Source: Catajapyx aquilonaris
Taxonomy: Eukaryota
DNA length: 64,000 bases
Direction: 5' to 3'
Assembly (NCBI GenBank): GCA_000934665.2
Contig: KZ538513.1
Location: 1 to 64,000, forward strand
In this document: in pieces, positions 1 through 64,000 of the stretch
Layout: the number at the start of each line of letters is the position of its first letter
How positions within the stretch are numbered: position 1 is the stretch's first letter
Translations under genes and position numbers: made by a program
Notes under the pieces: generated by a model
Seen by the model: the letters and a program-made list of their open reading frames with translations, nothing else
The model's database searches: none
Told to the model about the DNA's origin: nothing

Positions 1-305
1 TACAAGAAGGGTTGAAAGTACCTCTAATTAAAAAATTATGCCGCTAAGCCATGTCCTTCATACCTAGGTAGATAACTTTTTGACCCTCCCTCGTATGTCT
101 TATGTTCATCCAAATATCCATGGAGTTTCACAGAAAGGTCTGCTGGATATCCATATCTCCAATGAAGCTCCATTGGATACTTGGATGAACATAGGACATA
201 CCCAGTACATCCAAATATCCATGGAGTCTTACAGAAGAAACGCACATCCAAGCGATGCCTCCTGGACATCGTTATGTACATAATCAAATTCTATGGCATC
301 CTTAC

Positions 306-1211
306 TCTGCTTTTGAGGTCGCCCCATTTGTCCTTGCATTCTGTCCCCGTACGTTGGTTTGTGGCCACAGAATTGACTCTATCTGCCACTAGTTTCCATG
401 CGTAACTGATGTCCGCTGATGACTGCAGATTCCCGGTGTTGCCGCCCTGCGCCAGCTCAGGACAACCCTCCAGATGCAACATGAGGGCCTCGCTCTCCGA
501 TTGACTCCAGTTCGGCCGACGGACTCTGGGAGCTGAGGTGCCAGCTGCTTTCTTGCCCTTCCCTTTCTTTTTGAAAGCCTCCATAGTCGCAGTTTCCTGT
601 GAAAAGTCTACAAAAATGTTAATAGTCAACAGAAGCTAACTCCAACCAAATTTGCTAACCTGGAGTTGACGTGTCCAGGACTGCAGAGGCCATGTCTGCA
701 GTTGTTGCTCTTGAAGCGGGCAGTCCCGCATTGTCTCCGGAAGGCGGCAAGGCGGCAGGTATTGCGAAAAAAGCAGGGGCAACAGCCGTGACATGTTCTG
801 GTGACGGCCCACCGCTGCATTTGGCCCACAGCCTCAGCCGATCACCCAATCGCTCCACACCCAGCGATACCAGCTGCTCTTCTTTAATCAGATGCAGAAT
901 ATCCGTCGTGATCTGCAACGGAAGCGCGACTATCACTAGACCGAGTCTGACCGCGTCGAATATATGCGAACTTACATTCTCAGCCGCAAACCGATCTTTC
1001 AGGTGGCCTAACCCCAACTCCACCAGAATACCCTCCATTTCCTGGAATTTAAATTAATTACCGGTACTTTCTCACGTCCAATTGTTATTTCACGAACCTC
1101 TAGTCGACCGGTATGAACCGCCTGTTCCTTCAGCTCCTCCAACGTTGACGTCTCTTGCTTCACCTGCTGACTGTTGATGTCTCCTTCAGTCTTCACAAAC
1201 ACTGCGGACAT
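306..1211 (-). CDS. SAM-like domain + Myb/SANT-like DNA-binding domain protein (3' end not resolved; probably continues past window start)
   Basis: Phase-consistent GT-AG exons 1211-1098, 1041-976, 912-660 and 607-306. They give MEGILVELGLGHLKDRFAAENITTDILHLIKEEQLVSLGVERLGDRLRL (SAM-like) and RRPNWSQSESEALM...AWKLVADRVNSV...RTGTECKDKWGDLK (Myb/SANT-like, Harbinger/MSANTD type). GTAAG donor at 305. Confidence 0.7.
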
Positions 1212-1712
1212 TGTTCTGCGGGAAGCACATAATGCAACATGCTGTACTGTACATGGCATTCATATAAATTATTATTGTAAGCAATCATACTCATCATATT
1301 GTAGACGACATGTTGTCCCACATTTCCTTTTTTGGTAATATCACAATTGCAGCCTCCCAAATGAAGACAATTATTCGAACAGAAAAGAAATATTGTCAGC
1401 CACAGAAGGACGCCATATTTGACAGGCGCGTTCGGATTCCTGCTCAACTGTCCACTAATCACAAGTTGGACACATTTAAGCTGGACATCTATTACGAACA
1501 TTACATTTTGAGTATTAAAATAGTTTATTATTATAATTGTAGTAAATACATTAAGTTATACATTAGCTGGACACACTGTAAGTAGGACATGTCATAAGTT
1601 GGACACCACATGTGTCATAAGTTGGACATCATGTGTCTAAAAATGTACATGAAGTTCATATGAACTAGTAATTGCAGGTGAGTCATACCCTCCTGGGGGC
1701 ATCAGCTGGTAC

Positions 1713-3227
1713 ATGGCCCTTCCTTTTCAGTATGCCGACGGTGCGATGAGCAAGCGGAAGTTGGTTGAGTTGTCGCTGGAGAAGAAGAAGGAGGTGCTGG
1801 ATCGCATCAGGGAAGGCCGCAGCTGCATGCGGCTGGCGGAGGAGTACGGCATATCCAAGACGACCGTGTACAACATAAAGAGCAACGAGGGTGCCATCAC
1901 AGCCGCATGGGAGCGCTCGCAGGCCTGCAGTCCCGAGAGGAAGAGGAAGGTGCGGAAGACCCCGCATGATGAGGTCAACTCCAAGCTGCTGGAGTATTAC
2001 CAGAGCTGTTGTGGGGAGAACGTGAGCGGGCGGATTCTGAAGGAGAAGGCGAAGCAGATCGCGGCCCAGCTGGGCTTCACGGAGTTCAGTGCCAGCAACG
2101 GTTGGTTGGATGGCTTCCGGAAGAGGTACAATATCAGCTTCAGGGTTCCCAGTGCTGCGGAGGACTGGAAGAAGAATCTTCCGGACATCACGGCCGGGTA
2201 CAACTCAAAAGACATATTCATCGCAGGTGCAACTGGGTTTTTCTTCCGTCAAGATCTGACTAATGCGGGAAATGACGCAAGCGAAGAAATGTTGAAAGAA
2301 TGCGTGACCGTGTTGTTTTGCTGTAGTGTACACGGCGAAAAGCAGAAGCCGCTTGTAATAAGCAAATCTGCTGTTCCATGCACTTTCGACCAAAACGATG
2401 TTAAAATGCACGATCTTACCGTAACCTGGAGGTTCAACGCAAGAGGACAGATGACCACCGAAATATTTGCTGAGTGGCTGCAGGGCGTAGATTGCAATAT
2501 GAAAGAGCAGAAGCGTAAGATCCTGCTGCTTGTGGACAACGATACTAGTCAAGGGTATGTCGAACTGTCAAACGTCGTCTTGAAGTTTTTACCTTCAAAT
2601 CTTACGAGGGAGGTTCAGCCTCTCGACCGAGGCATAATCCAGTCGGTTAAGCGTAAGTACCAGATACAATTGCTAAGGTCGCTCACAAGTGCCGTGGACC
2701 GTTTCAACAGTGTGAGTAACTTCATGAGAAGCATAACCGTGTTGGAAGCAGTTCGCTGGATAAGTACGGCCTGGGAGGATGTGTCTGAGGAAACAATCGG
2801 AAAGTGCTTCCACAGTGCTGGATTTATGAGAAGCGACGCAAATGGCTGCGATGAAGACTATGTCAAAAGTCTGGAGGAAGAACTTGGTGCGCTTCACGAG
2901 GAATATCTCCGCCAGCTGGCAAGTGCAAATGAGATTGTCAACCTTACGCCACTCATCCTCTGCGATGGTAATCCCGAGGAAATGCTGAAGCTGGAGGATT
3001 CAGAGAGTGACCCGTTAGAAGACGGGGACACCGAAACACCTGACGTCAAACCTCCTTCTCATCAGGATGCCCTGGAGTACATCAAAAAGCTACAACATTA
3101 CGCTTCGGTACATCAACCAACCATTATCAAAGAGATTTATGCCGCCCGACAGAAAATTGAGAAATCTGTAATGAAAGAGAGAGCGGAAAGTTTGAAACAA
3201 TCAGTTGTGTCCGAGTTCTTCACCTAA
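1713..3227 (+). CDS. Tigger transposable element-derived (TIGD/CENP-B-like) protein: HTH_psq + CENP-B HTH + DDE_1
   Basis: Intronless 504-aa ORF: KRKLVELSLEKKKEVL...YGISKTTV (psq HTH), FSASNGWLDGFRKRYNI (CENP-B HTH), KQKPLVI, LLLVDN, FLPSNLTREVQPLDRGII. The true start is probably ATG 1746, after a GT-AG 5'UTR intron at 1678-1730. AATAAA near 3279. Confidence 0.9.
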   Translation: MALPFQYADGAMSKRKLVELSLEKKKEVLDRIREGRSCMRLAEEYGISKTTVYNIKSNEGAITAAWERSQACSPERKRKVRKTPHDEVNSKLLEYYQSCCGENVSGRILKEKAKQIAAQLGFTEFSASNGWLDGFRKRYNISFRVPSAAEDWKKNLPDITAGYNSKDIFIAGATGFFFRQDLTNAGNDASEEMLKECVTVLFCCSVHGEKQKPLVISKSAVPCTFDQNDVKMHDLTVTWRFNARGQMTTEIFAEWLQGVDCNMKEQKRKILLLVDNDTSQGYVELSNVVLKFLPSNLTREVQPLDRGIIQSVKRKYQIQLLRSLTSAVDRFNSVSNFMRSITVLEAVRWISTAWEDVSEETIGKCFHSAGFMRSDANGCDEDYVKSLEEELGALHEEYLRQLASANEIVNLTPLILCDGNPEEMLKLEDSESDPLEDGDTETPDVKPPSHQDALEYIKKLQHYASVHQPTIIKEIYAARQKIEKSVMKERAESLKQSVVSEFFT

Positions 3228-3403
3228 AAGAAGGGAAATTTACAATCATTGTTGGTACGCCGATGGTGATAAAATTTAAATAAAATTGCATATGTTTAAT
3301 GAACGTCGCCTTGTGCTTTCTCAGGCATGCCACACAAACATCATTTTTATTGTACGTATTACAGGCATATTCTTTCTACGTATGCCGTCTCTGCACCTTT
3401 CTA

Positions 3404-6237
3404 TCACCATATAGAGAAATCTCCGCCTTCAGGTAGGGCAGTGATGTGACTGTAATTTTCATCAAAGTGTTCGTGCTGAGGATTCTCATTAATGTCTATG
3501 GCGGAATGGAAGGTAGCGGAATCCTGTGACGCACTTCTATCGACAACATCCTGAAAATGCATAATAATGAGTAATATAATTTAAGACAACTGCACCATAA
3601 GGTACCTTGTAACTTGTATGGCTCAGACTTTCCGGATCTTCATCACTGGTGCATGGCTCTGGAGGAAAGGAATTTTCTTGTCTTGCATCTCTGAAGGATC
3701 CCGATGTTCGAGGGGAACTAGCGGCAAGAGCAGCGGCTGGAATATGCTTCGCTGACACTGCGGATGACCTCTTTCGGAATGTCGGTGATCCCCAATCATC
3801 AGGAGCTGGAGGGATCTGGAGTGGCGATTCGGTGTTTTGGTTCTGGTCGCCAACACTTGAGCCTCGGGAGGAGGATCTGGAGCGCCTTCCTGTACCACTC
3901 CCGCTCCAGCTGGTGCGTACGGACGTGTCTGTCATATCCGAATCCTGACTAGAAGACACGTCACTTGTGGAGCTCATCGGGGACCCGTGATGTGACGTGT
4001 AGCCTGAACTAGTACTGTTGCGTTGAGGGAATGAAACATGCCTCTCCTAGGAATGGAAGGAGGCAGCATGCATGGTAAGTTAAGCGATTTGATGTAACGC
4101 TTTATTTATTGAGTACTAGACTCCATGTAATGAAATATTACAGACTGGTGAAAAGGCTACTGTCTCCAACCATTGTACCTAATGACTCACTCTATCTTCG
4201 GGATAGCTATGTCTCCTTCTGGTGGTAGCGGTGGCTCCTGTTGCAGGCGGAAATGGTATTGGATCGTTGCTCCTGAACCCTTTGTTCATGTCGTACCAAG
4301 AGTTGTGAAGGTAGCCTCTTTGGTTATCATGGGCGTACCCATCGTTCTCCTCATGAGGCAATATTGCAATTAGTCGAGCCGGGGGAGACCTGGGATTGTC
4401 CATGTAGGAGTTGCACGCATCATTACCGCAGTCACACTTTGGGTCGTGCCTATTTCCATAGCCCATCCGGTCCTCGTCCCACGTCTCCTCCTGCGAAGAA
4501 GTTTAATTTTGGGTGAGACTTTCTCAATGTGAATCATCTGTCATGATATTTATACCTTGTAGTTACATGGCTGCAGCCTGTATCTACTTTTAGAGTCTCG
4601 TTCATCTTCCATGACGCGAGAGTAGGTCTCCTCCTCCTCGTTGATCTCATTATCTTCGTTAATTCCAGGCTCAGTCGTCCGCACCACTTTGTACAAATAG
4701 GTCTCCACCGTGGGGACATCCACTGATTTGGGTACCTTCCGTTCACCTGTGCGACGGAAAGTGCAGCCCTTCCTCGGATCGGTATGTGGCACTGCGACTC
4801 TGCCATCATTTCTGTAAGGGACGAGACATATCAAAGTAAGCACATCTCTTTGCCGTAAGAGCATGTAATTAAAATAATGATGAACTTACTTTAATTTTTC
4901 CTGCCTGTCCATTGATCCATAGCTCATTCTAGTAATTCCAGATCCTGAAGCTTCCCATAAGGATGCATAGCAGACTATAATTGAGAGATGAATTATGTAC
5001 TTTAATTACTTATGCAAAATTCTTACCCAAACTGTGTCACTCACTCTGACAGTAAATGTCATCGTTCACATGTAGCATCGCAGCAGGCGACATCGACACA
5101 CCTGGAAAATTATTATTATAATTGCAACAATTAAACAAGAAAATGTCTTGATAGAAAATCGTAGAAGTGCTAAGTTAAATTAACTGCAGTAATCATACTT
5201 ACTGATATGTAACTAAATACGCTTGTAGGAAAAGTAAGAAGCGAATAACTCACCACACTTGACACACCTATCTTCAAACACATTCTTCCTAGCTTTATTG
5301 TCACAGTGACATGCTGACTTCTGTGGCTCAGCGTATGTCGCAGGAGGTTCATCATACCCTCCTCTGGAACGGGCAAAGTTGGAACTTCTGTAAGCTGCCG
5401 GAGATGCAACAGAGTCCGACCTGGCCGTCACATAGCAGGAATTGCGATGGCCGTAAGATCCGGAAGGTTCGGCATACTCCGAGCTGCCACTCATCAATCT
5501 GGATTGGCGACTGCCTTGATAAGGTGAGCCAATAAAGTCCTGATATCTACTGTTGGGATTCCCATTGCCATAAGGTGACACCGACTGTCGTCTGCTGCCT
5601 TCAACAGGGTGCGAATTGTGACCCCAGCAGTTGCCGTTGTGGGACCTCACCAGGGATTGCACCGGAGTCTTGCTCTCACTTTGAAATGGCAATGCCGGTG
5701 GTGAAGCGTGCGATTGATCCAAATCCTGCATGGTATGGCTCGGTTATTTTATTACCTCCAATTAATAATTTTTCACATGTACCTTCCCCGAACGTGGCGA
5801 GTCTGGGAAGGAAATATTTCCCTGTCCGTAACCCTTCGGCGCCACGGTTCGGGCATAGCAGTGCTGGCACATGAGCTGCAGTTGGAGCCTACGTTCAACC
5901 AGTGAGCGGCTGTTCAGAGGCCTTCCGCACATCTCTGTCACAATAATAATTAGCAATTAATTAGCACTCACTGCCTTTTTAAGAGTACCATGCCGGCAAT
6001 AATTAGCATTAATCTAACGGTACGGTATGGTATGGTACGGAATGGTAGGACCACAAATAATTCTGGTAATGAATGATGCTTCTACAACTAATTAGGCATT
6101 GTTCTCTAATGTTTTTTAAAGATGTTTCTACACAGATTACCACATTTGAAGCAGCGGAGGTGGTAAGCCTGTCCCATGCAGACCGTCTGCTCTGCGTGGA
6201 ACACCGGTTTGCTGCACCGAGGACATATTGGAGCCAT
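3404..6237 (-). CDS. CRP/MLP-type LIM domain protein with long Ser/Arg/Pro-rich extension and a second isolated C4 finger
   Basis: Phase-consistent exons 6237-6141, 5934-5783, 5725-5254, 5101-5045, ~4974-4890, 4811-4556, 4490-4191, 4046-3606 and 3550-3404. N-terminus MAPICPRCSKPVFHAEQTVCMGQAYHLRCFKCEMCGRPLNSRSLVERRLQLQLMCQHCYARTVAPKGYGQG is a full LIM domain plus the CRP-type PKGYG motif. Confidence 0.8.
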
Positions 6238-6655
6238 CCTCCCAATAAATCAGGACCACACTTAAATTTCGACATCAAAAAGGGCCGTCGATGGCCACAA
6301 AACGAACGCCCCAAAAAAATAAACTTGCGAAAAATTTTGTTCCGAAAATTGAACTGGCCGCCAGCAGTGTTGCCAGATCAGCCGTGTCGGCCATGTTGGA
6401 GCTCCTGTCCTCTGATTGGCTGCGACCTCCAATATGTCTTCCCCGCATGGCTTCCACAGGTTCTTGGCTCTCCCTGCCGTTGAAGTCTCTTCTGCGGAAG
6501 GGGGGCGGATGGGGGGTGGGCACCAAGAAGGAATGTTCTAAGATGGCCCCTTGAGCAGCAGCGCAAGAGGAAGAAGAAGGGCAGGTGGTGGGCTCCTGTG
6601 ATGGTGTGTCGTGGAGTGCGTGCAGCCAAGGAGGACACATGACAGAGGGAGGAGG
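6238..6655. promoter_or_regulatory. Probable bidirectional promoter between the LIM gene and TTC28
   Basis: Head-to-head ATGs about 420 bp apart (6237 and 6656), with CCAAT motifs on both strands (ATTGG ~6415, CCAAT ~6429). Confidence 0.5.
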
Positions 6656-9600
6656 ATGTCGCAGAGAGACGTGGCAGAGGTAGGAGGAACACATCATGCC
6701 AGGCTGGCACACTGTCATCATTGTATTAACACTGTTGGATGGGGGGGAGGGGAAACACTCTCATGGAAACATGGTACCGGATAATGAGACGTTACCTGCA
6801 CATGACCATTAGGGGGGAAAAAAATCAGGAACCTTGTCAGGTACTCGCTTGTGACATTGCTCGGGTGCACGTTGAAGATCCCCAGAGTGGCTGGCGTCGG
6901 CGTTGAGCCTCGCAGCAGAAATAGGCCGACGTTAAGCCCCCGCTAAAGCGTCTAAGACCTTTTTACACCGAAGCAGTGGTAGCGGAGGGGATATGGTATC
7001 CGACTGCTAATCGGGAGGTCCTGGGTTCGAACCCCGGGGGCCGCCGACCCTGACCGTGGTTTTCCATGGTCCCACCAGGACAATTCCGGGGTCGTGTCCG
7101 TAATTATACGCCACAGCCTCTTCCGTCCCTATCCCATCCCCAATAAGGAAAAAGTAAAAATGCAAGAAAGAGTTCCAGACAGAAAAAATATATGGTGGTA
7201 TCCCACCCCCCTAAGAGAGCCCATGGCTCTAGCACGGGGTACAAATTATTATCATTCATCTTTTTACATCAAATAATTAATTGACATTATTTTAACTTAT
7301 TCATTACAATATTCACTGGTATCTAGAATTTATTCACTTTAATGGTAGGCCTAATTGGTTCCAAGTGCCCCCACCCAGTGAAGCCTGCAAATATTAACCC
7401 TGTACAGTATAATATTTTGTCACATAATAAGTTTAACTTATGCACATTAAGATATCAACAAAAGCAATTATTTCATTATTTTATTATTTATTTTGTTTAC
7501 TCCGTGCGGGATCTATAGGGGGGTGGCACACCAGCATCAGTTTTCTATATATTTTTTCAGCCTCTTTTTCCAGTGCAGGGAAACAGGGACATTGGGAAAG
7601 GATAGGGATTGTTGGGGAGGGGGCACTTGTGCAGGTGCAATGTCTCAAGTTTGGGCCATGTGCAGTCCCACAGGAGGTTAGGTTGCCAGACACCTCCTTG
7701 ATACCTAGGTCAGAGACCCTCCCGACGCAGGCGAAAGGAAGTTCCCCAGGCGTGGATCGAACCTGGGACCTTTCGCTCAGGAAGCCGAGACGTTACCATC
7801 TCGGCCACCACACCTCCCCCAACAAAAGCTATTAACAAATAGGATGGTAATAATACAGTCATGTACTGTAATAACAACATCGGTTGGATTTTTTTTTTAC
7901 TTTTATCTGTTAATGTAATTATTTAATATTTTCAAATTGTGGATAACTGGGGGATAAATGTATTTTGTAAACCTATCAATCGGAAAGATTGGAACAGAAA
8001 GAAAAGCTAAAAATTTGTGCAATTTTGTCGGATTTTTGTTTTCTTTTTCTGGAAGATATGGACACAGGAACTATTTATCGACACAAAAAATGCTGCCCAT
8101 CCTTTATTTCTAGCCATAAATTTTTATTATAATAGGGACAGAAGCGTAATGAGCGGTAATAAAGGAAGTACTGCACACAAGGCGCCATATAATGTGAATG
8201 TCATGTTCACAATGGTGGGCGATGGGAAAATTTACAATTCGTTGAACTTTGAAAAATACAACCGCCACAAAAGAAATGTAGTACTCTGTCAGTACTCCGA
8301 TCCTAATTAGGCATGATTTGCAACAGGTGGTTACAATGGATATGGCGACTGACTGACGTTACACTCAAAATTTCTTCCCCACTGCGTTTTTTTAAGTTCA
8401 AATTAATTGAAAAATAATGCTACAGGTATCATACTAATACTTTTCAGAAATTTTTGGCCTGCTTGTTGAATATGAATTTTTTTGGAACAAAGTTAATTGA
8501 AAAATAATGCTACTACGGGTATCATACTAATATCTTTCAGAATATTTTGGGACCTCTCGTTGAATATGCAGGTGGCCCATTTTTAAGTGGATGGTTACCG
8601 GGTGTGCATGAAACAGATGGCCAACGTCTTGGAGAATGGGGGAAGAGGTGTTGTGTGTGGAATCAACACAGAGCCTTCAGGTTTCTTTTTTTTTATATAT
8701 ATCTATATAAAATGCCCCCCCCCCCCCTTTTTTTTTTCTTCCCATGGCTGCCGTGATTATCAAAAAGGGAGGGATGTAGCCCCGCCCACAAAACTCCCTG
8801 AACACTGGCAGGAATGCAGTTGGGCCCGCTACAAATTGCTTGCCGCATGACTCGTGGCCTTTCCGGGGGCCAAACCCCCTTCGTATCCATCCTTCTCCTC
8901 ATCACTACCAAAAACTACATGGATTAGTTATTTTTAGTTATATTGTTATGACCTGAGCGCAATGATATCAGCCGCATTCGTCCGCATTGAATATGCTGGA
9001 CATGACACCGCAACTAATATAATATCATCAGTTGTTTCACTGGGTAAAATATATATTTTAAAAAACTATTAAAATAGTGATATAAAATAGCCTTCATGTT
9101 TAAAACAGGTTTTTCCAGTTGGAAATTGAATAGTGTGACACTATTGTCTTTTATATCCCTGCAGCCAGATTGTTTCAAAGCTAATGGCCCAGCACCGGTG
9201 TAAAACCTGGTGCCTGGAAGCAACCGACAAGTCACAATAACTTTTCTCTCTCGATCTCCAATTTTTTTTTTTTTTTGGGATGAACTGAAAAAAAAAAGGG
9301 CGACCACCCAACCTTCCCAAAAATTTGTCTCCACCTGCCCTGAAGCTATACTTCGGCTCCTCACCTGGTGAAACCATCCATAAACAACACACACACAAAA
9401 AAAACGAAGAAAGGTAGGAAGGGTGAGAATATAGTTTGAAGGAAGGAAGATAGATAAAAAAAAAGGTTGGGGGGACAGAGGGAGGGGGAGACATGGGGCT
9501 TGTTATTTGTCTCTAGCTCCCCCACCGATTACACCCTTCTTGATGAGTGCAAATTGCAGTGGGGAGCAAAGCCTGAGCTTGATGAAGGATCCGCCCTTTT

Positions 9601-12600
9601 TGGGACGAAAAATAGAAAAGAAAAAAAAAAATGGTAGGGAGAGAGGAAATTGGAGGAACCACGTTGGTTAATGATGGGACACTCGCCGACAACCATGGCT
9701 AAAGAATGTGATTTTTTTTTTTCTTCAGCTTTTAAGGGTTGGGATTTTTTTTTACATTTGAAGGTGAAGGCCATTGTGTCTGTTGCTGCTTTAACGGTGA
9801 AACCTTGGATGCAAATGAGCCCTAAAGGAAAACTTAAATTTGATAATAATTTGGATATGTTAATCGTTAATGATTAGTAAGTGTCCGAGTTGAACCGGAC
9901 ACTTACAAACAAAAACTAAATAACGATCGACATATGCAAATGAGGCTAAGGGAAATATTTTGGATACGCTAATCGTTAATTATTTCTGGGCGTCAGATGA
10001 ACCGGACACATTTCACGAATTATTTCAGTGTTATAATGGACCTTGCAGAATAATAGTTCAAGGACAGGATTTGCAATGCATTTCTGTTGCATATAATGAA
10101 GAAACTTGTTTCAGTGCAGAAAATTTTTATGGACCAATTGCGAACAGGTTTTTAGTATGACAGCGGATGCACTGCATATTGTCACAGTTGTGACATTTGC
10201 AGTGCGTATTAAAACTTATATTAAAATGCGGATGAGCCAATAATGCAAAAGTCCAGTGAAGCATTTCAGACTATTTCCTGAATCAGCGGCATGTAAGACA
10301 TCGGTGTGCCAAGTTTCAGCACTCTCAGTAGTCCGTAAGTGGGTTAGGCAGCCTGGACAAACATCGATACATACCAACAAACTTTTCATTTTATAAGTAT
10401 AGAAATTGCAAATTGTTCCGTCACTAATTTTTTTGCAGATCAAGATTTTGAAGCACGTTGGTTATAGTCGAACCAAACATGATTTAAAGTTATGTAACTA
10501 TTGAGGCCATTGCATGTGGGCATAAGCGAAGTGTTTGAATTCTTAAACCTGCACTACTAGTTGGGTACGAGCGGGGGGAAAAAAAAGAAGCCATAAATGG
10601 AATGTTGCCCTTGATTGACGTCACTATTAGCCTACCAGCAGTAGTTGATAAAACGAGGGAAATGTTAACATTGACAACATTGCACACAATGTCCATTTTT
10701 CAAATGTGGCCGCTCCTTCCCAATTCACCTTTTAGTTTTTTTTTTTAAAAGGTTTCCTTAAATGGTTGCCGTTGCTTCTAATTCATCAATCCTGCCTTAC
10801 CTGTTTGACCCTCAGCCCTTTTTATCTTACCATTCTTTTCCACTACTTTCAGCATTTTTCTCTTCGTCACCTGTCAAACCCACAAAATGATCTATGGTTC
10901 TGGTGTCACATTCTTCTGGGCTTTTATCAGCCACCTTTTTCCCCCTCATGTTTTTGGGGGTGAGGGAAAAAAGCCGAAGGGGTCATATGCGAAGGCATTT
11001 CAGTTTTGGTTTTTGGGGTGGCAAACCTGACTTTTTAACTGCCAAGTGCGCTACCACGTAAAAAACAAAAAAAAAGTACTTGGAAAACGTGCAGTTGGGC
11101 GGTGAATATTTTCCATGGAATGCGTTACAAAAAGAAGACAGGCCACGTTGTTTTTTTTCCCTGCTATGCCTAGATATCATATCTCAAGTTTGCAAACAGA
11201 ACTGCATTGTTTTACAAGGCAGTTAAAAGGTATAATACTAATTAATGACAAGATTTTTTTTCCAGTTTCCACGAATGTTCGGTTTAATTACAATGTTGCT
11301 GTGGATTGTGGATTTTACGACCTGAGAAACACTGCCGACATGTGCAGTGTTACGTTTGATCAGTGAGGGTTAACCACTTCATTATAGAAGGTTAATTTTG
11401 TATTCATGACATTTTATTGCCTTAAAATACTGTGTGTAATGGGAGCGCAGGCGGAATAATAAGAAAAAAGAACAGAGGAAATTATTCTGAACCGAGAAAA
11501 TTATTTGACAATGTGTGACGTGCCTGGTTGCTCCCTATATTTACATCTCATTGTCACACAGTTAGCTTAATTTTCCTATTCCATTTTTTTCTAACTGCTG
11601 CTCTGCCAAGTAATAAAGCAATTTCTGAAATAATAGGTGTGCTTGAAAATAAGTTTTTTTTTTCAAACGTTGCACTCCATGGAATGAAATGGAGACGCAT
11701 CTACGCTCGTGAAAGATTTTTGTGCTGCTTTTTATGGCCGCAGTTTCCACCTGCCCCATGCAGAATATTATCCACGCTCCGGTACACATACCACTGATAA
11801 CACGCCTGTCAACCTTGCTTAGATCAGACTTTAACTGATGTTCCAAAAGTGTTTGGGACCTAACTGTAAAGACTTCACGCGACTTAAAAACACAAAAACT
11901 GTACCGCTAAATTAATTTTTACCTGTTAAGGTCACACATTCTCAGTTCAGTGTGAGAGTGAAGCTTTATAACATTGCCTTCGTCACTTCTACGAGAAAGA
12001 GAATTAGGATTGCATGTAGTCTCAGTATGATATTAAAAATAACGGATTGAAGTAATGATGAACAGTACATTTTTATAACAATTGAAAAGTTTATTGAGTG
12101 TGTGATTATCAATATTTTCCTCATTGTATTAGGGAATAATATGGGCAAAATAATCACAAGTTGTACAGTGTTGGACATTAATCGCATCATACTGCTAGCG
12201 ACAGAAGCGGCAGAAGAACGAATCTTGCTCGCACGACTTGCACTATCGATATCTTCGATTAATTCTTCTGCCACTTCGGAAAATGTCGCGAGCAGTATGA
12301 CGCGATTAATGTCCAACACTGTACACCTTCTAATTACATCATCAATTTTTTTAAAGCAGGAATAGTGTAATGTTGATTGTTTGAAAGTATTTTATGCATC
12401 CTTCATGAGGTACTTTCTGTGAAATAACTGCTGGAGATGCAAATGTCTAGTAGCACTTAAATGATTTTTATAGGTGGAGGTGGAGGCTGAGGCTTCCCTC
12501 TCAGCCGCAAGTCAGGCCGTCTTCCTGGAGAAGGTTCGACAATCGAATTCCGCCTGCCAGAGTGGAGACTTTGCCACTGCCGTCAGCCTGTACACGGAGG

Positions 12601-15600
12601 CGCTCTCCTTAGACCCGGCCAACCCAGTCTTATTCTCTAATCGAAGTGCGGCACACATCAAGTTGGGCCGCTTCAACAATGCTTTGCAAGATGCCATCAA
12701 GGCCAGGGAGCTCAATCCAAAGTGGCCCAAGGCGTACTACAGGCAAGGAGTGGCACTGCAATGTCTCGGGAGGCATGCTGATGCGTTGGCAGCTTTTAGC
12801 TCTGGGTTGGCGCAGGATCCGACGTCATCGCAGCTTCTGGCTGGACTCGTGGAGGCTGCCATGAAGTCTCCACTCCGAGCTACCCTTGAGCCGACTTATC
12901 GCCAACTCCAGCTGATGAGGCTGGACAAGTCTGCGTTCGTGGTGATATCTGTGATAGGCCAAGAGCTCCTGGCGTCAAACCATGGCCAAGCTGCAGTCGT
13001 GGTTTTGGAGAGCGCCCTTAAAGTCGGAACCTGCTCTCTTAAGCTGAGGGGCTCGGTCTTCTCCGCTCTCTCCTCAGCCTACTGGGCTCTAAACTCCTTA
13101 GACAAGGTGAGGGAACATGACAGTTTACAAGTTGTTGTTAGGCCGCGTTTACATGTAAGCGATTTGATCACCAATGTGCCGCTTAACACCCAAACAATTG
13201 ATTTCATCCCTCAGTGAACAGTGCACATCGCTCATCAAATCGCTCACATGTAAATGCAGCCTTATCAGTTTTCTATTAGAATAATTGGTGGTTATTCGGT
13301 TGTTCTAGGCCATCGCTTACATGCAGCAAGACTTGGCAGTGGCAAAGTCCCTCGGCGACATTGCAGGAGAATGCAGAGCACATGGGAACCTCGGATCCGC
13401 CTACTTTTCTAAAGGGAACTACAAGGAGGCCCTGACGTCTCACCGATATCAACTGGTACTTGCCATGAAGTGCAAGGACACCCATGCTGCTGCGGCTGCA
13501 CTCACCAGCTTAGGTAAGTGCCGCTAACTAGCGGCCTCTCGACAAGTATGTTATTTCGATACATTTTACAGGTCATGTGTACACGGCGATTGGCGACTAC
13601 CCAAACGCTCTAGCATCCCACAAGCAGTGTGTTCAACTCGTAAAGCAGATTGGCGACCGCCTTCAGGAAGCTCGTGAGATTGGTAACGTGGGTGCGGTCT
13701 ACCTGGCCACGGGAGATTTCGACAGTGCAGTGGACTGCCACCTTGAGCACCTACGGATAGCACAGCAGCTTGGAAACAAGGTGGAGGAAGCTCGGGCCTA
13801 CAGCAACCTCGGATCGTCGCATCATTACAAAAGGAATTTCGATCAGGCCGTCACCTTCCACAACCATGTCTTGCGACTGGCTAAAGAGTTGGGGGACAAA
13901 ACCATCGAGGCCAGGGCATACGCTGGATTGGGACATGCCGGAAGATGCATCGGAGACTATCCGCAGGTCAGTTGGTGCAAACATGCTTGTTACTTGTACT
14001 AATTTCGAACATTTTTGAGTCACACATAACTGTTTCATCACATGACAATATTTTGGCAAGAGTCGCATGTTAATTGGCTTGATTGTGTTTCTATTATTTT
14101 CAGGCGAAAAAATGGCATGAGCTACAGCTGGACATGGCTTTAGTCACGAAGGACAAGGTATCGGAAGGTCGTGCCCTCTCCAACCTGGGTATAGTCTACC
14201 AGCTTTTGGGAGACCACGACGCTGCTCTGAAACTCCACCAGGCCCACCTCTCCATCGCTAGGGAACTGGACGACCGGGCAGGGATGGGAAGAGCCTATGG
14301 GAACATTGGAAATGCCTACAGCACCATGGGGAGATACGAACAGGCTGTCAAGTATCACAAGCAGGAACTCACCATTTCCAAGGTAAAGGCTTCTGCTCGG
14401 TACAGCCTTCAAATTATTTCGGTGCAGACGTTCAAACAATTGACCTTCCTTTCCCCTATTTGCAGGAGGTGAACGACCGTAGCTCTGAAGCAGCCACCCA
14501 TGGGAACTTAGCCGTTGCATATCAAGCAATGGGCATGTGTGAGATGGCTCTTCTGCACTACCACAGCCACTTAGGTGTCGCAAGGGAGCTGAAAGACGCA
14601 GGTGGCGAGGCATGTGCTTTGCTGAACCTCGGAAATTGCCACTCGTCACGAGGCGAGTTTGCCCAAGCCGTCCCTTTTTACGAGCAGTACTTGATGCTGA
14701 GTCAAGAGTTGCACGACCTGGAGGGCGAGGCTAAAGCTTGCCATTTTCTTGGGTATGCGCATTACTGCTTGGGAAACTACAAGGAGGCCATCCGGTATTA
14801 CGAGCAGGACTTGGCGTTAGCGAAGGATCTGCAGGACAAGGCGAGCATGAGCCGGGCGTACTGCAACTTGGGATTGGCACACTTGGCACTTGACGGATGT
14901 GATACTGCACTTGAATGTCAGAAGTACTTCTTAGGTGAGTGTTGGTACATCCAGCATCTAGTTTTTTGTAACGATGTGCACTTTTTGTAGCCCTAGCACA
15001 CACCATGAAGAACATGGCAGGAAAACTTCGAGCCCTAGCGAACATAGGCGACACTCTTCTCCGAATGTCCAACACGGAAGAGGCGATCCAAGTGTATCAG
15101 AAGCAGCTTCTGCTATCCAAACAAAGTGGCGAGAAGGGTTACGAAGCTGCTGCCTACGGTGCTCTTGGGTTGGCCCACCGCTCGTTACGGTGCTACGACA
15201 AGGCTGTGGGATACCACACGCAAGAGCTGACACTTAGGTAAGGGTTTTAAAAATCATGCTGTACTTTCGGTGCAGTTTCTGATGTGATTGTCTATTGGCA
15301 AATTGTGAACCGCAGGTGACAGAAATATGCTATATGTAATTGTAGGCAAGAATCAGGCGATGCAAGGGGCGAGTGCCGGGCCCACGGTAATCTCGGTGCT
15401 ATCCACATGTCGCTTGGACATTACACACAAGCCATCAAATGTTACGAGGAGCAATTGGAACGTGCTCGTGAACTGAGTGACTGCCAGCCCATCGAGTCGC
15501 AAGCTTTGGGCAACCTTGGGATTGCCCGACTCAACATGGCTCATTACGAAGATGCAATCGGTTACTTTGAGCAGCAGCTGGCTACCTTAGAGCACGTAAC

Positions 15601-18600
15601 TTGCGCCAGGAGTGGTGGCTCTATTTTATTAGACAAAGGGAGATCCTTTGGCAACCTTGGCGATTGCTATGATGCACTGGGTGACTATGACGAAGCCATC
15701 AAGTGTCAAGAGCAGTACCTGAGCTACGCGCTTCAGGCCAAGAGCGTACGAGATCAAGAGAGAGCATACAGGGGTTTGGGAAAGTCGCAGCGGGCTAATG
15801 GCTATCATCAGGAGGCGTTGGTGTGCTTCGAGAAACGGCTTGTGGCGGCACATGAGTTGGACAGCCCAGCAGCTAAAGCCTCCGCTTATGGTGAACTCGG
15901 TCAGGTGCGTTTAATACGCAATATACTATGTACCTGGTATTAACAAAATTGTATTGACAGGTACACCGCACTTTGGGCAACTATGAGCAGGCTGCTAGCT
16001 GCCTTCAGCACCAACTGGCCATTGCATGTGAAGTTGGCGACGCTGCTGCTGAAGCCGAAGCTGCGTCTGGCCTCGGGCGAGTATGCCACGAGACACAGGA
16101 CTACAGCCAGGCTCTTCGCTACCACAGGATGGACCTGACACTCTCGGAAAGGGCGGGATTTGCCGCAGGTCAATGCAGAGCGTACGGGAACCTTGCGGCA
16201 ACATTTGAGGCAATGTCGGACTTTGCGGAGGCTGTACATCATCGGGAGCAGCATCTAAGTTTGGCTGCTCAGCTGAATGACAGGGCGTCGAAAACTGATG
16301 CGTACAGCAGCCTCGGCCGGTTGCATCTTGCTATGGGACGTGTTTTGCAGGTAGGAAAATTCCGCCCTTATCTGGTATCAGGTTTCTAACCCATGTTTTT
16401 CCAGGCCATATCGTACCTGATCCAAGGCCTGGCAACTGCTGAGCAGACTGGAAATCGTGACGACGAAGCTGCAATTCGCCACCGCCTTGGTCTAGCCTTA
16501 TGGCGTAACGGCGACCTCGAAGGGGCCAAGATGCACCTGGAGCGTTCAGCCGCCATTTTGGAGACTTCGCACAACAAGAAACAATCCGGATGCCTCCATG
16601 CCTTACAGAGGGTGCATGTAGCACTCGGAAACACAGACGACGCACTGTTGGTAGCCGAAAAGGGAAGAAGCAGGAAGGACTGCGGATTCAGCAGCATCGA
16701 TCAAATGATGGATACTGTTAACAGGCAGAAGGCTTCAATCCTATATTACAGTCTTGCTGGTAATAGACTTCACTGCTGGTTGTTGATGCCGCATCGCGGG
16801 ATAGTCGGATTCACAGAGTCATGCATTGGAGACGGAACAGGCGACAAGGAAGAGGAGGAGGGAGACGTGGTGGAGGACTGGGACGTGGAAGCAGGAGACG
16901 AAGGAGGACTGGACAGTCACCTGCAGAGTTTGAGAGATGCACTCGGAGTTGAATTTTCAGGAGTAACTAGGTTGGTTATTGTTGTTAGGCAAATCAGGCC
17001 GCATTTCCTTGTAAGCAATGTGCAGCGATGAGTGATGAAATCAATTGTTTGGGAGTACAAAGCAGTGATTACTTTCTCCCCAAAGCGATGCTCGTTGCTG
17101 AGCGAATTGCTCACATGCAAACGCTGCTTCGTACATGGTAAATAAATTCAACACTAGCGCAGTATTGTTACTGTTTAGGTCGTCTAAGGATCCTGATAAC
17201 GACGTCTCGGATCAGTGGTCCCAACCTGCGGATGAGACCTCAGACAAGCAAGACGGTGACAGGTTTTTGAGGATGGCGAGCCGAAACCACCTGTACAACT
17301 CGAGCAGCTACAGTCTGAGCAGCCTCTTCAGCGTTGGGAGTGTCGGAGGCAGTGTAGCAAGCGTTGGGAGCACCAGCCGAGCAGGGAGCACTAGGGGGAA
17401 GGGACGTGCGAAGGGTTGCTTATGGCAAGGACCTGCATCGTTGCGTACCCTCTACCAGATGCTGGTTGAGCCGATGGAGGAGCATCTGCCTGGAGATGTC
17501 TTGGGAACACCTGAGTAAGCCCTGCATAATGTTGGCGTCCTCAAAGTGCTCATGCTTGTTAATTTTTTTCAGCCTCGTACTCATAGTAGAGGGTCGCCTT
17601 CACCTCATTCCATTCGCTTTACTTCGTCGTGACCCTACCTGCGACTACCTCTCCGAGCGCTTCAATCTGATATGCGCCCCTTCCCTGAGCTTCCTCCGTT
17701 GGAATCAGAGAGCTCGTCTGGACAAAATGATCGGAGGTGGGCTTAACTCCGGCTCAGGAGACAGGACGTCCGCCCTGGTAGTGGGCAACCCAAGGCTTCC
17801 TCCTTCCCTCCTGGAGCAGTATGGCTTTGGCGATCTTCCTCAGGCCGAACAGGAGGCTAACACAGTGGCCGATATCCTGCAGACAAAGCCGCTAATCGGA
17901 GTGGCAGCTACGAAGGAAGCTGTCTGCCAACAGGTGCCTACGACTTCAAACTTGACATTTTTCTGCTCATTTTGCATTGTTACGAATTGCATGAAACAAC
18001 TAAACGATAATTACCATATTTGACAGCATATTAAACACATCCCCATAAGTCGTACCTATTGCTTTACAGGCTGAGGAAGTGGAGTGTGTCCATCTAGCTA
18101 CGCACGTCTCTTGGTCGCTTCCTGGAGTCGCCTTGTCGCCAGGTGAAATGATTGAATCCCGTCCGAAGCGCTTCTTCGGGGAGGATCTTCCTGCCGAAGA
18201 GGGCGATCCGCCCACTACTGACGGAGGAGGAGGCGAGCAGTTGCTGACGCCATCCGACTTCATGCTGACACTTTCGGATCTGAGGGAAGGATCGGTGAAA
18301 GTAGGAGCGAGGCTGGTCGTCATCAGTTCTTGTCACACGAGGGATAGGAGGCATGGCGGGGCTGCCAGGGAGGGAGGAGAAGGCGTGGAGGGGCTCGTGG
18401 GGGCATTTCTGCAGGCGGGGGCACAGTGCGTCTTGGTAGCACTCTGGCCGGTGCCTGACACGGCCGTCAAGATTTTCTACAGGACTTTCTACTCGTCCCT
18501 GCTGCAGGTGCGTTTTAAGTGCTTCGTATTTCTGGTTTCCACTCAACGTATTATTTCCAGGGATCCCGTGCTAGCCGGGCTCTCTCGGAAGCAATGCAAA

Positions 18601-21165
18601 CTGTCCAGAACACGAAGCATTTCTCCCATCCGGCCAACTGGGCTGGGTTTGTCCTCATCGGAAGTGACATCAAGCTCTCTAACAAAGTTGCCCTTATGGG
18701 GCAGGCCCTTTGCGATTTGGTGAAGATGCCAGACCGATGTAGGGATGCGCTGAGGGTCACCTTGCACTTGGTAAGCATTTCTGAACCGACCTGCATGTGT
18801 AACAAATTGCAAGTAATCTTCTGGTTTGCAGGTGGAGAAGTCTCTACAGCGCATCCACCGTGGACATAAAAACGCAATGTACACGACCCAAAAGAGCATC
18901 GAAAACAAGGTCGGAGATGCACAGGGTTGGAAGGACCTCCTGATATCAGTCGGATTTAGATTCGAGCCATCTGCAAATGGAATACCATCCTCGGTATTCT
19001 TTCCGCAGTCGGACCCTGCAGATAGACTAACACAGTGCTCGGCCAGCCTACAAGCCCTCTTAGGTAAATATCACGGAAAGGATATTAAGCAGTACAGTCT
19101 ATCCCGCCGAGAGAACTTTTACTAGACATCATCCAAAGTCACGTAACATCCATGTTCTGCTCACAAGTCATGACGTTAAAATATTATTTTCCCAATTCCA
19201 GGCCTGAGCGGAAATTCTCTACACGCATTATGCAAACTGCTGTTGTCACCGGAAGTGGCAGAAGACGTGACTCATGTGATGAGACGAGTGATGGCCCAGT
19301 TCAACATGAAGGACTCTGAGTCCGATCCTGTCGAGGTTGCAGTCGGAGTTAAGCTATGGAGAGTGCCAGGATGTCATGAGCTGTTGGCCTCACTCGGGTT
19401 CGATCTCATGGCTGTGGGTCAGGACGAAGTTATGTTAAGAACCGGGAAGCAGGCGAACAGACGGAACATACAGTTTGCACTTCAGGCCCTGCTTGCTTTA
19501 TTTGGTAAGTTTCCAAATGCATTGCCCCAAGCTTCGAGGTATTATTGATGTTTTTTCCGCTCTAGATACGCAAGAAGCACCCAGAAGCCTGAGTCTCGGT
19601 TCCTCCAGCTCACTGGAGTCGTTGGAGTCCTTAGAGAAGGAATGTATGGGAATGAGCGGACATGCCTCGTCTCCACCACCTGTGCTGCCTCCCCCAAATT
19701 CCTCTTCGTTCATTCCCACACCGCGAAAGATGGCACATCCATTAGTGTTAGGGGCAGGAGCCTTCACTAGTTACGTCCGGAGAAGAGGAGAGCCGGACGG
19801 GAGAACCGCTGGAGGAAGTGACGGAGGAGGCGGAGGAAGCAAAGTTGGAGCCCGGGACAGGGATAATCCTGCCTTTACGGCAGGTCCTCTCGACGGCACT
19901 GCTCCTAAGGTGAGACACCGCATTTTGGGCCGATCAATTGAAATTAAAACCACATCTCTCATCAGGCAAAGCTTCGTCGGCAATACACCGCAGCACCATC
20001 CACCAGCAATTCCAACTCTGAAAACACGGTCAGCCGTCCTGCCTCGTCCAGCAGTACAAGTTCAGCCACCGACTGGGAGAACGGACAAGGGACAGTCCGG
20101 AGGCAAGTTGTCGCTGCAGGGACTGGGACTAAGAAAGTCCCGCCCTTACCGCCCCCACGGACATCCATAACGAGGACACTTCCGGAAGTGCCCAAGATCA
20201 CCTTGAATTCAGGAGAGCTACTTGACAGACTGTGTGTCCGGACTCAGAAGCGATGCGAAGCTGAAGTCAAACTTGGGCTGAGGTGAGATATTCGGACACT
20301 TACTGAAGTCTTTGGATGGTTGTTGATCACGGGTTTTTTTCGTAGTTTGAGACCATTGCCATCATTGGGCGGAGTCGAGGCTGGAGTGGAATCCTCTGGT
20401 GGTGCGGCTGCAAGTACCGCTGTGAGCAGACCGTTTGAGGAAGGCGAGGCCGAGTCGAGCATCCAAGAGAGGATCGTAGCTGCCCAGATGCGTCGGCTGA
20501 ATCGGGATCTTCCAATAGCAGAGGTGTACCACGAGAGGAGCCTCGGACTTGGTCTTGCACCGCCTCTATCGAAACTGCTGGCTAACGGTGGGAAAGGACT
20601 TGCGGACACACCCGAGACGATGAAGGAAGCTAAGACATTCACCGGTGAGTACGATCTTGGCGGACCAGCGGACAGCGAACTACTGTTTTCCTTTCTTCCA
20701 GCAATGGTTACGTCGCCTGCACCTGACGATCCGCAGTCATCGTCGTCTTCATCATCCGACGTCGCAAACAACCCACCACCACGCAGCCCCCCTTCTCCAT
20801 TGCCAGGCTGGCCTCCTCCGCGCCTAAGAGACGAAGGGGACGGCCGCTCCATGACAGATTCACAGCGGAGTGGATTTGCTCCAGCCCCAAACCGCATCCC
20901 GCTTCTCACACCCAGGTCGAAGAACGTCGACCCCATTCAGGGCGTGACAAGCAGCAAAATAGGAGCCGCCATGGCTCATCACCTGACGCCGGCCATACAC
21001 ACAAGCCAAATTGCGGAGTATCTGGACCAGGTGATGCTCAGGCCTGGCGTGAACAAAGCCGGAGTCGTGAGTGGTCAGCAGGACAGCGAAGTAAAGGAGC
21101 GGAGAGGAGGCAACAAGCACGTCTGGACCGGAAAAGGAAAGGCAATGAAGCAGCAGCAATGTTGA
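6656..21165 (+). CDS. TTC28: Tetratricopeptide repeat protein 28 (TPR array + CHAT domain)
   Basis: First exon MSQRDVAE at 6656-6679. Further exons: 12474-13106, 13309-13513, 13572-13966, 14104-14382, 14466-14934, 14991-15237, 15346-15904, 15961-16350, 16405-16970, 17179-17514, 17573-17933, 18070-18507, 18561-18770, 18832-19062, 19202-19504, 19566-19909, 19966-~20282 and ~20346-21165. Contains FLEKVRQSN, many TPRs (RAHGNLG...) and CHAT motifs (ALVVGNP, VHLATH, AFLQAGAQCVLVALWPV, HPANWAGFVLIG). Confidence 0.95.
6830..6945 (+). mobile_element. SINE-core-like fragment
   Basis: GGGTGCACGTTGAAGATCCCC...GACGTTAAGCCCC resembles, from memory, the conserved central domain of Nin/Deu/Ruka-type SINEs. 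Single copy in the window. Confidence 0.35.
6968..7240 (+). mobile_element. tRNA-derived SINE, type A
   Basis: Head CCGAAGCAG...CTGCTAATC...GGTCCTGGGTTCGAACCCC (B box). Homologous copies at 40203-40480, 49432-49661 and 45745-45835. Confidence 0.8.
7471..7819 (-). mobile_element. tRNA-derived SINE, type C
   Basis: Minus-strand head with GGTCCCAGGTTCGATCC B box and an A-rich tail. Flanked by the near-perfect direct repeat CAACAAAAGC(A/T)ATTA at 7456-7470 and 7820-7834 (target site duplication, TSD). Confidence 0.75.
12166..12321. mobile_element. Tc1/mariner-type MITE
   Basis: Terminal inverted repeats (TIRs) CAGTGTTGGACATTAATCGC / GCGATTAATGTCCAACACTG flanked by TA on both sides. The same TIR family occurs at 46989-47605. 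Confidence 0.85.
13141..13261. mobile_element. Tourist/PIF-Harbinger-like MITE
   Basis: TIR GGCCGCGTTTACATGT(A/G)AGCGATTTGAT with TTA on both flanks. Degenerate relatives at ~16997-17127, ~21289-21372 and ~21717-21856. Confidence 0.75.
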
Positions 21166-22423
21166 CAATTGTCGCACGATTTTCTAAAAGACGCTAACTA
21201 GTGTAACTTGGCAGGAACTGTTTCCGACAAGTGCGAAATGCTGTGTCGTCTTTTTACTGTGATGCCCTTATACCAAATGAACACTATTAGCCGCGTTAAC
21301 ATGTGAGCGATTTGATCAGCGATGTACAGCAATGTACATCGCTGATGAAATTGCTCACATTAAGCTGGTGCTTGGTTTAAGCCTATAGAACAAAGTGTTG
21401 CAGCCATTCCGAGAGGACTTGTCTAGCAGTGTGTCAACTGTGATCCCAGTGTACTTGTCCTCTGCAATTGCATGGAGATAATGTGCGATGTTTCATCGCT
21501 TTACGTCTGACGTCAAGTTGTATGAAAAAATCCGCAGTTAATGTACGTTACAGCAGGTTTCAAATCTGTTTACGTTATTTCCCAGGTGCTACGACTGGTA
21601 ATTAGCACCAAGTTAGAGCTGTTAAATGTGGGCAATTATTTATTTTTATATCGCGTGTGCCCCTTCAGCTTGTCAATTTCTATGCGAAAATGGTCAGCCG
21701 CTGTAACTAGCTTATAAGCCGTGTTTACCTGTGAGCAATTTGATGTCGTCGCTGAGCAACTAATCCCAATTGCTTGGGGTCGAAAGTGACAATCGATTTT
21801 TACCCCAAACAATTGGATTCATTGCTGATCAAACCGCTCACGTGTAAACGTGGGGTCTTCGTTGTACATGGGAATTATTTTACGTCCAGAGACACTCAAG
21901 TCTCTCTCATTTTACGTACCGGTACTGAAGCATGTGTAAACAAAGAGTGATTGCTATATCGAAGAAAAAAGTGTATTGTTTTATACGCAATTTTTTGTAC
22001 ATGATAAATACAAATGAGATTCAGAATCACTTTACGGTCCTAATTTAAAAAAAAAAAAGTAGAGACTGACGTCATGTGCTCATTATTTTAAGGTGCAACG
22101 TCCTTTCTTTTGGAGCAGCTCTGCTCCGTTTGGCCTTGTTTCCAACCCCACGATGTTCAACTGTCTGGTTGTTGATCTTCATGTAAACAAAGATTGCCAC
22201 CTTCCGAAAGCACCATTTACAATCCCAATTTTAGGATTGGAAGGAAATCCGTGGAGGATAGGACCTTCAGAGGGGCTCTCAATTTCTCGTGAACACAACA
22301 ACGGCTGTAGTTTCAAATTGGAAGATATGAGGTTGGCTGGAAGGACGTTTGTTGAATTTGTACGGCACGTTCTAATGCGATTGTTCAGTTTTAGGTAATT
22401 GCAGCGTTTGACCCCAAGTAACG

Positions 22424-25023
22424 ATGGCTCAGGTAGGGAAGCAGTCTGAGATGGCGGAAGGAGACCTGACGGCCATGGGCGAGGCGGAGGTCGACCGTTT
22501 GAAGCGGACCCTGCGCATCATGGAACAGGAGCGTCGGGCGTACACGGAGGAGTGCAAGCAGATACTCGGGGGACAAATAAGGGTCCTGAACATCCTGAAG
22601 AAGGAGAGGGATCGGCTCAACAATGACCTAGGCGTTGCTGAATCTCCGCTTAAGATGAAGCAGGATGCGACGACAAACAAGAAGCTCAACACGCTCCTGG
22701 ACAAGCAGGCCATGTACAGCTACAAGATTGAGAATGAGAAGCAGCAGGTGCGGACTTGAATTATATTTGGTAGTCCGGACATACACTTTCTGCTTTCTGA
22801 GATTTCAGAAGTCCGGAAGTGGGTTAGGCAGCCCTAACACACACACACAAACTTTTTCTGCTCTATTATGTAAGGATTTAAATTGATGTGATTATTTTCC
22901 CGTCCGGCCAGATCAAAGAGCTGTCGACTCAAGTGCTGAAGATTGAGCGCCAAATAATGCAGCAGAGGCGTGCCCTGTCCTCGGTGCAGAAGGGACAACA
23001 GAGCGAGAAATTCGTCGAGAACCAGATTCAGATCCTGGAAGGCAGGCTCAATAACGTACGTACGTCCGCATGTACCGGAGGGTCAACTAAAATTAATGGG
23101 ATGGACTTGCAGGTTAAGCAGATTTTCAACACCACGATGGCGGAGAACAACCAGCTTCGTGAGGAGATCGACCACCTGCTGAAGGGTCGGCAGAGGTTCA
23201 ACCGTTTGTATGACCAGATGACCCGCGACCTGCGGAAGGGGAAGAGGCTGATGACGGAGCTGGTGGAGAAGACGAGCCAGGCTTACCAGCAGAGGGAAGA
23301 GGCCCAGGGGAAGATGCTGGTGCTGAAGGAGAGGTGCAACCGGGACATCCAGAACCACATGGGCGAGATGAGGGAGCTGGATCGCTTGCTGGAGCACAAC
23401 AAGGAACTGTTCAGCTTCCTCCAGGCAAAGGCGCAGGAGAGGCAGCCCATCGAGAACAAAGAGCAGCTCGAATGTCAGTACATCTTACGGCTAAGAGTTT
23501 GAATGCGATGTTTCATTAATATTGATTACGCAGGGGAGCGTGAGCAGCAGCGTGAACGCAAGCGTCGGGAGGCGATGATCAAGTACGAGGAGACCTTCAG
23601 CGAGATCCGCGAGCTGTTCAACGAGGACAACCTGGACAAGCTGGTTCAGCAGTACAAGCAGACGGAGGAGGAGAACTTTGCCATGTTCAACTACGTCAAC
23701 CAGCTCAACATCGAGGCGGAGGGGCTGAAGGACGAGATAGAGCAGCTCAAGAAGCAGATCCAGGAGCAGAAGGGGAAGGACGACCGGATGGAGTACACGC
23801 AGAAGAGGCACATCCTCAAGTGGAGGGTACGGCACATTTCTCTCCATCCTTACTGTCCATTGCGTACACCTGCGGTTGCAGTTCTTAGTAATAAATAACG
23901 AAATGAGCTTGCACTCTTTATTCAATTGCACTGCGTAAATTGCATGTGCTTAGCTTTCCTCAGAGACACGTTCATCTCTATGTGAACAAAAAAAGTACAA
24001 GCTGTAAATTGGTTGAAAACCACTGCTTCACACATTTCCACTTTGCAGAAAGAGCTGGCGAGATCAACAGCTGAGGCCCTCCGCATGCGCCATAGGGTGA
24101 AGGAGGCGCATGAGATCCTCGTGAAACTTAGGAACGGCGTCCTGGACCTCTTCGATAGCGCAGGCTGCTCCAACGAGCCACTCCTGAAACTCCTAGGTGA
24201 GAGAAGCGCTGCGGAAACAAAAAGAAAGAGGAAAAAAGAGTCGGTTAATTTATAGCCTGAAGGAACTTGGGGGGGGGGGATTCAAACATTAGTGAGCACA
24301 TTTCTCAACTTTTGTTGCCATTATGGGCCCTTTACGTCTGCTTCCAAGCCCATTTCCGTCTGGGAATAATTGTTGTCGGATATGTTTTCATCACAACTGA
24401 GCGGATGCAAATAGTCTCGGGTCAATTCCCATGGATTGATCGCATGCACTAGACTATTGTTCCATACCGTCCTTATATCGAGAGCATTGTGCTTTGCAGG
24501 TCGCAACGAGACAATCACCAACGACAACGTGCTCCTGTACCTGGGCATCCTGGAGGAGCACGTGATCAACATGGTGAACCTAATGAACTACATAGAGAAG
24601 GAGCGAGCATCGGAACCAGACGAGAAGCCGTCCGATGCGGGCGGCCTTCCCGTAGGAAAGGGAAAGCCTGTCGTCGCTTCGCACAAGTTCCCCAGCATTT
24701 TGCCACCCAGCACTAGGTGAGGGCACCATTAATTATTATTATTGGTTCTTAAAAAGTGAGGCATTGCAGTGCTTACTGTACGTGCCTTGTTTTTAGGTTG
24801 CATTACGTAATGAATGAGTCCGTCTGAAAGGATTGATTTTGTTGCAAAATGTAACTGAAATTTGGGATTGTTTCGCTTGTACAGGGAAGCACTGGAGGAC
24901 GAGTACGAGATGAAAGTAGGAGCAAAGCCACTGAAGCACAATGACATGAAGAAGCACCTGGGCGACAAGATCATCAACATCAAGTACGACGAGGACCAAA
25001 CCGGGAAGAGTTGGGACCTGTAA
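22424..25023 (+). CDS. CCDC63: Outer dynein arm-docking complex subunit, CCDC63/ODAD1(CCDC114)-like
   Basis: Multi-exon coiled-coil protein: AEVDRLKRTLRIMEQERRAYTEE, QIQILEGRLN, ENNQLREEIDHL, QAYQQREEAQ, EEENFAMFNYVNQLN, ITNDNVLLYLGILEE. Stop TAA at 25021-25023. Confidence 0.85.
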
Positions 25024-25501
25024 AATGCTGCCTGGCCGTGCAGCCAACCCTCCCTACGTCTCCACTCATCATATTTCTTGAAATTTTACATTTACACGCA
25101 ATTTTGCACTACATTTTTCAACTGCCTTCCACGTACAAAATAAATAAATAAGGGCCAGATACGTTTAGATGTGGGGAGAAATGGCTTTTGATTCCATAAG
25201 TGGAAGGCATACTGTATCGATATTAGGGGCGATGTTCCCAATAAACTTCTTGCGACTGCACTCTTCGTATGTGGGACGCTTCGTGAAATCACGTAAGTGT
25301 CAGCGTAAAATAACAGAACGTATTGCAGACAACAAAATGCGGCATGAAATCGCACTTGAAATACACCTGAACAAAAGTGGTACTGATGCACAATTGATTT
25401 TTAATAGTGTCGGGAGATGCGAATGTGTGAAATCGTACATGGAGAGATTTACATTGCTAGTTATGCAATGTCAGGTTGGCGCAATTCGAATTGTGTTTTA
25501 A

Positions 25502-27370
25502 CTACCTCCTCCTCCTGTCCTTGGTGTGTGCTGTACCACCACCCTCGCTATCCACTAGAGTGTTTGCGTCCTTCAGAACCCTGGTCAGTTCGACCAGGCT
25601 GGCGTCTATTGCGCCTATTTGACCCGGAGTGTCTTCGATAGAGATGGTCGGTGGGTTGCCCATCTGTTTGCAGGTCAAGAGGTACAGGTTGTGGGTCGCA
25701 ACCTTTATCTGGCCTGGATTTGAAAGGGTCAATTAGTATGTTTGGATGCATTTGACTGGATTTTTTCCATACCTAGCATTAGAGTCTTTTGGGCAGCGGT
25801 GGCCTTGATGTGCGATACGATTGACTCCAGCTTGGCCGTCTCGGCCTGAGTCTTGTCCAGCTCCGACTGAAGTCTGGAGAGCTCGTTGCCATGAAGGAGT
25901 CTCGCGGTGGATTCCTCCTGAATCATCTGTGACAGCCCGGAGCGATTCTCGTCCACGGCCTCATACACAGCACTTGCTCGCTCCATCAGAAGATCGTGCG
26001 TCATTATCAGGATGACGTAGCGATCGATTATTTCCCTGATCTCATGAAATGTGTTTGATGCCTCGACAGCCTTGTTCAAGAAGGACTGGGGGGCAGGAGA
26101 AGTGCGGAATTAAATCTCAATTGAACTGAATGATGCACCGCAATTTTACCTCATAGATGCTGTACATTTCCACTTTGTTCTCGAGTATAGCCTCGATATC
26201 CTCAAGCTGGCTGATCTCATTGTGAAGTCGCTGAATGTCGATGTCCTTCATCTGCTGAAGCTCTCGTTCCTCGCCCGCTTTCTTCTCAGCACGTTCGCGC
26301 TTAACCTCATTTTCCTGTAATGCGGCCAAGTTAGTTCCAAACTTCTACTCCGCATGACTATAGCGTACCTTTAGGAACTTGTCGAACTTGGAAATGTTAT
26401 CTCGGAATAGGATCTCCTTCGTGTCCAGGTCGTTCCATCGCGCCTCCAGGTCCGCCTTCTTCTGCTGGTAGAAGATCCGCTTTTGACGGAGGTTCCTCTC
26501 TATCTCCTGCAGCTCCTTCTGCTTGGTCAGCAGCAGGGAGATGGGCGTCACGTACACTTTGTCCCATCGTGGGAGCTGACTGGATGTTGAACAAGAGATG
26601 ATGAAGTCGAAACAATGCGGATTAAAGTTAATTATTGGCTAGTGTGTCAATTTGAGACATTATTTGTAATAAAATAATTTTATTTAACAATGCCTGAATG
26701 GATTATTAGGAATTTTATTTACATTTTAATTTTAATTTGTAATTATACGGTTCATGATTTACATATTTTTATTTGTTATATATTATAAAAATATGTAAAT
26801 GCACGTGTAATGCCTCATTTGTAATCATTACAAATTAAAATTGATATAAAAATGTAAATAAAATGAATACTAATCATTAAGCCAGATAGTTACTTATATT
26901 ATTCCTAAAACTATTAATTGCATCATTTCACGTCACCATAACGATAAAACAATTATGAAGTTTTTCCAGCCAGAAATAATGGACCGTACTGCAACATATA
27001 ATTGTACTTTATGATGCCAAAAAATTAATTGCATGCTAATAATTAATTTCTCACAAAATATCAGCAAATTTGTCTTGCGGTATCCTCAAATCAATACTTG
27101 AACCGTTTGATCAATAACCTGTGCTTATGAATTATATATTTTTTAACATGCAACGACAGACTTAAAGTGGTACAAACGGTATTAAAAAGTGGCTCACACT
27201 CACTTTAATCTACAACAATGGAAAACGTGACTTGTCGAATGTGAGCTACAATTTTTTCAATTAAAACGTGTAATTTATATGTGTACATCCAACGAGTGAT
27301 ATGCTTACACTGCCAACCGCTCCTCGAATTTCCTCTGGAAGTAGTCCTCGATCGGTTTGTTAAAAGACAT
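25502..27370 (-). CDS. CCDC42: CCDC42/CFAP73-family coiled-coil ciliary/flagellar protein
   Basis: Exon 1 MSFNKPIEDYFQRKFEERLAV, then QLPRWDKVYVTPISLLLTKQKEL, FDKFLK|ENEVKRERAEKKA, FHEIREIIDRY and AAQKTLMLG|QIKVATHNLY. The 3' end could extend to an extra exon near 25165-25310. Confidence 0.8.
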
Positions 27371-28012
27371 TGCTCTGTGCTTAAAAATATGTACTGATTA
27401 ATAAGTATAAAATCCTTCGATTGCAAATAGTAAACAAAAGTTGTTTACATTTGGCGCCCCAGACTTTCATTTGTTTTCGAAAGGGCGTGGCTAAAGACGT
27501 TGACGATAATCTATCAATATGCATCAATATTTTTTAAAAATTATTATTCGGCCCCATTTTTATGTTTAAATTATAATGTCGTTTTGTGCTATTTGTTATA
27601 CACAACCGTTGGTTTGGTGGGTGCGGGTGGTATCGGCGGCCATGTTTGATGCAGTTCGAACAAGATGGCCATTTCGCATTTTGATCGTTTCCGTTCTTTT
27701 TCCGTGTTTATCGTCGAGTTGTAAGGGACACCATCCCGAGTCTCGGTCGGAAGGTGAGTTGCCGGCATGCCCTCTGAACGGTGCATCCAAAAAAAGAAAA
27801 AGGATCAGTTGGAACCACTACCAGAGGAGGAGGAGGAAGCAGAGAGTTGTTTGCATTGCAGACCTTCAGTGTCCTTCACACATTTTGTTGAGCCCCCCCC
27901 ACTCTACTTCCCCTCTTATTTACATAATGATTTCTCAACAGATGAACATGTTAGCAAGTACATTTTTATATTGAGGTTTTTCCCCCCCTCTTCCCAGGGT
28001 TCGGTGCTGAGA

Positions 28013-31000
28013 ATGGCGAAGGATGAGAAGGAGCACGAGGAAGGCCTGCCGGACAAGACTGCAGCGAAGGAGTTTTATGCCAAATATGAACCCAAAGAAA
28101 TACTTGGAAGGTAAACCAGGCTTATTTGAGACGGGGGAAAAAAAAGGAACCAATCATTAATATTCACTATTTTAGGGAGATGAAGTGGCGTCGCGGTAAC
28201 GCGTGCGCCCACGGATATGAAGGTCCCGGGTTCAATCCCCACCTGGGGTTCCCACCTTTATCCGTGCAGAGTTGGGCCTTCTCTGGCTTCATTTCGGGTG
28301 GCAATTTCCGACAGACTAAGCCACCCGGGGGAGTTCACAAAATGACCGTTCGAGACATTGCACTTGCACTTTGCACATCCCCTCCCACCCACCCTTGGAG
28401 TACACTAATAAGATCCATCTGAACATGCTCCAAAAATAAATCCCAATGGTCGTAATCCAACCCCCCTAAGGAGTAGATAACTCCCCCCAATGGGGTAATG
28501 GAAAAATAATAAAAAATATATAAAAAAAATATTCACTATTTTAAAAAAAAAGTGCATGAAGGATCCGAGATACTGGAAAATTCAGTCATTATTATTTCCA
28601 TGATAACAGAATCTGCACATTTAAAATAATGCAAAGTTTGTCCAAGTTTTCCATGGCAACGAGTTGTCATGAATATGGGGTCAGGGAGCATATACTACGT
28701 AAGAGGCGCAAACTTCTGTCGGCGCCTTTGATGTTCGCGTGTCTCTGTTTAGGCCGTTGCCAAGGCTGGCGGCCATTTTGAAGTGTGTGGAACGCCAACG
28801 AGGTATAAATAGGGTACAGGAAAAAATAGGGTCCGCCATCTTTGATGGTTTTGGCTGCCATGACAATACACGCCAAGAACACGCGCGAATTTGAATTCGA
28901 TATTGGAACAGGTAAGTAAACATGCAAAATTCAATTAAAAAAGGAAGTTATGCCGTGTATTGCCATGGCAGCCAAAACCATCAAAGATGGCGGACCCTAT
29001 TTTTGCCTGTACCCTATTTATACCTCGTTGGCGTTCCACACACTTCAAAATGGCTGCCAGCCTTGGCAACGGCCCAAACAGAGAGACGCGAAAATCGAAT
29101 GTTTGCGCCTCTTATGTAGTATATGCTCCCTGATGGCGTGAAGAACGTCTGCTCATTCTACATATTTTTATAGCAGGCAAATTTGTTTGTTTGTCCAAGT
29201 TTGCCTTGGCGACAGATGTCCATGGCAACTCGCTGCCATGTAAACTGGGGATGTGAAGAACGGGCTCCGCTGCTAGTCTTATTCACTGCCCATTTTTTTC
29301 CAGGGGAGTGAGTTCAGTTGTGCGTCGATGTATCGAGAAGGAGACTGGGAGGGAGTACGCAGCGAAGATCATCGACCTTAGCAACGATCCGGAGGATCCG
29401 GATGGCGCGGGGATGAGGGAGACGACCAAGAGGGAGATACAGATCCTCAGATTAGTTGCTGGCCATCCGTACATAAGTATGTGATTCGCATTCGTGTGGT
29501 TTTTTTAATACTTTCCGGATGTCAGTAGGCTTCCTTGCTTATCCGATTGTGTTGTTGAAAATTTATTTTAATATGTGTAAATAATTTGCGCCCTAAAGAA
29601 CAGGTTGTAGAGTTTGTTTTTGATGTGGCACCATGCAGTTATCAGCCGTAATGGAACATAAACAAGTGCGATTGTATATTGCCTAAGTTCTGCTTGTGTT
29701 ATCAGTAGCAATCAACAAATAGTAAATATGAAAGCACATCAGTCTGTGGTGATTATTTGAAGCGAGCTTAACGTATCAGGAGAGGAAACGATCCTTCAAA
29801 GGCTTTTAATTCATTTTGTATTTTTAAAACCGGGAACAGTGATTTACTCCGTATTGTATGAGTCACAATTCCCAAACTGTTGTCCCCAATAAATTAATTG
29901 AATTGCTGTGCCCTTATTTAAATCAGCAATTTTGTTTCCCCCTTACAGTTGAGCTGCACGATGTGTTTGAGTCCAGCACCTTCATTTTCCTGGTTTTTGA
30001 GCTCTGCAAGAATGGCGAGCTCTTTGATTACCTCACAAGTGTGGTCACTATGTCAGAAAAAAAGACAAAGTAAGTGTTTAGATTGTAATCATAAATGCTC
30101 GTAATTATCAGTATTGTTACGGGAGAAATTAGAAGACGGATTCTTACAAAGAGGCTTCTATTTTGAGAGCCCTGTATTGCCCTGTATATCTCTTTATTTA
30201 AATTTCATATCTTCTTTTAAAGACATTTTATGGAGCAACTGATGGAAGCCCTGCAGCACGTTCACAGCAAAAACATAGTCCACAGAGACTTAAAGCCAGA
30301 GAACATTCTTCTTGATGACAACTACAACATCAAACTCACTGACTTTGGATTTGCAAGGATGCTGGAACCTGATGAGAAGCTCTTTGGTAAGTCTTGGACG
30401 TGAACAGATTAAAAAAAAAAAAAAATTAATCTGAGTAACCATAACTTAAAAACGTATGCAGATAAAGATACATAACTCTGCCAGTGTTATGAATGGGTCA
30501 TTCCACATGAAAAGGGACATTTTGGTTAAAAGTTAAAGTTTTAAAAGCAAAATTTTTTGCCTTCTCATTTTAAACTTTAATAGTTTTGAATTTTATGTGT
30601 TGCACAAAAGAAATCTGGAAAAAAAAAAAAATTTGATCAGTGCTTTACAAGTCCTGAAAGGAAGTGCAAGTTGTGCTGAACAATCACGAACATCACGACA
30701 TGAATTGCTTACGTCAGTTATGATGATGTTGTCTTGTAAATGGGTGACCTGTGACTGATTGGAAAACTGAGGTTTTTGTGTCTCGTCCGTTACCCAAGAA
30801 TTAACAAATGTCCTTTTTAGAAGCTGTTACGTACTGAATTTGTGACAACAATTTTTCTTGGGGTCTGAAAAGTCATGATTTGCATCACACATGTACAAAA
30901 ATTTAGTTTCAAGGTTAAGTTTTCAACCAAAATGGGTAACTGTACCAAGTACTGGCCATCTTGTGCCCCTGGCAGGCATGCTACGTAGCATCGTGTGATG

Positions 31001-34000
31001 ATTTTAGTTCATTGCGAGCGTGAGCGAGCTGGGCGCTCATTGTGGGTTGTGTATCCGCAACATGTACTCTCCGTCTTGTGGTCCCGCAGGCCAATGAATG
31101 TTAGTGTGGCTTTGCCAATCAGTCCCACATCAGGAATTAATTCTACAATCCGCACACCAGGCCACCAAGTAAAAACCAGGAAATATGTCTGGACTCCACA
31201 GCAACTAATCTGCAGATCGTACAGTAACCCGGCGGCAAAGTAAGAGTTAAACCCATTTATCTATGTAGGCCTAGTAAAGACATTAACATCAGCCCAGCAT
31301 CAGCCACAGTTAAGCACTTGAACGGTTTGCACCGCGAGCCATGCTGAAGCCCCACTCCCCCTTTTAAACTTTTTCTCATCGAAAAAAAGTCTTCTTGAGC
31401 GGCTCCATCCGTCTGTCAATTCGTGGACAGTTATGAGGGCCTAAATCACAGGAGATAGCAACAAACGGTTTTCGTATCCCAATTAAGCGTAATCAAAATA
31501 GGTCTTATGGCCAACTTCCGGTTTTCCGGGTTCACCCTTTCTTTTCCTTTTCCCGGACTGCATGCGTGGATCAATCTTCGACCATAATTATACACTAAGG
31601 ATTCTCCAAATTCTTAAGTCATCTTTATGTCGGATGGCAGTTATTTTTTGTAGGTTGTTGTGTCCAGGTTTCCTATTACTCCCAGGAGGTCGAGTGAAGC
31701 AGTTGCTATAGGATGGGGTACGTGGTTTATTAGGCACACAACAAGCTACAAAATATAACTGCTATCCAATGATATCAGTTATAATAAAACGACAGACGAA
31801 TTTGGAATACCCTGCTGTATACCCAAGGTTATGGAAATGGCATGTATTACCCGAGGACAAATATGACCTGTCTGTTACCGATGCTTTGTCCTACATTAAT
31901 TTTTATTCTACCAATCACATGACTACAGCTTAATTTTGGAATGACCCTATTTTGTTGATATGTTACACTTCTATAATACAACACTGAAAAAATGTTATTT
32001 CTGAGATGGTCAGGAGAACAGAGATTTGCTATCATGTGTGCTACCTCTCAAATTTATGTCAATTTCCTGTCCCGTCTGTTACGAGGGGATGTGCAAGGTG
32101 CAAGTGCAATGTCTGTAACGGTACATTTTGTGAACTCCCCCGGGTGGATTAGTCTGCGGAGATTCCACCCGAAACGATACCAGAGGTGACCCTGAACTCT
32201 GCACGAGATGGAGGGGGGAATCCCGGGCTGGGATCGAACCCGGGACCTTAACAACCATGGGCGCATACGTTTCCGCAGCGCCACTTTGTCTCCCCACACC
32301 ATGGCTATGTTGCTGTTGCAATGTTATGTCATGTTCAAAAACGGTTTCATACCTACAGAATTTATATATTGAAAAAATTAAATTCAAAATTTTTGTGCCG
32401 TCTGTTATCGAGGAATTGCCCTAATAGCTGATTGATAGTTCATTGATAATAGATCCAAGTTCAACTTCACGAGAACCTACTTATCAATAAGTTGTGTTGT
32501 GTTGGGTACCATCTTAAAAGATCAGTAATTACTTTAATTACTGGAGTGAGTGGCACCAACAAATGCAAAATGCCACCTGTATGATAACAAGTATAGAAGA
32601 CGATGGTGATTTCGTCGTCACCATTAAAACATAATCTGGGTAATCTGACGCGTTTTATCTCACCCCTTTATCTTCTGATTAACAGTGACACAGAGGGCTT
32701 CATTACCAAGGGAAGTCATCACCGGAGAGATATTAATGTCAATTTCGAGCCACCTATTGCAACAAGTGCGTTTGTTAATGCCCTTGTTTACTAATAAGTA
32801 GTATGCTAGCTATCTTTGTATGCGGATATGATTGGATGGCAAGGAAACACAACAGGTCTATTTTTGGCTGATATTCTGGTCACAGGTCACCTTTAAAATA
32901 GTGTCGCCTGCTTAATTTTGTGCCATTTGGAATAATAACAGTGTGTTGCAATTGACAGCATGACTTGCTTTGATGACGTGTATTTTTCTTCCTAAAATCT
33001 TACAACCGACACGTGCATTGGGGATGATTAGAGACGTGTGGGACTCCAGGTTATCTGGCTCCGGAGCTGTTACGTTCCGCCATGTTTGAAGGGGAGGAAG
33101 GATACAACAAGGAAGTTGACATGTGAGTTGAACGAGACTTTGGATGCAAAATATTATATCCTAATTCCATGATGTAATCTGCCAGTAATGACAGTAAGTA
33201 GTCTGTGGGCAGTTTTTTTGCAATGACGTCTAGGTCAATGACATGTGCTATTTAAAACTGATGTTTTGCATTGCGTTTCAGTTGGGCCTGCGGAGTCATC
33301 ATGTTCACACTGTAAGTACACTGCCGTCATGTGTGGAAGTGTTTGTAACGCAGTCTTCATTTTCACAGTTTGGTTGGGTGCCCACCGTTTTGGCACCGAA
33401 AGCAAATGATCATGTTGAGGAACATCATGGAAGGTACCTACTCCTTTTCATCTCCTGAGTGGGCAGACATCACAGGTACGTTGAGATGAAGCTTCATGTA
33501 TAACGATACTTACATGTTGACTTTGCAGATGTGCCAAAGGATCTCATTCGCAAACTCCTAGTTGTGGATCCAAAGAGTAGGGTTTCTCTGCGGGATGCTC
33601 TGATCCATCCATTTTTCCATGGTCTGGTAAGTTGTTTTGAAACATTTTCATATGTTCCGTAGAAGTGTTTTATGTATCTTAAGAATTGTTCACGTACTTG
33701 TGCAAGAAGCCTATTTTTTTGCCCCATGTAATGTACATTACGACTAAACTGTATTTTCCCTTTGATCCTTTTTGGCGCAGGATCGGACAGGGCTGTTTGA
33801 GGTAATGTTTTTGTCGAACATAAGAACTCAACCTGCGCTTTTATTCATTTCCGTACACTTAGACTTCATCCTTTAGTTGCACTCGTACTTCGTGGTGGTG
33901 GTGTCACATCTCTATTTGCACTTGGGAATTTCCAGCAATGCTTGTAGCATGCTGTGAAAGAGGACTTGTTTGGTTAAAGGGTCTAAATGGAGCATTCATT

Positions 34001-34586
34001 AATTAAGTAAATCATGTGTGTTTGATTTTAATCTTATTTTTTTTTTAAACTTTGATCTGTGGTATGTTGTGAGTGACAGATGTATGCCTGTGTATTAATG
34101 CATGCAGTTTCATATTCTGTACAGTAGTCGTGTTACAAATTCCTCTTTCATGGCTGCTCTTTCTTCAACGACACCTGCTGTAAATGTAATTCACGCATCA
34201 TCCTCACAGGAGACGGTAACTCATGCGTTTGATGCCAAGCGAACATTCAAGCACGCCATCCTTTGTGTGAGGGCGATGGTCAGGATACAGAGGTTGAAGT
34301 ACACACCGGCACCTTTGTCAATGGAAATGGCGCAGACTGACCCATACAGAGTCAAGCAGTTTAGAAAGGTCAGGTTAGCTATTACACCCATGTTCTGCCA
34401 TAATTAATCTGCAGTGATTAACTTGAATAAAATTGTGCATTTTCTTTCTAGGCCATTGACGCCTGTGCATTTCGAGTTTACGGCCACTGGGTCAAGAAGG
34501 AAGAGGGTCAAAACCGAGCCGCTCTATTCGAGAACATGCCCAAAATCGAAGCAAAGCAGGTATACCTTGCAACACTGAACAGATAG
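28013..34586 (+). CDS. PHKG: Phosphorylase b kinase gamma catalytic subunit
   Basis: [69 protein letters not shown] and C-terminal [24 protein letters not shown] 5'UTR exon probably ends at ~27753. Confidence 0.95.
28175..28527 (+). mobile_element. tRNA-derived SINE, type B, full length
   Basis: GGTCCCGGGTTCAATCCC B box and A-rich tail, with a perfect 16-bp TSD AATATTCACTATTTTA (28159-28174 and 28528-28543). Second copy at 32084-32298. Confidence 0.85.
28682..29132. mobile_element. Foldback MITE with ~190-bp inverted arms
   Basis: Ends CAGGGAGCATATACTAC / GTAGTATATGCTCCCTG, with near-identical arms. Flanks ATGGGGT / ATGGCGT may be a 7-bp TSD with one mismatch. Confidence 0.8.
32084..32298 (-). 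mobile_element. tRNA-derived SINE, type B (partial)
   Basis: Reverse complement aligns with 28175-28385 (CCGGGGGAGTTCACAAAATG...GACATTGCACTTGCAC). Confidence 0.8.
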
Positions 34587-36205
34587 ACACATTTATACGA
34601 TTATTATTATTTGCAATGGTAGTGAAAATTATAGCAGCGTGTGTATTTATTTATTTTATAAATCAATTTGCAGAAGTTAATGTTAATTTCATGTGCAATT
34701 GGAAATTTCTCTCATTGGAAATCAATGCTTCTGCGCGTATTTGTCGTGCAACAGGAGAGTTGCATTGTTGTTGTCGGAACCAGTCCAAAAGACATGGCCT
34801 GTTTTTCTTGTCTGCGTTAGTGTCCTGTGTTGCTTAGGGGCCTTGTCGCAATTACAGTATTGGATAGTTTTAGTTTTATTCCAGAATTTTACGAACTGTT
34901 GCTAACTTTTAAAGTTTTAATGAGCTGAATTGTATTAAAGATGGTGATATGACCTTTGGTCAAAGACAGAATAAATTATGACGACTAAAGCCCTTAGTCA
35001 TTTTCGATGGATTCCCAGTTGTCAAGTTCCAGTTGACTTTACATAACGTTCTTTTACTTACATGCGCACAGAAGTACATGAAATGCAAGCGGTAAGTCGA
35101 GATGTTTCCCGAAATTGCATGGTTTGCGGTGCAGGATGATTCTAATGTAACATCTTCTGACAGGGAATCTAGGTGCCCTGCACCTCATCATTTTACAATC
35201 ATCTTTCGGCAGACCCTTGCATGATAACATCTTCCAAACTAATTTAGAATAAGTGCTTTGAAATCAACATTCACGCAAAGTTTTAGTCATTTTGTCGTAC
35301 CATGCACAATGACTGCAACTAATTGATCTTTCGATATTCCAGAGGCTCCTAAGGGAAAGGCGGCGCACCACCACCACCACCACCACACCCATAAGCAGAG
35401 AGGTGCCACGAACAACCCGACGACTTTCTCGGGAAAGTTCGACAGAATAGGGAGTACATTTAAAAAAACAGGTAATGGCTCTACACACCAACACTGCTCC
35501 ACCTGAACCGATCGGTAACTCACCAGAGCAACAATCGCTGCAATTATTGTTCCGGCTGGTAACCCATAGGTTAACTCAGAATTGTTGGTGCACTGTCGCC
35601 AGAGTGAAGCCTTTTACAAACCTAGACGCAAGGTCATGCTACTTAACATGTTAGATGAATGTACAGTAACATGTAACTGCCAGTCTACCATGTTAACATA
35701 CGCCCAGTATTAATGCAATTAATCCAGAATCGTCGGTGTACACCAGCCGAAGAATTGTAATATATTTTGCTGCTTTGAGTCTCAGAGCTATGTATTTTTA
35801 CACCTGACATTAGCAAGATGTGAAAGTGCATGTAGCGAGGCTTTAACCTCAATTGCAGGTTAAATTTTTATTTTGAAATGCAGTTCAATCTAGTCCGTAA
35901 TAATTACAAATGGTTATAAAATTGTCCCCAAATGTTTATTAACAATAAAAATGTTACAAAAGTGAGTACTGTACGCCAATAGTAATTGAAGTGTTTTACC
36001 GATGCGTCCTTCCACATGGTCTGTACTGAGGGGTTATTCACGAAGGGTAGTCTGTGTACACCTTGGAAGTCCAAGGGTAGTCCAAGGGTAATCCTGGTTA
36101 GTCTAGGGCAGGGTTTCTCAACCAGAGTTCTGCCACAAATAGTGGTGAATAGTCTAATCATAATTATGTAAATGTATTTTTGAGTCATTACCATTGGAGG
36201 TATAA

Positions 36206-36375
36206 AGGCGCATACACACAGGCAGTCGACGGTTTTGGTCTTTGGTCGCGTTGACGCCACGGACCAATCAACAAGGGCAACACAAGTGTTGAGCTTGTTT
36301 ACATGAGACACGATTGGTACGCAGCGTCAACGCGACCAAAGACCAAAACCGTCGACCACCTGCGTGTATGGGGCT
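36206..36375. mobile_element. Palindromic MITE (Tourist-like)
   Basis: Inverted arms CATACAC...GTCGACGGTTTTGGTCTTTGGTCGCGTTGACGC, with TAA-like flanks. Confidence 0.7.
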
Positions 36376-36439
36376 TAATAATTTTTACGTACGGGTTCGC
36401 TGAGACATCGGTATTATTTTAAGTGTTCTGCAAGGGTAA

Positions 36440-36660
36440 AAAGGGTGGTCCAGGGTTAATCCAAGGGTAGAGGTAATCCAGAGTTCGTCTGGGGTAATCT
36501 CAGTTAGTCCAGGGTAGTCCAGGTTAGTCTTTGAGTAATCCAAGGATTGAGGTAATCCAAGGTTAGCCTGGGGTAGCCTCATTAGTTACTCCAGGGCAGT
36601 CTGAGGTAGTCCAAGCTCATTCTGAGTGGATCTGGGTTAGTCCAGGGTAGTCTGGGCTTA
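36440..36660. repeat. Degenerate GGGTAGTCCA-type short tandem repeat
   Basis: Repeated ccagggtagt/ccaagggtaat units, related to 36026-36110 and 40787-41400. Confidence 0.6.
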
Positions 36661-39521
36661 AGGCCGGTACCCACGTAAAAGATTTCTCGCACACGAGGAG
36701 CCCGGATCCGAGAAACGAAGTAGAAAATTTGCATCTTTAATCCCCTTTCCGATGGACCAACAAAAAGTCTGTCTCGCTGGACAAGATTCCTTGCTCAAGA
36801 GGACTCGTGACCGAGAGACTTATATGTCGATTACCGGCCTTCTGGGTCATTGTAGATTTATAGGTTATTCACTTGATACTATAGCGAGTACTAGAGTGTA
36901 CAATGGACTTCATCCCCGGTGTACTGTCCCTCATAAGTGACTAACCCCAGTTCGTGTACGTAAGACATGTACATGAATAACCCCTGGGTGCAGAACTGAA
37001 CACCCGAGGGGGTAACCACGTAGTGGAACCGGTGTACACCGGGTATACACCGGGAACTGGATGTAGTACACATTTTTAGGGAGTGGTTACCCCCTTGAGT
37101 AGTACACCCCCCATAATTTCCAGCGCACAATATTTTCCCCCATTTGTACGTCCCTGGCCGCCTCCTCATGTGCATCCCATTCATTCCCCCCTCCAGCCAA
37201 TCCCAAACCCATTATCCTCACTCCGGGGCCCCAACGTGGCCAGTGGCCCCTGAGCGAGCGCCTCCGTGTATTTGGCAACACCGCCAACATCCATGCGGCG
37301 GAGAAGGAGTGTGATGATGGGGGGTGAGTGGTGCACAGTATGTGTGTCGTGTGCGAGCCTGGCAAGGACCGGACCTCGCTGGTGCTAGGACCAGGATTTA
37401 AAGAAAGGTACGGGCGCTTTGGGTTTGCCGTGATTATAATTCATGGGGTGTGGTTAGGTGGGTGGGTGGGTGGACAGCCGCCTTTTGCTGCAGTACACGC
37501 CCTGTGATCGTTACGTCAGCGGTGTTGCCACGTGGTGCACAATGCCACGTGAGCCCGTGCATGTGCTGTCTGTCGCCACATTTGGCAACCGCGCGTCATG
37601 TGCCGGCCTCTGATTGGCAGCCTTCCCGAAGCCTGCGGGCCATGTGCATTGGACCTCACCCTGTACTTTTTTTTCTTTTTTTTTCGGGGTGTGATTATTT
37701 GAGGGGGGGAGGCTTTTTGGGTGCGGGGGGGGGGTCGTGTCCTGGGATAGGTGTTGTTGGTGTGTGCAGTGGGGGGGGTGACTGTGCACTTTAGGTTGCA
37801 ACCAGGGGCGAGATTACGCCTTTTTTTATTTATTATTTTGACTCGGAGTGTGGTGGGTGGGGTTGAGGAGGCCAATGTGACCCGGGGGTGCCAAGCACCT
37901 TTTTTTGTGTGACAGGTGGTGATGGGTGACCCACGAGGTGGGGCCGGTACTGGATGGCACCGGTGCAATGTGGAAGCTTATGTAAGTATAGTGCAAAGAG
38001 GTGCACATGACTTGTGTCAAAATATAGTACTGCATGTTAAGTCATGTATGCACCAAGACATGAATGACTCACCAATGTACTACATACATTGTTGACTCAA
38101 AAATGGCATATTTTGAATCTCGGTGTAACTACGCCCGGACAATGGGCACCGAGTAGTTACACCGAGACTGAAGTCGTGCAAGAGGTTCAATCAATGATGC
38201 AACCGGTACGTACCACTGGTTGTATGTACCACCTGGTGTTACTCTTAAGGCTAACGTTCCTTGTTTCCAGGATATGGCGTGGTAATTGCGGATAACTCAG
38301 CATGTGTATCCATTGTGTTTTTATTCATGCATCAGGCCTGTTTCGCAAGTGATGCCCAGTGTTGCAGGTTCATTATTGCAAGTTGGTACATACCGTCGGA
38401 CTACGCTGACATGTGGCAGCCCGTTGCGTAACGGGGGGGTGTCAGAGGGTGGGGGGAAAGTGAAATGCACCGGTGAACTATTGATCAGTCTTACTTTGAA
38501 AGAAGGAAAAAGTTCAACTGTGTGTCACACCTTCAGCTGAATACATTGTGTCGTGCTCATGTTGAGTGACGTGCTGGCAGGTTGGACTACATTACAGGTT
38601 GGGGAGTGAGTGCAACGATGCCCAATTATTACGCAGCCGCGAAGAAGCGCTTGACATTGAACCACCGCAATGATAGCCAAAGCGACATTATCAAGTTACC
38701 AGCCGCATATGGGCTACCTTGTTAACTATTTGTATGCACGTAACTACATGTAACCCATGCATTTCAACTATTAAAGCTTATCATTAAATTGGTTAAATTT
38801 ACATTTTAAAATTTATTGCATCTTTAAATGTTACAGTATCAGCCACAAGCGCATCCAACCTAATATTAGCAATATTTGGTTGAATATAACATGCATACTA
38901 TTTTTTTTAAAGAAAAACTTAAAATACATTTTTAAAATGCTTCTACCTAATATTAGCAATATTTGGTTGAATGTAACATGCATATTTTCAATCATTTAAA
39001 AATATTAGCTACATGCAAAAAAAACACCTGCTGACAATATTTGGTTTAATGTGCATTATGTATAGCTAATATTTTCTTTAGGGTCAATATTTTCAAATTT
39101 TTGTGCATATCCGGCTGATGAGGGGCGTGGCCCATTGTTTTCAGGCGACGTGTCAATTTTCGCGAAATATTCGCGAAATCTTACACAATATGATGCAAAT
39201 TATTGCACGAGTGACAACAAATGACGTCATTTCAATCTGTATATATATTTTTTGTAGTATACGTACCACCCACTTTTTTAAAAAAAATTAGACACCCTGT
39301 ACTCTTGTATGCATATAGAACCGGTTGTATCCCCTGTGCTGAGTCATATTATATTTTTTTCATGATTTTTTTTCTTTCTTTCCCTTGTCAGACTTTTTCT
39401 GGCCCCGGATCGTATGGGGCGTGAGCAGCAGCGTCGTCCGGACTAGTTGTGCGCGCGCTGACCTCGCCCCGCCGCCAGCTCGCTTCGCTCTCCTACAAAG
39501 ACAAGCGACGCAAAAACAACA

Positions 39522-42500
39522 ATGAGCCTGGAGACGCTTCTGGAGGCCGCCCGGTACCTGGAATATCGAGCCCAGGCCAAAGCACGTGGTAAGTCAATGA
39601 CGCACATTGTAACGCACACACGTCATTTAGTGGGGAGGTACAAGTATAGATGTCCATATTTCCAACACTTGTTTTTTTTAAATATATTTCCAAGCGTGCA
39701 ATGCACGTGTGTATGTAACTGCGTATTTCGCTCTTTTTTTTTGTGCGCTTATCAAATGGTAGGTGCACGTGGTGTACTCGGGCTCACGTGTTTTGCGCCG
39801 TTACCTGTGGGGGGCCGGGGGTGTATTGATCAATTGCGATAAAGTACAGAGGCGTGAGAGGCACCGTACTTTGTGCACGGCCGCGCACGCCGGACCCCCT
39901 GGGCGGTGTTGCCATGGCTACCCCCCACGGAAAACCTGTACGTCCTACACGTGGCTGGGAGTCACACGACCACATGATGCATCGGATTGTCGGAAGACAG
40001 TGCATCATGTAGACTTAGCAGCCACGTGTAGCCATCACACTATACCGGTGAGGATAACAAATGTGGCCAAAATTAGGATATTTACATATTGGACCAATCA
40101 GGAAGACGGATTTGCCCACGAACGGGATTAGGAATTGTGACGTCATCAGCCACTTTCTCTGCCTATCATCGGCTTATAAATGTGGCGAAAATTAGGATAT
40201 TTGTTTAAATTTTAAATTTTAAATTTTTATATTTATACCCCATTGGGAGAATCGGCGGTCCATTAGGGGGGTGGAGTACCACCATTGGATGGGACCAGGG
40301 ATAGGGAAGGAAAGAGGCGGCTGTGGCCTATTATACGGAAACGATCCCGGAATTGTCCTGGGGGGACCGTATGCAAAAACCACATAAAACCACGGTCAGG
40401 GTTGCTGGCCCCGGGATTCGAACCCAGGACCTTCCGATTAGCAGGCGGGCTCCTTAACCACCACATCAACCTGCTTCGGTAAAATTAGGATATTTAAGTA
40501 GCGGACCAATCAGGAAGCTGGATTTGGCCACAGGAATTGTGACGTCGCATCACCGGATTTTGGACGTCACAGTCCACTTTTCGCTGCCTTTTATACCCAT
40601 CGGCTTATACGCAAAGGCATCGGATCAGTACGTCACAATAAAAGTGGACTGTGACGTCACAATTCCTGGCCCGCTCGTGGGCAAATTAGGCTTCCTGATT
40701 GGTCCCATACTTAATTACGCGAATTTTGGCATGATTTAACGCTGTTTTTGCTGCATTGTTGACCTCACAGTTTCGTTTCTAATCAAGGGGGTTATTCACT
40801 AAGGGTTCGTGTATACCTTCGTAGGTAGTTCGCAGGTAGTCCAGCCTGGACTACCCGGGTAGTTCGGTAGTCCATGCATAGACCTTAGAGCGTGGGTCTA
40901 AGGTCTAAGGTCTATGAGTCCATGTACGAAAAAAAAATGTGAGTGAATAACCCCTCGCTAAGGGTAGTCCGTGTATACATCTTCGTAGGTACAGTTGTAG
41001 TCCGAGTAGTCCAGCCTGGACTATCCAAGGTAGTCCGGGTAGTCCATGTACGAAAACAATGTAAGGGAATAACCCCTCGCTAAGGGTAGTCCGTGTATAC
41101 ACCTTAGGTAGTCCGGGTAGTCCAGCCTGGACTACCCAAGTAGTCCGGGTAGTCCCATGTACGAAAAAAATGTAAGTGAATAACCCCTCGCTAAGGGTAG
41201 TCCGTGCATACACCTTAGGTAGTCCGATGTTAGTCCGGGTAGTCCAGCCTGGCCTGGACTACCCAAATAGTCCGAGGGAGTCCAAGATAGTCCGGGTAAG
41301 TCCATATGCGAAAAAAATGTAAGTGAATAACCCCTCCCTAAGGGTAGTCCGTGTATACATCTTCGTATATAGTCCGGGTAGTCCGAGGTAGTCCGTGTAC
41401 AGTACGACGCAAAAAAAAAAAATGTCGCGCATTGTTTCGGACATCTGCTTATAAAAGGCAGCGAATTTCCACGTCACAAGAAGTGGAATGTGACATCAGA
41501 AATCCGGCGATGTGACGTCACAATTCCTTGCCCGCACGTGGGTCAAATCCTGCTTCCTGATTGGTTCGCTACTGAAATACCCTAATTTCTCCGGCTTTTT
41601 TGGGGGGGTCCATTGTTGACCTCATCGTGTGTGGGATGGGTTTTTTTTAAAGGTTCGGAGGGGGTGNNNNNNNNNNNNNNNNNNNNNNNNNNNNNNNNNN
41701 NNNNNNNNNNNNNNNNNNNNNNNNNNNNNNNNNNNNNNNNNNNNNNNNNNNNNNNNNNNNNNNNNNNNNNNNNNNNNNNNNNNNNNNNNNNNNNNNNNNN
41801 NNNNNNNNNNNNNNNNNNNNNNNNNNNNNNNNNNNNNNNNNNNNNNNNNNNNNNNNNNGGGGGGGGGGGGGGGGGGGGTTTGACCGCGTGGATGGGATGA
41901 CGTCACAGCCTCGTGGGCCCCGGCAGAGGGGAGCTGTTGCCATACTCATTGGCAAATGACGGCAGATGGCGTATGCCAGCAACAATGGCGCATTGTCGGG
42001 TGTGAATCACCGGATGTTGATGTCTATAAAAACTGGACCGGAGCAGTTGTATATAGGCTTGTGATTTCCTCCTTAGCCGTGCAATCCTCTTGAGGGCTGG
42101 GTGACGTCAAATTCTTTTCTGCAACCGACCGGATCTTGTGACGTCACTGTCGGTGCCAAATATTGAACTCGGGGCGTGGCCGATTTATTAATGGGGGGGG
42201 GGGNGGGGGGGGGACGATGCTCCACGTACCGCTCTAAAGCCAATGAGCTCGTTACAAGAGGGGGGCAAATAATGACCGTGATTCGAGTAGACTTTTTTTA
42301 CAATGACATAGAATGTTGTAAGTCTCAAAGTGGGTATAGTCACTCCTCACAAATGTGTACACTTGGATCACCATGAGTATATGTCTTATTTTCCGTTGCG
42401 AATAAAAGTCTCAAGAAAATGGTTTCCAAATCATGTAGACCTTGGCGGATACAGTGAACCTGCAGAACCGGAAGTGGGTGGTCACCGGAAGTTGATCATG

Positions 42501-45500
42501 GTGCCTTATTGGGGGGTCCGTTGAATCCGAATCCGAAAACCGTTTGTCGCCATCTCTTTCCGTTCGGGTCCTGATACCTGTCCACATATATTTTTGTTAA
42601 AAAAAATGAGAAAAACAGCGCTATTTTTTTGTGATTTTTGCGCAATTTTTTTTAAAGGACTTGTTGCGACAATTTTGGGGACGACGCAATTTGCTATGTG
42701 AAGGACATGAAGATTGAGCGCATGACCGGACCGTATAAAATAAACAGCGGAAATAAACATTATCTGGATGCATCTAGTGCTAGGATTACAGTGTGACGTC
42801 ACGGCTAAAATAAGCCAGGTCCAAGGTACTGTTAGGTAATTGTTTTTAGCTGAGGTAGTTTGGGAATGGCCCATGGTTCAGCACGTGCCATTCCATCGCC
42901 GGATGACCTATTGATATTTCGTGGGTCAAAGGTCAAAATCGGCAACAATGTGGGGAGGTGCTGCTGCTGCTGCCTATTTTTTTTTCGCCCCACTCCAGAC
43001 GGATCGACCGTGGGTGTGGGTATGGCGGTGACGTAGACCGTGACATCGGCCGTGACGTTGGCGCAAAAGGGGCCGGACCGACAACCACGTGAGTCGCGGT
43101 TTGTCTCCTACTCAAACCCACCCACTTTCACCCCCCTCCACCCATTTCACCCACCCACACTAAGGGAGGGGTGGGGGGCAACCTAGAACTCTAGGATGGC
43201 CTCCAAGTCTTTGCAGTCGTAGGGGACAGGCCGGCCAAGACGGGTCTTCGGAGGTGATGTGGTAGAAGTGTTTGTTCCGGGGTGGTGTTGCGGATGCCCA
43301 ATATGGGCGTGTTGGTGGAAACAGGAAGTGCAGGAGCTGGATGGACACCGCCGCCCAAGAAGAGGTGGATCCAGGGATACCTGCAATTAGGTGACCCGAA
43401 ATTTTGGAGCGTTGGCGTACCGTTCGAGTAGCGGTCCACTTGTTGCTATTTTAGTGGCGGCCACTGTACAGCCCGGAAAGAAAGAGCAACAAGTACGGCC
43501 GTGTCGGGTAACAGGGACTGTCTATACTCGATACCACTATTCTAATCAGAAATTTCGGATAACTGGGACTGTCGATACCACTATTCGGATCAGCAGTGTC
43601 GGAGAACAGGAACTCGTGATGCCACTTAGTATCAGCAATGTCGGATAACAGGGACTGTCGATACCACTAGTCGGATAACCGGGAGTCCGGGACTGTCGAT
43701 ACCACTATTCGGATCAGCAGGGTCGGAGAACAGGGACTCGCGATGCCACTATTAGTGTCAGCAATGTCGGATAACAGGGACTGTCGATACCACTAGTCGG
43801 ATCAGCAGGGTCGGAGAACAGGGACTCGCGATGCCACTATTAGTATCAGCAATGTCGGATAACAGTGACTGTCGATACCGCTATTCGGATCAGCAGAGTC
43901 GGAGAACAGGGATTCGCGATGCCACTATTAGTATCTGCAATGTCGGATAACAGGGACTGTCGATACCACGAGTCGGATAACCGGGAGTCCGGGACTCTCG
44001 ATGCCACTATTAGTATCAGCAATGTCGGATAACCGGGACTGTCGATACCAGTTGTCGGAGTACCGGGAGTCCGGGACTGTCGTGACCACTATTCGGTTCA
44101 GAAGGGTCGGATAACAGGTACTCTCGATGCTACTATTAGTATCAGCTATGTCGGATAACTGATAACAGGGACTCTCGATACAACTATTCATATAAGAAAT
44201 GTCGGATAACCGGGAGACTTGGGATTAGCAATGCCGGATAACCGGGAGACTTGTGATTGGTAATGTCGGATAACCGGTAGGGGCGATACCATAGCAATGT
44301 CGGATAACCGGTACTGCCGATACAACTATTCAGATCAGAAATGTTGGATAACCGAGAGACTATTCGGATTAGCGATGTCGGGATAACCCGGAGTGGCGGT
44401 GCCATGGCAATGTCGGATAACCGGGATTGTCGATGACGCTTATTCAGTTCAGATCAGAAATATCTGATATCACTATTTGGGATCGGCCATGCCGTTGACC
44501 TCCAACCGGTCACCTCCATTATAGGCGATTGTATAGATAAGTTACGGAAAAAAATTATTTTTTTTTAAAAAATGGGCAAGCTACCAAAATGCGGTCAGTT
44601 CCAGTTGAAAGTGACCCCAACGGAGGGTGTGACCCTTCCGATTTACGTCCGATAGTCACGGGCGATTACAATAGTAGGTCGATGGATTCTACGCAATGGG
44701 GGTGGTCGTCCCCCCCAACAGCGGGCCGCGATAAGCACGTGTTTATTCGAGTAAAAGGAGACCAGGCGTTGTGGGGAGTGGGGGAAAGAGAGGGGGGGGG
44801 GGTTTGTGACGCAACTGGAGGTCACGTCTACTACGTGCAACCCCACACGTGTGTGCACGTGGACTGATAATTATGTGCCGTGTTTTAAATGGAGGTAGCT
44901 CAAAAAGCTATTTCCGCTGTTTATAGTCGGGCAACGATTGTGTGTGGGGCGTGGCTTTAGCTTAACCACGCCCACGATGATTTCAGAATAGTTTGGTTGA
45001 CTATATGGTGCTTAAAAAGCGGGGAATTGTCACCATCGATTTACGCACCTGTTACGTCCTACATGTTACTACGGCCAATTTCGACGTACCGTTTGCTCCA
45101 GTTTGTCGTTCAAGGAAACGTTATTTATAAAAGTAAGGAAAAGGGGGGGGGTTACAATTGTGAGGTACTCGTTTTACGTTCCCCGGTCTGGCTGTATTAA
45201 AATAGTGCAAATAGAGGCCTTGGAACTAGTTTTTTTTTATTCCGACTGGGCCAACGGCATCAGTATATTTTCATGACGTCAAGCGGTTGAGTGATCTCTT
45301 ACAATACGCATTATGTGGTATTAGCATAATATGACCTTTTTGCGCAACTTTTTTTTATATAAAATACATCGAATGGGGAATGTCCCAATAATGGTGCAAA
45401 TAAAGTGCATTGTTTATGAAGGTCGTTTTTTTTTTTTCTCACTATCGAAGCGATATGACCTTGTCTGGTTTAGGGTTGTATATACCCGTTGTAATTTCCA

Positions 45501-48500
45501 TGCCACGTGGCTTTTGCAGATGGGGAATGAATAGGGGTGGCCCATTGGGTGTGGGGTGTCGTCAGAAACAATCGACCTTGGCCTCGCGACGGATGGCTTT
45601 GAACGGCTATTGTTCCAGCTCCCGATAGGGTATCGATAACCTGGCCATAAACAGTGAAGGGCAGACAGGTACTGTATCGCTCAAAAAAACATGCAAAATC
45701 GTCTGTTTTTGAGCGATATAGTACTGTAGTACACTGAAAGTGCTTCCTTCCCTATCCTTGACCCCATCCAATGGTGGTATTCCACCCCCCCTAATGGGCC
45801 GCCGATTCTCCCAATGGGGTATAAATAATATAAATGACCTGTTAATTATTAGGGGTAATGTACTCGGTGCTATTTTTTTTTTTTAATTGCTGACTGGGCG
45901 CACATGTTGGTCGACACGTAAACATTTCAGGGATGACGTCACGTCTGGCCTCACGTTTTTGTTACCGGCCTCGTGGTGCCATTATCGGAGCGTGTCGAAT
46001 ATTTTTTTTTAAACTGTGGCCTAACCCCGGTTTTAATTTAATTAAATAGGTTTGGTGGTCGAAATATTTTTGGGCGTTTGTTTACGGACTGGGGCTGCTG
46101 TGCGACCGTGCAGTTCTTGACCCTACCTCTTTTTTACCAGGGGAGGAGCCGAAGGACTACCACACCTTTGCGGGCTCGGTGGGCATCGATAGATCCACAC
46201 CCCCTCCGCCACCTCCTCCCCCTCCTCCTCCGCCGCCGCCCCCTCCGCCCCCGCCCCATTCCTCCACCTCCCACCCTCCCAACTCCATCTCCCAGCCCAT
46301 CCGCAGCATCAGCAGCGGCCACCCCCCGAACGGCACCACCNNNNNNNNNNNNNNNNNNNNNNNNNNNNNNNNNNNNNNNNNNNNNNNNGCCAGCCCCCTC
46401 GATCTACCACCCGCACACGCCGCCCACGCATCGCACGCACTACTCCTCCGCCACCTCATCCACCTCCTCGTCCCCTCCAGCCGTCCACCCCCAGCATCCA
46501 GAGGATGACCGCCCCTCCGCCTCCTCGTCGCCAGGGTACCACCACAACAACGGGGCCGCCTACCGTCACCTGGCCGTCAACCACGTGCTCAGGCATGAGG
46601 AGATGCACGAGGCCAAGAGGAGGAACGGGTCAGTGTTGAACCAGAACGACGGTACCGTCGTTGAATGAGCCGCTAGTTGACAATGAACTGATGATTAAAA
46701 CGGACAGCTCATTTAGTTCACGAGGTACACGACAGATGCGGCGCTGTAATAGCTGCGTCAGTTCATGAAGTACACCACAGATGGCTCTGTAACAGTTCAT
46801 GAAATATGCAACAGATGGAGCTGTGGCAGCTGCGTTAGTTCATCAAGTATACCACAGATAGCGCTGGCCATTTCTGTTAGTTCCTTAAGTACACCACAGA
46901 TGGAGCCAGCCCCCCCCCCCTCCATGGGGACGGCTGGGCTCTTAACAAGTCCACCACCACCCGGATTTGGCGCTGCAGTCGATCACTACAGTGTTGGACA
47001 TTAATCGCGTCATACCGCTAGCGACAGTTTCCGATGCGGAAGATGTGCGAGAAAGAAATGGTAGGCCTTGGGTGACGTCACGGGCTGGGGACAAGTCTGT
47101 TTCTCCTGCCCCCCTAGCCGGTGACGTCACCCAAGGCCTACCTCTTCTTACTCGCACTGTATCACTTCGATTTGCACGTCTTCCGCATCGAAAACTGTCT
47201 CTAGGAGTAAGACGCGATCAGCGCCCCGGACACTACCTATACGTTCTTATCTTATCGCCTGCCGGGGCGTTTTGCTTGAGGTGCTCACCTGAGAGCGCCA
47301 TGAGACCTTTCACGGAGCAATCATGTGGCGACCCTACCGGAAACTTTATAGGTACAAAAGGGAAGCGCTACATTGGGGGACCCAACATGGTCGCCGGCGG
47401 ACATGTTGGGCCCGCATGTAGCGCTTCCCTTTTGTAGCTATAAAGTTCAGCGTTAGTCCGGTAGGGTCGCCACATAATAGCTCCGTGAAAGGTCTCATGG
47501 CGCTCTCAGGTGAGCACCTCATGCAAAACGCCTCGGCAGGGGATAGGTGGGAGTGTCCAGACCTTAGTATTCTCTGACCATGGGCGCGATTAATGTCCAA
47601 CACTCTACAGTGCTGGACATATTAGCAGTCCCTAAATATTTACTTATGTACTGTACCAAATCGCATTCGGGCGGATGACTTCTGAACTGTTCTGAACCTA
47701 CCTAAACCGTCAATTCCCATTTAAGTGCCAGTTTTCAGATTCGCCTACCATCCACCCGAATGTGATGGTGGGCGTATATGCGGGGTTGAATGTGAAGTGA
47801 CGATTTAGGTAGGTTCAGAACGGTTCAGAAGTCGTCCGCCCGAATACGATTAGGTACAGTGCGCCACATACGGGGATGCGGAGACTCGTTAAGCGCATGC
47901 AAAAGGAGAGGGAGTTGCGGAGGAATGCGTACCACAGATAGCTGTAAAAGCTGTGCTAGGACATGAAGCACAGATGGCGTCGTAACAGTATTAGTTCCTG
48001 AAGTAGGCTACAGATCTGTCAGACGTAAGAAGACCGTAACTCAAAAACGTTACGGTCTTCTTACGTCTGACGGCGGAGTGGTCCTGGCCAGTTCCTTTAG
48101 TACTCACAGATGGCGCTGGCCGTTTCTGTTACTTTCCGAAGTGCACCATAGATGGAGCTGTAACAAGCGTTAGTTCATGAAGTATTCCACAGATGGCGCT
48201 GGCCATTTCTGTTAGGTCCTTCAGTATAGCGCAGATGGCTCTGCCGTCAGCTTGCAAATACGGTACTGTAATGCAACAATGCCCGTATTTTCTCGCAGGG
48301 CCGGCACCAGGGAGGTCCACAACAAGCTGGAGAAGAACCGGAGGGCACATCTCAAGGAGTGCTTCGAGACCCTCAAGAAGCAGCTGCCCGCCCTGGAGGA
48401 CAAGAAGACCTCCAACCTCAGCATCCTCCGGAGCGCCCTCAGATACATCCAGGTAGTTGTTCGCTCTAGCATGAGGTCAAGCAACCTAAACAGCACAATA

Positions 48501-51500
48501 AATATTTCGGATACGTAGTACATAACAAACCCTTTTGTTGCATATGTCGCTGTTGGCCAAGGTTGGTCTGATAAATTTAGATTAACAAACCGTGTGTCGA
48601 AATTGCCTGAGGCGCCACCCAATGGGGCCAATAGCCCACAATGTACACAAGTGCACGCACGGCCTTGGTATAACTTTTTACACGTGTACGGCGTAACTTT
48701 TTTTAAACAAAATATTTCGCAATATTCTGGATACGCCACTCTTCCCCCACATTCTCTATCGATCGAGACGACGCAAAACGACCGGGCGGGGGGGGGGGGN
48801 NNNNNNNNNNNNCAGGTCAACGTCAAACAGTGTTGCCAATATTGCAAAAAAAATCGCGAAATTATTTTTTTTGAACGAACGAACAATTTGCACAACTGAA
48901 CTTACTGGCTATGCGCCAAATTTTGCATTTTTTTGCGTTGCCCCTGAATAGAGGACAGGATAGTTTGCAAATAGCTCGTAGCTTTTTTGCATACTGGCGC
49001 CGGCGCCTCTTTTTCGCATTTTTTTGGTTTGTTTTGGAAACTACGGCCTTGGAAGCAGGCTTTTTTGGGCTGAATTTTTTGGGTGGCCCACCCCATAACC
49101 AGCAGGAATTATTGCATGAACGGACATCGATCCGCGAAATTTTTTGGGCGAAAAATTTGGCAACATGCGCGCGCAGATTTTTTTTTTTGCAGGGGGGGAA
49201 AAACACGTGGTATGAGGGGGTTTTAAGCCACGTGGGCGTTGGCTGGATGGCTTATATAAGTTGGGAGAGCTGGATTTTAAATTTGGGTTATGCACGTGTC
49301 GGCTCAGAAACGCAGAAGTCTGGCCGCAGCGTGGAATACATTGCGGTGAATTTTTATTAAAGAAATTTTGTTGTTGAAATTTTATACACTATATACAGTA
49401 TAATAGCCTATATAATTAATTAATTAATTAATACCCCATTTGGGAATATCGGCGCTCCGTTAGAGGGGTGGAGTACCACCATTGGATGGGGCCAAGGATA
49501 GGGAAGGAATTAGGCGGCTGTTGCCTATTATACGGAAACAACCCCGGAATTTATTATCCTGGGGGGGACCGTGGAAAACCACGGTCAGGGAAGCCGGCCG
49601 CGGGATTCGAACCCAGATTAGCAGCGTCGGGCTCCTTAACCACTACACCGACCTGCTTCGGTATATATATATACTTAATGCAAAACGATGCCGATGCTAC
49701 ACGATTTTAATTAATAAATTTTTTCCCTGATTAACAAGTCTTGCGGCTAGTGTTTCTTGGCACGGTAGCTGCGGAGAGGCTGGGAGTCCGTGAATGGGAT
49801 GGTTTGGCAAATCTCAAAGAGTAGGAGAAGGCTGATTGTTGCCTGCGCTTGAAGGAAGCGCAATTTGCAGGGCTTGACAGGAGGGGTTTATTTCTGGTCG
49901 GCGGGTGCAGTCGGTTTTGGCCGGATGTGTCACGGCAAAGCTGGAGCAACCTTGGAAGGACACACAGTTTTTTTGGGGGGGAGTGTGTCGCTTTTTCTTT
50001 CATCATTCGGTGCGCTCGGTGTACGGAGAGTATGGAAAGTACTAGTCAATAATGAGTTACGCAGCTGCTCTGTGATGAAGCCGTAATTTAAGAGTTGATG
50101 CAAACTGCAGCTGGAGTCACATTAATATTAATGCTACTATGCTAATGAATCTTGATGCATGCGAGAAAATATATTCACTGTGGTCTCTCGGGCAGTAGAA
50201 AATAATTAATTTTCTCAGCAGTTTCATTGCCTTGATATTTCCAGTCGACATGTACAGCTCCGGCGGAAGTTTTTTGATTGAAACCGAGCACCTGACCCTT
50301 GGGGAATTTTTGGCAGCATCTGCACATTTAGAGCCGGCATAATTGGCCAGTATGCCAATGAAAATTTCACAATCCTTCCGGGAGCCCCCTGTATTTTGGC
50401 AGCCGGCGACACTTAAGCTCTCGCTAGGTGGTAATTTTGGGACATGCCTCGAGAAGAAGAAAACAAGTGGAGCATGCGTTTGGGGATTATGCTTGCAAGG
50501 GTTTTTTCACCTCTTTGAAACGGAGAAGGTGGCAAACTTGAAATGACCTTGACCTAGCAGATTTTTTTTGTTTGGAAGTGGCCAAAATATTCTTTGGGCA
50601 TTCGCTTGACATTGAATTTCACTAGTTGGCCTTGCAGCATACATGGGATCAATCAGCGAGGGAAATGTACTGCCATAACATGTACTCAATTACGTAACAA
50701 CCATGGAAAGTGAAGAAAAAAAAATTAATTGCCCTGCCTTGGATTTGAAGGTTCACATGTATTTTGAGGCTCGTCTATTTTTTGTTTTATAATAGAAAGA
50801 GAGAGAGAGACTGAAGAGGGCATTTTATAAGTGACCTTTTGTAGGGAGCTTGGCCGGACTTTGGACAAGGTCAGCTAGTTTTTGGTTGGGAGTAGTTTTC
50901 AAAAGTGGGTTGGGTAGAAACCGTGGCGGAGAGATAACTTGATTTAGCTGGATGTACGAGTTTGTTGACACTCGGTGGTTGCGACTTAGACGGTCGCAGA
51001 TTTTAACGGTGGAGAAAACAGAGCATCATAGTTTACGAATGCTTTCACCTGCTTTCATGGCACATTTGCTGTCACCACCGTAACGCTCGTGACTTGGTGT
51101 ACAAAATATTCATACTATGATTCCGTTTGACGTACTGTTGAATGATTAAATGTGTTGCTTTTCAGTTACTCAAACGCAGGGAAAGGGAGATGGAGCACGA
51201 GATGGAGAGACTGGCCCGTGAAAAGATATCGTCGCAGCAACGTTTGGTGTCGTTGAAGAAAGAGCTGTCTTCCCAGTGGGACCATGTGGACTTCTCAGCG
51301 CTTCTTCCAGAACCCACCGGTTTTGTACTTGAACGAGGTGGACGGAACCCAAGCGGGCAAGACCACGACTCGAATTCGACCACAACTGCAGATGGTTAGT
51401 TACACAAATGAGCAACCAGGTGCGGTGATATTAAATCATGCTTCGTGTTCAGAGGGTGCTGTGGGGAGCGACATGGAGGACCTTCGCGAGACTTCTCCTC

Positions 51501-52952
51501 GTCCGGCACCTCCGCACACACCGTCGCACCTCAAGTCTCCTCGTGCCATTCGAGGTGCCAAGTCCCATACCCTCCCGAGAGGAAGTGGGACACCCTCGCC
51601 GTTACATCTCCGCACGGGACTGGGAGGGGGTCTTCCAACAGTGAGCAGTTCGGATGATTCCTGGGGCGGCTTCTCGCAGCAGTCGCCACCGCAGGAGGGG
51701 AAGGCATCACCTGCAGTGATCAAAATGGAGGAAGACGAGGTTGCCACCATTAACACGCTTCCGGCTCACTTGCAGATACCAGCTCAGGTAGCACCGGTTC
51801 GTTCAGGCGTGTGAGCCGTATTTACATGGTTTTGATTTACAGATGGTGGCACATCCGGGGCTTCCTCCCACGACACTGGTGAGCACACCGATACAAGTGC
51901 TGGCCCATCCAACAACAGTGCGAATGGTAGCAGCTCCCGACCCAGGGTCACCATCGCAGCAGCCTCTAGCCCTCACCGTACATGCGGCTGCCAACTGCAC
52001 CAGAGGGCTGGTGACCTCGACTGGAGGACCAAGAATGGCTGCGATGCAGGTTACGAAGCAGCAGCCGGGCAGCGTCACCTACCTGAGCGAAGTACCTCTG
52101 ACAAGTCCGGTGCTGATAGCCACGGGGTTGGATCAGAGTCAGCACTCGGGAGGAGGGCACCAAGCAATCCTGGTGGCTGGGAAGAGTCTGGCGACACCAA
52201 AGGTCACCAAGGGCGGGGGCGCAGGGTCCGGCCCAGGGGCAGGCGGGTTGGTCGGGCGGTCAGTGCCATCCTCGCCCATTGCATTCCCGGCTGGTATGGC
52301 CGTTCCGAATGGTTTGCTGGCGGCTACGGGACCCATCAGTTTCGCAAAGGCTGGGACGGGCCAGCAGGAACACTGCATCATTACCTCAGGCGGCACGATG
52401 TCGTCGAAGCCGTCTGCGGATGGTCTAGTCCCGGCCACAGTCACAGCAACAATGGGCATCCCAACCCTCACGACGCATCTGGCCACGGCTGGTGAGCTCG
52501 GCAGATTATCCTTCTGAAACGGTTGCTAAACGAGTGTTGCTTCCAGGCATAACACATGTGATGGCTCCCCTGAACTGCCAAGGAGGGCTGACCACCTCCC
52601 TGACCCCGCTGGTGGCCCCTATGGCCATGATGTCGCAGGCCAACCACGTTGCTCACATACTCACCACACCACACCTCGGAGGAAAGGTCAGTCGCTCTTA
52701 AGCCGCACCGTTCCGCCGCAATAACACGGGTTTCCACAGGTGGTGACCTCCCCGGCCATGGGCCAGCTGCCCATAGTGAGCGCCCAGTACCTCCGCCTTC
52801 CCCCGAGGCAGCTAGTGAAGCCGGTCGTCGTCGTCACCACAACAACGGCCGCTCCTCTTCCCCCTGCTCCCGCCCCTCCCTCTCAGTCAGCCCCTAGTCC
52901 TTCCCCTAGCCAAGCCGGATATACAATCAAGACCGAACCAGGCTCGCAGTGA
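39522..52952 (+). CDS. MNT: Max-binding protein Mnt (SID + bHLH-Zip repressor)
   Basis: Exon 1 MSLETLLEAARYLE (Sin3-interaction domain) at 39522-39588. Further exons: 46141-46628 (Pro-rich, contains an N gap), 48299-48451 (GAGTREVHNKLEKNRRAHLKECFETLK bHLH), 51166-51394 (zipper), 51453-51787, 51843-52491, 52547-52686 and 52740-52952. A non-coding exon probably ends at ~37407. Confidence 0.95.
39583..40028. promoter_or_regulatory. CACGTG E-box cluster
   Basis: Six CACGTG at 39583, 39704, 39766, 39785, 39948 and 40023. Confidence 0.65.
40203..40480 (-). mobile_element. tRNA-derived SINE, type A, full length
   Basis: Head CCGAAGCAGG...GGTCCTGGGTTCGAATCCC on the minus strand and an AT-rich tail, with a 15-bp TSD AAAATTAGGATATTT (40188-40202 and 40481-40495). 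Confidence 0.85.
40787..41400. repeat. Complex tandem repeat with ~110-150 bp unit
   Basis: GAATAACCCCTC(G/C)CTAAGGGTAGTCCGTG recurs at ~40945, 41067, 41178 and 41325, with GTAGTCC subrepeats. Confidence 0.8.
43294..43390 (+). CDS. MNT: Candidate alternative first coding exon of Mnt (MPNMGVLVETGSAGAGWTPPPKKRWIQGYLQL)
   Basis: ATG-initiated 97-nt frame ending G|GTGACC in phase 1. This matches the phase of the SID exon, so it joins in frame to exon 46141. Confidence 0.6.
43502..44460. repeat. Minisatellite with ~44-bp monomer and alternating A/B variants
   Basis: TCGGATAACAGGGACTGTCGATACCACTATTCGGATCAGCAGGG alternates with TCGGAGAACAGGGACTCGCGATGCCACTATTAGTATCAGCAATG and decays toward 44460. 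Confidence 0.9.
45745..45835 (+). mobile_element. SINE type A, 3' fragment
   Basis: CCCTATCC...CCAATGGTGGTATTCCACCCCCCTAATGG...CTCCCAATGGGGTATAAAT matches the 3' end of the 40203-40480 copy. Confidence 0.75.
46989..47605. mobile_element. Tc1/mariner-type MITE with nested inverted repeats
   Basis: Same TIR as 12166-12321, TA-flanked. Contains an internal hairpin at ~47061-47140 and a long inverted repeat at ~47265-47533. Confidence 0.8.
47650..47860. mobile_element. Palindromic MITE
   Basis: ACTGTACC...ATTCGGGCGGATGACTTCTGAAC...CTGAACCTACCTAAA is inverted at the right end. Confidence 0.75.
49432..49661 (-). mobile_element. tRNA-derived SINE, type A
   Basis: Colinear with 40245-40480 along its length. 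Confidence 0.8.
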
Positions 52953-54865
52953 ACGGACACTCGGAATGACTAATGCTCAATTTTTTTCAGGAGTGCGGTG
53001 CAAGATGGCAGACTGCGAGGGGAAGTGAGGTCAGAAAATGTCGTTTACATGTCTTCTAGTCTGCCCCCTCCCCACCCTCCCGCCCAAAAGTTTGTCAAAA
53101 TTGCATGGAGCGAATGTGAAACACCCGGTGGCGTCAAGAACTGTAAAGGCTACGACTTGCCGCTTCTCGACTGGGAAAAATCAGGCAGTTATTTGTACGA
53201 TGTTGCTACTTATACCTGGGCTTCCTCAATTATTATTTTTTTTTCCTACTCCTCGTATGGGTTTCGAACTTGTGCTGCAGGCAAAAGACCAGGGTTAAAA
53301 AAAAAGGGGTACAAGAACCATCCATTTTGTACGGACTCGAATTAGCGGTGGTTCGCAAAAGACTGAGGTCGATTCTTCATCGTCTGTTCTTATTTCACCG
53401 GTGCTGAAAATTTTTAAGTTTCCAGTGGAATTATTTTGCATGGCAGCCTCTGTGAACAAACGTAATGCATTCCAACGTTTAGCGTATAAGTTTGCATGTG
53501 TTATTGAGTTATTTTTTTATACCCAAGATATGAAAAAAAATACAAAAAAAAAAGGCGAGTTAGCGGACATGTTTGTATGGATGGAAAAGTGACAAGCTCA
53601 AAATACTTTTTATTAAAAAAAATAATCGGCTTGGTGCAATCTCACCAGTTCCAGTCTCGTGCGAGGGAAAGCGGAAGTTACAAAGAGACATATCTTTAAA
53701 ATGTTGACTCGCTGGGAATTTCTGTTGTTCATTTTTCACCCCCCGAATTTTTGTGCCGGAATTTTTAGTATTAAGTGTGTACCAGTGTCAAGTACGATTG
53801 ATTGTACAAGGTGCTAAATTTCTTCTCATTTTTTTTTCTTTCTGGTGGCAACCATCACTGTGAAATCCCTCTCGTACACTATCCGCAGCTGACATGTTCC
53901 CAGTTAACAAATTTTTTTTGGGAAAAAAAAACAAACATGAAATAACACAAAAAAAAAAAATTGCATGGATAGCAAGGGTCCTACATGTACGTGAAAATGT
54001 TATATATTAAGAAAAAATGATATTCGGAAAGTGTGGGATTAATTGTTACGTCGTACCCTTTCCCTCCCCGCCCTTTACAAATATAAGATGGTGTTGTTGT
54101 CAAATACGGGTCTTCATTGTTGTTTTCTTTTCAATCTATCTTCCGTCTTCAGCTCCCCCCCCCGAAGTGAGTGTCGATTTTTGCAGGGGTTTCTTGTAAA
54201 GAACTGGAGTCCGGCACCATCAAAAGAGAGAGTGGAACGTTAGTAACGTAGCGATTTTTTCAATGGTATGGGCCAGTGTTTTTCTGACATGTACAACTGT
54301 AGACCTTTCCCCCCCCCTCCCTCCTCAACGTACATAGAAGCAACAAAGTGTGAGTTCCGTTAAAAATACACCCGGAAAATGGTACAAAAAAAATGGTGAC
54401 CAGTATCCACCAGAACACGATGTTTGGAGAACATTTTTCTTTTTAAAGCGGGTGCGGTTAATTGTACATATCAAATCGGGATGTTCATTAAGGCGACATG
54501 GTGTAGGGGACTTTCGTTCATTTTCATTGCGTGCCAGGAGCGGCGGAACTGGTGGATACTGAGCGTGAACAATTTAATTTTAAACCCTGCCCCCCCTTCC
54601 CTCCCAATCTTTGTGTACATAACAGTGCATCGTTGACCTACAATTTGTTGACATATTTATGAGTGTAAGTTGCTTTTGGCTTCAAACTTAGGCAACCTCT
54701 GCGGAAAATAAAAAGGAATTTAAAATCCCTGTGCAAAGCAGCGTGTTTTTAATTTACAACGTGTGGCCGCAGGGAGTTCACATTAATAATTACAGCTTCT
54801 TGATTACTACGACGGCTGGGGCACGCAGATGTCAGGCGACTTCTCCCATCTTGCTGGCACGTCTT

Positions 54866-55878
54866 TTACGAGTACTGGTCCTTGATGTCCTTCCACTGCT
54901 TCTGTAACGCCAAAACGAGACAGCGTCAGCAGGTAAAGGTCCACTAATATTTTTTTTAAATTAATCATGCAGCCTGACTTCAAATTTGCGACTTATTATT
55001 GGTAATTAAGAACTAGCATATTAAATATGCTTTTGCACAAATCCTATATAAATAAAGCCGTTTCTGGACCACCGACCGTCATTTGCCTCCCATCTGTGGT
55101 CCGCCTCCTACACCTCCAACCTCTCCTGTCCCTCTGACCCGGCTTTTCTTTAATTAGGATTCTTAATTACATGCATTTTTTTTTTGCCTGTCCTTTTTAA
55201 CTTGATTTCCATTCATTTCTTCCCGAGCAATGCCGGGTGTCACAGATAGTTATACATATAAATAATTTACAAGCAGCAGCGCCTGTTCTCCTAGCCTGTT
55301 TCTATAGTTTCAATGGTAAAGCGTTGCAATGGTAGACTATTGCTGTGGTAAACTGTTGCCATGTTAACCTCAGCAAAGGGATAAAACTGTTGCCACGACA
55401 AACTATTGCAAAGGGATAAAACTGTTGCCACGATAAACTATTGCAAAGGGATAAAGCTGTTGCCATGGTAAACTATTTCAATGGCAAAGCGTCGCAATGG
55501 AACACTGTTGTCATGGTAAACTATAGCAATGGGAAAGCGTTGCAATGGTAAACCGCTGCCACGGACAAACAAACCAACAAACCTTCCCTTATATTATGTA
55601 AGATGTATGAAACCAGTACAGAGGTTGTGCTCAGGAGTGTCTGTTACTTATGGTGTACCGTACACAGGGGTACACAGTACATCATTTGGTGGTGCACGGT
55701 ACAGTGCAAGGCAATGTATGCCATACATACGTACCCCTTTGTTGAGGTTATCGAAGATGGCTTCGGTGGCGAAGTCGAAGCCCCTCTCGAAGAAGAAGGC
55801 TCCGGTGACTATGGCCAGGGCGAAGGTCGAGGTCCTCCGGAACACGGCGGTGTACACGCGGCCCACGAATCCGGACAT
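54866..55878 (-). CDS. UQCR10: Cytochrome b-c1 complex subunit 9
   Basis: Exons 55878-55735 (MSGFVGRVYTAVFRRTSTFALAIVTGAFFFERGFDFATEAIFDNLNKG) and 54901-54866 (KQWKDIKDQYS*), 59 aa in total. Confidence 0.95.
55310..55562. repeat. Intronic minisatellite
   Basis: Degenerate ~17-36 bp units such as ATGGTAAACTATTGCAAAGGGATAAAACTGTTGCC. Confidence 0.75.
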
Positions 55879-57209
55879 GGCTGAATCGGCCCGATGAAGG
55901 GAAAGAAGAGACCTTCAGAACTTCAGAATCTTTTCAGAGAGAGAGGCCCACCAAATGGAACACGACGATCCAAAAGGCTTCTTGGAAACAGGCAGATCTG
56001 AACCCACCCCACCCACACCTGGAAATTGACCAAATTGACCCAGAATGAAAACTGTTGGTGCTCCTGCGAGAATTGCGGCTTATTATTGGCCCGATTGTGA
56101 TCACGTGACTAACCAGTGGTGCCAACAGGAGCTGTTAAAAAAAGTGACCAATCAAATGATCGAATTGGCACTAATGACGCAATTTTCAGCCAATAGGAGC
56201 AAGCGGCGAAGAAGACGAAGACGAAGGAGTATATTTAGAACGCACCCGCACTTTCAACTAAATAAGTTTAACAAAATATAATCACGCCCGCTCATATATT
56301 TAAATGTACTGCTAATTTAAATAATGCATGTTGTTAACTAATTACGAGAAATGAGCAAAGAATTTATTATAACTTGTAGCTCTCGTAGCTAATAGCTAGT
56401 AAAGAAGCAGCTTTCACCTGCCATATGCACCAACTGGAGGCGAATTTTAATTTGTAATTCATAATCGATATAAATATGAATTATCTTGTTTTAATTGACC
56501 TATTAAAATTAGCTGAAAATTATCTCACAAACATGCTTCTTTGAATAAGCAGATTGGAAAATAAGCCGTGATTGACCAAACCGCTATGCTTCTTGCGACC
56601 CATGAAATTCAGCCCCCAAAAAATCCGGTCAAAAAAAAAAAAAATCGTAGAAAAAAAAAAGATGGCGAATTGTTAAGATGGCGGCCAAAAAGTTCGTTTG
56701 GAGCGTGAAATGCGCCGCAAATTTAAATCCGATGGACTCGGAAAGGATCAGTGTCCGCACATGAAGTGTTGGGACACCTGAAGCCCCAAAACAACAGGGA
56801 TTTTTTTTTCTTTTTTTTGAAATCTGGATTTAAAATAATTAGAACACTAAAGTGTACGTGTCAAAAAAAAAAGAACAATTTTTTGAGAAGAAGTGACTTT
56901 CTTGGGGGGGGGTCACTTTTGTGCCATGTGAATCCGGCGGATTTCGAATTTTACAACAAAACCTAGTGCAATTATTTGGAGTGATAAAAAAAAAGTTCAG
57001 TTCCTAGACATTTCTTTTTCTTTTGGAGGAAATTTTCCTCAAAGTTTGGTTCTCAAGATCTCAACTTGTGATTTTTTTTAAAAACATATTATGGGGTAAG
57101 ATGGTGTTCATACTAGTGTAGCCGCATGTCGCATTAGTCGCAAGTGGACGTACTAATATCATATGTTTTCAGATAAGTACGACTAACTGCGCAGCTACTT
57201 CGCATCGAC

Positions 57210-59595
57210 ATGGCTTCAGCTCGTCAGCCGCAGCCGGAGACAGCTTCGTCTCCTCCTCCGTCACTTACATCTTCGGCTCCCTCCGTGCCGCCTGCTCCGA
57301 CTCCCTTAGCAGCCGCCCAGCCGCCTCTTCCGCCTTCATGGACAGACCTGTGCGATCGTCATGCACGCAGCTCAGCCTCCGAGTTCGCCCAGTCCTTCAG
57401 AACGTACGTGTCGGAGAACCACGTCGGTTCCGCACCCTTATCGCATCGGGACTTCGTACGCCGCTTCGTGGAGGTATTCTCGGAGCACTTCGAGTGTGAG
57501 ATCAACCGCAGTGAGGTCAACGGAGGCGGAGGGATTAGAGGAAGGAAGGACGACTACTCGGACTACTCCGACCATGAAGCTGAAGCCCCGTCGCCTAGAG
57601 CGCTACACAAGCCGTTCTTTAGGCATGAATTTTTGGTCTTGCAATTACAAATTAACAGGCTCCATTTTTTGAGGAATGGCAGAGCGAATCAAGAGAAACA
57701 TTTTTTGTGCAAATACACATGATTAGGTCAGAAAACGAGGGTTCGTCTTGCTTCATACGAACATGTATGGTTAGCACCCATAGTAATACCATAGTAACCT
57801 ATATTTAGACGTGTGTGCGTGACATGTCGCAAAACAATCAACTGTTGAAGTAGAATGGTCACCATGGTGGTAACTAAGATTTGGACGTGTTTGAAAGACG
57901 AGTCACAATAATGTTTCGTTCGTGTCACTCTATCAGTCTTTTAAAAAATGGGTGCTTATTTCACACACACGGTGTATTAGACGAATTTGCTTAACCTTTC
58001 AGGCGGTTGAGCTTTAAGGGTCTCCGGAAAGGGAAGGGATTCTTCCACAAGCAGCATTCAGACGAGGTCGAACTCTCGTCGCATCACCACCACCACCACC
58101 ATGGCGAAGGGTCGAAGAAGCATCATCACTCGAAAGGAAAACTGTCCAAGATTGTGGTGGAATGCAGGAAGGAAGGGATCGTCAACTACTTGAGCGGAGA
58201 CAAGATTGAAGGGACGCACAAGTGGGAGAAGTGCAGGCTGGCACTTGTCAAGACTGTCGGGGGATACATGCTTGAGTTTTACTCGCCACCAAAGGTGAGT
58301 CGGATCTGCTCATTGATTCTTAGGCCACAACTGTCCATATACACGTATAAAAGGACATGATTAGCGTTACGTTTTCAATCCACAGGCGGTGAAACCAAAG
58401 AGCGGCGTATTCTGCTTCCTGATAACTGAAGCTCGTGAGACGACGGCTCTGGAAATGCCTGACCATGAAAACACGTTTGTGCTGAAGGCGGAGAACAGCA
58501 TGGAGTATGTGATTGAGGCCCACGATGCGGATGACATGCGGTCGTGGCTTGCCACTGTCAAGTACTGCATGCGCGCACCTGGAGCAGCAAGTGGGCTCTC
58601 GGAAGGGCGGGGCAGGGACGGAGCAGGAGCCGGGTACAGAGAGGAAGGGGTGGAGAATCCACCAGAGCTGCCGCCTAGAGGTGGAGCAGCTACGTCCGGG
58701 GCAGCCGCGGTCAACGGATTCCATTCGCTCAGGTCGGCCAGCAGCAATGGGCTTGACTTTTGTGCGCAGGGTGGCGATCCAGAAGGAGGACCCGACGGAG
58801 ACGGTAATTGTCAATTGCGGATTACGATTATGGGGAAATGTACCATTGCTATGATTTCAGCTGCGGACGGTGGGGTCGACCTGTACTCGTCGCTTCGGGA
58901 GTACCCGTGGTTCCATGGGACTCTGAGCAGGTCGGACGCTGCCCAGCTGGTGCTGCAGGAGGGGCCCGATGGCCACGGAGTCTTCTTAGTCCGGCAAAGT
59001 GAGACTCGGAAAGGAGAGTTTGTCCTGACGTTCAACTTCCAGGGGAAGGCCAAGGTACGCACTGAAAATGACGTACATATGATTATTACTCATCATATGT
59101 CTTCCAGCACCTCCGCATGACCCTGAACCCTGAAGGCCAGTGCCGCGTCCAGCACCTGTGGTTCCAGACCATATTCGACATGCTGGAACACTTCCGGGTA
59201 CACCCCATCCCTCTTGAATCCGGTGGGACATCAGACGTCACACTGACTGATTACGTGGTGTCCATACAACCCAGGGGCGGACCATCCAGTTCTAGCCCAG
59301 CCCACGGAGAGAGACGACCTCCAATGCCGCCAGACCTTAGAGAGGTCAGCACCCAGTAGACGTCTTAAGTATTTAATTTGTTTTCGTTTTTATTATTTTA
59401 CGACCTGATTTCTCCACCTGTAGTACACGTTTGGTCATGCCTCAAATATTTAATGCTGCGGTACTAATTAGCTGCCGTCCTTAGGTGATGACCCACGGCG
59501 GCTCCGTCCGGACACGGACTGAGTCCATGGAGCGGCTTCAAAGCAGCGGCGCATCGGTCGGAAGAGCGGTGGAAAACACCTACAGCTTCGTATGA
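57210..59595 (+). CDS. SH2B: SH2B adaptor protein (Lnk): Phe-zipper, PH, SH2
   Basis: [20 protein letters not shown] (Phe-zip), [11 protein letters not shown] and [15 protein letters not shown] (PH), [10 protein letters not shown]...[27 protein letters not shown] (SH2), C-terminal AVENTYSFV. Exons 57210-57622, 58003-58293, 58386-58804, 58861-59053, 59109-59345 and 59485-59595. Confidence 0.95.
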
Positions 59596-60693
59596 GTCTC
59601 GAAATAAGTCTTCTGATTCTACTTCTTTGCGGTGAATAACCCCATAAAGTCCAGTGACAGTTGTGAGTGACTCCCTTTTTTTAAAAACCCACCCCAGTGA
59701 CTGTGATTTTTTAGTTTGTGCCACCTTTTTTTTGTGCCGTTCGACATGCGGCGATATTGCGAATAACTATTTATATATTTATGTTTACATGCAGCTGTGC
59801 TCCTTTTTTTTTTTTGCCTGTTTCCCCAATCAATGTTCCTGCAATTATTTTGTTTTGCTCTGCGTGAAAGCAAAATGTGTAATTCATGTGGGGGGCAATG
59901 TTGCAATTGCAACCCATTGTAATCTACCGAGAAAGAAAAAAAAAAATTCTAACTATTTAATAAGCAGGATTTCCTGGCCAAATGTCGCTATTTTTTAAAA
60001 TTAGCTGCTAATTAATAGCTCTCAATGCGGCTATAGTGTACGACCCGGCCAATCCTGGCGTTAAGTTAGAAAACCTTAATTAGCGAATTAGTGAGGGGGG
60101 GAAAGGTTGCCATAATAGTTTCGTCCAAACTCGAAATTGTTGTGACATGTGCCGTTTATTGTCACGACGTCAGTGCCACATTAAGAGGCCAAAAATGCAA
60201 TCCCCGCCTTTTAAATCTATAGGTAATCAATCTTCAGATCCTGTTTTTTTTTTGTATCGTTATTTATTGACTCATTTGTAGACCCCCGATGATAATTGTC
60301 TGTCGTGAAAATCCAGTTGAGTGTTGTCACAATTGCGGTTAATTTGTCCGAAAAGAAACATGGTGCTTTTTTTTAAATGTAGGGCATCAGTCATGGTTCA
60401 ATAAATGCAGCATTTGCAAACAATTAATTAATTAGTTAATTAGTTGGTCGCTTCAACTTAAATTTTGAACAACGCGCCCGTTTGTTGACTAGAACAAATA
60501 TGGCCGGCATTGGTTTGACTATAACAAACATGGCTGCCATTCTGCAATCTAGATCAAAGATGGCTGCTTTTTTTCCACTCGCAATACGGATCAAAGATGG
60601 CGGCGGGGTATTACATCATCCTTGCCCTGAAGTTGTCCAATTTCAGATTTTTTTGGGGGACATATTTTTTTTGTCCCGTTTCCTTGGGTGCCC

Positions 60694-61316
60694 ATGGCTT
60701 CCCCTCAGCCCCCGGCGTCCCTCCCCGGGGCGGCAGCCTCCACGGTGAAGATAGCCCCGGGGGCCATAGTGTGCAACGAGTGCGAGCTGGTCGGGGACAT
60801 CACCATAGGACCACGCACCGTCATCCATCCCAAGGCGAGGATAGTGGCCGAAGCAGGTCCGATTGTGATGGGGGAGAACAACCTGGTGGAGGAGCAGGCG
60901 CAGATACTGCACCTCAAGGCGTCCGGTGCAGCGGAGGAAGTCATGACCATCGGGTGCAACAACGTGTTTGAGGTACGGCTGAGTACGGAACATGCAAGTG
61001 GTGGTTAAATATTGGGACGCTTTAATTACAGGTTGGGTGTGTGTGCGAGGCGGCTAAGATCGGGGACCACAATGTGCTGGAGGCGAAGAGCCGCGTGGGT
61101 CCCACCACTCGGTTGAGCAACGGCTGCGTGATCGGAGCAGCGTGCGAGATGACCCCGGCGGAGACTCTCCCGGAGAACACAGTTGTGTACGGGGCCGGTT
61201 GCAAGCGCAGGGTGCAAGGGGAACGGCCTGCGCCTCAGACCCTGCAGCTGGATTTCCTCACGAAGATCCTCCCCAACTACCACCACCTTAAGAAGCCAAC
61301 GAAGACCAAGGCGTAA
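60694..61316 (+). CDS. DCTN6: Dynactin subunit 6 (p27)
   Basis: [10 protein letters not shown]...[35 protein letters not shown]...[17 protein letters not shown]. Exons 60694-60972 and 61032-61316. Confidence 0.95.
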
Positions 61317-61922
61317 AGGTTTTTAAGTGTGAAAATTGCGGAATCGAACTAACAGATAAACTGAAGCGTTTCAAGTGCTCGGTATTTGGAATGACAGTAA
61401 GTGATGCGCATTGCCGTGTGACACGTTCGCAGATCAACACAGCTTTATTTGAACTGTCATGTTGCTTTTGTTGCGGTTTACATGCTGGTGGCTCACACTT
61501 TATGAAAAAGTTAATTTCTTCTTGTCAATAAAAATATTTATTCGTAATTTCTTGGGAACAAAAAAATTTCTTCGGAAATTTCTAGTTAATAATATTTATT
61601 CCAAGGATTTATTCGGAATCTCTAGTAACCAGAGATTCCGAATGAATCTTTGGAATAAATATTTTTTATCGGCTAAAAATTCAAAATGGATGATTTTATT
61701 GTAATAAAATTTCTTATAATATTGATATTTATTCTAAGGATATAATTATTCAGTATTTTCTGATAAAATTATTAATTCTGAATTTCTAGTTAATGAATAT
61801 TATTTATTATTCTGAATTTCCACTTAATAAAAATATTTACTATAATTATTTAGTACTGGTTAGTGCAACATGGATATGACCAGCTGCATAGATTTCACGA
61901 CATTGTGAAGTGAGAGTACGAA

Positions 61923-62965
61923 TCATTCTTCCTCATCGTTCTGAAAGTCGTACTTCATGTTCAAGCCCAATGCATTTTCAATGAAGGCGTTGTGCAGCCT
62001 CGTGAACATACCGATGCGTGAGAGTTGCTGGAACACAAAGAAGGCCTTGCACATTAACTTCTCTCGCCAGTTGGCCCAAGTGGCCCAGGAAGGTGCGTCC
62101 GTTCCCAGGATACCGGAGATCGACATGATTGTAAATTCTGGCGACATCAACCCTTGCAAAAGACTCAGGAACGGAAGGGTGGCCGCTATGGCATCGACAT
62201 GCTTGCGGTATTCGTCTGTTGGGGGTTCATGAAGCGAGGGCCAAATTATGGACGTGTACACCTGCTGGATGCGGGACCGCATTTCGTCTAGCTTTCCTTC
62301 GAATGGATTGAACCTGTCCTGTACGCCCATGTAGTACGCATGAACCCGACCGACATGAGCGTACGCCTCCAGATCTTCATCAGGAACGCCATGTAAGCCA
62401 ACCTGCTCCGGACGGATCAGCGCAAGGCCAAACAGCCCAACTGAAGTCGCAATTCCGTCCAGTTGACTGTAGAACAACCCGGACGACTCCGTGCCAGCGT
62501 TCCTCCACACCTTTTCCAATGAGAAACCGGACTTGATCAGATTAATCCGCAGAATTTAACTCCGAGACATACCTTGTCCTTTTGGGCCTCCGCTTTCCTG
62601 TAAATCTCCTGAATCCGACTGACTGCTTGGTACGCCGGATTTTCAGTGTCCCAAATATTTCCTTTGGCCCACACCTTGAAGTAGTTGGTGACGTCCAGGA
62701 AAAGAGTGGTGTCGTCCGGCATCTCCTTTGCGTCCGCAATGTGTATGGCCTTAAAAGCCGGGCTCCAGGCGAACGACGTGGATGCTCCCATCGTGTTCAG
62801 AAAATACATCAACGTGAAGTGCTCCTGGATGAACGCCTGGCCTCGTCTGAACCTCTTCTTGTCCAGCCATGACGGAAGCGGGGCGTCCAACGACGGGAAC
62901 TCGGTGGCCTTTAAGGTCGACGCCAACTTCCATTGATTCATCCGCTCTGAGACGTCCGGCTCCAT
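61923..62965 (-). CDS. mpaB/rubber-oxygenase (DUF2236)-like protein, divergent arthropod-type member
   Basis: LPSWLDKKRFRRGQAF, YSQLDGIATSVGLFGLALIRPEQVGL and LEAYAHVGRVHAYYMGVQDRFNPF resemble family motifs. One intron with donor at 62572 and acceptor probably at 62511. The start could be slightly upstream. Confidence 0.7.
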
Positions 62966-64000
62966 TCTTTGTGTATTAGAGGTAGTGTACTTGAGCAGTG
63001 TTGCCCTTTCGCAATGTCCACCTTGCAATAATTATTTGCGAAAAAAATGGCCCTGAAAATAAGCTTGCTTTTGACGTTAGCAGCTTGGTGGGTTCCTCTG
63101 TACTACTCTGTGTACACCGTGGCCTCATGACCATTTAGTAATATCCCCCCAGCAGGCTACTTAGACATGATTGGCCTCTCGAAGGGGGAAGGTATGCAAT
63201 AAGTGCTGCAATGAGCCAAATGACCTTCAGTAAAACTGGTAATTGATGTCATTAACAATCTCGTTGAAGGTTGTTGCTTACAATATCGTGTGTTGCAACA
63301 TGCAGTTTGGACATGAGATTTTTTTTTTGCTATCCACCAAGAAATTGCAACGTGAGCTCTTATTGTGCGGAAAGAATGATGCACACATTCGCGTACACCG
63401 CACTGCACGTAATTTGCTAATCTATTGCAAACATTATGTAAATTGTAATTCGTTCATTGCATGACCGGGAACTGTAATGACTGCAATTATTCGTCCCCGC
63501 TTTTCCAACTCTTCGCTGCCTGAAACTCGGTGCAGACCTTCTTGTACTTCGAGTGTAATGCAACATGTGGAGTACTTAGGAACGATGTAATGTTTTCTGT
63601 GACAGGAGTGGATCATAAATCAGGTGCAGCACGCTGATCGGCCTAAGCAACGAAGGGCAATGGACACATCGAACGCAAGCAGGTTCTGACTTCAGTATGA
63701 AACGCTCATGTTAAATAAAAACGGCGGTGGGCTGGACGCACTCTGCTGAAGTCGTCAACAGTGTTACGGCTCGGAGCCAAAAAAAAATACCCCAAAAAAT
63801 GCTTTCAACACATCATATTAGCACTGCAAAAATTGTACATATACTGTATAGTAATAAATACCGTCAAATAATTGCGTCCTTTAAAAAAAACAACTCGTCC
63901 CACAACATGACCCCAGACACACTCGCTTTACACTGCTTTTTTTTATTACATTTTTTTTTCTCTCTCATCTGAAACGCATTTGAGACGCTTTCTCTCTCTC

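Follow-up and report, generated by a model that had tools for sequence, protein, structure and literature searches.

The window analysed here (the whole stretch of 64,000 nucleotides, positions 1 to 64,000 of contig KZ538513.1 from Catajapyx aquilonaris) carries on its forward (+) strand a gene for Mnt, which is the main Mad-type Myc antagonist and in flies the only one. Repression by Mnt is credited to the Sin3-interaction domain (SID), and the canonical first coding exon of the gene (exon 1a, 39522–39588), located by sequence and tblastn, encodes this domain. From ATG 39522 it reads MSLETLLEAARYLEYRAQAKAR followed by one G at 39588, with which a Gly codon begins, and it ends in phase 1 at the donor GTG/GTAAGT (a slash marks the exon boundary; GT from 39589). 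The segment 39522–39588 opens with MSLETLLEAARYLEY, an LLEAA-type helix that aligns with the SID of the Ischnura X2 and Cryptotermes isoforms, residues 1–24/25 of which map onto exon 1a in tblastn. The join to the following exon, KAR/GE.P.DY.TF, is also present in Mnt of tick, scorpion, horseshoe crab and spider.

Exon 2 (46141–46628) starts behind the acceptor ttttttaccag/GG GAG GAG CCG AAG, encodes (G)EEPKDYHTF and then a proline run, and ends in phase 2 at a GTCAGT donor at 46629; an assembly gap of 48 N (46341–46388) lies inside it. The bHLH exon (48299–48452) encodes (G)AGTREVHNKLEKNRRAHLKECFETLKKQLPALEDKKTSNLSILRSALRYIQ, and its orthologues carry the Pfam HLH domain PF00010. Of 1,140 candidate proteins obtained with this exon as query, 1,098 matched at E ≤ 1e-5; the best 120 of these 1,098 matches were 83–90% identical, and among them the named entries were almost all MNT. 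The leucine-zipper exon (51166–51394; LLKRREREMEHEMERLAREKISSQQRLVSLKKELSSQWDHVDF..., donor GTTAGT at 51395) was 67% identical to Cryptotermes Mnt in tblastn, and several C-terminal coding exons fall somewhere within 51453–52952 (acceptor at 51452), a span assigned from open reading frames and from tblastn, in which the C-termini of Ischnura and Cryptotermes matched weakly. The gene thus combines a bHLH domain with an Mnt-type leucine zipper as well as the SID.

A second first coding exon in intron 1

Between exon 1a (ending at 39588) and exon 2 (46141), on the same strand and 3.7 kb beyond exon 1a in intron 1, lies a second candidate first coding exon (exon 1b, 43294–43390), which was examined by sequence inspection, BLASTP, tblastn and a profile search. 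The original prediction of an ATG frame at 43294–43390 that ends at a phase-1 GT, in the same phase as the SID exon, was confirmed from the sequence: the exon comprises 32 codons plus one base, its translation (window positions 43294–43389) is MPNMGVLVETGSAGAGWTPPPKKRWIQGYLQL, and its last base, G at 43390, is followed by GT at 43391–43392 (donor TAG/GTGACC, phase 1). The donor has no G at +5, and neither has the bHLH exon donor GTAGTT. Because an in-frame TGA is present at 43255–43257, the frame is opened by ATG 43294. Since exons 1a and 1b both end in phase 1, each completes a GGG (Gly) codon on joining exon 2 and continues into EEPKDYHTF.

Two conserved blocks make up the encoded head. The start block MGVLV (43303–43317) begins at a second ATG (43303), the position at which the orthologous isoforms start in the alignment; its context is A at -3 and G at +4, against C at -3 for the first ATG (43294). 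The end motif (43342–43389) reads W-T-PPP-KKR-W-I-Q-G-Y-L-Q-L in the window, the orthologue consensus being W-(M/I)-PPPP-KKK-W-I-R-H-Y-L-L. The general architecture is an MGVL(V/L) start, a short variable linker and W-x-PPPKK(K/R)WI(R/Q)(H/G)YL, and exon 1b agrees with it in its position in the gene, its MGVL start, the invariant core and a phase-1 donor directly after the motif.

The 500 nucleotides or so upstream were considered as a putative promoter or 5′ UTR (42794–43293), a GC-richer stretch that contains a CRE, E-boxes, two mini upstream open reading frames (ATG 43196 and ATG 43257) and the in-frame TGA. GC content was 0.55–0.60 over 42800–43399 compared with about 0.42–0.48 upstream, and no second copy of the stretch 42794–43293 was found elsewhere in the window. 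The promoter had originally been argued from the E-boxes (CACGTG at 42882 and 43086) and the CRE (TGACGTCA at 42794). These motifs are present, yet they are common along the 5′ part of the gene and not specific to this site, and the argument for a promoter finds no support in them: CACGTG occurs 25 times in the window, with 16 copies in 37529–46587, 12 in intron 1 and a cluster of E-boxes at 39583–40028, and TGACGTCA occurs 16 times against 0.94 expected, with 12 copies in 39222–47129 and several in repeated elements.

Homologous heads in insect Mnt

Insect Mnt isoforms with a homologous N-terminus joined to the same exon 2 were identified in several species, although most of the insect isoforms are automated gene models. 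In each of the following examples sister isoforms carry the SID instead: X1/X3 (P0233, P0234) versus X2 (P0144) in Ischnura elegans, P0254 versus P0193/P0255 in Cryptotermes secundus, X1/X2/X4 versus X3 in Cloeon dipterum, and X4/X5 versus X2 in Diuraphis noxia. These sister isoforms part ways exactly at the junction of first exon and exon 2. The alternative heads are represented by XP_046385029.1 and XP_046385031.1 (Ischnura elegans), XP_065351610.1 and others (Cloeon dipterum), XP_015376026.1 and XP_015376027.1 (Diuraphis noxia), PNF28949.1 (Cryptotermes secundus), KAL0266604.1 (Menopon gallinae) and KOC71138.1 (Habropoda laboriosa). Like the window copy they have an MGVL start and a W-x-PPPKKKWIRHYL end and join to the GE.P.DY / (S/E)E.P exon, but they have K, R, H and L where the window has R, Q, G and Q. 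The window copy further differs from them in three extra codons ahead of the MGVL start and is unannotated in the collections searched.

The window peptide matched the N-terminus of Ischnura Mnt X1 at E 7e-07 (16/28 identical) and the alternative isoform of Cryptotermes at E 1e-06 in BLASTP, both alignments beginning where the two heads begin and stopping at the junction; conversely, the Ischnura X1 N-terminus matched the window only at 43303–43422 (tblastn). When a profile of the exon was searched against 1,835,955,588 proteins, 35 representatives were retrieved at E ≤ 0.001, two of them at E ≤ 1e-10. Four of the 35 are long bHLH proteins starting with the MGVL block, and many short genomic ORF fragments run on as ...HYLLGE. 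We read this extension as translation through a phase-1 G/GTGAG donor, so that the exon would end at the same point in the genomes of the fragments.

The core P-KK-W---Y was found in 35/35 profile matches, and P(-1), K, K, W and Y were invariant in 38/38 sequences, an invariance that is partly by construction because the 35 matches were chosen with a profile containing the motif. All five residues are present in the window copy. In 34/38 sequences the motif is preceded in frame by an M-G-V-L-type block, and the 15-residue motif is nearly unchanged across six insect orders. None of the 38 diverges as far as the window copy, which departs from the others at four near-invariant sites: R replaces the third K and G replaces H in this copy alone, Q stands in place of R (as in 3/38 sequences, this one included), and another Q stands in place of L.

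A bare frame from ATG to a phase-1 GT is, by sequence, no more than chance would supply, as intron 1 contains 168 such frames, 47 of them with at least 30 codons. That exon 1b is likewise a functionless frame ending by luck at an in-phase GT could be argued from this number, from the lack of site specificity of the E-boxes and CRE, and from a first word-based protein search that came back empty (57-residue stop-to-stop ORF as query, 2 candidates, none at E ≤ 10). The empty result is explained by the clustering of the searched proteins, in which alternative isoforms sit in 90% clusters behind SID-bearing representatives. What makes an accident hardly conceivable is the peptide, whose conservation is, on the sequence comparison, more than chance: it is homologous to insect Mnt N-termini from start to start and from junction to junction, and a profile built from the orthologues, with the window row left out, matched it as the only one of 3,277 six-frame window ORFs (E 1e-06; next best E 20). 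Nor does a decaying relic, with the exon functional in insects but disused in this lineage so that the SID isoform alone would be made, appear probable. The four outlying positions would fit decay, as would the donor GTGACC in place of the GTGAG implied by the 'GE' read-through of most orthologous fragments; greater divergence is, however, to be expected in a lineage far from insects, and the 32-codon frame remains open, with both blocks, the five invariant residues, the phase and the ATG retained.

Judged by sequence, then, the frame 43294–43390 is genuinely an alternative first coding exon and is common to many insects, and the proposal that it replaces the SID exon in frame with exon 2 is sustained by the homologous N-termini annotated on insect genes that also encode SID isoforms. 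In Catajapyx aquilonaris exon 1b is presumably transcribed from a start site of its own and used, and its annotated Mnt gene should be given a further first exon.

Candidate roles of the conserved motif

The 1b head lacks the L-L-E/Q-A-A core of the SID, and a SID regular expression was negative in P0233, P0234, P0254, P0295 and P0323. Pfam searches with the full isoforms returned HLH only and no family on the 1b head, Rfam gave 0 matches over the whole window, a PDB sequence search with the peptide gave a noise match only (E 0.23), and the ESM Atlas search with residues 1–45 of Ischnura X1 yielded nothing usable (best feature score 0.80, structure TM ≤ 0.38). AlphaFold2 modelled the 33-residue head from 32 aligned sequences with a mean pLDDT of 64.2 and a low-confidence short helix at residues 27–32. 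A putative docking role of the motif is accordingly read from its conservation.

Several known short motifs were compared with the head. An N-myristoylation signal calls for Gly-2 and, as the sixth residue, a small or hydroxyl one; the heads have the Gly, but their sixth residue is V, L or E (MGVLV(E/V/D)). The eh1/Groucho, LIR, PIP-box, HCF-1 and MAPK-docking motifs, compared by eye as consensus patterns, did not fit the conserved residues of the 38 sequences. The classical monopartite nuclear localisation signal has the consensus K-(K/R)-x-(K/R), the fourth place of which is occupied by Trp in the 1b motif (KKRW here, KKKW in the orthologues). A different class of import signals, recognised by importin alpha at its minor site, pairs a basic triplet with a following aromatic residue.

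Import of this latter kind would make the motif mainly a nuclear localisation signal replacing one lost together with exon 1a; the original prediction had named a nuclear localisation signal as its alternative. In favour is the basic, proline-flanked cluster P-P-K-K-K/R-W, and a change of first exon can affect localisation in a related gene, since the alternative head of Mxi1-0 renders it mostly cytoplasmic compared with the nuclear Mxi1 (PMC4350643, available sections). A plain signal agrees poorly with the co-conservation of W, I, R/Q, H, Y, L and MGVL: import signals usually tolerate an exchange of K and R and need no invariant W...Y accompanied by I, R, H and L, and the conserved MGVL start would be left unexplained. 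Besides the misfit of KKRW/KKKW to the strict K-K/R-x-K/R consensus, the basic region of the bHLH domain is common to both isoforms, and import as the main role of the motif is in our view improbable, though it ranks second after docking.

The original prediction had favoured a different role, in which PPKK(R/K)W binds TBL1/TBLR1 (Ebi) in the manner of the NCoR-interaction domain (NID) of MeCP2, so that the choice of exon would switch the corepressor from Sin3-HDAC to NCoR/SMRT-HDAC3. There is a resemblance, as both are short proline-flanked basic clusters, 4/6 residues of PIKKRK are present in the window and selection clearly acts on the Mnt motif. According to the available sections of PMC6295171, the NID lies in a disordered region, recruits a corepressor and binds the TBL1X/TBL1XR1 WD40 domain by way of four neighbouring residues, R306 among them, and the substitution R306C abolishes the pull-down of TBL1XR1. 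It is at this residue that the comparison, made by sequence alone and with the alignment to PIKKRK taken from the original prediction, breaks down: across the 38 sequences the R306-equivalent is Arg in the window only and Lys in the other 37/38, so that the key arginine is not conserved. The Mnt motif moreover has additional aromatic residues, and its invariant W and Y as well as I-R-H and L-L are without counterpart in PIKKRK. We therefore regard a TBL1/NCoR switch as very improbable. A docking site for some conserved partner, suggested by the near-invariant aromatic and basic residues, is the reading of the 1b motif towards which we incline, by sequence and with modest confidence.

Two probable heads of Mnt

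Taken as a whole the locus is very likely an Mnt gene with two alternative first coding exons, of which 1a encodes the SID and 1b (43294/43303–43390) a different head spliced to the same exon 2. Because both have a phase-1 end whose last base is G and would be spliced to this same exon, GE.P.DY.TF, the bHLH domain, the zipper and the C-terminus are common to the two products. The 1b protein would accordingly still dimerise with Max (or Mlx) and recognise E-boxes, though without the helix that binds Sin3 PAH2. By analogy, the most likely functional outcome is that 1b Mnt would hold the same sites without Sin3-dependent repression, because deletion of the SID reportedly makes mammalian MNT an activator (review PMC8465425, in the sections available).

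The same sections of PMC8465425 describe the SID as required for repression by MNT and the SID-deleted protein as an activator that no longer blocks MYC-driven transformation. Like the predicted 1b form, this engineered protein keeps the rest of Mnt but has no Sin3-binding helix; it is, however, an artificial deletion in which nothing replaces the SID, whereas in Catajapyx exon 1b a conserved module takes its place. A natural parallel in exon arrangement, with no claim on sequence, is the vertebrate MXD gene encoding Mxi1-0 and Mxi1, for which the available sections of PMC4350643 describe an alternative first exon that takes the place of exon 1 and has a promoter of its own, exons 2–6 (Max and DNA binding) in common, and two heads with different behaviour. 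It differs from Mnt 1b in being a different gene, in the position of exon 0 some 18 kb upstream of exon 1, outside intron 1, and in that Mxi1-0 reportedly still binds Sin3. Predicted Mnt isoforms that have lost the SID and kept the bHLH-zipper were also encountered among tick and horseshoe crab (X3; P0245, P0253, starting just ahead of the bHLH) and among shark and caecilian sequences (X2/X3; P0003, P0005, P0009, P0024, P0067), but their heads are unrelated, PPPKKKW being absent from them in a regular-expression search of the 289 collected proteins.

A literature search retrieved no description of a SID-less alternative Mnt head, the strings KKKWIRHY, PPKKKWI and KKRWIQGY did not occur in the literature searched, and the available sections of two reviews (PMC8465425, PMC3177325) make no mention of a SID-less head exon. 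The retention of a short, sharply defined and near-unchanged 15-residue motif by a SID-less form, in insects and in a more distant arthropod, implies a second, selected mode of Mnt action. Drosophila dMnt is reportedly also spliced into forms without the SID or without the zipper, as Loo et al. are said to have described in 2005.

More tentatively, the choice of first exon in pancrustacean Mnt might be an old cofactor switch, in which the MGVL...PPPKKKWIRHYL head recruits a conserved partner other than Sin3 or actively opposes repression. If so, one gene for a Max partner would give rise to a repressor as well as to an E-box factor that acts differently, perhaps as an activator. The dense E-boxes in the 5′ region of the gene would in that case make the choice of exon responsive to Myc/Max/Mnt.

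Gene structure of Mnt and its putative second first exon

The Mnt gene was found on the + strand of the window. Its first coding exon carries the Sin3-interaction domain (SID) and runs from the ATG at 39522 to an extra G at 39588 (exon 1a, reading MSLETLLEAARYLEYRAQAKAR, with the donor GTAAGT). It is followed by intron 1 (39589-46140), exon 2 (starting at 46141 after the acceptor ttttttaccag and reading EEPKDYHTF before a proline run), the bHLH exon (48299-48452), the zipper exon (51166-51394) and several C-terminal exons up to about 52950, all on the same strand. The canonical splice could be fixed because invertebrate Mnt proteins have a matching exon-1/exon-2 join, ...AKAR-GE(E/I)P.DY.TF being common to the window and Mnt of ticks, scorpion, horseshoe crabs and spiders. 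Exon 2 begins, after either Mnt head, with a stretch (46141-46170, GE.P.DY.(T)F) that is kept in ticks, spiders and horseshoe crabs and is weaker in a mollusc and a brachiopod; the stretch KKELSSQWDH.DF of the zipper exon is common to the window and insects, not ticks. Assembly gaps (runs of N) occur at 41667-41858, 42204, 46341-46388 and 48800-48812, the third of which (48 N) lies inside exon 2, with the apparent reading frame shifted across it.

The frame of the alternative head (exon 1b) was exactly as originally described: 43294-43389 followed by a G at 43390 and then GT, in phase 1 on the + strand, reading MPNMGVLVETGSAGAGWTPPPKKRWIQGYLQL and shut on its upstream side by an in-frame TGA at 43255. 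Exons 1a and 1b both end in phase 1 with a final G, so that a join of either to exon 2, which supplies its first two bases, gives an identical Gly codon. Intron 1 contains 168 stop-free ATG frames running to a phase-1 GT, 70 with at least 20 codons and 47 with at least 30, and as a bare ATG-to-GT frame exon 1b is no more than chance. Searching the clustered protein collection with the 57-residue ORF around exon 1b returned no match.

Homologous heads in insect Mnt isoforms

Homologs were searched for using an alignment of a tick-like Mnt (transcript-derived record) and the exon pieces of the window, and the best 120 proteins listed included Mnt of a damselfly and a termite. Ten of the 90%-identity clusters from this search were opened, and they held sister isoforms not visible at the level of the representatives. 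Isoforms X1 and X3 of Ischnura elegans start with MGVLVVDTDAHDAWIPPPPKKKWIRHYLS and continue with GEIPKDYKGF... as in the SID-bearing X2, and Cryptotermes secundus PNF28949.1 starts with MVMFVDQQAGGVRIMPPPKKKWIRHYFL, the rest being as in its SID-bearing sister isoforms. By BLASTP the window peptide matched Ischnura X1 (E 7e-07, 16/28 identical) and the Cryptotermes alternative isoform (E 1e-06), the alignments pairing window residue 4 (the second Met) with residue 1 of the insect isoforms and extending to the splice point. Using tblastn, the N-terminus of Ischnura X1 mapped in the window only to 43303-43422 and the SID of Ischnura X2 to 39522.

A profile constructed from these three heads was run over 1,835,955,588 representative proteins and gave 35 matches at E <= 0.001 (2 at E <= 1e-10). 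Alternative heads were present in Cloeon dipterum X1 (X2 and X4 alike, the head of X3 SID-like) and Diuraphis noxia X4 (X5 alike, X2 with the SID). Names are carried by nine of the 35 matches, two of them as 'hypothetical protein' only, and besides those of Cloeon and Diuraphis the named matches include Menopon gallinae, Habropoda laboriosa, Trichogramma brassicae (a fused gene model) and Ladona fulva. Four matches are long bHLH proteins opening with an MGVL block, and many are short genomic-contig ORFs ending in ...HYLLGE; as this is what a read-through of a G|GTGAG donor gives, we take the exon end to be identical in those genomes. To control for circularity, another profile was made without the window, from the 31 orthologous rows, and compared with the complete set of six-frame window ORFs (3,277), of which it matched only 43258-43428 (E 1e-06, 26.4 bits; next best E 20).

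For the anatomy of the head, 38 sequences (window, Ischnura, Cryptotermes and the 35 profile matches) were aligned on the lysines. P(-1), K, K, W and Y were invariant in 38/38, and a third K (37/38), I (36/38), R (35/38), H (37/38), L (34/38) and a further L (31/38) nearly so, an invariance that arises partly by construction, because the 35 matches, all of which have the core motif, came from a motif-containing profile. The core usually follows a Trp and a run of prolines. Another conserved block, M-G-V-L-(V/L), stands at the very start of 34/38 sequences, separated from the core by 10-20 residues in the window, odonates, mayfly, termite, aphid and louse and by 45-85 residues in bee-like sequences. 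The second ATG of exon 1b (43303; A at -3, G at +4) is the counterpart of this conserved start, and the first (43294; C at -3) contributes three additional codons. The window head deviates from the rest at four near-invariant positions, which would fit a lineage outside insects. The insect isoform heads and the orthologue-only profile thus back the original prediction that exon 1b is an alternative first exon of Mnt replacing the SID, and it appears to be a newly recognised, divergent member of a family of exons that insect gene models already contain.

Putative function and known parallels

As the protein body is the same in both isoforms, the 1b form would still dimerise and bind E-boxes, without the SID. 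According to PMC8465425, the SID of MNT binds Sin3 PAH2, MNT becomes an activator when it lacks the SID, and SID mutants no longer stop MYC-dependent transformation. A natural SID-less Mnt would thus be expected to rival, or undo, the repression exerted by the SID form.

The replacement head does not look like a merely neutral leader. Its aromatic, His and basic residues have been held fixed for very long, as is typical of short docking motifs, and on balance we lean towards a docking motif for a conserved partner. A nuclear import signal is our second choice and a rather unlikely one. The original prediction suggested that the head could recruit TBL1/NCoR through a likeness to the MeCP2 motif PIKKRK, an idea that rests on P-x-K-K-R. 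The NID of MeCP2 touches TBL1XR1 by four adjacent residues including R306, with R306C abolishing the pull-down (PMC6295171). The place matching R306 is, however, Lys in 37/38 sequences, and the W and Y that define the Mnt motif have no equivalent in PIKKRK, which makes this mechanism very improbable. For the favoured docking motif, AlphaFold2 predicted nothing beyond a short helix of low confidence at the end of the head, and no Pfam model matches it; no structural result speaks for or against this reading.

The closest known cases are automated insect Mnt isoform records with the alternative head. The nearest published parallel is Mxi1-0 of the MXD family, in which an alternative first exon, driven by a separate promoter, takes the place of exon 1 and alters behaviour and localisation (PMC4350643). 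Predicted SID-less isoforms also exist as Mnt X3 of tick and horseshoe crab, starting right before the bHLH, and Mnt X2/X3 of shark and caecilian; their heads are unrelated to exon 1b. In Drosophila, dMnt splice forms were reportedly described by Loo et al. in 2005. Our literature search found no description of the MGVL...PPPKKKWIRHYL head and nothing on arthropod Mnt isoforms, and the motif strings had no occurrence in the literature text searched; the exon family is thus present in insect gene models, yet undiscussed in print as far as these searches reach.

Promoter region and other features of the locus

The promoter argument of the original prediction, based on a GC-rich stretch with E-boxes (CACGTG; 42882, 43086) and a CRE (the palindrome TGACGTCA; 42794), proved weak. 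GC content in the stretch exceeds that of the neighbouring upstream sequence, and the stretch has no second copy in the window, but its sites are not specific to the spot: the window has 25 copies of CACGTG (12.9 expected; 16 within 37529-46587) and 16 of TGACGTCA (0.94 expected; 12 within 39222-47129), several of the latter in repeated or inverted-repeat elements. With both motifs abundant across the Mnt 5' region, the three sites are no mark of exon 1b. A putative transcription start site in the GC-richer stretch is plausible, and a start upstream of 43196 would put two mini upstream ORFs ahead of the exon 1b ATG. The TGACGTCA copies at 40138, 40652 and 41513 have common flanking sequence (a repeated element), those at 42102/42139 form a direct repeat and those at 47073/47122 an inverted repeat.

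Six CACGTG lie within 446 bp at 39583-40028 (about 0.17 expected at the window rate of 25 in 64 kb), from the final codons of the SID exon and its donor into intron 1, and may be a sign of Myc/Max/Mnt or Mondo/Mlx control over Mnt itself. A short interspersed element has three copies in Mnt introns (about 40223-40484, 45681-45886 and 49432-49710), visible as similar ORFs (...PHWENRR.IRGVEYHHWMG.(G/R)IGKE...). A 44-bp tandem array (43528-44215; 15.9 copies, 69% matches) starts about 140 bp 3' of exon 1b, with more short arrays continuing to 44277. An in-frame ATG that precedes the bHLH exon by 20 nt (48279-48298; MPVFSR, then (R)AGTREVH) corresponds to the start position of tick and horseshoe-crab Mnt X3, and a third, headless isoform from the ATG near 48279 is conceivable. 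Downstream of Mnt, on the + strand, the ORF list contains by eye SH2B-type adaptor-like ORFs (PH and SH2 regions; about 57177-59359) and a dynactin p27-like hexapeptide-repeat protein ORF (60631-61316).
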